From UHGV virus genome UHGV-0218009: a DNA stretch of 37,594 nt. One strand, written 5' to 3'. The stretch comes from a virus. Positions 1 through 37,594 of the stretch are shown here, piece after piece. Positions within the stretch are counted from its first letter, which is position 1. Every line of letters begins with the position of its first letter. Made by a program: the position numbers and the translations under genes. The notes beneath the pieces were generated by a model. It was not told where the DNA came from, did not search any database, and was given only the letters and a program-made list of their open reading frames with translations.

Positions 1-6
1 CATACT

Positions 7-16
7 TTGACCATAC
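7..16 (+). repeat. TTGACCATAC integrase arm-type site candidate (copy 1; a further copy TGACCATAC spans the junction 37591..37594+1..5)
   Basis: Exact 10-mer is repeated at 211..220 and 223..232. The wrap-around sequence ...aaaaATGAC|CATACtttGACCATAC forms a second tandem dimer. Confidence 0.55.
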
Positions 17-160
17 ACTTTAAGAAAATATAGAAACTATCAGAACATAGGATTTAATACAAATCCCTATTTTATAAGTGTTGAAGAAAATTAGGGATTG
101 TTAGAAAAATTAAATTTTAAAGTATCAGTTTATCCAGTAGCCAACTAGTGTAATAGCTCA

Positions 161-193
161 AGCCTTTGTTTATCAAAGGTTTGGGCTTTTTTT
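161..193 (+). terminator. Stem-loop (cctttg/caaagg) plus T7 run; rho-independent terminator inside the attP region
   Basis: Hairpin 163..179 followed by ttttttt 187..193. May be the 3' end of a host target gene or tRNA duplicated in attP. Confidence 0.45.
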
Positions 194-210
194 GTTGGTT
201 TGAAAAATAT

Positions 211-232
211 TTGACCATACTTTTGACCATAC
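211..232 (+). repeat. Tandem dimer of TTGACCATAC (12-bp spacing) abutting the integrase stop; arm-type binding sites
   Basis: TTGACCATACttTTGACCATAC, 4 bp from the int stop codon. Confidence 0.55.
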
Positions 233-235
233 TAG

Positions 236-1390
236 TTAAAAGCCGATGTATTTTGATAGTTTTTCGGTAGTTTTTTCTTTTCCATCATTTGTTAGATGTG
301 TATAAGTATCTAAAGTTGTTTTTATGTTTGCATGTCCTAATCGTTCCTGAACTTCTTTATGATCTGCACCAGCATAGTATAATAAAGATGCATGCGTGTG
401 TCTAAATCCGTGAAGCCCAATGTTTGGTAAGTTAGCCTTTTTACGATAAATATTGTATCTATCTGTAATAGCTTGATTTATTGTAAATTCATTTTCTTCA
501 TTGGTGAAAATACGTGAGGGTTGTGTATAACCAAGTTTAAGAAGATATTTTTTTTGCTCTAATTTCCATTTTTTTAAGATAGTTATTGTTTTTGCATCTA
601 ATATTAGTGTTCTGTTTGATTTTTTTGTTTTTGGAGTATTTGATACATAATAATGGTCAGATTTAGCAATTGTTTTGTTGATTTGTAGTTCACCAGTTTT
701 AATGTTTAAATCGTCCCAAGTAAGAGCTAACAACTCCCCTATCCTACATCCACTAAAAGCTAATAATCTGAATAATGTATAATCTCTTATTGTAATGTAG
801 GTACTTTCACTTTGTTCAATACTTTTTAAAAATATTTGAAGTTGATCTTTTGTATAGAATTTAATTTTCTTTTCTGATGTAATAATATCTTGATTTTTAG
901 GAACTATTACATTAATCACTGGGTTTTGATTGGTAACCCCTATGTTAATAGCGAATTTGAAGACTTGATTCATATAATTTATAAAAAGGGGATATTGTTT
1001 TGAACTACCTTTTGAATGCCATGTATTCACGATTTTCTGACAATAAGCAGTTGAAATTTTTGATATTTCAATTTTTCCAAATGAAGGTAGTATGTGTTTT
1101 CTGAAGATTATTTCTGTTCGAGAGTAGCTACTTTCTTTTACGGTATTTTTATAATTTTCTAGCCACATAAATGCTACTTCTTGGAATGTTATATTAGTGG
1201 AAGAGGGAATGCCATTTTTTTGAATTTCCATTTCTAACCTTGCTAATGCAATTTTAGCCTCTTTTTGAGTGCGAAATCCTCTCTTAGTTGTATACTTCTT
1301 TTTTCCAGTTAGCGGATCGGTACCAAGATATGTTTTGAAGTACCATGCTTTTTCACCATTCTTTTTTTTATATTGTTTTATCATTGCCAT
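236..1390 (-). CDS. int: Tyrosine-type site-specific integrase
   Basis: C-terminal catalytic box ...HGFRHTHASLL...LGHANIKTTLDTYTHL (R..HxxR..Y). N-terminal SAM-like arm-binding domain. Position at the genome end next to the att repeats. Confidence 0.92.
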   Translation of the reverse strand: MAMIKQYKKKNGEKAWYFKTYLGTDPLTGKKKYTTKRGFRTQKEAKIALARLEMEIQKNGIPSSTNITFQEVAFMWLENYKNTVKESSYSRTEIIFRKHILPSFGKIEISKISTAYCQKIVNTWHSKGSSKQYPLFINYMNQVFKFAINIGVTNQNPVINVIVPKNQDIITSEKKIKFYTKDQLQIFLKSIEQSESTYITIRDYTLFRLLAFSGCRIGELLALTWDDLNIKTGELQINKTIAKSDHYYVSNTPKTKKSNRTLILDAKTITILKKWKLEQKKYLLKLGYTQPSRIFTNEENEFTINQAITDRYNIYRKKANLPNIGLHGFRHTHASLLYYAGADHKEVQERLGHANIKTTLDTYTHLTNDGKEKTTEKLSKYIGF

Positions 1391-1455
1391 AAAATTCTCC
1401 TTTCGAACATACGTTCTTTTGTATTTTAAAAGAAAAGCCAGAAGGCTAATCTTGA

Positions 1456-1923
1456 TTAATTATTTAAATTATTTACTAATTCATTTCCTGAAACTAATAA
1501 ATAAATAAGGGTTGCTCCAGAATTTTCCTCACCATCCCATTCGTAAATAGCTTTTATTCTGCCGTAATTGACATCATTACAGGTTACTATCCATCTATTT
1601 TTATTATTAATATAATTTAAAGCGACATTCCATGTATCTTTTCCTCGATATTTTAGAGTGTATCCTCTATCTTCACAATCAAGTTGGGTATAAGATATGA
1701 GAGTTTGTTCCTGTTTTTCAGTAATAGAAGATACTTCTTTTTCTTGGTTATCATATATTGAGTTAGTCTGATATGTTTCTTCCAAAATAACTGATGACGA
1801 GGTTTCTTGATTATTCTCAATTGACGAGCTTTGTCTGTCAGTCTCATATTCGTTTGAGGAATCACATGCCGCTAATACTAAACAAGATAGTAGCATTGAG
1901 AAAATAATATTTCTTTTTTTCAT
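1456..1923 (-). CDS. Lipoprotein (lipobox LAAC) co-oriented with the repressor operon; candidate superinfection exclusion protein
   Basis: Signal peptide MKKRNIIFSMLLSCLVLAAC|DSS, then an S/T/Q/E-rich linker and a compact C-terminal domain. A small terminator-like hairpin (agcc-ttct-ggct + T tract) lies 3' on the minus strand. Confidence 0.6.
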   Translation of the reverse strand: MKKRNIIFSMLLSCLVLAACDSSNEYETDRQSSSIENNQETSSSVILEETYQTNSIYDNQEKEVSSITEKQEQTLISYTQLDCEDRGYTLKYRGKDTWNVALNYINNKNRWIVTCNDVNYGRIKAIYEWDGEENSGATLIYLLVSGNELVNNLNN

Positions 1924-1964
1924 AAAACTAAAACTCCTTATTTAATAATAAAATTATTCATGTA

Positions 1965-2459
1965 CTAGTAATAACTATAGTAGCTATTATAGTCTGCTGT
2001 TTCTTTCAAATAATCCCAATCAACATAGCGTTCAGCCCATTCAGGAACACCACAACTTTTTAATAAACATTCTCGTGTAGGGTATTCTGCTAGATTAATT
2101 CCATGCAGCAACAACTCAACCATAAAAACGTTTGCCTCATATTCGACACCATAGATAGTGAAATTTCTTCCTTGTCTAGTTAAGGTTTGCGTATTAGTGT
2201 CATGCCCACAACAATGATGTCCTAGTTCATGGCAACAAGTTTCAAAATTTTCTTGGTCTGTGTTATTGCAATTTAAAATAATAATAGGAATTCGTAAAAT
2301 ATGTGAACGATACCCCATAAATTCCTTACCAAGATCATCATAATCTATATGGATTCCTAAATAGTTTGCTAACTCATAAGGATTTTTTGTATTGAATTTT
2401 TTCACATATTTATTTACCATTTTTCTAATATCATTTCTAAACACAATGTCACACCTCAC
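1965..2459 (-). CDS. ImmA/IrrE-family zinc metallopeptidase (anti-repressor protease)
   Basis: HEXXH motif CCHELGHH. Overlaps the upstream XRE repressor gene by 4 nt. Classic ImmR/ImmA pairing. Confidence 0.8.
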   Translation of the reverse strand: MRCDIVFRNDIRKMVNKYVKKFNTKNPYELANYLGIHIDYDDLGKEFMGYRSHILRIPIIILNCNNTDQENFETCCHELGHHCCGHDTNTQTLTRQGRNFTIYGVEYEANVFMVELLLHGINLAEYPTRECLLKSCGVPEWAERYVDWDYLKETADYNSYYSYY

Positions 2460-2896
2460 TCGGCTTTGTTGCTACGGTATTTTTTAGGAGTGAATTTCTC
2501 TTTGGCAAGAATTTTGGAGCGACGTACGGTTCTTTCTAAAGAATCACGTAATAATTCAGCATCTTCTTCATCGATTTCAACTCCACCGTTTTTCAGAAAT
2601 GCTAAAGAATTTTCATTGCTAAGTCCATTTATTAAATCTTCTAATATCAGTTGTACATCTTTTTCATCTTTTTTATTGAATTCAAGTGTATCAGTGCGAC
2701 CTAGTAAGTAATCAGTAGTTACACCGAAATAATCGGCTAATTTTTTTAATGGCTCTATAGAAGGATTTTGTTTATCCCATTTTCCTATTGTTCCATTTGC
2801 AATATGAAGTTTACGTTCTAATTCAGCAATAGTGATTTTTCTTTGTGCTGCTAATTGCTTTATTCTATCTTTGGTATTCATTTTAGATTCCTCCAA
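2456..2896 (-). CDS. XRE-family HTH repressor (cI-like / ImmR-like)
   Basis: N-terminal HTH (KDRIKQLAAQRKITIAELERKLHIANGTIGKWDK). Divergent from cro. RBS GGAGG upstream. Confidence 0.85.
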   Translation of the reverse strand: MEESKMNTKDRIKQLAAQRKITIAELERKLHIANGTIGKWDKQNPSIEPLKKLADYFGVTTDYLLGRTDTLEFNKKDEKDVQLILEDLINGLSNENSLAFLKNGGVEIDEEDAELLRDSLERTVRRSKILAKEKFTPKKYRSNKAE

Positions 2897-2920
2897 AAAA
2901 ATACAAAAATAGATATTTAG

Positions 2921-2952
2921 CTATTGACAAATAGATAAACGGCTATTATACT
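2921..2952 (+). promoter_or_regulatory. Rightward sigma70-like promoter (TTGACA-17-TATACT) within an operator-like box ctaTTGACAAATAGata
   Basis: -35 at 2924..2929 and -10 at 2947..2952. The same TTGACAAATA(AT)AGATA box recurs inverted at 3059..3080. Confidence 0.55.
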
Positions 2953-3049
2953 GAATGTGTACTTATGAGAGGGTACAAAAAGATAGCAGTTATAGGTGTC
3001 AAATAGGCTAAAATATTTATTTAGTATTTAGTTTATTTGCTATGCACTT

Positions 3050-3080
3050 ATAATAGCTAACTATCTATTATTTGTCAACG
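3050..3080 (-). promoter_or_regulatory. Leftward sigma70-like promoter (TTGACA-17-TATTAT on the minus strand) within the inverted copy of the operator box
   Basis: Minus-strand -35 at 3073..3078 and -10 at 3050..3055. The geometry is face-to-face with the rightward promoter. Confidence 0.5.
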
Positions 3081-3115
3081 GTTTTAGTTGAAAATCTATA
3101 GGAAGGAGATAAATT

Positions 3116-3316
3116 ATGGTATACGAAAAAATTAAAAAGTTGGCAATTGCTAAAGGTGTTTCAATCTATAGGGTTGAAAGAGATGCAGGTTTGTCTAATG
3201 GGGCAATAAGTAAGTGGGGAAAAACTGCTAATCAGACTCCATCATCTGAGAGTCTAAAAAAAGTAGCAAAATATTTCAAAGTATCAATGGAATATCTACT
3301 AGAAGATGAAAAATAG
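3116..3316 (+). CDS. Cro-like XRE HTH regulator
   Basis: 66 aa HTH (IAKGVSIYRVERDAGLSNGAISKWGK). Strong RBS GGAAGGAG. Divergent from the repressor. Confidence 0.85.
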   Translation: MVYEKIKKLAIAKGVSIYRVERDAGLSNGAISKWGKTANQTPSSESLKKVAKYFKVSMEYLLEDEK

Positions 3317-3328
3317 GAGGTGTAATTT

Positions 3329-3613
3329 ATGCAGTTAAACATTCCTGATGAAATGGTTCAAAACGAATTAGCAAATAACATTACTTTCATAGTATTAAAA
3401 GAAATTGAAAATCGTTTGAATTTATTGTCTAAAACCATTGAATTACCACCATATCCTAACAAATCGCAAGTAAGAAAGATTTTAGAGATTGGCGATGAAA
3501 AATTGAATAATTGGATTTCAAAAGGTTTAAAAATTCAACAATGGAGTAATCAGGATATTCGGATTGAACGATCTGAATTACAAAGATTTCTAAAAGAAAC
3601 TTTTGAAATTTAA
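3329..3613 (+). CDS. Excisionase-like / MerR-type winged-helix DNA-binding protein
   Basis: C-terminal segment SQVRKILEIGDEKLNNWISKGLKIQQW...IRIERSELQRFLKE resembles the HTH_17 excisionase fold. Function inferred. Confidence 0.45.
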   Translation: MQLNIPDEMVQNELANNITFIVLKEIENRLNLLSKTIELPPYPNKSQVRKILEIGDEKLNNWISKGLKIQQWSNQDIRIERSELQRFLKETFEI

Positions 3614-3627
3614 AGGAGGAAAAGAAG

Positions 3628-4350
3628 ATGGAAAATCTAGTAATTACGAAAAACCAACAAGCAGTAACAACTAGTTTACAAGTCGCAGAAACGTTTAATA
3701 AAAATCATCGTGATGTTTTAGCAGCGATTGATGATTTAAAAGAGGGGGTTGCGGAAAATTACGCAGACCTATTTTACGAAGATAGCTATATTCATCCACA
3801 AAACAAACAAAAATATAGACAAATCATTATGAACCGTGATGGATTCACGTTACTAGCAATGGGATTCACTGGTCAAAAAGCTCTTAAGTTTAAACTGAAA
3901 TATATTGAAGCTTTTAACCAAATGGAGGAACTGCTCAAAACTCAATCAAACTTACCGATTAATAACACAGAATTGTTATTAGAAGCTGCGTTAAAACATG
4001 AACGTGGATTGACTCTTGTAAATCAACGTTTAGATAAGCTAGAAACAGAAACAACAATTAATAGAAGCCAACAACGAAAGATACAAGGACTAGTTTCATC
4101 AACTGTTATCAAAGTATTAGGTGGCAAAAAAACATCGGCTTATAAGGATTCAAGTATTAAGCAATCAGCATTTAGTAATTGCTATAAACAATTGAAAGCA
4201 TTATTCGATGTAGCCTCTTATGTAGATATTCCAAAAGTTCGATATGAAGAAGCATTAACTCTAATTCCTAAATGGAAGCCTGACTTGGAATTACAAGCAA
4301 GAATTGATATGGCTAATGGAAACGGAGATATGTTTAAAGAAGTGAGTTAG
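3628..4350 (+). CDS. Phage regulatory protein Rha family
   Basis: N-terminus ...NQQAVTTSLQVAETFNKNHRDVLAAIDDL is the hallmark of the Phage_pRha domain. Confidence 0.75.
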   Translation: MENLVITKNQQAVTTSLQVAETFNKNHRDVLAAIDDLKEGVAENYADLFYEDSYIHPQNKQKYRQIIMNRDGFTLLAMGFTGQKALKFKLKYIEAFNQMEELLKTQSNLPINNTELLLEAALKHERGLTLVNQRLDKLETETTINRSQQRKIQGLVSSTVIKVLGGKKTSAYKDSSIKQSAFSNCYKQLKALFDVASYVDIPKVRYEEALTLIPKWKPDLELQARIDMANGNGDMFKEVS

Positions 4351-4363
4351 ATCAGTAAATAAA

Positions 4364-4384
4364 AGGATAAGCCTAACTTATCCT
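4364..4384. terminator. Bidirectional stem-loop (aggataag/cttatcct) between convergent genes
   Basis: 8-bp perfect stem with a 5-nt loop, between the Rha gene (+) and the minus-strand ORF 4384..4566. Confidence 0.5.
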
Positions 4385-4566
4385 CAGTTAAAAGTAGTAT
4401 CAACAATGATTGCTTTTGGATTCATATCATTCTTAATGGATTCAATGATTTCTAAAACAGAAGATTTGTAGTAGTAAGTTTTGCTTGATGCGATTATTTC
4501 ATTTTCTTCAGTTTTAATCAAAAAATAGTATTTTTTATCAGAAGCTCGTTTAATCACAAAAAACAT
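4384..4566 (-). CDS. YegP/DUF1508-like small protein, reverse-oriented within the early operon
   Basis: KKYYFLIKTEENEIIASSKTYYYKSSVLEIIESIKND matches the DUF1508 repeat pattern (KFYFxLKAxNGEVIxxSEGYxSKxxxxNGIESVKKN). Confidence 0.5.
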   Translation of the reverse strand: MFFVIKRASDKKYYFLIKTEENEIIASSKTYYYKSSVLEIIESIKNDMNPKAIIVDTTFN

Positions 4567-4618
4567 TTTTGCACCCCACTTTCAATTGAATTATATCAAA
4601 ATATAGGAGGTTAACAAC

Positions 4619-4813
4619 ATGAAAGCAATTCGAGAAACACGATTGATAGGCGCATTTTTATTGATGATTGTGCTAGGTGTGTTATTGAAAAGCCACTTTT
4701 CAGTTCCAGTGTTGGCAACAATAAGTGTACCTCTTTTTATCCGTTGGTTTTTCAACTGGGACGAAGCGGAGTATCAGCATTTTCAAAAAAAGACAAAAAA
4801 AGCCCCACTTTAG
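4619..4813 (+). CDS. Small membrane protein (one TM helix), hypothetical
   Basis: Strong RBS AGGAGG. Hydrophobic LIGAFLLMIVLGVLL. Confidence 0.55.
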   Translation: MKAIRETRLIGAFLLMIVLGVLLKSHFSVPVLATISVPLFIRWFFNWDEAEYQHFQKKTKKAPL

Positions 4814-4885
4814 TTAGAGCTAAAGCAGGGAAAATAAAGTAAATAGAATCTAAATAAATTATATCACAGAAAGGAAGGCAATAAA

Positions 4886-5293
4886 ATGTCAAAAAATATT
4901 AATGTTCCTTTAAGTGGGATTAGTGAGGGAGGATTACAAGAACGATTTGATTATGAGCTTGCTCAAGTCATTAACAATATAAATGATCCTAATACAGATC
5001 CTACAAAAAAGAGAAAGATAACAATTGATTTAACGATTATTCCAGACGAATATCGTGAAGATATTTTGATTGATTATCAAGTGAAATCTAAATTAGTTCC
5101 AAGAGAAGCATTAACTTCAAAAATTATTATTGGTCAAGATGGTAAAGGAAAACCGTTAGCAAATGAATTGAAAAGTGGACAACGAGGCCAGATGTATTTC
5201 GATCCAGATGATTCTGAATTGAAAGATGATAAAGGCACACCAGTAGAAGAAATTGAAGAAACAGATAAAATAAAAAAATTTAAAACAAACTAG
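4886..5293 (+). CDS. Hypothetical early protein (135 aa)
   Basis: RBS AAAGGAAGG. No recognisable motif. Confidence 0.6.
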   Translation: MSKNINVPLSGISEGGLQERFDYELAQVINNINDPNTDPTKKRKITIDLTIIPDEYREDILIDYQVKSKLVPREALTSKIIIGQDGKGKPLANELKSGQRGQMYFDPDDSELKDDKGTPVEEIEETDKIKKFKTN

Positions 5294-5305
5294 GAGTGAA
5301 ATATT

Positions 5306-6049
5306 ATGTCAGAACATTTAAAAGAAGCTTTAGCGTATGCAGTAAGATTACGTGATGACCAAAAAATTATTTATAAAGAAGAGGAAAAAGTATTTTTTGA
5401 TCGTTCAAAAGCGGATTTAGTTGAACTCGATCCAATTAAACGAGCAGAAACACTCACAGTTAATTCTTTATCTGGATTAATTGGTTATCTACAATCAAAA
5501 TTTTCCCATGAAGAAGTTACGTCAAAATTATTAATTCATGTTGAAAGCCCAACAAACGTTGCTGTTTATTCAGCTTTAGATGCAGACCGTAAGCGTGAAA
5601 AAATTATTGAAGCAAAAGCGTTATTAGAAGTGTTTCCATATAGTCGCTTTATGGATTCAGAAGAATTTATTATTAATGTTCAATCTCTTATTCAACGTGA
5701 TCTTGATGCAAAAGCTATTCTGGAATGTGCCAGCGCTATTCGAATTGAAGGTGGGGGAGATTTAGTTGATAACGGAGTTTCTCAAGTTGCTACAGTAAAA
5801 GAAGGAGCAGCAACGCTTACAAAAGCAGAAGTACCTAGTCCAGCAAATTTAAGACCTTATCGAACATTTTTAGAAGTTGAACAGCCAGATAGCCCATTTG
5901 TTTTTAGAATCAATAAATATGGTCATTGCGCATTGTTCGAAGCAGATGGTGGGATTTGGAAACATGTAGCTATGGAACGTATTCATGAATATTTAACTCA
6001 ATCTTTAAATGAGTATGTTGAAAAAGGTTCAGTAACAATTATTGCGTAA
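5306..6049 (+). CDS. Hypothetical early protein (247 aa)
   Basis: RBS AGGAGTG. No recognisable motif. Followed by a 10-bp stem-loop. Confidence 0.65.
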   Translation: MSEHLKEALAYAVRLRDDQKIIYKEEEKVFFDRSKADLVELDPIKRAETLTVNSLSGLIGYLQSKFSHEEVTSKLLIHVESPTNVAVYSALDADRKREKIIEAKALLEVFPYSRFMDSEEFIINVQSLIQRDLDAKAILECASAIRIEGGGDLVDNGVSQVATVKEGAATLTKAEVPSPANLRPYRTFLEVEQPDSPFVFRINKYGHCALFEADGGIWKHVAMERIHEYLTQSLNEYVEKGSVTIIA

Positions 6050-6059
6050 ATAAAAAAAG

Positions 6060-6086
6060 CCTCACTCGTGTTTTTGACGAGTGAGG
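6060..6086. terminator. 10-bp stem-loop (cctcactcgt/acgagtgagg) with an A7 tract on its 5' side
   Basis: Perfect inverted repeat. The U tract falls on the minus-strand side only. Confidence 0.4.
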
Positions 6087-6121
6087 ACACATACAAAATG
6101 AACTAAGGAGAGTATACCAAA

Positions 6122-6445
6122 ATGAACGATAAAATTCAAAATTTATTAATGGAACTTGTAAAAGAATGCCAGAAAGGAGAAGTTGCGCTTGTTTTAGCAA
6201 CTGTTGATCCAGAAAGAATGTACCTATCCAGTGTTTTACTTGCAGGTTCTTTGCCTGAACAAGCAATTGCATTTAGTGAATTATTTGAAACACTTAAAGA
6301 AAAAGCACTTGCTCATGATTGTGATTGTCCGCAATGTAAACAAATAAAAGAATCATTTATTGGTGCAGAATCATCTTCAACTAAACAAAACAATGAGGAA
6401 AAACTAGATACATTGTTAAAAGATTTTTTACGAGGTGAGTTGTAA
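6122..6445 (+). CDS. Hypothetical protein with a CDC-x2-C motif (107 aa)
   Basis: RBS TAAGGAGAG. HDCDCPQCK. Confidence 0.6.
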   Translation: MNDKIQNLLMELVKECQKGEVALVLATVDPERMYLSSVLLAGSLPEQAIAFSELFETLKEKALAHDCDCPQCKQIKESFIGAESSSTKQNNEEKLDTLLKDFLRGEL

Positions 6446-6558
6446 TGACTAGAAAAGAAAAGTTAAATCAAGCAAAAAGATTAGCTGATTTATGGTACAA
6501 ACAACAAAAAAGTCAACTATACATTGCGCAACAAAAAGAGCGCAGAGGGATTGCATGA
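6445..6558 (+). CDS. Small basic ORF (37 aa), not in the ORF track
   Basis: taATG coupling with the upstream stop. RBS GAGGTGA 6 nt upstream. Confidence 0.35.
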   Translation: MTRKEKLNQAKRLADLWYKQQKSQLYIAQQKERRGIA

Positions 6559-6624
6559 TGAAAAAAGCGACTATGCCGCCAAGCAATTAGTCGCAAAAAC
6601 ATATATTGATAGGGGAATTATATC

Positions 6625-6879
6625 ATGAAAGTAGAATTTGATTCAATTGGGAGAATTCATTTACTTGATGAATCTTCGCCATATGGTTCTTTAATTTTTG
6701 AAAAAGACATTGAAAACGATCATGTTGCTGTGTATCAAGATAGCGAAGATGAAGAGGTTAGATTTGCATTTGAAAGTTTAGATGAATGTGCTTATTTCAA
6801 AAAATCTGAATTAATTGAAGGATTAGAAAAAGTTCTTTCATTGTTGAAAGAGGAGGAACGAAATGAATACTTGCAGTGA
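6625..6879 (+). CDS. Hypothetical acidic protein (84 aa)
   Basis: ORF lies within the co-directional early operon. Confidence 0.5.
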   Translation: MKVEFDSIGRIHLLDESSPYGSLIFEKDIENDHVAVYQDSEDEEVRFAFESLDECAYFKKSELIEGLEKVLSLLKEEERNEYLQ

Positions 6880-7540
6880 AAATTTAGAAAAACTTTTTGA
6901 TGGTATGTATAAATTAAAAAGTAAGTTAACTCAACCGAAATTTGATGCAGAAGTTGCCTATTCGACTAAAAAAGGAGCAATGAATTTCCAGTATGCCACT
7001 CTTAAAGCGATTGAAGAAGCGATTAGAAAAGCTGCGCAAGAATCCGAAAGCGGAATTGATTTTCAACAAAATGTTGTCAATGAAAATAATGCGTTAAAAG
7101 TTACAACAATTATCACTCATATAAGCGGGCAATATATCATTCATGGTCCATTTGAATTTCCTGATAGCGGAACAAATCCTCAAGGATTAGGAAGTTTAAC
7201 AACATATGCAAGACGTTATTCGCTTTCGGCAGCATTTGGAATAGCAGCAGATAAAGACGACGATGGCCAAACGGCAGCTGAAAAGAACAGCGATACTCCG
7301 AAAGTTAATTTGATTAGCGGTAAACAGTTAGCTACGTTGAATGATCATATCCGACAACTTTCTGAATTATCAAATTCTGAACTTGATTATGTACGCAATG
7401 AACTAAGTAAAGAATTAAATATAGATGTCAATGAAAACATGCCAGCTAGCATGTTCAATAAAGCTATTGGAGTTTTGAGGAAATGGATACAACAATTCCA
7501 GCCACAACCAGAAGAAAACATTACATGGGGGCAAAAATAA
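6863..7540 (+). CDS. erf: ERF-family single-strand annealing recombinase
   Basis: ...FQYATLKAIEEAIRKAA... and GLGSLTTYARRYSLSAAFGIA are ERF signatures. RBS GAGGAGG. Confidence 0.75.
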   Translation: MNTCSENLEKLFDGMYKLKSKLTQPKFDAEVAYSTKKGAMNFQYATLKAIEEAIRKAAQESESGIDFQQNVVNENNALKVTTIITHISGQYIIHGPFEFPDSGTNPQGLGSLTTYARRYSLSAAFGIAADKDDDGQTAAEKNSDTPKVNLISGKQLATLNDHIRQLSELSNSELDYVRNELSKELNIDVNENMPASMFNKAIGVLRKWIQQFQPQPEENITWGQK

Positions 7541-8463
7541 TGACAAACGAATTAACAACAGATTTGCAATTTAATGTTGATTTTAAAGCTAGTGAAATCA
7601 CTATTCAAAATGAAACACAATTGGCTGAAATGGTCGATAGCGCCGTTAGTCACTATTCAACAATGATTTTTACTGATGAAAACATTCCAGAAGCAAAAAA
7701 AGCAAGAGCAGACTTAAACAAAGTTGCGACGTTGCTAGATGATCAACGTAAAGCGGTTAAAAATCAATATAATAAGCCGTTAAAAGATTTTGAGAAAAAA
7801 ATAAAAAAATATATGAGCCAAATTGAAGATGTTAGCGATGAAATCAATAAAAATATTCAAGCATATGAAGAAGCGGAACGTCAGAAGCGATTAGAAAAAA
7901 TTCAAACAGTAATCGATGAAATGTCTGAAAACTATAATGTATCAATGGAGGAAATTGAAATTTCCAATTCATGGCTTAACAAGACTTCTTTTACAGCTAA
8001 AGGAGAGCCAACTAAAAAAATTATTGAAGAAATTGCATCTGTGATGACAACATTAGCCAATGAAAAAGAACGTATTGAGAACGATAAAAAAATAATTGAA
8101 AACTATACTAAAGCGGTTGGTTTAGAACCATATTCTTGGGTTGGTTTGATTGATAGCGGGCGTACAGCATCAGAATTGATAAAGGAAATTGATTCAGCCT
8201 TTGCTTTAAAAAAAGAACAAGAAGAACGAGAAAAAGCAAAAAAAGAGCACGACGATGCTATTGCTGCCTTGAAAACTGAAACAATCAACAATAAAACAGT
8301 TGACACTGAAACAGGCGAAATCATCACAGAAGAAGTACCAAAAACCAGCAGAAAACAACAAGAGAAAACAGTTACGTTAAGACTAACAGCAGAGCATCAA
8401 AAGTTAGTTGCGTTAAACAATTTTATTATTAATAACGGCATTCAAGTGGAAGTGGTTGAATGA
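7540..8463 (+). CDS. DUF1351-like coiled-coil phage protein (ERF partner)
   Basis: Long charged coiled-coil. taATGa coupling to erf. Confidence 0.5.
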   Translation: MTNELTTDLQFNVDFKASEITIQNETQLAEMVDSAVSHYSTMIFTDENIPEAKKARADLNKVATLLDDQRKAVKNQYNKPLKDFEKKIKKYMSQIEDVSDEINKNIQAYEEAERQKRLEKIQTVIDEMSENYNVSMEEIEISNSWLNKTSFTAKGEPTKKIIEEIASVMTTLANEKERIENDKKIIENYTKAVGLEPYSWVGLIDSGRTASELIKEIDSAFALKKEQEEREKAKKEHDDAIAALKTETINNKTVDTETGEIITEEVPKTSRKQQEKTVTLRLTAEHQKLVALNNFIINNGIQVEVVE

Positions 8464-9140
8464 ACCTAAACAACGTTTATTCCGCAGTTATTAAATCTTT
8501 AAAAGGTCAAAGGATAACTGCGGACATAAACGAAGTAATTAACATTGAACGGCTTAAAACAATGTACTACGGATATGACGGACCAAGGGAAGTTGAAATT
8601 CGTTTTATCGATCCAAGGCAATTTACTGCAGCACAACGAAACTTTATATATGCGTTGTTAGGAGATATTAGCAGAGAAACAGGGGATAAAACCTCTTTGT
8701 TGAAGGATATGTTCTATTCACACTTTGAAGAGCTTAGAGGTTATCCTATGAGCTTAAAAAAGGAATCAAAAAACACGGTAGACGATGCAACAATTTTAGC
8801 AAATATAATTCTTGATTATATTTTTGAAAATAGCATTCCCTTTAAAAAAGGTTATGATATTTTGCCAGGAAACCAAGAATATTATTTTTATAAATGTATT
8901 ACTAAGCGTGTTTGCTGCATTTGTGGAAAAACTAGCGCAGAGATTGATCATTTTGATAAAGCGTTAGGACGAAGAAGCAGAAGGAAAGTTGACCATACAG
9001 AATATACATTTGCATCTTTATGTCATTGCCATCATAAAGAAAAACACGATATAGGAATAAAAGCATTTAAAGCTAAATATCATGTTAAAGGAATTAAATT
9101 AAACCAAGAGACAATAAAGAAATTAAACATTGGAGGGTAA
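8460..9140 (+). CDS. Hypothetical protein with a C-terminal Cys/His HNH-like metal-binding motif
   Basis: CCICGK...H...HCHHKEKH in the last 70 aa. N-terminal domain unknown. Confidence 0.5.
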   Translation: MNLNNVYSAVIKSLKGQRITADINEVINIERLKTMYYGYDGPREVEIRFIDPRQFTAAQRNFIYALLGDISRETGDKTSLLKDMFYSHFEELRGYPMSLKKESKNTVDDATILANIILDYIFENSIPFKKGYDILPGNQEYYFYKCITKRVCCICGKTSAEIDHFDKALGRRSRRKVDHTEYTFASLCHCHHKEKHDIGIKAFKAKYHVKGIKLNQETIKKLNIGG

Positions 9141-9143
9141 CAA

Positions 9144-9950
9144 ATGGAAAGAGCGTTTAAAGGTATTTGGATTCCTAAAAATGTTTGGCTAGATAAAGAA
9201 CTGAGTTGGACTGAAAAATTTCTAATCGTTGAAATAGATAGTCTTGATAATGACGATGGATGTTTCGCTAGCAATGAGTATTTTTCAAATTTTTTCGGTC
9301 TAAGTAAAGACAGGGTTTCTAAACTTATATCTGGATTAAAAGAAAAGGGATACATTGATGTCAGTTATCAATATAAACCAGGTACAAAATCTATAGAAAG
9401 ACGTGTAGTTAAAATTACCGAGGGATATAGGCGAAAACAACTAGAGGGTATAGGTGAAAATAACTATAGGGGTATAGGCGAAAACGCCAAAGATAATAAT
9501 ACATTAATTAATAATACAAAGAATAATACAAAGAATATATATAGCGTTGAACAAAGTTCAACCATGTCTGAATTATTTGAAAAAGTTTGGAAAACATATC
9601 CGAAGAAAACCAATAAGAAAAAAGCCAAAGAGCAATTCTTAAAGAAAATTAAGTCAGATGAAGACTTCGAACGGTTTAAAACAGGATACAAAGATTATCT
9701 TAAGTATATCAAATTAAACGACTGGTATCATCCACAAGAATTGTTCCGCTGGATACGTGATGAACGTTTTAACGATGAATACGACTTGTCTGAAACGACA
9801 ACGCAAGCAAGATATACGAATCCTCCAGTTAGACAAGAGCAATTACCAGATTGGGTAAATGAACCAAAACAAGAAGAGGAAAAACTATCACCAGAAAAGC
9901 AAGCTGAACTTGATAGGCAAATAAAAGAATTTTTGGAGGGCAAGTCATGA
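9144..9950 (+). CDS. Phage replisome organizer / replication initiator (DnaD-like N-terminal domain)
   Basis: WxxKEL..TEKFLIVEIDSL..DGCFASNEYFSNFFGLSKDRVSKLISGLKEKGYI matches Phage_rep_org_N. Carries internal iterons. Confidence 0.75.
   Translation: MERAFKGIWIPKNVWLDKELSWTEKFLIVEIDSLDNDDGCFASNEYFSNFFGLSKDRVSKLISGLKEKGYIDVSYQYKPGTKSIERRVVKITEGYRRKQLEGIGENNYRGIGENAKDNNTLINNTKNNTKNIYSVEQSSTMSELFEKVWKTYPKKTNKKKAKEQFLKKIKSDEDFERFKTGYKDYLKYIKLNDWYHPQELFRWIRDERFNDEYDLSETTTQARYTNPPVRQEQLPDWVNEPKQEEEKLSPEKQAELDRQIKEFLEGKS
9423..9485 (+). repeat. Three iterons GG(G/A)TATAGG(C/T)GAAAA(C/T) at 23-24 bp phasing inside the rep gene; putative origin of replication
   Basis: Copies at 9423, 9446 and 9470, followed by the AT-rich stretch 9488..9545 with a 9-bp direct repeat aataatacaaag x2. 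Confidence 0.65.
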
Positions 9951-10249
9951 TTGAAATGAGAGTACTTGATTATCGAATTACTAGTGATGATAAGCAAGTA
10001 ATCGTAAATAAAGCGAGACGAAACGAACACGGAGAGTTAACCATTTTGACTGATAAAGACGGTACACAAAAAGAATCACTCGCTTTGATTGGTTATTATG
10101 GCAATTTAAGTAAGGCTCTCGTCGCAATAGAACGCGATTATGTGCTTTCTAGTGGTAAAACAATACAAACAGTCAAAGAATACAAAAAAGAGCTAGAATC
10201 AATTCACAGCAAGCTAAAACGTGAATTAGATTTCGGGGAGGAATTTTAG
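9947..10249 (+). CDS. Hypothetical protein (100 aa)
   Basis: RBS GGAGGG. Couples to the rep gene stop. Confidence 0.55.
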   Translation: MIEMRVLDYRITSDDKQVIVNKARRNEHGELTILTDKDGTQKESLALIGYYGNLSKALVAIERDYVLSSGKTIQTVKEYKKELESIHSKLKRELDFGEEF

Positions 10250-10549
10250 ATGAATGAATTAGTTAAATTAGTGGAAGAATGGGCGAAAGAAAAGCGTTTA
10301 GATAAAGCGGAACCTGAAAAGCAAATGCTAAAAGTGATTGAGGAAGTCGGAGAAGTTGGGGCTGCATTGGCAAGAAACAACGAAAACGACCTAAGAGATG
10401 GTATCGGGGACGTGGTTGTGACGTTAATTATTCTTGCTATGCAAAATAACATGGATTTATACGAATGCTTAAATCAAGCATATAGCGAAATCAAAAATCG
10501 CCAAGGGAAAATGGTAAACGGAGTATTCGTCAAAGAAGCCGATTTGTAA
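10250..10549 (+). CDS. MazG-like nucleotide pyrophosphohydrolase
   Basis: EExGExxxA core (VIEEVGEVGAALAR) plus a second acidic helix. Confidence 0.6.
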   Translation: MNELVKLVEEWAKEKRLDKAEPEKQMLKVIEEVGEVGAALARNNENDLRDGIGDVVVTLIILAMQNNMDLYECLNQAYSEIKNRQGKMVNGVFVKEADL

Positions 10550-10566
10550 GGTTCGAGGTGGAAGAG

Positions 10567-10992
10567 ATGCGAATTATTCTACCGATTGAACCTAAGCCAC
10601 AAAGTCGTCCAAGATTCGCAAGACGTGGAAATTATGTTCAAACCTACGAAGATCGAGCGATGAAAGAATACAAAAATCAAGTAAAAAATTATCTTCGTAA
10701 ATCAAGAGCAAAGTTGATTGAAAAAGGGCCAATTTCCGCACACGTGACGTTTTACATCCATCCGCCTAAATCAGCTCTAAGCAATAAACAGAAACGCTTA
10801 GAAGTGGAATTAGAGCGGAAATATTGCGACAAAAAGCCCGATTTGGACAACTATTTTAAAGCAGTGACAGATGCTGCCGAAGGTATTTTATATAAAAACG
10901 ATGGTCAAATTGCTGTGATGGTTTGCCAAAAGTTGTACAGTATGCGACCACGAACAGAAATTGAAATTATGAGTTTGGAGGAACAAAAATAG
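10567..10992 (+). CDS. rusA: RusA-family Holliday junction resolvase
   Basis: N-terminal ...PIEPKPQSRPRF... and the size fit RusA. ATG at 10567 has RBS GAGGTGG (the track's 10558 GTG is an alternative). Confidence 0.6.
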   Translation: MRIILPIEPKPQSRPRFARRGNYVQTYEDRAMKEYKNQVKNYLRKSRAKLIEKGPISAHVTFYIHPPKSALSNKQKRLEVELERKYCDKKPDLDNYFKAVTDAAEGILYKNDGQIAVMVCQKLYSMRPRTEIEIMSLEEQK

Positions 10993-11177
10993 TGGGTAAA
11001 AAAGGAAAACGGATCAAAAAGCAAAATCGAAAACGAAAAAACGCTGCTATTGCAAATGGCACATACAATTGGCACGAAGAAAAGTGTTTGGAGTGTAAAG
11101 GAAAAACTTTGATTAAAGTAGAAGATGAATACGGTCATGCAAAAGAAATTCCTTGTCCTGTGTGTAATAAGAATTGA
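10992..11177 (+). CDS. Small zinc-ribbon protein (CxxC...CPxC)
   Basis: GTG start with GGAGGA RBS. CLECKGK...CPVCNKN. Confidence 0.5.
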   Translation: MGKKGKRIKKQNRKRKNAAIANGTYNWHEEKCLECKGKTLIKVEDEYGHAKEIPCPVCNKN

Positions 11178-11187
11178 GGTAGAAAAT

Positions 11188-11328
11188 ATGACATGTCCAA
11201 AATGCAAGGGACAGATGATTATCTGGGAAAAAGATAGATTCGGTCATTCAAAAGCAACTTCTTGTCCGTTATGCAATAAAAGTGGGCAAAGTGTTGCGAA
11301 AAAGTTAGCTGAAATAAAGAAGAAGTAA
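11188..11328 (+). CDS. Small zinc-ribbon protein, paralog of the preceding ORF
   Basis: MTCPKCKGQ...FGHSKATSCPLCNKS. Same C-x2-C-x16-CPxCNK spacing as the 10992..11177 protein. RBS GAGGTAG. Confidence 0.5.
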   Translation: MTCPKCKGQMIIWEKDRFGHSKATSCPLCNKSGQSVAKKLAEIKKK

Positions 11329-11380
11329 ACGAAAGGAGTGGAGGTTTGGTCGACCATAAAGAATTCTTTACTCCTTTGAA

Positions 11381-12139
11381 ATGATGAATAGTTACCAAAA
11401 GAAAATGGTTAAAGTCATGAAAGACCTTTGCGGAAAAAGAAGTATGTACGATGTGTTTTTCGATTTTACTAAAATGTCAGCATGCAGTATTTCTAATGTT
11501 TTTGACAAAGTACATTTTGAAGAAAGAGAAAAATTGTATAAGTCTATTCAAGAGAAATACACCGAAGAAGAACAAGAAAAGTTCCATGAATTATTCGCTT
11601 TGCTAGTTGAAGCTTTAGAAGAGACCTCAACTGATATACTAGGCGAATTGTATATGGCTTTGGAAATTGCTAATAAAGATGCAGGGCAATTCTTCACACC
11701 ATACAATGTAGCTCGTTTAATGGCAGAAATGAATTTTAACGAAAAGGATGAACAATTGAAAAATGGACAGCCAGTTGTTTTTTATGATCCTTGCATTGGT
11801 GGCGGTGTTACTCTAATTGCTTTAGCTAATATTATGCGAGAAAAAGGCTATAACTATCAAAGAAGTTTGAGAGCGTTGTGTGGTGACATCGACGGAAATG
11901 TACTTTCAATGGCATATGTACAGTGTTCTTTGTTAGGAATAGATGCGATATTTGAAAGAAAAAATGCGCTAAGTAATGAACCTGCAACAGATGTATGGTT
12001 TACACCGTTTTACGCTTTGAATAGAGCAAAAGAAAAAGAAACGCAAAACACATTAGAAATACTAAAAGAAGTAATGGAACTTCTGGAAAATAAAACAAGC
12101 AGTTCATTTACTGAACCAGAACAGCTGTCATTATTTTAG
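11381..12139 (+). CDS. HsdM/gamma-class N6-adenine methyltransferase-like protein with the catalytic motif IV degenerated (NPPF to SNEP)
   Basis: Motif X FFTPYNVARLMAEM, motif I VFYDPCIGGGVTLIAL, and the LCGDIDGNVLSMAYVQCSLLGIDA helix are all retained. SNEP sits where NPP[FY] is expected. Confidence 0.6.
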   Translation: MMNSYQKKMVKVMKDLCGKRSMYDVFFDFTKMSACSISNVFDKVHFEEREKLYKSIQEKYTEEEQEKFHELFALLVEALEETSTDILGELYMALEIANKDAGQFFTPYNVARLMAEMNFNEKDEQLKNGQPVVFYDPCIGGGVTLIALANIMREKGYNYQRSLRALCGDIDGNVLSMAYVQCSLLGIDAIFERKNALSNEPATDVWFTPFYALNRAKEKETQNTLEILKEVMELLENKTSSSFTEPEQLSLF

Positions 12140-12155
12140 AAAGTAAGTGAAGAAG

Positions 12156-12296
12156 ATGATTCCAAAATTTTTTAAAGCATTAAGAATCGTCATAAGACGT
12201 GCTGTTGTGTTGTTTCAGTATATTACTAGCGAAAAAAACAAACAGCTGTCAATAAAAGAACGTTGTATTTGCTATTGGAGGGAACAGAATGAGTAA
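12156..12296 (+). CDS. Possible small basic ORF (46 aa), unannotated
   Basis: Open frame with a weak RBS. Overlaps the next start by 8 nt. Confidence 0.2.
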   Translation: MIPKFFKALRIVIRRAVVLFQYITSEKNKQLSIKERCICYWREQNE

Positions 12297-12639
12297 ACAA
12301 GAACTAGTAGATAAAAACGAAGTATTAAGTATTTGGCATAATTATTGGGAATCAGATAAATTGGCTTATGAAGCAGAGGACGAGTTAAGAGAGCTAAAAA
12401 CGATAATATGTATTACAGAACTCAACGAAAATCAGCAGATCGTGCTGGATTGGTTGAAAGAATCATGCAAATTACACGGATTACGTGAAGTTATCGAAAT
12501 CATGGGATTTTTATCAACTACTGGTGGAAAAATGAAGTATAAGCAAGTAGCTTATGCATATGGTGATTTAAATGATGATGAATTAGCTCAAGTATTACAG
12601 TCATTTAGCCAGTGGGTTTGGGAACAGGAGGAAAAATAA
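12289..12639 (+). CDS. Hypothetical protein (116 aa)
   Basis: RBS GGAGGG. Confidence 0.6.
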   Translation: MSKQELVDKNEVLSIWHNYWESDKLAYEAEDELRELKTIICITELNENQQIVLDWLKESCKLHGLREVIEIMGFLSTTGGKMKYKQVAYAYGDLNDDELAQVLQSFSQWVWEQEEK

Positions 12640-12918
12640 ATGAAATTTTACGAAATTAAAGAACCTTATTTTGCATTAATCGCTGCTAAAGATGAAAAAC
12701 AATGTATAAAACTTTACAAGGATATTGTTTGCGACGTAGAGGACGAAAAAGAGTTTTTCGAGGAAATCAAAACAATTGATAAATACGAAGCGTTCAAAAT
12801 GCTTGCTAAAAGTCATACAGAAGAGGGTGACAAGACTGGCGCAGAAGAAGCTTTCAATCAGTTAGAAAATCTTGAAGAAAAAGGCGAAGTATTATTGATT
12901 GACGGCGGTTTGATTTAG
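12640..12918 (+). CDS. Hypothetical protein (92 aa)
   Basis: RBS AGGAGG. taaATG coupling. Confidence 0.6.
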   Translation: MKFYEIKEPYFALIAAKDEKQCIKLYKDIVCDVEDEKEFFEEIKTIDKYEAFKMLAKSHTEEGDKTGAEEAFNQLENLEEKGEVLLIDGGLI

Positions 12919-12929
12919 GAGGAATCGGA

Positions 12930-13142
12930 ATGAGTATGAGCATTCAATCAGGAGACAAAGTAAAGTATATCGGTAAAGGAGTTCCGCAATACACAAACCA
13001 ATTTTTGGTAGTAAAAACAGTATTAGTGAATGGGCTGATTCTTGAATTTCCTGAAGAAGATAAAAGAGAGGTTGTACTGGAAGATTGTGGAATTTGGAAG
13101 GAAGAATCGTTAATCTGTGGATTTGATGAAGTGGAGGAATAG
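12930..13142 (+). CDS. Hypothetical protein (70 aa)
   Basis: RBS AGGAGG. Confidence 0.55.
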   Translation: MSMSIQSGDKVKYIGKGVPQYTNQFLVVKTVLVNGLILEFPEEDKREVVLEDCGIWKEESLICGFDEVEE

Positions 13143-13144
13143 CG

Positions 13145-13681
13145 ATGAATAAACAAGAATTGATTGAAGAGTTAGAATGCTTAGAAGTTCCTACAGATAG
13201 CCTTGATTATTTGAAAGGTGCTAACTATGCTGTCGAAAAAGCAATTAGCTTAGCAAAACAACTAGATGAACCGAAAAAAGCTATATTACCTAAAACTGCT
13301 GATGATTTTATTGAAGAAAGTTTAGGAATGGGTTCTGATAAAGTTGATATTATCGGTTCCGCAGATTCTTTTTCACAAGAAATACCAGATGATGAATTTT
13401 CTTTGTGGTTTAAGTCGAATAGAGATTTATTCGTTGATGCATTAGCTAACGGATACGAAGTCAAGAAAGAGCCGCTTTATTATGTGGAGTTGCCCGATCT
13501 TAGAAGTTCGTCAAGCGACAATGTTTATGGATTAAGAAAAACATTGAATGGTGAAATAAGAATTGCTGTTTTTGATAAACAAAAGGTTGGTAAAACAAAA
13601 GAGTCACAACTCACAGAAAATCAAATCAAAGCAGTTGACGAGCGCTATTGGCCGTTTGCTGTGAAGTTGGAGGAAGAATAG
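13145..13681 (+). CDS. Hypothetical protein (178 aa)
   Basis: RBS GGAGG. Confidence 0.6.
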   Translation: MNKQELIEELECLEVPTDSLDYLKGANYAVEKAISLAKQLDEPKKAILPKTADDFIEESLGMGSDKVDIIGSADSFSQEIPDDEFSLWFKSNRDLFVDALANGYEVKKEPLYYVELPDLRSSSSDNVYGLRKTLNGEIRIAVFDKQKVGKTKESQLTENQIKAVDERYWPFAVKLEEE

Positions 13682-13831
13682 ATGAAAGATAAGAAATTTT
13701 CACCTCTAACAATTGTTTGTGTGATTATAGGCATATGCTGGATTGTCTCAATTGTGGGAATCGGATATTTTATTTCACATCCAGAAATAATTGGACACTG
13801 GTTTAGTCGTTTAATAAGTGGGTTCAAATAG
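13682..13831 (+). CDS. Small membrane protein (49 aa), not in the ORF track
   Basis: RBS GGAGGAAG. tagATG coupling. TM helix LTIVCVIIGICWIVSIVGIGYFI. Confidence 0.5.
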   Translation: MKDKKFSPLTIVCVIIGICWIVSIVGIGYFISHPEIIGHWFSRLISGFK

Positions 13832-13876
13832 TTTTGAAACCAATGTATTTTAGTTTTTACAATCGATAGTATAAAA

Positions 13877-13902
13877 AACTACCTAGTTTCCGCTAGGTAG
13901 TT
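13877..13902. terminator. 10-bp stem-loop (aactacctag/ctaggtagtt) preceded by an A6 tract
   Basis: Perfect inverted repeat. Contains the recurrent CTAGGTAG motif. Confidence 0.4.
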
Positions 13903-14133
13903 CTGTAAGAAATAATATTAAGTTTATTTTTTATAGTATTTTTATACCAAACCCATTATAAAAAATCAAGTACAAAAAAGCCAACCGACCACTGGTTGAC
14001 TAAGAAGAATATTTTACCAGAAAAGTGGTAGCTTGTGATATGTGAGGTTACTTTGCCCCAAACATTGGTCACAATAAAAATATTTTATCATGAGTAAAGA
14101 AAGCTGCCAACAAAAAAGCCAGATTGCTCTGGC

Positions 14134-14165
14134 TGTGGATAATGTGTGGATAACTTTGTGGAAAA
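14134..14165 (+). promoter_or_regulatory. Three tandem DnaA-box-like repeats TGTGGATAA / TGTGGATAA / TGTGGAAAA (reverse complement of TTATCCACA) at 11-12 bp phasing, upstream of arpU
   Basis: Two copies exactly match the consensus DnaA box. They lie 40-70 bp upstream of the arpU start. Confidence 0.5.
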
Positions 14166-14201
14166 GTCGTTATTATTATACCACAAAAGGAGCGATTTCA
14201 C

Positions 14202-14618
14202 TTGATTAAATTGCTAAAAGAAGTAGATTTTCGACAAACAAAAGCGAATGCCAGAAATGTGTTGAAGAATTTTAGACGTTTAGAGCGAATGGCTGGTCGC
14301 TCTTTGATAGATTTAAAATCACCAATTATTACAGATATGCCTAAAAGCCAAAGCCACGGAAACAAAACAGAAGATGCACTGGTACAATTAGCTGATGCAG
14401 AAGCAGAAAGAGACGCAATTTTATCTGCGCTTATGGCATTAAGCCTAACTAGCAGACAAATTTTGCATTATAGTTTCTGTGTGCAGGACCATTACTCTAA
14501 TTACAAGATAGCTAGGGAAGTTGGATATTCCGAAAGAAGTATTCAACGCATGAAATCAGAAGCTTTGATTGAATTTGCTGAAGCTTATCGAAATGGAAAA
14601 ATAATTGCCTATAAATAA
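14202..14618 (+). CDS. arpU: ArpU-family phage late transcriptional regulator (sigma-70 region-4-like)
   Basis: TTG start with AAGGAG RBS. Size and sequence pattern fit the ArpU family. Position upstream of the packaging module. Confidence 0.7.
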   Translation: MIKLLKEVDFRQTKANARNVLKNFRRLERMAGRSLIDLKSPIITDMPKSQSHGNKTEDALVQLADAEAERDAILSALMALSLTSRQILHYSFCVQDHYSNYKIAREVGYSERSIQRMKSEALIEFAEAYRNGKIIAYK

Positions 14619-14622
14619 AATT

Positions 14623-14651
14623 TTGGCGGTTTTTTGGCGGAAAGTTGGCGG
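14623..14651 (+). promoter_or_regulatory. Three direct TTGGCGG repeats at exact 11-bp phasing immediately after the arpU stop, followed by a -10-like TATTATGGT
   Basis: Copies at 14623..14629, 14634..14640 and 14645..14651. These are the only occurrences of the motif noticed in the window. Confidence 0.45.
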
Positions 14652-15002
14652 TTTTTATCAATATTTAGGTGTTATTATGGTAGTGTCGAAAGATAAGGAG
14701 ACGAGGGTAAGGCATGCATTACCTATCTTAGCTCCGTTTCGCTTATTTTTTGAGGCTACCTATAAAAAATAAAGAATAAGGATGTGGAAAATCCAGTTCT
14801 TTCTGTCTCGTTTAGTCTAGGTAGCAAATATTGCATATTGCAATAAACTTGGCATTAAGCTTACACGTAGACGTACGCCGAAAGCACTTGTCAAGATAGC
14901 GCTATGTAGTTTGCAATGATCACTCACAAATCAGACGTTCTCAAACTAAAAGAAATGGGGTGTAATTCCTCTCTCTTTTTTCTACAGGTTTGTGAGTGTT
15001 AA

Positions 15003-15074
15003 TGGGATATAGCTTAACTGGTAGAGCAGCGGTCTCCAAAACCGTCGGTATAGGTTCGAGTCCTATTGTTCCGG
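15003..15074 (+). tRNA. tRNA-Trp (anticodon CCA)
   Basis: Canonical D-arm GCTT-AACTGGTA-GAGC. Anticodon stem GCGGT/ACCGT with loop CTCCAAA. T-arm ATAGG-TTCGAGT-CCTAT. The acceptor TGGGATA/TGTTCCG has three G-U pairs. No encoded CCA. Confidence 0.55.
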
Positions 15075-15245
15075 TAGGTAGCATAGCTACTTAAATAAAA
15101 GAATCGTCAATAAATGTTTCTTACTTTAACGATCGGTTCACCTCCTTTCAGAATTAGCCAGCCTGCGGAAACAGGATAAAGTGGCTAGCAACCTAGTATT
15201 GTTAAATAAGTGTTAGATTGGCTAGGCAGTCTAATACAAATCTTT

Positions 15246-15277
15246 AGACTACTCAATAAAAATGAGTGGTCTTTTTT
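15246..15277 (+). terminator. Rho-independent terminator (gactactca...tgagtggtc + T7)
   Basis: Hairpin plus ttttttt, 170 nt downstream of the tRNA. Confidence 0.6.
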
Positions 15278-15439
15278 TGTACATAAAAAAGCCACTAGAC
15301 TATGGGATCTAGTAGCTAGGTAGCATTCGTGCACAATTTTTGTTGATTGCTATTTACAAAAAGGAGTTGCTACCCATAAATAGTATAGCAAGAAGTGATT
15401 TATTGAATCAAGTACATAAAACAACTAGGAGAGAAAAAT

Positions 15440-15673
15440 ATGAAAAGCTATTGGTATGTATCGCTAACACATAAATATCCACAGTCGAACCGCTCAACTG
15501 TTTCGATGCGTGTTGTAATGTCTGTGCAGATAAAAAAGAATGCATCTATTGTCGAAATGACGAGAGAAGCCACACCAAAGGAAATTGATGATTGTAAGCT
15601 TGTTTATTGTGGGCATGGCTATTTTGATGAGAAGAACATTCAAGAAAATATTAAACGAAGCATGAGGGATTAG
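15440..15673 (+). CDS. Hypothetical protein (77 aa)
   Basis: RBS AGGAGAG. Confidence 0.5.
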   Translation: MKSYWYVSLTHKYPQSNRSTVSMRVVMSVQIKKNASIVEMTREATPKEIDDCKLVYCGHGYFDEKNIQENIKRSMRD

Positions 15674-15675
15674 AA

Positions 15676-17010
15676 ATGAAATTTGAAAAGATGAAGTTAT
15701 CAGAACTACACCCTGCTGAATATAATCCAAGGGTTGAATTAAAGTCGGGCATGGAAGAATATGAGAAGCTTAAACAATCCATTTTGGAATTTGGCTTTGT
15801 TGATCCACCAATTTTTAATAAAAGAACAGGAAATTTAGTTGGTGGCCATCAGCGTGTATCGGTAGCAAAAGATTTAGGAATTGGCGAAATTGAAGTATCC
15901 ATTGTAGATTTACCTATCGAAAAAGAAAAAGCTTTAAACATAGCTTTAAATAAGATTTCTGGCCAGTGGGATGAAGATAAATTAGTTGAGTTATTGGAAG
16001 AGCTTAACACAGATGAATTACCTCTAACAGGCTTCAATCAAGAAGAATTAGATGAGCTGTTAGCTGATATGAACAAATTTGAAACTACAGCCGATAGGGT
16101 AAAGGCAAATCCAGCAAATACCAGTTTATTTGATTCTTTCTTGTTTCCGCCATTTTCTTATCTTGATACAAAAACTAAGCGTTGGTTAGATCGTAAACGC
16201 CAATGGAAAGAGCTAGGGATCAAGAGTGAGCTTGGCCGTGAAGATAACTTGGTATTCAATCCTAGCATGCAAGCGCCAGGACTAGAAGGAACATCTATTT
16301 TTGACCCTGTTCTATGCGAATTAGGGTATCGTTGGTTTACACCTAAGACAGAAAGCAATATTTTTGATCCATTCGCTGGTGGTTCTGTGCGTGGAATAGT
16401 AGCTAAAGTTCTTGGGCATAATTACACGGGTATTGATTTGAGAGCAGAACAAATAAGTGCAAATTATGCTAATGCTCGAGAAATTGGTTTAAGTGATATT
16501 AATTGGATTTGTGATGACAGCTTGAATATAGACCATCATATTGAAGATGAAAGTCAAGATTTGTTATTTACATGTCCGCCGTATGCAGACCTTGAAGTTT
16601 ATTCAGACGATGAACGAGACATTAGTAATATGTCCTATGAAGAATTTGCAGAAGTATATAGTGAAATTTTAAAACGTTCTGCTAAAAAGCTAAAAGATAA
16701 TCGCTTCGCAGTGGTCACCATTTCTGATGTCAGAGATAAAAAAGGCTTTTATCAAGATTTAACTGGTTTGACTAAGAGAGCATTTAGCACAGAAGGCTTA
16801 TATTTCTACAATGACATGATTTTGTTAAACGCAGTTGGTTCGGGTTCGCTAAGAGCTAGACGTTTGATGAACAATAGAAAAGTAACCAGAATGCACCAAA
16901 ATGTATTAGTCTTTTATAAAGGAAATCCGAAAAATATTAATCAACATTTCGAAGTTTTAGAAACATTAGATGATGAACTAGAAAATCTCGTAAATGGACT
17001 GGACGAATAA
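15676..17010 (+). CDS. ParB-like nuclease domain fused to an orphan DNA methyltransferase
   Basis: N-terminus LVGGHQRVSVAKDLG (ParB/Srx box). SAM motif I DPFAGGSVRG. Motif IV-like FTCPPYAD about 70 aa downstream (gamma-like order). Confidence 0.7.
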   Translation: MKFEKMKLSELHPAEYNPRVELKSGMEEYEKLKQSILEFGFVDPPIFNKRTGNLVGGHQRVSVAKDLGIGEIEVSIVDLPIEKEKALNIALNKISGQWDEDKLVELLEELNTDELPLTGFNQEELDELLADMNKFETTADRVKANPANTSLFDSFLFPPFSYLDTKTKRWLDRKRQWKELGIKSELGREDNLVFNPSMQAPGLEGTSIFDPVLCELGYRWFTPKTESNIFDPFAGGSVRGIVAKVLGHNYTGIDLRAEQISANYANAREIGLSDINWICDDSLNIDHHIEDESQDLLFTCPPYADLEVYSDDERDISNMSYEEFAEVYSEILKRSAKKLKDNRFAVVTISDVRDKKGFYQDLTGLTKRAFSTEGLYFYNDMILLNAVGSGSLRARRLMNNRKVTRMHQNVLVFYKGNPKNINQHFEVLETLDDELENLVNGLDE

Positions 17011-17047
17011 AAAACAATCGTTTATGCTCTGCATGAGGTGAAGGGTA

Positions 17048-17239
17048 ATGACAAATAAAGAATTAAAAAGCATAGCGGAAAACGCTAGAAGCCTATATAG
17101 AAGTAATCTAATTACTAGGGAAGAAGCAAAAGAACGTATCGAACCATTTATTGAAGCGTACAACAAAAAATCAATTGAGATCGCTAAGAAGTTTAACCAG
17201 AAACCGAAAACAATCTCTTTCGTTTCCTTTTTACGATAA
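17048..17239 (+). CDS. Hypothetical small protein (63 aa)
   Basis: RBS GAGGTGAAGG. Confidence 0.5.
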   Translation: MTNKELKSIAENARSLYRSNLITREEAKERIEPFIEAYNKKSIEIAKKFNQKPKTISFVSFLR

Positions 17240-17247
17240 AAAAAGAA

Positions 17248-17269
17248 GCCGAGTGCGCTAACACTCGAC
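17248..17269. terminator. Stem-loop (gccgagtg/cactcgac) preceded by an A7 tract
   Basis: 6-8 bp stem. The A tract is on the 5' side only. Confidence 0.35.
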
Positions 17270-17375
17270 TACTTCAACGAGATACGAATACCCCGAAGAC
17301 ACAGAAGCTGGCATGCATGCTCTAAAGGAAGTTCTGTGTCTTTTAGCATTATATAATAGTGCGAGGTATTCTACA

Positions 17376-17564
17376 ATGGAAACATTTGATTATGAAGTTC
17401 AACAAGCTTTAGAAAAGCAAAAGGTTGCGGAAGAAAATAACAAGATTATCAGGGCTGCAAAGGCTCAATGGATAAGTAATTTTAAAGAAGGTAAAGTTCG
17501 GTTGGACACTGTTAAAGATTTAAAAGATTTAATTGAAATTGAGAGTCACTTAAAAGATGTATGA
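17376..17564 (+). CDS. Hypothetical small protein (62 aa)
   Basis: ATG with RBS GCGAGGT. The ORF track's longer 17313 start has no RBS. Confidence 0.45.
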   Translation: METFDYEVQQALEKQKVAEENNKIIRAAKAQWISNFKEGKVRLDTVKDLKDLIEIESHLKDV

Positions 17565-17649
17565 TTCATTAGGAAAATAATGTATGAATTTGACTGTATC
17601 CAATTATTCCTCGATAATTGAAGAAGTAATTTATCAAGGAGGTCTTTTT

Positions 17650-18324
17650 ATGTCAATATTCTATAATAATCTAGGAGAATTTCAATGGGTATCTGTTACA
17701 GCTCTAATCAGTATACTTGGGATATTTGTAACTTTAGGATCGACAGTATATACAAACAAGAAAACTATTCGAGCTAATGTTCAATCGAAAACAAGTATTG
17801 AATGGATAAACAAGATAAGAGAATTGTCAGCAGAATTAATAAATAACTATGAATCTTTAGGTCATGCCTCACAAAAATTATATACTTGTATACTAAGTAT
17901 ATCAGCTTTGTCGGATTCATATAACAATGAAAAAAAACAAATTCAAGAAGTAGGGTTTGGTGGTAACATGTCAGTTATCAATCGAATGAACTCTTTGCAT
18001 AAAGAAAAAAAAGAATCAAGTTTAGAATACAATAAATTCAGTTCTATTACGCTTTCCTTATATAATCAACTCTCTCTTTACTTTGTAGATGACTTAACCA
18101 ACAATGAAATATTAGAACAGTTAGAAAAGCTAAAAGAATTTAATAGACGATTAGCGGATGTATTTAAAGAAGACATAGAAGTAAATCAGACTGAGTTTTC
18201 TTATCAAAAAGCTGTAGACAATTATTTAAAAATAGTTGATGAGTTATCATATGAAATTGAAAATTTTAGGAAGCTTATAGCGAAGTACATCAAAGATGAA
18301 TGGAATGCCATTCAGAAAAAATAG
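17650..18324 (+). CDS. AT-rich moron: membrane-anchored protein (N-terminal TM helix + alpha-helical domain); candidate defence or exclusion gene
   Basis: RBS AAGGAGG 8 nt upstream of ATG 17650. WVSVTALISILGIFVTLGSTVY TM helix. GC content visibly lower than the flanking genes. Confidence 0.55.
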   Translation: MSIFYNNLGEFQWVSVTALISILGIFVTLGSTVYTNKKTIRANVQSKTSIEWINKIRELSAELINNYESLGHASQKLYTCILSISALSDSYNNEKKQIQEVGFGGNMSVINRMNSLHKEKKESSLEYNKFSSITLSLYNQLSLYFVDDLTNNEILEQLEKLKEFNRRLADVFKEDIEVNQTEFSYQKAVDNYLKIVDELSYEIENFRKLIAKYIKDEWNAIQKK

Positions 18325-18370
18325 AAAACAAAACTCAACTATCAACATGAATGCGAGGTGGTGTTAATGG

Positions 18371-19228
18371 ATGGCTAGAAAAAGAGATCCACGTCGTGAC
18401 CAGGCTAAAGAAATTTGGTTAAGGTCAAACGGTAAAAAGATTCTTAAAGATTTAGCAAATGAACTAAATGTTTCAGATTCTCAAATTAGAAAATGGAAAT
18501 CGATTGATAAATGGAGTGCTGAATTGAAAGGTAATGTTACCAATGCCAAAGGTAACGTTACTAATCGAGGAGGCGCTCCATTTGGTAATCAGAACGCAGT
18601 AGGCAACAAAGGTAATAGCCGAGCCTCGCCACCACTTGGTAATAAGAACGCTATTAAAACTGGCGAATACGAAACAATATTTGCCGATATGTTATCTGAT
18701 GAAGAAAAGGACATCTATTCTAATCTGAATGATGATCCTTTTTTTATTTTGAATGATGAGATTCGCTTATTAAAGGTACGGCAGTTTAGAATGATGAAAC
18801 GTATCAAAGAAGCTGAAAAAGGACTAAATGATGAAGAAGTTGAACGGTTACAACAGCTAAGGAAAATTAAAACACCAGTTGAAAAAGACGGTAGAAAGCT
18901 AGAAATAAAACGTGAAGTTATGCAAGATGTTCAAGTAACTCGTAAAACATTTAGAAAGTTAGATGACATCTTAGCTATTGAAGATGCGTTGACTCGTGTT
19001 AGTAATCAATTAACTAAGTCAATTAAGCAACTGAACGAATTATCATTGAGTCAAGACAAGAAAGTCATGCTTAATCGTCAAAACGAAAAACTTGCTGCTG
19101 AAATTCGGCGACTCAAAATTCAGAATGGTGACGATATTCCAGAAGTTGAAGATGATGGGTTTATTGCAGCTATCAATAATATAGTTAATGATAATGAGGT
19201 GTGGAATGATGACAATATCGAAACGTAA
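18371..19228 (+). CDS. terS: Terminase small subunit
   Basis: N-terminal HTH (SDSQIRKWKSIDKW). Tandem KGNVTN and GAPFGNQNAVGNKG / PPLGNKNAIKTG repeats typical of TerS. Precedes terL. Confidence 0.8.
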   Translation: MARKRDPRRDQAKEIWLRSNGKKILKDLANELNVSDSQIRKWKSIDKWSAELKGNVTNAKGNVTNRGGAPFGNQNAVGNKGNSRASPPLGNKNAIKTGEYETIFADMLSDEEKDIYSNLNDDPFFILNDEIRLLKVRQFRMMKRIKEAEKGLNDEEVERLQQLRKIKTPVEKDGRKLEIKREVMQDVQVTRKTFRKLDDILAIEDALTRVSNQLTKSIKQLNELSLSQDKKVMLNRQNEKLAAEIRRLKIQNGDDIPEVEDDGFIAAINNIVNDNEVWNDDNIET

Positions 19229-20498
19229 AACATCTGTTGTTTTCAAATTCACATCGTTTTCTAAAAAGCAGAAGCAAGTTTTATCTTGGTGGAAACATCC
19301 CAAGTATAAAGATAAAGAAGCTATTATTTGTGATGGGTCTGTTCGTGCTGGTAAAACAGTTATTATGTCGCTATCTTACATCTTTTGGGCAATGGAAAGC
19401 TATGATGAAGATCAATTCGGAATGGCTGGTAAAACAATTGGTTCATTAAGGCGTAACGTTATACGGCCATTAAAAAAGATGCTTAGGGGTCGTGGCTATA
19501 CTGTTAAAGACAATCGAACAGATAATATCCTTGAAATAACTAAAAATAATAAAACAAATTATTTCTTTTTATTTGGTGGTAAAGATGAAGCTTCGCAAGA
19601 TTTGGTGCAAGGTCTAACTGCAGCTGGATTTTTCTTTGATGAAGTGGCGCTTATGCCACAATCATTTGTAAACCAAGCAACAGCACGTTTATCTGTAGAT
19701 GGTGCTAAATCATGGTTTAACTGTAATCCTGCTGGACCTCATCATTGGTTCAAACTTGAATGGTTAGACAAGCTAACAGAAAAGCATGCTATTCGCATTC
19801 ACTTTACTATGGAAGATAATCCTTCGCTTAGTGAAAGAGTAATTAATCGTTACAAACGAATGTATTCAGGAGTTTTTTATGACAGGTATATTCGTGGATT
19901 ATGGGTATTATCTGAAGGAATTATTTTTGACAACTTTGATGCGGAAACGATGGTAAAAGAACCTCCCAAAAACGCTATAGCTAGTCAATATTACGTATCT
20001 ATAGACTATGGAACTCAAAATGCTACAGTCTTTTTGTTATGGGCTAAATATGAAGAAAATTGGTATTGCATTGATGAGTATTATTACTCTGGTCGTGATG
20101 AATCAAAACAAAAAAGTGATGATAAATATTTGAAAGACCTGAATTCTTTTGTAGAAGGAAAAAAAGTTAAAATTATTGTGGATCCGTCAGCAGCTTCGTT
20201 TATTGCATTACTTAGAGAGAATGGATACAAAGTTATAAAAGCCAAAAATAATGTTATTGACGGCATTCGTGCAACTCAAACAGCAATGAATGAAGGAAAG
20301 ATTTATTTTTCTAGTAACTGTAAAAATTTATTTGCAGAATTTGCATCATATATTTGGGATGAAAAAGCGGCAGATAGAGGCGAAGACAAGCCTATAAAAC
20401 AACATGATCACGCGTGTGATGCGCTAAGATACTTTGTTTACACCATTTTAAATAAATCACGAGGAATTAAGCTACAGAGCGTGAAGGGGGTTATTTAA
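19206..20498 (+). CDS. terL: Terminase large subunit
   Basis: Walker A CDGSVRAGKT, ATPase plus RNaseH-like nuclease domain. The start is ambiguous (19188, 19206 or 19209; GAGGTG RBS at 19197). Confidence 0.9.
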   Translation: MMTISKRKTSVVFKFTSFSKKQKQVLSWWKHPKYKDKEAIICDGSVRAGKTVIMSLSYIFWAMESYDEDQFGMAGKTIGSLRRNVIRPLKKMLRGRGYTVKDNRTDNILEITKNNKTNYFFLFGGKDEASQDLVQGLTAAGFFFDEVALMPQSFVNQATARLSVDGAKSWFNCNPAGPHHWFKLEWLDKLTEKHAIRIHFTMEDNPSLSERVINRYKRMYSGVFYDRYIRGLWVLSEGIIFDNFDAETMVKEPPKNAIASQYYVSIDYGTQNATVFLLWAKYEENWYCIDEYYYSGRDESKQKSDDKYLKDLNSFVEGKKVKIIVDPSAASFIALLRENGYKVIKAKNNVIDGIRATQTAMNEGKIYFSSNCKNLFAEFASYIWDEKAADRGEDKPIKQHDHACDALRYFVYTILNKSRGIKLQSVKGVI

Positions 20499-21982
20499 TG
20501 ACAGAAGAAGTAAGTAGACCAAATACTGAAAGTAAAATACGTGAATTCGTTGACCTTTTAGGAAATCGTGTCTTTTATTGTGATAAAAACGCAAAGATTG
20601 ACGAACGCTTGGTGGATAAATACATTAATAAGCATCGGAAATTAATAGGGTTTTACGAAGAATTAGAAAAGCTCTACAACGGTCAACATGATATTTATTA
20701 TCAAAAAAATAAAGGAATTGGAAAGCCTGACCATCGAATTGCAGTCAACTTTGCCCGTTATGTTGTAGATAGTTCTGCAGCTTTCTTTAACGGTAAACCA
20801 ACAAAGATTACTCATCCAGATGGTGAGGTAAAAGAATTTGTTCAAAATTTCCGTAAACGAAATGAGGAAGAAGACAACGATGCAGAGCTTTCTAAGCTAA
20901 CTGCTATTTATGGGCATGCTTATAAGCTTTTATATCAAAACGAAGAAGCAGAAACGTGCGTGACTTATTTAAAACCTACGCAAGGATTCATTGTTTACGC
21001 AGATGACTTATTAAAAGCGCCTATGTTTGCGGTTCTTTACAACAAAATGGCAAAGGACGAGCTAACAGCAACTGTTTATCCACAAAATAGCACAGAAACG
21101 TTTATTTTTACACAAGACAAGACTTCTAAACGATTGGAAACTAAGAGAGGACCAACCGTTTTTCAGAAAGCCTTGTCTTATTTATTAGGTGGAAAAGAGG
21201 CAATCGCTAATCCGTACGGTGAAGTGCCTATGATTGAGTTTATGGAAAATGACGAACGACAAGGACGTATTGAGTCTGTGTGGTCGCTGATTAATAATTA
21301 CAACGAAGCTCTATCAGAAAAAGCGAACGACGTGAGTTATTTTGCGGACGCTTACCTGAAAATGATAGGAGTAGATTTAGCTGACGAAAACGTCGCTGCT
21401 TATTTACGAGATAACCGAGTGATTAATAGTGCCACTCCTTTATCTGAAGGTGAAACAGTAGACATTGATTTTTTAGATAAACCTAGTTCGGATACAACAC
21501 AAGAAAATCTGTTAGACCGATTAGAACGATTAATCTATCAAATGTCTATGACTTATAATGCAAACGATGAAAGTTTTAGTAATAACGCTTCAGGTATTTC
21601 GCTAGAATTTAAAATGCAAAATCCTAGAAACCTCGCACAAGCAAAAGCTAGGAAGTTTAAAAAAGCATATGCGCAAATGTACAAAATGATTTTTTCATTG
21701 CCTACGAATGTACCTGCTAATAAAGCGAAAGAATGGTTTAATTTAGAATACACTTTTGACTTTAATATTCCGCGCAATATTAAAGACGAAGCGGAAACTG
21801 CACAAAAACTTGAAGGGATTGTTTCAAGAGAAACGCAATTAGGCGTATTATCGATTGTTTCTGACGTGACCCAAGAAATGGAACGTATAAAGGACGAAGA
21901 AACCGAAGAACGTTTAAATCCACAAGTTGATTTTGGTAAATTTACTCAAGCTACGGAAGAAGTGACCGAAGAACATGAGTAA
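20498..21982 (+). CDS. Portal protein
   Basis: 494 aa protein immediately after terL. RBS AAGGGGG. SPP1-like portal architecture inferred from size and position. Confidence 0.8.
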   Translation: MTEEVSRPNTESKIREFVDLLGNRVFYCDKNAKIDERLVDKYINKHRKLIGFYEELEKLYNGQHDIYYQKNKGIGKPDHRIAVNFARYVVDSSAAFFNGKPTKITHPDGEVKEFVQNFRKRNEEEDNDAELSKLTAIYGHAYKLLYQNEEAETCVTYLKPTQGFIVYADDLLKAPMFAVLYNKMAKDELTATVYPQNSTETFIFTQDKTSKRLETKRGPTVFQKALSYLLGGKEAIANPYGEVPMIEFMENDERQGRIESVWSLINNYNEALSEKANDVSYFADAYLKMIGVDLADENVAAYLRDNRVINSATPLSEGETVDIDFLDKPSSDTTQENLLDRLERLIYQMSMTYNANDESFSNNASGISLEFKMQNPRNLAQAKARKFKKAYAQMYKMIFSLPTNVPANKAKEWFNLEYTFDFNIPRNIKDEAETAQKLEGIVSRETQLGVLSIVSDVTQEMERIKDEETEERLNPQVDFGKFTQATEEVTEEHE

Positions 21983-22901
21983 TTATTGGGCGGAACGAGA
22001 AGCAAAACACATCGAAGAAATGCTGAAACGACATGTGAATTACGAACAAGAAATTCATAGACGGTATTTACAGTTATGGAAAACGATAGAAGCAGAAATT
22101 CAACAGTTTTACGTCGCTTATGCAGGGAAAGAGAAGATTAGCATTGATGGAGCGAAACGACGTGCAAGTAAACATGACGTACAAATTTTCGCGGAAAAAG
22201 CGAAACGTTATGTACAAACAAGAGATTTTTCAAAAGAAGCTAACGAGCAATTAAGGTTATACAATTTAACAATGAAGGTTAATCGTTTAGAGCTTTTAAA
22301 ATCGAAAATAGGTTTGTATTTAACAGACAACACTAATCAGCTACAGACCTATTTTACAGCAATGTTAACAGAGGAAGCTGTAGCGGAGTTTGTGCGACAG
22401 GCTGGGATATTAGGCGGGTCCATTCTTTCCAAAGAAACCTACCGAATGTTTGCTAAAGCGATTATTGATGGTTCGTTTCATAACGCGACATTTTCGCAAC
22501 GTTTGTGGGTGAATCAAGATGTTTTGAAAGCAAGTATCGATCGCTTGTTAACAGTTGGTCTATCAGCAGGCAAACATCCAGATATTCTAGCTAGGGAATT
22601 ACGCAAATTAGTTGTGATTGACAGCTTGCGAGGAAAGGAAACGGCTGATTATGTCGCACGTCGGCTAATGATTAGTGAATCCGCAAGAATACAAAGTGAA
22701 GTACAAAAGCAAAGTTACGAAAAATATGGGTATGAAGAATACAACCTAATCGTAGAATCAAACGCTTGTCCTATTTGTGTAGGAATAGCAAGTGCAAATC
22801 CACATAAGGTTTCTGAAATGAGCCCAGGAATCAACGCAAGTCCTATTCACAACTGGTGTCGGTGTAGTACTGCACCTGCTTATAAAGACAAAAAGTTCTA
22901 G
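21975..22901 (+). CDS. Minor head protein (Phage_Mu_F / SPP1 gp7 family)
   Basis: C-terminal NACPICVGIA...NWCRCS motif typical of the gp7/Mu F head morphogenesis domain. Confidence 0.75.
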   Translation: MSNYWAEREAKHIEEMLKRHVNYEQEIHRRYLQLWKTIEAEIQQFYVAYAGKEKISIDGAKRRASKHDVQIFAEKAKRYVQTRDFSKEANEQLRLYNLTMKVNRLELLKSKIGLYLTDNTNQLQTYFTAMLTEEAVAEFVRQAGILGGSILSKETYRMFAKAIIDGSFHNATFSQRLWVNQDVLKASIDRLLTVGLSAGKHPDILARELRKLVVIDSLRGKETADYVARRLMISESARIQSEVQKQSYEKYGYEEYNLIVESNACPICVGIASANPHKVSEMSPGINASPIHNWCRCSTAPAYKDKKF

Positions 22902-23023
22902 CGAAAGTTAGGCTTTTTTTATTTGCCTTCTTACTGCTTACAGGCGTTAAAGAGAAAGCTGTTTCGATTGATAGGCGTAACCTATTAATTTCGATTAGCC
23001 ACGTAATGGCTGGAGGTTTTAAC

Positions 23024-23659
23024 ATGAACGAAGAAAAACACTTATTATTACCGATGGATTTACAATTTTTTGCAGATGAGCCAAATTCTGATGAGCCAAA
23101 CTCTGACAATTCAAACGAATCGGGGGATTCATCGACAAAGGATTCTCAAAATCCAAAAAATGAAAATCCAGACGGAAAAGAAACTGGAAAGACTTTTACC
23201 CGTGATGATGTTGCCAAGATGGTCGCAGCAGAAACTAAAAAAGCTGTGGCGCAAGCAAAATCCGATTGGGAAAAGCAAAAATCTTACGAGCAAATGACTG
23301 CGGAAGAACGTGTTAAGGCGAAAGAACAAGAAGCCGCTGACAAAGAAGCACTAGCGGAAAAACGAGAAAAGGAAGCACAAGCCCGCCTCGACCGTTTAAC
23401 GCGTGCCGAATCTGTTCGTAACGATTTATCCGAGAATGGTCTTTCCGACTACGTAAGTGCTGCACAAGCCGATTTATTGCTTGTGAAAGATACGGACGAG
23501 GATACAAAGAAAGCTGTAGATGAATTAAAACAAATTATTTCAAAAGCTAGAGATGGTATCCAAAAAGAATTGCTGAAAGGTCAAACTGTAAACGTTGCTA
23601 CAGCAACAAAAGAGACCGATTGGCGCAGCAATTTGACTAAAAATTTAGAAAAGAAATAG
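23024..23659 (+). CDS. Scaffolding protein with an N-terminal Prp-type cleavage motif (DLQFFA)
   Basis: RBS GGAGG 8 nt upstream of ATG 23024. Acidic coiled-coil. MNEEKHLLLPMDLQFFADEP mimics the ribosomal L27 N-extension cleaved by the Prp protease. Internal 15-bp tandem repeat GATGAGCCAAAYTCT. Confidence 0.7.
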   Translation: MNEEKHLLLPMDLQFFADEPNSDEPNSDNSNESGDSSTKDSQNPKNENPDGKETGKTFTRDDVAKMVAAETKKAVAQAKSDWEKQKSYEQMTAEERVKAKEQEAADKEALAEKREKEAQARLDRLTRAESVRNDLSENGLSDYVSAAQADLLLVKDTDEDTKKAVDELKQIISKARDGIQKELLKGQTVNVATATKETDWRSNLTKNLEKK

Positions 23660-23672
23660 GAGATGAAAAATT

Positions 23673-24569
23673 ATGCCAGTTATTTTAGATAGCAAAGATT
23701 TAAAAGCAATTGACAAAGAATTTGCTGCAGGCTCGCAAGTTTGGGATTTATTGAAAGGTGGGGCTGCTGCAGTAACAGAAGCGGATTTTGTAGGCGCAAA
23801 AGAAGTCCGCATCAACAAAATGAAAGGTTTTACTGCTAGTGATTATAAACGTAACGAAGACAATAAACGTTCTAAAATTGATGTGGCAAAAGAAACGGTC
23901 AAACTAGAGAAAGAACGTTGGTTTGGTTATGACTTAGACACATTAGATCAATCAGAAAATGCTTCCTATGAAGTTCAAGCGATTGTGGAAGAACACACTC
24001 GTTTAGTTGCGATTCCTGAAAAAGATCGCGTTGCGGTACAACGCCTATTAGAAGCGGCATTTGCGGAAGCAGCGGATGATGATAGCGAAGGAAAATACGT
24101 TGGAAAAACGGTAAAAGAAACCATTACTACAGAAAATGCTTTGGCTTCATATGATGCGGCAGAAGCGTATATGACAGATGCAGAAATTGTCGGTCCGTTT
24201 ATTATGTTTGTATCCACTGACTACTATTCAGCATTAAAAAATGCAAAAGGTGTTTCAAAAACATTTACTACGAACGAGCAACAAATTTCAGGTATTAACC
24301 GTAAAGTTGCGCAGTTAGACGGTTCCGATACTATTATTCAAAAAGTAGCCAAATCTCGTTTACAGGTAGATTCTACGAAGAAAATTAATTATATTCTTGT
24401 GCCTTTGATGGTTTGTTCGCCAGTTGAAAAATACAACTCTATTGATCTAATTCCAGCTTCACAAGACCGTGATGGCTACAGAGACACCATCAAAGGATTA
24501 AACTATTATGATGCTATCGTAACTGAAAAAGCTCGTCCTGCCATTTACGTTTCTTACGATTCAAAGTAA
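23673..24569 (+). CDS. Major capsid protein
   Basis: 298 aa. Strong RBS AGGAGA. Follows the scaffold and precedes the connector genes. Confidence 0.8.
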   Translation: MPVILDSKDLKAIDKEFAAGSQVWDLLKGGAAAVTEADFVGAKEVRINKMKGFTASDYKRNEDNKRSKIDVAKETVKLEKERWFGYDLDTLDQSENASYEVQAIVEEHTRLVAIPEKDRVAVQRLLEAAFAEAADDDSEGKYVGKTVKETITTENALASYDAAEAYMTDAEIVGPFIMFVSTDYYSALKNAKGVSKTFTTNEQQISGINRKVAQLDGSDTIIQKVAKSRLQVDSTKKINYILVPLMVCSPVEKYNSIDLIPASQDRDGYRDTIKGLNYYDAIVTEKARPAIYVSYDSK

Positions 24570-24571
24570 GC

Positions 24572-24631
24572 GCCCCGACCGTTAAAAAGGTAACACCAAC
24601 GGCAGATGGGGCAGTTATTGAAGCAGAGTAG
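24572..24631 (+). other. -1 frame open segment after the capsid stop encoding APTVKKVTPTADGAVIEAE, a paralog of the major tail protein C-terminus; overlaps a GC-rich hairpin
   Basis: Compare VTPTADGAVIE here with VTPTSDGAVVK at 26536..26570. The differences are mostly synonymous third-position changes. Hairpin gccccgaccgtt...aacggcagatggggc. Confidence 0.4.
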
Positions 24632-24639
24632 GTGAAAAA

Positions 24640-24972
24640 ATGACTCTTTCAGATTATCGCGTACTACTGGATATTTCAGAGGATACCTACGAAAAAGATA
24701 AGGCAAAAATTATCAAAATCTGGGACATTACTGAAAAGCAACTGCTAGTAAAGCTAAAAACAGATGAGATACCAGAAAAATTGGACTATATTGTTCCATC
24801 AATTGTAGTGAAACGTTACAACCGTTTAGGTTTTGAAGGCATGGAACAACATTCTCAATCAGAAGAAACAATTTCTTATAATTTGGACGACTTCGGGGAA
24901 TTTCAAGATGAGATTAACGATTATCTTGAAGAACAAGGCTTGATTCGTAAAAGGAAGGTGTCCTTTTTATGA
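24640..24972 (+). CDS. Head-tail connector protein (gp6-like)
   Basis: Position and size. RBS GGTGA. Confidence 0.6.
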   Translation: MTLSDYRVLLDISEDTYEKDKAKIIKIWDITEKQLLVKLKTDEIPEKLDYIVPSIVVKRYNRLGFEGMEQHSQSEETISYNLDDFGEFQDEINDYLEEQGLIRKRKVSFL

Positions 24973-25244
24973 GAACCTGCATTAATTACTACAACAAAAA
25001 GCACGAGCTGATTTTGGAAAAACTAATAGGCAGTGTAACCGAAGTCGGAACGGAAAAACAAATGACCATTTTCCCTAACATAAAGGAGCAGATGGTCATT
25101 TTTCGTTTTAGAGACCGCCTATCAATTCGTTCAGGTTTTCTTGAATACTACGACGAAGAAGAACAAAAAAATCGAAAATTTACCGTTGTTAAAAATTTGC
25201 GTGTTAGTAAAGGAACTTCGGTTTATGGAAGTGAATATCGATGA
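24969..25244 (+). CDS. Head closure / head-tail adaptor protein
   Basis: 4-nt overlap chain of small head-tail joining genes. Confidence 0.55.
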   Translation: MRTCINYYNKKHELILEKLIGSVTEVGTEKQMTIFPNIKEQMVIFRFRDRLSIRSGFLEYYDEEEQKNRKFTVVKNLRVSKGTSVYGSEYR

Positions 25245-25579
25245 CTTACCGAGTAGATATTTCAGGATTGGATGATTTAATCGAAGCGATTGAAGAAGCG
25301 AAAAAGCTAGACGATGTAAAAGAGGTCGTCAAAAATGATACTGCTTATATGGCAAATCAAATTGCAGAAGAAACACCAGTCAGAAGTGGATACTTAAAAC
25401 GAAGTGAGACACCTTCTATTAAAGATGACGGAATGACTGGCGAAGTTGAAGCGATGGCTGACTATTCAGCATATGTAGAATATGGAACGCGTTATATGTA
25501 CGGACGTTTCTATATGAAAAAAGGGCATACAGCAGCAGCTAAAAGATTTCTTGATAATATGGAGGCGTTAGTAAAATGA
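25241..25579 (+). CDS. HK97 gp10-like head-tail joining protein
   Basis: Position and size. Translational coupling. Confidence 0.55.
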   Translation: MTYRVDISGLDDLIEAIEEAKKLDDVKEVVKNDTAYMANQIAEETPVRSGYLKRSETPSIKDDGMTGEVEAMADYSAYVEYGTRYMYGRFYMKKGHTAAAKRFLDNMEALVK

Positions 25580-25968
25580 CCTTTAAAGACCCGTATTCAG
25601 AACTTTACGAAGCGTTATTTGTCACTTTGGAGCAAACAGGCTATGAAACCTATGGGCATTTGCCAGATGACGACGCTTCTTACCCGTTTGTTTTCTTAGG
25701 TGAACAATGGTCTAAGGATAGACAAACAAAAACAAGAACGTTAGGTTCAACAAATATTATGATTCATGTTTATGATCATGACGACAAACGTCGAGAATTA
25801 AATCAAGTATTAGCCGATGTGCGAAAAATCGTTCATGAATTGCATCAGACTAAGAACTTTAATTGGTTAGTGACAGAAAGTAGCACAGAAGTAATTTATG
25901 AAAATACAACCAATTTTGGTACGAGCCTTGCACACGGTGTACTTGACATCACGTTAGAATTTGAATAA
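25576..25968 (+). CDS. Tail completion / tail terminator protein
   Basis: Position immediately upstream of the major tail protein gene. Confidence 0.5.
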   Translation: MTFKDPYSELYEALFVTLEQTGYETYGHLPDDDASYPFVFLGEQWSKDRQTKTRTLGSTNIMIHVYDHDDKRRELNQVLADVRKIVHELHQTKNFNWLVTESSTEVIYENTTNFGTSLAHGVLDITLEFE

Positions 25969-25986
25969 GAAAGAAGGAAACTCGAA

Positions 25987-26592
25987 ATGGAAAAAGCAAT
26001 TCAAGGTAAAAAAATTAAGTTAATGTTTCGACTAACACGTGAACGTGCGACAACAGCAGCGAAGTTGTTAGCTTTAGAAATTTCACACGAATATAAGTCA
26101 GAAACAAAAACAGATACACAATCAACAAAAGACGGGAATGTTCCTACATCAGGAATGCCGTCAGCTTCCATCGAAATGGAATTTTTACGGACAGGCACAG
26201 AAACATACAACATGTTGAAATATGCGTATCGTAACGGGCTAGAAATTGATGTATGGCGCATTAATTTTGATAAAAAAGACCCAAAAACAGGAAAATACGA
26301 AGCGGAATTTGGCACAGGCTTGTTGGATTCATTCGGAGATTCTGCCGAGTCCGATTCTAATTCAAGTATTAAACCAACTCTAGTTTTAAATGGTGACCTA
26401 GTAGAAGGTTGGGCAACGGTTGACGCCGAAAATGAAGAACTTGCGCGTGCTTTCTTCTACGACACAGTGGCTGGTGCGGAACCAGAAGAGCCTGTAGAAA
26501 AATACACACCAAAAACAATTGAAGTACCTAAAGTTGAAAGTGTAACGCCGACATCAGATGGTGCCGTTGTAAAAGTGAAGGAGGAAGAATAA
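25987..26592 (+). CDS. Major tail (tube) protein
   Basis: 201 aa. Position before the chaperone and TMP genes. Confidence 0.7.
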   Translation: MEKAIQGKKIKLMFRLTRERATTAAKLLALEISHEYKSETKTDTQSTKDGNVPTSGMPSASIEMEFLRTGTETYNMLKYAYRNGLEIDVWRINFDKKDPKTGKYEAEFGTGLLDSFGDSAESDSNSSIKPTLVLNGDLVEGWATVDAENEELARAFFYDTVAGAEPEEPVEKYTPKTIEVPKVESVTPTSDGAVVKVKEEE

Positions 26593-26594
26593 TC

Positions 26595-26903
26595 ATGGCA
26601 AATACTTATCGTATTTACAAAGGTAGTGAAAAAGTAGTTGAAGGAGCAAGTCCATTAACTATTACAGGACTTGATGCAGGAGCAAAAGTAGCAGCAGGAA
26701 CATATCATATTGTACGTGTGCAAGATGAAAAAGAATCTGAAAAAGTAGCTATTCCAGCTTTTACCGTATTGGCGGGGCGCTCTTTGGAAAATAAACCAAC
26801 AGAAGCAAATACTATTCCTGAAATCAAAGAATGGTTAACTGCTCACAGTATTGATTTTACAGGAAAAACAACGAAAACAGATTTATTAGCATTAGTACCA
26901 TAA
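26595..26903 (+). CDS. Ig-like domain protein with a C-terminal SAP/HeH-like motif; tail-tube decoration candidate
   Basis: Beta-rich KVVEGASPLTITGLDAGAKVAAGTYHIVRV. Sits in the -1 frame relative to the major tail gene, with its own RBS AAGGAGG. Confidence 0.55.
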   Translation: MANTYRIYKGSEKVVEGASPLTITGLDAGAKVAAGTYHIVRVQDEKESEKVAIPAFTVLAGRSLENKPTEANTIPEIKEWLTAHSIDFTGKTTKTDLLALVP

Positions 26904-26921
26904 TTAAAAATCAGGAAGTAG

Positions 26922-26951
26922 GCGGCAATGTGAAGGCATTGTCGCTTTTTT
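26922..26951 (+). terminator. Rho-independent terminator or attenuator after the tail-tube genes
   Basis: 9-bp stem gcggcaatg/cattgtcgc (one G-U pair) plus T6. Confidence 0.6.
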
Positions 26952-26965
26952 AGGAGGAATTTTAC

Positions 26966-27364
26966 ATGTCAACAAACGTAAAACCTGTCGCAACAATTAA
27001 CGGAAAAAAATATCCTTTGATTTTCGGTTTTAAATTTTTAAACGAAATTAACGCATTAAAACCTGACGTTGAAGAAGTAGACGGCTTTGTCCAACTGATC
27101 GGAGGGTTACAAGATGGCGATGCTTTTGCCTTTCAAAAATTAATGCACGCAGCGTTAATTACTTATGATGACTTAACAACGAAAGAAATTGACGACTACT
27201 TAGAAACGTCGGAAGAGGCTTTAACGTTGTTTGAAAATTTTATCTCTTTCTTGGAGCAAGCACCGTTAACGGCTCTTCGGACGAAAAAAGCACTAGAAGC
27301 AATCAAAAAAATCATGGCTTACATGGAACAGATTCAAGCCAATCAACAAGAAACGACAGCCTAG
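26966..27364 (+). CDS. Tail assembly chaperone (gpG-like)
   Basis: RBS AGGAGG. Position before the TMP. Downstream -1 frame ORF continues open across its stop. Confidence 0.7.
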   Translation: MSTNVKPVATINGKKYPLIFGFKFLNEINALKPDVEEVDGFVQLIGGLQDGDAFAFQKLMHAALITYDDLTTKEIDDYLETSEEALTLFENFISFLEQAPLTALRTKKALEAIKKIMAYMEQIQANQQETTA

Positions 27365-27432
27365 ATTATGACGAAATAGTTGTCACATGTTTTCAACATT
27401 TCCCCAATATCACTTTAAAAGAAATTGAGCGT

Positions 27433-27738
27433 ATGACTCCTTATGAATTTTATTTACGGATAAAAGCTGTAAATTTACGAGCAATTAACGAAGAAAGGAA
27501 GCTATACGTTAACGCGTTAGCTACACGTATTTTTACAACGCCAGACGAAAAAGGACAACGCTATATTTTTAACGAAGTGAAAGATGTCTATGACTTTGAG
27601 AAGCTTGAACGCGATGTACGAGGTGAAATTTCGCAACGAGAAGCGGAAAAGCTAAGTGAGCTAGAAGAAAACGCTCGTCGATTAGAACAAGCAAGAAAAA
27701 TTGTTGAGGAAAGGAGGAAAAAACGTGACACAAAGTAA
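27433..27738 (+). CDS. gpT-like segment of the tail assembly chaperone, probably made as a G-T fusion by -1 frameshift
   Basis: The -1 frame relative to G stays open from before 27301 through the G stop. The A7 run at 27305..27311 is a candidate slip site. Confidence 0.5.
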   Translation: MTPYEFYLRIKAVNLRAINEERKLYVNALATRIFTTPDEKGQRYIFNEVKDVYDFEKLERDVRGEISQREAEKLSELEENARRLEQARKIVEERRKKRDTK

Positions 27739-30700
27739 AACGGTAACAGCCATACTTACAGCACGTGATAACAATTTTACCAGTGCGATGAACGGTGCTG
27801 TATCTTCGCTAAAAAAACTTAGCTCAAACGCTTCTGATATTCCTAGTAATTTGAATACAGTGAATGGTGCGATGAAAAGTTTCGGTGATAAAACCGCAAG
27901 TATCGGTCAAAGCATTGAAAAAGTTGGCGATTCTATGACTAAAGGTATCACACTTCCAATTGCGGGCGCCGTTGGTGCAGTAACAACCGCAGCGGTAAAA
28001 TGGGAAAGCGCCTTTACTGGAGTTAAAAAGACCAACGATGAGATGATCGATTCTAACGGTAAAGTCATTTATTCTTATGATGATTTAGAAAAAGGCCTTA
28101 GAGATTTAGCAAAAGAATTGCCCGCAAGTCACACAGAAATTGCAAACGTTGCGGAAGCGGCGGGGCAATTAGGTATCCAAACTGATAAAGTTGTAGGATT
28201 TACCAAAACTATGATCGATATGGGCGAATCAACAAACATGTCAGCCGATTCAGCAGCTACTTCCCTAGCTCGTTTTGCTAACATTACAGGTATGTCACAA
28301 GATAAATTTAGCAACCTTGGTTCAGCGATTGTTGACTTAGGGAATAATTTAGCGACTACCGAATCAGAGATTACAGAGATGGGCTTACGTTTAGCTGGTG
28401 CAGGAAAACAAATTGGTATGACTGAAGGAGATATTGTAGGTTTTGCAGCGGCGCTATCATCTGTTGGTATAGAGGCCGAAGCGGGTGGTTCAGCGTTCTC
28501 TCGGTTAATGGTTCAAATGCAATTAGCAACAGAAACAGGTGTTGAAGCTTTTGCGCCGCTGAAACAAGCAGTAGCGGAGCAAGGCGTGTCTTGGGAATCT
28601 TTTGTGCATGCTGTAAACTGGGGTGGAAAAGAACTGACGGCAGTTTCTAAGCAAATGGGAATACCTACCTCAGAATTAAAAAAAATGTATAAAGAAGCCA
28701 GTAAAGCTTCAGGTAGTCTGGAAGATTTCGCGAATGTAACAGGTCGAACTGGAGAAGAGTTTGCACAATTATTCAAAAGCAATCCATCTCAAGCATTAAT
28801 TGAATTTATCCAGGGCTTAAAAGACTCAGAAAAACACGGAATATCAGCTATTAAAGTGTTAGATGATATGGGAATTACAGAAGTTAGATTACGTGATAGT
28901 TTATTACGTGCGGCTAATGCAAGTGATGTCTTTGAAGGTGCTGTAAAACGAGGTAATTCAGCTTTTAAAGAAAATACAGCTCTAGCAAATGAAGCTGGTA
29001 AGCGTTACGAGACAACTGAAGCAAAACTTGGAATGTTAAAAAATGAATTCGTAAATATGGGAATAGATTTAGGTGGTCCTTTTGTAGATGCATTAAGAAG
29101 TGCACTACAGGCTTCTAAACCTTTAGTTGAAACTTTAGGAAAGATGGCAAAAGCTTTTTCAGAAGCCAATCCTAAAACTCAAGAATATATAATGAAAATG
29201 ATTGCGTTAGCAGCTTCAGTTGGTCCCGTGTTAAAAGTCTTTGGAAAAATGACAAGCATTTTCGGAAAAACAATTTCAACAATGTTTGAAACCGCGGGAA
29301 ATATCGATAGCAAGTGGAAGAAATTTATCAATAATCCTATTATTAGGGGTTCTAATAGCGCATTACAAGCTGTAAAAGGGTTTGTTTCTAAATATAAAGC
29401 AAATCTGGTTGGGCTTGAAAATGCGGGAGTCAATGTAAATGTACTAACAAGATTTACCACGTTAGGAGAGACTATTTCAGGTCTTTTTCCTACGTTAGAT
29501 ACATTTAGAGCAAATCTACGAGCAAGCCAAAGACAGCTAAATATGCTAGGGGAAGGGAATAAAGTTACTAACTTTTTCCGTTCTTTTTCTGCTTCTTTAC
29601 AATTATCTAACAGTAAGTTAGCGAAATTTGCCTCTGTTGTTATTAATCCTGTAGGGTCGCTAAGAAACCTATCCTCTGCAGCTGGCAAATCGGGAACGGT
29701 TTTATCAGGGCTTGGCGTAGCTGCCTCAAAAGCAGGTGGAGGTTTTAGAACATTTGCGGTAACGGGTATACGATCTATAGCTAGTTTAACAGGAGCTATG
29801 TTGAGCAATCCCATAACAGCAATTTTAGTAGCAATAACCGCTACGATAGTTGGTGTAGTGCAAGCTTGGAAATCCAATTTTATGAACATTCAAGGCTACG
29901 TGAAAACTGCTTTTAGCGGAATAGTAAAATCGTTTAAAAGTGTACTTCCTAGCTCCTCGAGTGTTACTAAAACAATAAAAGGATTAGGAAATACCTTTAA
30001 ATGGTTAGGTACTGGAGCAATTGTTGGTGTCACTTTTGCAATAGCAGGTTTTGTAGATGGATTACGTGCTATCGTTACTGTAGGAAAAACGGTAGTAAAT
30101 GCAATAATGGCAATTTCAAACGGTGTAAAAGGACTTTGGAAACGATTAAAAGGCGATTCTAAAGGTGCTGATAAAGCATTTAAAGATATGAAGAAAAGCT
30201 TATCTGATATAGAAAAAGATTGGGATACAATGTTTTCTGATTCTGCCTTAAAAAAGGCTGCTAAAAGCACCGAAGAATTAGGTGAAAAGTCCAAAGACAC
30301 TACGAAAGCAATTTCGTTAAATATGGAAGAAGCCTCTTCAAGTGTTGAAAATTATTCTTCAAAACTTGATGAAGCTAAACAGGCAATGACTGAACTTTTC
30401 TCACAGCAAAATGGTAGTACGGCTGGCGTAGAAACTTATTTCAAGAATACACTTGATTTAGTTACGAATTTAAAGGAACAACAGAAAAAGGCTGTTGAAA
30501 CCTATAACAAGCAAATTGAAGCGGCAGAAGGAAAATCAGAAGCAGAGAAGCAAAAGATTTTTGCCAATGCTTCAAGCCAGTATATGAAAGCTGTTCAAAC
30601 GAATAATAGTGATTTATTGAAGGTATATACTGATTATTCTAACCAATTGAAGAATAATAAAACAGTAGAGGGTCAAGAATTGACAGAACAGCAAAGAGCT

Positions 30701-32179
30701 ACTTTGCAAAATCAAACGAATATTATTCGGGATCAATTATTACAACAGAACCAACAATTTGTTGAGGCTGGTATGAATAAGTTGGCTAATAAACAAGCAT
30801 TAAGCGAGCAAGAAAAAGAACAAACTTTGACAAGCTTGCGAACGCTTGGAGAAATTCAAGCGCAACAAGTGCAAGAAAATAACGCCCAAATTCAGCAACT
30901 AGAAATACAAAAGAACCAAGCAAAAACGGAATCTGAAAAAGCAGCTTTCCAAAATCAAATTACACAATTACAAACGCAAAATGCTCAAATACGACAAAGT
31001 GAATTAGAGCAAGGAGCTCAACTTCTAGCGATTATTTCACAAAATGGTGCAAATAAAATTGCAGTGACAGCTGATAATTTAGCACAACTTAAAGGCGTTA
31101 CAGACCAACAGCTTTTAGGCATTTATCAATCTTATGTAAATAATGGTGCTAGCATTGACCAACAAATGGCTTTATTGGCAGGAATGCTACGTCAACGAGG
31201 GATTGATGGCTCTAACGGACTAGTTCAGGGATTGCAAAGTAATGATCCAACGAAGTGGGCGAATATGTCAAGAGCTGACATTGTTAATACTTTACAAGCG
31301 TTGCCTCCTGACTTATTTAGAAATGGTCAAGACGGAAAAAACCAGTTAATTGATGGATTAAACTCTGGGAAAACACAACTTAATAATGTTGGTAAAGAAT
31401 TGATGTCTTCGATGAATAGTGGTCAATCTTCGCAAAAATCTAATTCTAAGAAAGCTGCCGCTGATAATAGTAGTGCAGCTGCTTCTGGAACAAGAAGTAA
31501 AAGTAATGAACATAAAAATGCTGGTAAAAGCAATGCTCAACAGACAAATGCTGGAACGAATTCTGAAAAAGGAAATGCGAAGAATTCTGGAAGTCAGCTA
31601 GGTGCGGCAACAATTCAAGGATATTTAACTCAGTTACCCCCTGCAAATAATGCTGGAAGGTCTTTAGGAAATGCGGTAAGTCAGGGTGCAGGTTCTGTAG
31701 ATATGAGCCCTGTAGGTTCAAATATGGCTAGAGGTGTTGCTTCTGGTATTCGTGCAAGTCAGGGCGAAGCAGTGGCTGCTATGCAAAATTTAGTAGCCGC
31801 CGTTAATGCAGAAGCACAGAAAAAAGCAAAAATTAAATCACCATCACGCCTATTGAAATATGATGTTGGTGTTTTCCTTGCACAAGGTGTAGCTGCAGGT
31901 ATTCGAGAAGATACGTCGGTTGCCGTACAAAGTGCAAAAGATATGATTTCAAGTATTCATCAATCTATTACGGGTAGCCGTTTGATGAAACGTTCAAATG
32001 CAATTGAGGTAAAACACTCTATAGATAATACGCCAATGGGAAAAATGGTAGAAATTTTAGAAGAAATACGACATTTAACTGTTGTGATGGATACTGGCCA
32101 AGTAGTGGGAGCGCTAGGTAGCCCAATGAATCTTAATTTAGCAGAACAACAAAAGCAAGATGGGAGGTATCGTAGTTGA
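27725..32179 (+). CDS. Tape measure protein
   Basis: About 1480 aa, coiled-coil and Gly-rich TM segments. GTG start with AAGGAGG RBS. The track's ATG at 27701 is an alternative. Confidence 0.9.
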   Translation: MTQSKTVTAILTARDNNFTSAMNGAVSSLKKLSSNASDIPSNLNTVNGAMKSFGDKTASIGQSIEKVGDSMTKGITLPIAGAVGAVTTAAVKWESAFTGVKKTNDEMIDSNGKVIYSYDDLEKGLRDLAKELPASHTEIANVAEAAGQLGIQTDKVVGFTKTMIDMGESTNMSADSAATSLARFANITGMSQDKFSNLGSAIVDLGNNLATTESEITEMGLRLAGAGKQIGMTEGDIVGFAAALSSVGIEAEAGGSAFSRLMVQMQLATETGVEAFAPLKQAVAEQGVSWESFVHAVNWGGKELTAVSKQMGIPTSELKKMYKEASKASGSLEDFANVTGRTGEEFAQLFKSNPSQALIEFIQGLKDSEKHGISAIKVLDDMGITEVRLRDSLLRAANASDVFEGAVKRGNSAFKENTALANEAGKRYETTEAKLGMLKNEFVNMGIDLGGPFVDALRSALQASKPLVETLGKMAKAFSEANPKTQEYIMKMIALAASVGPVLKVFGKMTSIFGKTISTMFETAGNIDSKWKKFINNPIIRGSNSALQAVKGFVSKYKANLVGLENAGVNVNVLTRFTTLGETISGLFPTLDTFRANLRASQRQLNMLGEGNKVTNFFRSFSASLQLSNSKLAKFASVVINPVGSLRNLSSAAGKSGTVLSGLGVAASKAGGGFRTFAVTGIRSIASLTGAMLSNPITAILVAITATIVGVVQAWKSNFMNIQGYVKTAFSGIVKSFKSVLPSSSSVTKTIKGLGNTFKWLGTGAIVGVTFAIAGFVDGLRAIVTVGKTVVNAIMAISNGVKGLWKRLKGDSKGADKAFKDMKKSLSDIEKDWDTMFSDSALKKAAKSTEELGEKSKDTTKAISLNMEEASSSVENYSSKLDEAKQAMTELFSQQNGSTAGVETYFKNTLDLVTNLKEQQKKAVETYNKQIEAAEGKSEAEKQKIFANASSQYMKAVQTNNSDLLKVYTDYSNQLKNNKTVEGQELTEQQRATLQNQTNIIRDQLLQQNQQFVEAGMNKLANKQALSEQEKEQTLTSLRTLGEIQAQQVQENNAQIQQLEIQKNQAKTESEKAAFQNQITQLQTQNAQIRQSELEQGAQLLAIISQNGANKIAVTADNLAQLKGVTDQQLLGIYQSYVNNGASIDQQMALLAGMLRQRGIDGSNGLVQGLQSNDPTKWANMSRADIVNTLQALPPDLFRNGQDGKNQLIDGLNSGKTQLNNVGKELMSSMNSGQSSQKSNSKKAAADNSSAAASGTRSKSNEHKNAGKSNAQQTNAGTNSEKGNAKNSGSQLGAATIQGYLTQLPPANNAGRSLGNAVSQGAGSVDMSPVGSNMARGVASGIRASQGEAVAAMQNLVAAVNAEAQKKAKIKSPSRLLKYDVGVFLAQGVAAGIREDTSVAVQSAKDMISSIHQSITGSRLMKRSNAIEVKHSIDNTPMGKMVEILEEIRHLTVVMDTGQVVGALGSPMNLNLAEQQKQDGRYRS

Positions 32180-32898
32180 TTGAAATTGTAGAATATATGG
32201 CCAAAGGTCGTTTTAATAGCAAAGAACACGGTTTCTACATTATTGAACACGATGCTCCTTCAGCGGAAGAAGTGGAAATTATTGAACAGATCCCTTTCAT
32301 GCAAGGTCAGTATGATTTTTCCATGCTTACAGGAGAACGAATTTTTAGTAATCGCATTGTCACTGTTACTTTTTGGCGACCTAATACGCCATACGAAGAA
32401 CGAAAGGCATTAGAGGCGAAAGTAAAAGAAGAATTGATGATGGATGGAATTGATTACATTGATGATTCTTGGTTACGTTCAGGGCTTCGCTGGTATGGAA
32501 AATGCAAAAGTGTGAAAGCAGAAGATGACTCGTCAAGTAATTCATTAACGTTAACCGTAGAATTTGACGTGTATCCTTTTGCTTTAAGGGAAAATATTTC
32601 TTATTCCGATGTCTTTGACGATGACTATTTCACAGACGATAGCGCCGACAATTGGACAGGCTACTATATTCACGGAAAAAGAGAAATTTTTCTTATCAAT
32701 ATGGGAGCAAATGCTTCTAGTCCAACAATAAAGGCAACGTCTACAATGCAATTAACTACTGATGACGGAATAACAATAAAAGTTCCGAAAGGCGAATCGC
32801 AAGATTATTTCTTTAAATTAAAAAGAGGGACTAACCACTTAACTATTTATGGCGAAGGTCATATCTCTTTCTTTATGTCTAGTGAGGTGATGGTCTAA
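32176..32898 (+). CDS. Distal tail protein (Dit)
   Basis: Position directly after the TMP. TTG start with GGGAGG RBS. Confidence 0.65.
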   Translation: MIEIVEYMAKGRFNSKEHGFYIIEHDAPSAEEVEIIEQIPFMQGQYDFSMLTGERIFSNRIVTVTFWRPNTPYEERKALEAKVKEELMMDGIDYIDDSWLRSGLRWYGKCKSVKAEDDSSSNSLTLTVEFDVYPFALRENISYSDVFDDDYFTDDSADNWTGYYIHGKREIFLINMGANASSPTIKATSTMQLTTDDGITIKVPKGESQDYFFKLKRGTNHLTIYGEGHISFFMSSEVMV

Positions 32899-34343
32899 TG
32901 TATCGAGTATTATTGTTTGATAATCCGAACAGAAAGAATCCAAAGATTGTTCATGAGCCATATAGCTATGGTGAGAAAATCAAAGATAGTGAAGTATATT
33001 TATCGCTTAACGGATTAGGAATTTCTACTTTTGAATTTACCTTTAATATTAACAATAAATACTATCAAAAGATTGAGCCGATTATTCACTTTATCCAGAT
33101 TGTGGATGTTACAAGAAATAAAGAAATTTTTTATGGTAGAGTTGCTAAAATCACGAATAAAATGGAAGCATCAGGAAGCTTTTCTCAAACTCTCTTAGCG
33201 GAGGATGAGAAAGCTTTTTTATATGATTCTGTTCAAACCTATATGAAACCAACACGGATGACTGTATCTGCTTATTTACAAAAAATACTCGATGCACACA
33301 ATAAACAAGTTGAAGCGCATAAGCAGTTTCGGCTTGGTGAAGTGAATGTTGTAGATAATGGGGACTTGCTAAGAGGATTAGGCTATCAAAGTACAGCTGA
33401 TACCATTAAAGAAAAATTGTTGGATAGGCTGGGCGGTACGTTAACACTTCGACGTGTTGGGAATATAAATTATTTAGATTATCTATCTAATTATGGTGTG
33501 AACAGTGAAACTCCTTTACAGTTAACCAAAAATCTAAAAAGTGCTACTCGAGATATTGATATTTCTGAATTGTTTACAAGGATTGTGCCCGTCGGTCAAG
33601 ATATTGAAGATACGTCAAATACTGATATTGAAGTGGGAACAGATTTTTCACGACCTAAATACACCATCGAAAAAGTAAATGGCGGTAAGAATTACCTTGA
33701 TGATGAAGCGTTAATCAAAAAATTTGGATTAAACACGGGCATTGTAGAATTTTCAAATGTCAAAGACCCATCAATTTTAAAACGTCGAGGGTTGCAATGG
33801 CTAAAAGACCAAAGCTTGATGTTGGTAACTTGGACAGTTGAAGCCATTGAGTTAGGGCTATTGGATAAACGGTATGAATTAATCACTTTAGGAAACAGTT
33901 ATAAAGTAGATAATCAATTTATTTATGCTGTAGAACGATTACAAGTGATTGAGAAAAAATTTAGTATTTTAGAACCGCAAAAGGTTACTTTGACTATTGG
34001 TTCGAAAAAGAAAAAACTGACCGATTATCAAAACGAAATAAAAGCTATTCAATCCAATTTAGTAAACGTAAAAAAATTTGCGACGGCAGGAGTTCAAAAC
34101 ATATCAGAGTTGATAAAAAGACAGGAAGAATTTGACAATGATTTATCTGTTCAAAGTAGTAAAGTTAGTTCTTTGGAAGACTTAACCAGTGAATTATCAA
34201 CAACCGTGACAGAATCGACGGAAGCCTTTAAACAATTAGCAAGTGATTTAACAAATACAGTCGAATCTGTAGGTACTGCTCAAACTGAGATGAAAAAGGC
34301 GTTAGACGATTTAATTAAGCGCGTAGAGAAATTAGAAAAATAA
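32898..34343 (+). CDS. Tail-associated protein (Tal) N-terminal structural domain with a C-terminal coiled coil; no enzymatic domain seen
   Basis: Position after Dit. 481 aa. RBS GAGGTGA. Confidence 0.65.
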   Translation: MYRVLLFDNPNRKNPKIVHEPYSYGEKIKDSEVYLSLNGLGISTFEFTFNINNKYYQKIEPIIHFIQIVDVTRNKEIFYGRVAKITNKMEASGSFSQTLLAEDEKAFLYDSVQTYMKPTRMTVSAYLQKILDAHNKQVEAHKQFRLGEVNVVDNGDLLRGLGYQSTADTIKEKLLDRLGGTLTLRRVGNINYLDYLSNYGVNSETPLQLTKNLKSATRDIDISELFTRIVPVGQDIEDTSNTDIEVGTDFSRPKYTIEKVNGGKNYLDDEALIKKFGLNTGIVEFSNVKDPSILKRRGLQWLKDQSLMLVTWTVEAIELGLLDKRYELITLGNSYKVDNQFIYAVERLQVIEKKFSILEPQKVTLTIGSKKKKLTDYQNEIKAIQSNLVNVKKFATAGVQNISELIKRQEEFDNDLSVQSSKVSSLEDLTSELSTTVTESTEAFKQLASDLTNTVESVGTAQTEMKKALDDLIKRVEKLEK

Positions 34344-34348
34344 GAGAG

Positions 34349-35089
34349 GTGAGACGGTTGGCACAAGAATTTAAGGATACTCGACCAACAAATGAACCAA
34401 ATACAACAGTTGATTATCAAGACCCGACCGATGTCGATGAGGTGCAAGATGAAATAAAAAACGGTGTGATTGATCCTATTTCTCAAACGTTCGCTTTGTG
34501 GATTCGAACAAAGATGTATCGACGACATGTTCGAGAATCTTTAGCTCGTATGATGGAGTATACCAGTGTTTTATTTAATAAAATAAAGGCTATTTCTGAA
34601 AATACAGAAAAACGCCAATCTAAAGTAGAACAACGTCAAACCAATTTAGAGGAACGTTTTAAAGATGTAATCGCAAATGCTACAACAGATAGCGAAGTTA
34701 TCGATGCTCGAAGTAGTGAACGTTTGGGAAATTTTAAAACGTTAGATGAACGGCTAGAATATTTTGAAAATATCATTGCTTCTGTAATTCCAGTTGGTTT
34801 TGATGTAACTATTGTTCACAATTTAGGAGCTCAACCAGTCGTTAATGTTCGTACTTGGACACATGGTATAGGTGTACTGCCTTTAGGTACAGAACCAACA
34901 GGATTATTTGGCGGTAGTGCTTCTCAATCAATTCAATGTACGGTAAAACATGTGAATTCTTCTGAATGTATTGTGACTATTCCGCTAGATTATAAAACAG
35001 ATTCTCTACCAGTAAAAATTGATGAGCATAAGTATTTACTTATTGATGGTCAGAATAGCCGATCTATTGTATTTGACTTAATTTTATAA
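34349..35089 (+). CDS. Tail tip / baseplate-associated protein, hypothetical
   Basis: Position. N-terminal coiled coil plus a beta-rich C-terminus. Confidence 0.5.
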   Translation: MRRLAQEFKDTRPTNEPNTTVDYQDPTDVDEVQDEIKNGVIDPISQTFALWIRTKMYRRHVRESLARMMEYTSVLFNKIKAISENTEKRQSKVEQRQTNLEERFKDVIANATTDSEVIDARSSERLGNFKTLDERLEYFENIIASVIPVGFDVTIVHNLGAQPVVNVRTWTHGIGVLPLGTEPTGLFGGSASQSIQCTVKHVNSSECIVTIPLDYKTDSLPVKIDEHKYLLIDGQNSRSIVFDLIL

Positions 35090-35100
35090 GAAAGGACGTT

Positions 35101-35586
35101 GTGAATATGGATTTAACTAGAATTTATAGAGGGATGGAGAACGGGGCAGAATCGATTGAAGAAAATTTCAATAAAATTGGTGCAGCCGTTGATAGCACCT
35201 CAAGAACTTTCCAAAAAATCACCAAAAAAGAACCGTTGTGGACAGGTGCATGGTATGGCGGAGCTGCAGGAAACGGTAATGTTCCTTCTAAATCGCTATC
35301 GGAGTGTGAGAACGGGTGGATTTTCCAATGGCAAGAATATAAAAAAGACGGCACCTTAAACGGTGCATGTTATCACTTTTTCTTAGTACCTAAACAGCAT
35401 GCGCAGAATCCAGGTTCTGGAGGAGTTATTTTTCTTTTACATGGATACAACGCTAATAGTTTAGTGCGGAAATATTTATATGTTAAGGATACTAAAATTA
35501 CTGGTAATGATATAAATGCCTCTTCTAGTGATACAGCTGGTTCAGGCAGTAAAATGTTTGCGTTAAGTGCGATTTATGAATACTAG
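35101..35586 (+). CDS. Hypothetical tail tip protein (possible receptor-binding component)
   Basis: Gly-rich AWYGGAAGNGNVPS. Start at GTG 35101 or ATG 35107. Confidence 0.45.
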   Translation: MNMDLTRIYRGMENGAESIEENFNKIGAAVDSTSRTFQKITKKEPLWTGAWYGGAAGNGNVPSKSLSECENGWIFQWQEYKKDGTLNGACYHFFLVPKQHAQNPGSGGVIFLLHGYNANSLVRKYLYVKDTKITGNDINASSSDTAGSGSKMFALSAIYEY

Positions 35587-35599
35587 GAGGAAAGAGAAC

Positions 35600-35995
35600 A
35601 TGAAAATTTGGATTGATGATATTCAAGGTTATTTAGACGGATATTCCACAATGGAACAACCGAATAAAATTGAACTTGAAGTAGAAAAAGAACCAACAGA
35701 TTTTTATAATTATCGCTGGAACGGGACAAGCTTAATATACGATCCTAACAATGTGCCAGAACCAGAGCCCGCACCACCAACCGACATTGAGGTATTACAA
35801 GCCGAAAATGCGGAATTAAAACAATTGAATTCAAAACTTATGATTAATGACATGAATTTAAAAAAAGAGCTTTCAGAAGTAACGAAGAAAGCAGATAATT
35901 TTGCGCAAATTAGTGCAAAATCAATGCTTGCGATTAATCAATTAACCAATCAGGTAAAAGAAATTAACGAAAAATTAGCAGAAGGAGTGGAATAA
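35600..35995 (+). CDS. Hypothetical phage protein with a C-terminal coiled coil
   Basis: RBS AGGAGG 8 nt upstream of ATG 35600. Confidence 0.55.
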   Translation: MKIWIDDIQGYLDGYSTMEQPNKIELEVEKEPTDFYNYRWNGTSLIYDPNNVPEPEPAPPTDIEVLQAENAELKQLNSKLMINDMNLKKELSEVTKKADNFAQISAKSMLAINQLTNQVKEINEKLAEGVE

Positions 35996-35996
35996 A

Positions 35997-36119
35997 ATGT
36001 TTACATTTGATGACATTAAAATGATGTATGACTGGGGCTGTTTTACAGATGAACAAGTAATGGAGTTTGTCCCACTTTGCATTACAGAAAAAGAAGCGAA
36101 AGAAATTGTCGGAAAGTAG
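35997..36119 (+). CDS. XkdX-family small phage protein (40 aa), not in the ORF track
   Basis: MFTFDDIKMMYDWGCFTDEQVMEFVPLCITEKEAKEIVGK fits the XkdX pattern. RBS AAGGAG. Confidence 0.6.
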   Translation: MFTFDDIKMMYDWGCFTDEQVMEFVPLCITEKEAKEIVGK

Positions 36120-36129
36120 GTAAGTAGCA

Positions 36130-36339
36130 ATGATTGAAGAGTTTGTGAGAGGTTTATTAACGAATCCAGAGCAAGTAACGTTTACTACTCTATTTGTTGG
36201 TTTATTTATTTGGGTGATGAAACAAAATAGTGATCGCGAACGTAATTATCAAGAAACAATTGGAAAGCTTGCGGACTCGTTAAAAGATGTTGAGGACATC
36301 AAGACGACAGTAGAAAAAATTCATGAAAAATTAAATTGA
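36130..36339 (+). CDS. Holin, BhlA/UviB-like
   Basis: 69 aa. One N-terminal TM helix (TTLFVGLFIWVM). Charged coiled-coil tail. Confidence 0.65.
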   Translation: MIEEFVRGLLTNPEQVTFTTLFVGLFIWVMKQNSDRERNYQETIGKLADSLKDVEDIKTTVEKIHEKLN

Positions 36340-36366
36340 GGTATGGCTCTAAGCCATGCCTTTTTA
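36340..36366 (+). terminator. Stem-loop plus T5 between the holin and endolysin genes
   Basis: ggtatggct/agccatgcc with T-G wobble, then ttttt. Confidence 0.45.
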
Positions 36367-36391
36367 TTATTAATTTTAGGAAGGTGTTTTT

Positions 36392-37498
36392 ATGAAAAAA
36401 ACTGTTAAATTATTAGTAGCTGTCGGAATGGGATTAAGTTTTATGTTACCAATTGGCGCAAATGCTTACCAAATTGAACAAGACCCAATCAATTTCGGTG
36501 GCTATTTCCCTGGATATGCAACTAACGAATTGATTGTATTGCATGAGTCAGGAAATGGAAATAATGTCGGTCCAAATAGTTTAGACAATGAAACGGCATA
36601 TATGAAACGAAACTGGCAAAATGCGTACGTTTCATATTTTGTTGGTTCTGGTGGTCGAGTGAAACAGTTAGCGCCAGCAGGACAAATTCAATGGGGCGCA
36701 GGACAAACAGCGAATGCAAAAGCCTATGCTCAAATCGAATTAGCACGAACGAATAACAAAGAAACGTTCAAGAAAGACTATGCAGCCTATGTTAATTTGA
36801 TTCGTGATTTAGCAACTCAAATCGGCGCAACATTTGATTTAGATGATGGTACAGGATACGGAATTGTATCGCACGATTGGGTATCTAAAAATTGGTGGGG
36901 CGATCATACAGATCCTTACGGTTATTTAGCAAGTTGGGGAATTAGTAAAGCACAATTAGCACAAGACTTACAAACTGGACTTCCAGAAGACGGTCATGAT
37001 GTTATTGTAAACCCCGGCAAACCAAACAAGCCTAAATATAAAGTAGGGCAGAACGTTCGCTTTACAACGATCTATAAAAATCCAGATGCGCCAATCGAGC
37101 AACATATCAATGCAAATACTTTATGGACACAAGTTGGTACAATCACACAGAAATTAGACGGTCGTAAAAATCTATATCGGATTGAAAATAGCGGTAAATT
37201 ATTAGGATACGCGAACGATGGCGATATTGCGGAGCTTTGGGAAAATAGCAAACCTAAGCCAGCTAAAGTTTTTACTATCGGTGTAAATGAAGGGATTGTG
37301 TTACGTACTGGCTCACCTAGTCTGTATGCGCCAGTATATGGTATCTGGCCAAAAGGTGCGCAATTTAGATATGATTCAGTCCATGTAGCTGACGGCTATG
37401 TTTGGTTAGGTGGAACAGATTCAAATGGAACAAGAATTTACATTCCTGTTGGTCCAAATGATGGTGATCCAAATAATACTTGGGGAACTGGTTATTAA
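36392..37498 (+). CDS. Endolysin: Sec signal peptide + Amidase_2-like N-acetylmuramoyl-L-alanine amidase + two C-terminal SH3b-like cell-wall-binding repeats
   Basis: MKKTVKLLVAVGMGLSFMLPIGANA|YQ signal. LHESGNG, HDWVS and GDHTDP zinc-amidase motifs. Repeated roughly 70-aa C-terminal modules. Confidence 0.75.
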   Translation: MKKTVKLLVAVGMGLSFMLPIGANAYQIEQDPINFGGYFPGYATNELIVLHESGNGNNVGPNSLDNETAYMKRNWQNAYVSYFVGSGGRVKQLAPAGQIQWGAGQTANAKAYAQIELARTNNKETFKKDYAAYVNLIRDLATQIGATFDLDDGTGYGIVSHDWVSKNWWGDHTDPYGYLASWGISKAQLAQDLQTGLPEDGHDVIVNPGKPNKPKYKVGQNVRFTTIYKNPDAPIEQHINANTLWTQVGTITQKLDGRKNLYRIENSGKLLGYANDGDIAELWENSKPKPAKVFTIGVNEGIVLRTGSPSLYAPVYGIWPKGAQFRYDSVHVADGYVWLGGTDSNGTRIYIPVGPNDGDPNNTWGTGY

Positions 37499-37506
37499 GA
37501 AATAAG

Positions 37507-37546
37507 AAAATCCCTACTTCTCATTACTAGAGGTAGGGATTTTTTC
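37507..37546 (+). terminator. Rho-independent terminator after the endolysin gene
   Basis: 9-bp stem aatccctac/gtagggatt plus T5. Confidence 0.7.
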
Positions 37547-37594
37547 AACGGTAAATTATGTTGAGATTTTTTTATTCTTATAGGTAAAAATGAC

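Follow-up and report, generated by a model that had tools for sequence, protein, structure and literature searches.

Three DnaA boxes before the late-activator gene arpU of an Enterococcus faecalis phage, within a predicted antisense unit

Why do three binding sites for the host replication initiator DnaA stand just before the gene for a phage late activator? In many phages of Gram-positive bacteria, including the transducing E. faecalis phiFL phages, packaging and lysis genes have only one known trigger, an activator of the ArpU family. The timing of ArpU itself is poorly understood, and in the published view arpU is expressed at the end of the cI-controlled early transcript. We analysed the complete stretch of UHGV virus genome UHGV-0218009 (37,594 nucleotides; the window), in which a sequence-only reading had pointed to DnaA boxes upstream of arpU. 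That reading had taken the boxes as part of the arpU promoter and suggested that they could couple ArpU expression to host DnaA activity and replication status, or could titrate DnaA or serve as an auxiliary origin.

The 37.6-kb window is the genome of a temperate E. faecalis siphophage of the phiFL/phiEf11 kind, and all 21 GenBank phage records matched by positions 13600-14800 are Enterococcus phages. Lysogeny genes occupy its left end on the minus strand. They are followed by early genes for Erf, DUF1351, an HNH-like nuclease, an HTH_36/DnaD-like replication initiator, RusA and methylases. The 3' side of arpU holds tRNA-Trp, a ParB-methylase gene and then the structural genes. The ArpU protein matches TIGR01637 (135.7 bits) and phrog_248. 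Pfam gave zero matches for either of the two ArpU alleles treated in this work, whereas NCBIfam and PHROGs do match. At the DNA level the gene is 92-93% identical to arpU of phiFL2A, which is needed for late transcription (PMC3753634). ArpU of phiFL2A recognises three 7-nt repeats immediately behind its gene (PMC3753634), and we accordingly read the three TTGGCGG repeats behind arpU of the window as the ArpU sites of the late promoter (Table 1). In V583 a transcription start site (TSS) follows ...TGGCGGAAAGTTGGCGG...TGTTATTATGGTAGTG. Among Rfam families only tRNA-Trp passed the gathering thresholds in the window. A permissive Rfam search of 13800-14800 returned chance-level matches only, the best relevant one being Enterococcus sRNA 1C with 20.7 bits against a gathering score of 90.

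Table 1. Features around arpU in the window and their coordinates.
Feature	Position	Strand	Description
Intrinsic terminator hairpin	14117..14134	-	AGCCAGA gcaa TCTGGCT, then TTTTTG; T-run to 14112
Predicted antisense RNA, ~56 nt, ACUUUUCCACAAAGUUAUCCACACAUUAUCCACAGCCAGAGCAAUCUGGCUUUUU	14112..14167	-	TSS placed at A14167 by homology with V583 TSS 1952877
DnaA box 1	14134..14142	-	TGTGGATAA on plus, consensus TTATCCACA on minus; +26..+34 of predicted antisense RNA
DnaA box 2	14145..14153	-	TTATCCACA on minus; +15..+23 of predicted antisense unit
DnaA box 3	14157..14165	-	TGTGGAAAA on plus, TTTTCCACA on minus; +3..+11 of predicted antisense unit
Extended -10 promoter TGGTATAAT (P_as)	14175..14183	-	Perfect TGnTATAAT; predicted promoter of the antisense unit
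arpU Shine-Dalgarno AAAGGAG	14186..14192	+	Conserved with spacer as GGAGCGATTT; complementary to hairpin loop and 3' arm
arpU	14202..14618	+	Late transcriptional activator of the ArpU family (packaging and lysis genes); 138 aa, begins with TTG
TTGGCGG x3, direct repeats 11 bp apart	14623..14651	+	ArpU binding sites of the late promoter; outside the DnaA cassette

The box cluster before arpU

On the plus strand, 14134-14165 reads TGTGGATAA tg TGTGGATAA ctt TGTGGAAAA. The three boxes are co-oriented and head-to-tail, with gaps of 2 and 3 bp and start-to-start distances of 11 and 12 bp. Head-to-tail boxes with gaps of 2-3 bp are typical of cooperative DnaA arrays such as those of oriC. Boxes 1 and 2 match at nine of nine positions, and on the minus strand all three fit TTWTNCACA, the stringent DnaA consensus of Schaper and Messer in the form quoted in bioRxiv 10.1101/866236. 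The description of three consensus boxes at 11-12 bp spacing in the sequence-only reading is thus borne out. Its distance of 40-70 bp from the arpU start agrees with our measurement of 37-68 nt upstream of the TTG codon at 14202.

The sequence-only reading had called for a scan of motif density over the whole genome, with the motif being a common word as the outcome that would count against it. For the exact 9-mer, a first-order Markov model gives an expectation of 0.37 copies per window, and three are present (P about 0.0025), one of them at 21076 on the opposite strand. Three or more same-strand sites with at most one mismatch within 40 bp were found in 0 of 400 simulated sequences (Markov-1), and two or more in 4.75%. 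Single sites with at most one mismatch numbered 17 in the whole window, compared to 10.7 +/- 3.3 expected, so that enrichment of isolated sites is not clear. What is non-random is the cluster of boxes, not the word frequency, and the motif is no common word in this genome.

The boxes also resemble those of the presumed host. The oriC modules of E. faecalis V583, 62 and OG1RF contain AAAAGGTGT (3'->5'), which is TTTTCCACA, in the origin table of Pelliciari et al. (PMC8287927). In V583 it is the first-listed and better-conserved box of the oriC unwinding module, and E. faecalis DnaA is active on such origins in vitro (PMC8287927). Since TTTTCCACA is listed in the host oriC module, box 3 is a native E. 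faecalis box. Boxes 1 and 2 are the universal DnaA consensus.

A predicted antisense unit opposite the arpU leader

We compared arpU leaders from 79 close relatives (IMG/VR), 4 GenBank phages and 23 usable of 26 loci from other Enterococcus species. The sole conserved stretch, next to the ribosome binding site (RBS), is ATTATAnCA, which reads TGnTATAAT on the minus strand. The motif tgnTAtaaT precedes 96% of the mapped E. faecalis TSSs, whereas just about 4% of them have a -35 box (PMC7724050). Exact antisense TGNTATAAT was present in 40 of 45 unique arpU leaders (E. faecalis phages plus genomes of about 17 other Enterococcus species) at 15-27 nt, mostly 18-19, from the arpU start codon. A hairpin with a T-run follows 26-90 nt (mostly 39-56) downstream of the antisense promoter in 36 of these 40 leaders. 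The window has only four exact copies of TGNTATAAT, all on the minus strand, and one of them is P_as; an exact-word scan of the window found none on the sense strand near arpU.

Published transcript mapping places a start at the corresponding position of a relative. The V583 prophage pp4, whose arpU is EF2024, has a TEX-enriched antisense TSS at 1952877, mapped by dRNA-seq and annotated 'putative asRNA' (PMC7724050). Its step height is 178 and its enrichment 26.6 (PMC7724050). The 50 nt upstream of this TSS, TTAACAATAGAATCAAGTGAAATCGCTCCTTTTATGGTATAATAATTTATA, are the reverse complement of the arpU start, the RBS and the conserved element (TGGTATAAT). The TSS lies 35 nt before the arpU start codon and is the 8th nt after TATAAT, which corresponds to A14167 in the window. 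The sense TSSs of V583 arpU precede its start codon by 144 and 293 nt, and the antisense TSS falls inside the 144-nt 5'UTR. This antisense TSS was mapped in V583 only, a box-less relative whose arpU upstream region differs from that of the window. It stands unremarked in a supplementary table of the mapping study (PMC7724050). Among the rows listed from the tables of Michaux et al., there was no antisense TSS for an E. faecium-type arpU.

With the V583 antisense TSS at the homologous position and the sense TSSs 144 and 293 nt upstream, the boxes are assigned by homology to the arpU leader and to a predicted antisense unit, and not to the arpU promoter as the sequence-only reading had it. They occupy +3 to +34, within the first 35 nt of the predicted unit, and overlap the RNA polymerase footprint of P_as. 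We also considered a sense arpU promoter at the boxes (TGGATA-18-TATTAT). It was rejected as the main reading, since the bases invariant across lineages are those of minus-strand TGnTATAAT, and V583 is without a mapped sense TSS near the RBS.

The predicted antisense RNA reads 5'-AC-UUUUCCACA-AAG-UUAUCCACA-CA-UUAUCCACA-GCCAGAGCAAUCUGGC-UUUUU and is about 56 nt long. It folds with -11.2 kcal/mol (z = -3.8), with a hairpin at its end. Double changes in relatives preserve the pairing of the terminator stem (GCCAGA/TCTGGC vs GTCGGA/TCCGAC), and the antisense unit varies freely among them in the sequence and length of its body. On the plus strand, every hairpin in 13832-14201 is preceded by an A-run and lacks a T-run behind it; these are minus-strand-only terminators, which plus-strand transcription can pass. 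Because every hairpin in this interval terminates the minus strand only, read-through into arpU from upstream is likely. Taken over the leaders compared, a head-on antisense unit is predicted in nearly all Enterococcus ArpU phages, and the boxes are found in about one tenth of the E. faecalis relatives.

The same hairpin has a second face. On the sense strand the terminator segment 14117..14134 is an anti-Shine-Dalgarno (anti-SD) element, in which CAGATTGCTCT pairs with GGAGCGATTTC. The corresponding pairs are GGAATCGCTCC / GGAGCGATTT in phiFL3A and phiEf11, CGGATCGCTCC / GGAGCGGTTTG in several species, CAGACCGTCCC / GGGGCGGTTTG in E. thailandicus and GAGATTTCTCC / GGAGGAATCT in one further lineage. 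The anti-SD/SD pairing is strong and covaries between lineages, and in many phages the antisense terminator is itself the sense anti-SD hairpin. Compared with shuffled leaders, the pairing reached z < -2 in 21 of 36 cases; in the window it amounts to -12 kcal/mol with z = -2.2. The predicted antisense RNA covers the anti-SD. It could repress arpU, by interference or by RNase III cleavage of the duplex, or could activate arpU by freeing the SD. For this reason we do not deduce the sign of a DnaA effect on arpU. A literature search found no description of an antisense or anti-SD arpU leader, or of antisense control of ArpU or RinA.

Distribution and mobility of the cassette

The boxes are a minority feature. 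About 8 of 79 close ArpU loci (about 10%) carry them and about 70 do not, and OR846605 is the only GenBank phage that has them. The cluster was found in 0 of the 23 loci examined from other Enterococcus species, where a single TTTTCCACA occurs in two E. spodopteracolus loci. Since most relatives manage without the boxes, they are accessory and not a core part of the late switch.

An exact-pattern scan of IMG/VR recovered 14 contigs with the cassette, which extends from the first box to ...TATACCACAAA and includes the antisense promoter. A second scan, anchored on the tail of box 3 and the promoter only, returned the same 14 contigs and one more, and boxes 1 and 2 were perfect in all 15. Three different, unrelated sequences are found upstream of the cassette. 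Three contigs have another ArpU-family gene after it (155 aa, 24% identity, TIGR01637 48.7 bits, phrog_248), and in one contig no regulator gene comes after it. Box 3 is at +3, a fixed distance from the antisense promoter, in 15 of 15 cassettes and before both arpU alleles. These arrangements suggest that promoter and boxes form a portable cassette which is swappable between unrelated arpU alleles.

Of the 21 box columns that the search pattern left free, none was variable, compared to 7 of 13 spacer and flank columns inside the cassette (Fisher p = 3e-4), a test in which the 15 contigs amount to only 8 haplotypes (24 locus entries compared, some from the same contig) and few independent lineages. 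By this column comparison, the boxes appear to be under purifying selection.

The cassette can also be set against the rest of the carrier genomes. Their early regions are mosaic, and a carrier whose whole early region was compared shares almost no early ORF with the window. The replication modules of the carriers differ as well. In the early-region comparison we found no ORF that is in all carriers yet absent from box-less phiFL2A. Since the same boxes precede alleles only 24% identical, we exclude ArpU as their binder, and autoregulation by ArpU is unlikely. We favour host DnaA as the probable binder of the boxes.

Possible action of DnaA, and known systems

In our main reading, to which we give a probability of roughly 0.45, host DnaA at the boxes would gate transcription of the arpU leader in the antisense direction, the sense direction or both, and in this way ArpU and the late switch. 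DnaA bound at +3..+34 would overlap the RNA polymerase footprint at P_as and could block initiation or escape; repression of P_as is the simplest expectation for a protein array at this position. The array may also be a roadblock for sense transcripts that approach arpU from upstream. DnaA occupancy would then set the sense/antisense balance in the leader and, with it, how much ArpU is made or when, and hence the late switch. Occupancy in turn might report the replication status of the host, or the dilution of DnaA over replicating phage genomes. A more elaborate proposal, which we hold as doubtful, is that DnaA at a three-box operator sets both the sense/antisense balance and, through the anti-SD hairpin, ArpU translation, so that lysis would read host replication or copy number by means of a mobile cassette. 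Coupling of ArpU to DnaA, as the sequence-only reading had suggested, is plausible. DnaA binding in vivo, the mechanism, and any effect on arpU with its sign are inferred. High-affinity boxes may be constantly occupied, in which case they would carry little regulatory information.

A different role was considered in which the boxes act as a decoy. Three strong sites per copy would soak up host DnaA during phage amplification, and the lower level of free DnaA would stop host initiation or shift the DnaA regulon; the position in the arpU leader would then be incidental, a tolerant spacer. The freely varying body of the antisense unit would be permissive for such insertions, and DnaA titration by plasmid-borne boxes and by datA is established (PMC5835720). 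Moreover, tandem 11-bp-phased consensus pairs with a 2-bp gap occur in at least 120 IMG/VR contigs, where a back-of-envelope estimate gave a rough expectation of a few. Among the tandem-pair matches listed, 93 of 120 are intergenic and their neighbour genes are diverse. In the 120 viral contigs listed, the 144 neighbouring proteins formed 117 clusters, and PHROG annotation of the largest was uninformative. Titration is nevertheless unlikely in our judgement. The boxes are always accompanied by the antisense promoter at a fixed distance, a linkage that a pure decoy does not need, and there are just three sites per genome, whereas the known titration loci, such as datA and the B. subtilis DnaA-box clusters, have more boxes and accessory sites. 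Of the DnaA-modulating loci defined in E. coli, DARS has a specific pattern of box orientations and datA an IHF site with at least 4-5 boxes; the three boxes before arpU all point the same way.

The repeats might instead work in RNA, as three copies of UUAUCCACA in the antisense RNA or of UGUGGAUAA in the arpU leader that form a structure or bind an RNA-binding factor, with the match to DnaA boxes being coincidental. By homology with V583 they are predicted to be transcribed on at least the minus strand, box 1 of the sense leader pairs with the complement of the antisense -10 (UGUGGAUAAU/AUUAUACCACA), and the arpU leader folds better than its shuffles (-28.2 kcal/mol, z = -3.0). It is improbable by chance, however, that a repeated 9-mer should be the exact DnaA consensus (0.37 expected per 37.6 kb) and the third repeat the variant of the host oriC. 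The sequence of the antisense RNA body is also unconserved in any other lineage and seems unimportant, and we regard an RNA-level element as improbable. We give similarly little credence to the boxes being without function, a neutral and recently spread variant of the leader spacer. Their status as a minority allele and the small number of haplotypes are in line with neutrality, but the boxes are invariant where the adjacent spacers vary (p = 3e-4), and the cassette is still intact after recombination into three upstream contexts and next to two arpU alleles. It seems quite improbable that the boxes are the operator of a protein other than DnaA, be it a regulator of the phage or a second host factor, that happens to recognise TGTGGAWAA repeats. 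Three direct repeats about 11 bp apart are also the site architecture of ArpU/RinA/LtrC proteins (PMC3753634). The real ArpU sites, however, are the TTGGCGG repeats downstream of arpU; Ltr/ArpU operators are three activator-specific 7-nt repeats distal to the ltr gene and upstream of the late promoter, and the boxes stand before arpU. In the early-region comparison no ORF was common to all carriers and absent from non-carriers.

The suggestion of an auxiliary origin, or of a DnaA-dependent unwinding site, is not supported by the analysis and is very improbable. In its favour, the bacterial origin unwinding module has tandem boxes of the same orientation as its first element, and the flanks of the boxes are AT-rich. 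In that module, however, about 4 bp separate TTATCCACA from at least three DnaA-trios on its 3' side (B. subtilis and E. faecalis entries, PMC8287927). The canonical layout failed in the window: the trio side is occupied by the GC hairpin, GCCAGAGCAATCTGGC, where only an A-run fits the permissive (.A.)3 pattern, at the 16-nt limit, and the TTATTATTA run is on the wrong side of the boxes. The phage also has an origin of its own, three iterons of ~23 bp with AT-rich repeats at 9420-9537, inside the initiator gene (9144-9950), and the differing replication modules of the carriers speak against the boxes as part of an origin. GC skew gave no origin signal in the window.

At arpU, then, two layers are added to the published view of its timing: a general antisense unit with an anti-SD hairpin, and accessory DnaA boxes inside that unit. 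If DnaA acts here, host replication physiology would be linked directly to phage lysis timing in a clinically important bacterium, and the cassette would be a compact tool for engineering phage timing. If DnaA does not act here, nature still offers in these boxes a clear case of a DnaA decoy carried by a phage.

The sequence-only reading had considered DnaA-box control undescribed for ArpU-type phages. Our literature search, which covered DnaA boxes at ArpU/RinA-type regulators, at late genes and in prophages, agrees with this, as no direct precedent was found. Several systems share part of the arrangement. The basal unwinding system of oriC has tandem co-oriented boxes, and that of E. faecalis has the same TTTTCCACA variant (PMC8287927); at arpU the correct side has a terminator hairpin in place of canonical trios and a short GC spacer. 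The injection-stop region of phage T5 contains conserved pairs of consensus or near-consensus DnaA boxes, 3 bp apart and non-coding, for which DnaA binding was proposed (bioRxiv 10.1101/866236). It is similar in having paired boxes in a non-coding phage region that is not an origin, but its eight boxes lie within inverted repeats, their proposed role is in DNA injection, and they have no tie to transcription of a regulator. The repeats of the Ltr family (RinA/ArpU/LtrC) are likewise three direct repeats with about 11-bp phasing that adjoin arpU (PMC3753634). They are activator-specific 7-mers just after the ltr gene, whereas the DnaA boxes are allele-independent 9-mers before arpU.

Among host genes, DnaA regulates its own gene, and in B. 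subtilis it controls a regulon that includes sda. DnaA acts on host genes as a transcription factor that depends on replication status (PMC8203912). There too, clusters of consensus boxes at or overlapping a promoter make transcription responsive to DnaA activity and replication stress; the target at arpU is a predicted phage antisense promoter and leader, not a host gene. In phage lambda, the PaQ promoter inside the late regulator gene Q is antisense, is activated by CII and tunes the late switch. It has in common with P_as that an antisense promoter opposes a phage late-gene regulator. In our phage, in contrast, the promoter is in the leader, looks constitutive (a perfect extended -10), would give a 26-90 nt RNA in the leaders compared and is linked to an anti-SD hairpin.

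The second lambda system is the oop RNA, an antisense RNA to the message of cII, a key regulator. Downstream of its promoter, pO, are two sequences similar to DnaA boxes that DnaA protects in vitro (Szalewska-Palasz et al. 1998, cited in PMC3985674), a precedent for the layout at arpU. Lambda has a Gram-negative host, and its oop RNA targets cII, which regulates lysogeny, instead of a late activator. While the sites in lambda only resemble the consensus, the arpU locus has three consensus boxes at +3..+34. In both phages a short antisense unit, predicted in ours, lies opposite a phage regulator and has DnaA sites just downstream of its promoter.

Anti-Shine-Dalgarno pairing in the arpU leader

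The hairpin upstream of arpU contains, on the sense strand, an anti-Shine-Dalgarno sequence (14117-14134, against 14186-14199), to which the arpU Shine-Dalgarno (SD) sequence and spacer are complementary over 8-11 bp. Compensatory changes between lineages were found in this pairing (the window; related loci L001, L004, L221-L225, L229-L233, L240 and L241), and the pairing had z < -2 relative to shuffles in 21 of 36 leaders. Taken together, these sequence comparisons suggest that arpU translation is controlled through SD sequestration. Comparison of the leaders revealed no anti-SD pairing in the type found in the box-less E. faecalis prophage V583 pp4, nor in the variant with boxes but no hairpin.

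Minus-strand promoter-plus-terminator units

Two more promoter-plus-terminator units are located on the minus strand (13866-14110), upstream of the first antisense unit of the arpU leader. The transcript of the 14110..13979 unit contains no ORF, and this unit has a weak Rfam match to Enterococcus sRNA 1C (E = 2.9). At comparable places, V583 has strong antisense-direction TSSs at 1953002 (height 1603) and 1953273 (height 92897), mapped by dRNA-seq (PMC7724050).

The head-on design of arpU was also found at two other plus-strand gene starts (minus strand, 4790-4889 and 6560-6625). The shared design consists of a strong minus-strand promoter at or over the start codon, a predicted RNA of 50-60 nt and an intrinsic terminator. 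Judged from these arrangements, lytic operons look as if they are generally insulated by head-on antisense units.

Sequence features in the window
Feature	Position	Strand	Context	Basis
Promoter TTGACA-17-TGATATAAT	within 4790-4889	minus	start of + strand ORF 4886-5293	sequence
Promoter TGATATAAT	within 6560-6625	minus	overlaps ATG, start of + strand ORF 6625-6879	sequence
Three ~23-bp iterons AGGGRTATAGGYGAAAAC, then AT-rich AATAATACAAAG repeats	9420-9537			sequence
Promoter TTGGCT-18-TATAAT	13984..13955	minus		sequence
Hairpin after this promoter	13907..13872	minus		sequence
Promoter TTGGCA-17-TAAAAT (with TG)	14110..14082	minus		sequence
Terminator of this unit	14001..13979	minus	transcript about 100 nt	
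TTGGCGG x3, 11-bp spacing	within 14623-14685		late-promoter repeats	sequence
TGTTATTAT	14670-14678		downstream of TTGGCGG x3	sequence
tRNA-Trp (CCA)	15003-15074		~1-kb non-coding stretch, arpU to ParB-methylase gene	
TTATCCACA and second TTWTNCACA match, 30 bp apart	21076-21084, 21106-21114	+	inside ORF 20498-21982	

DnaA boxes elsewhere and the probable phage origin

An IMG/VR pattern scan found consensus DnaA boxes in tandem, separated by 2 bp (TGTGGATAANNTGTGGATAA), in at least 120 viral contigs (L006-L125); by a rough estimate, chance would give a handful of matches to this 18-base pattern. Among the IMG/VR matches listed, the contigs differ widely in GC content, arrays of 3-11 boxes are frequent at these sites, and the tandem boxes are intergenic in 93 of 120, with diverse adjoining genes. 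The box pair within ORF 20498-21982 may be due to chance. In L213 (IMGVR_UViG_2510461065_000003), the box cassette (boxes plus minus-strand promoter) is not followed by an ArpU gene and continues directly into a late-promoter region typical of the other arpU allele; this locus is probably a deletion derivative or a defective prophage.

The iterons and AT-rich repeats lie inside an HTH_36/DnaD-like initiator gene (9144-9950) and, by their sequence, are the probable phage replication origin.

The late promoter

The position equivalent to G14685 is a mapped TSS in V583. The TTGGCGG repeats together with TGTTATTAT are the ArpU-dependent late promoter, as described for the related Enterococcus phage phiFL2A (PMC3753634).
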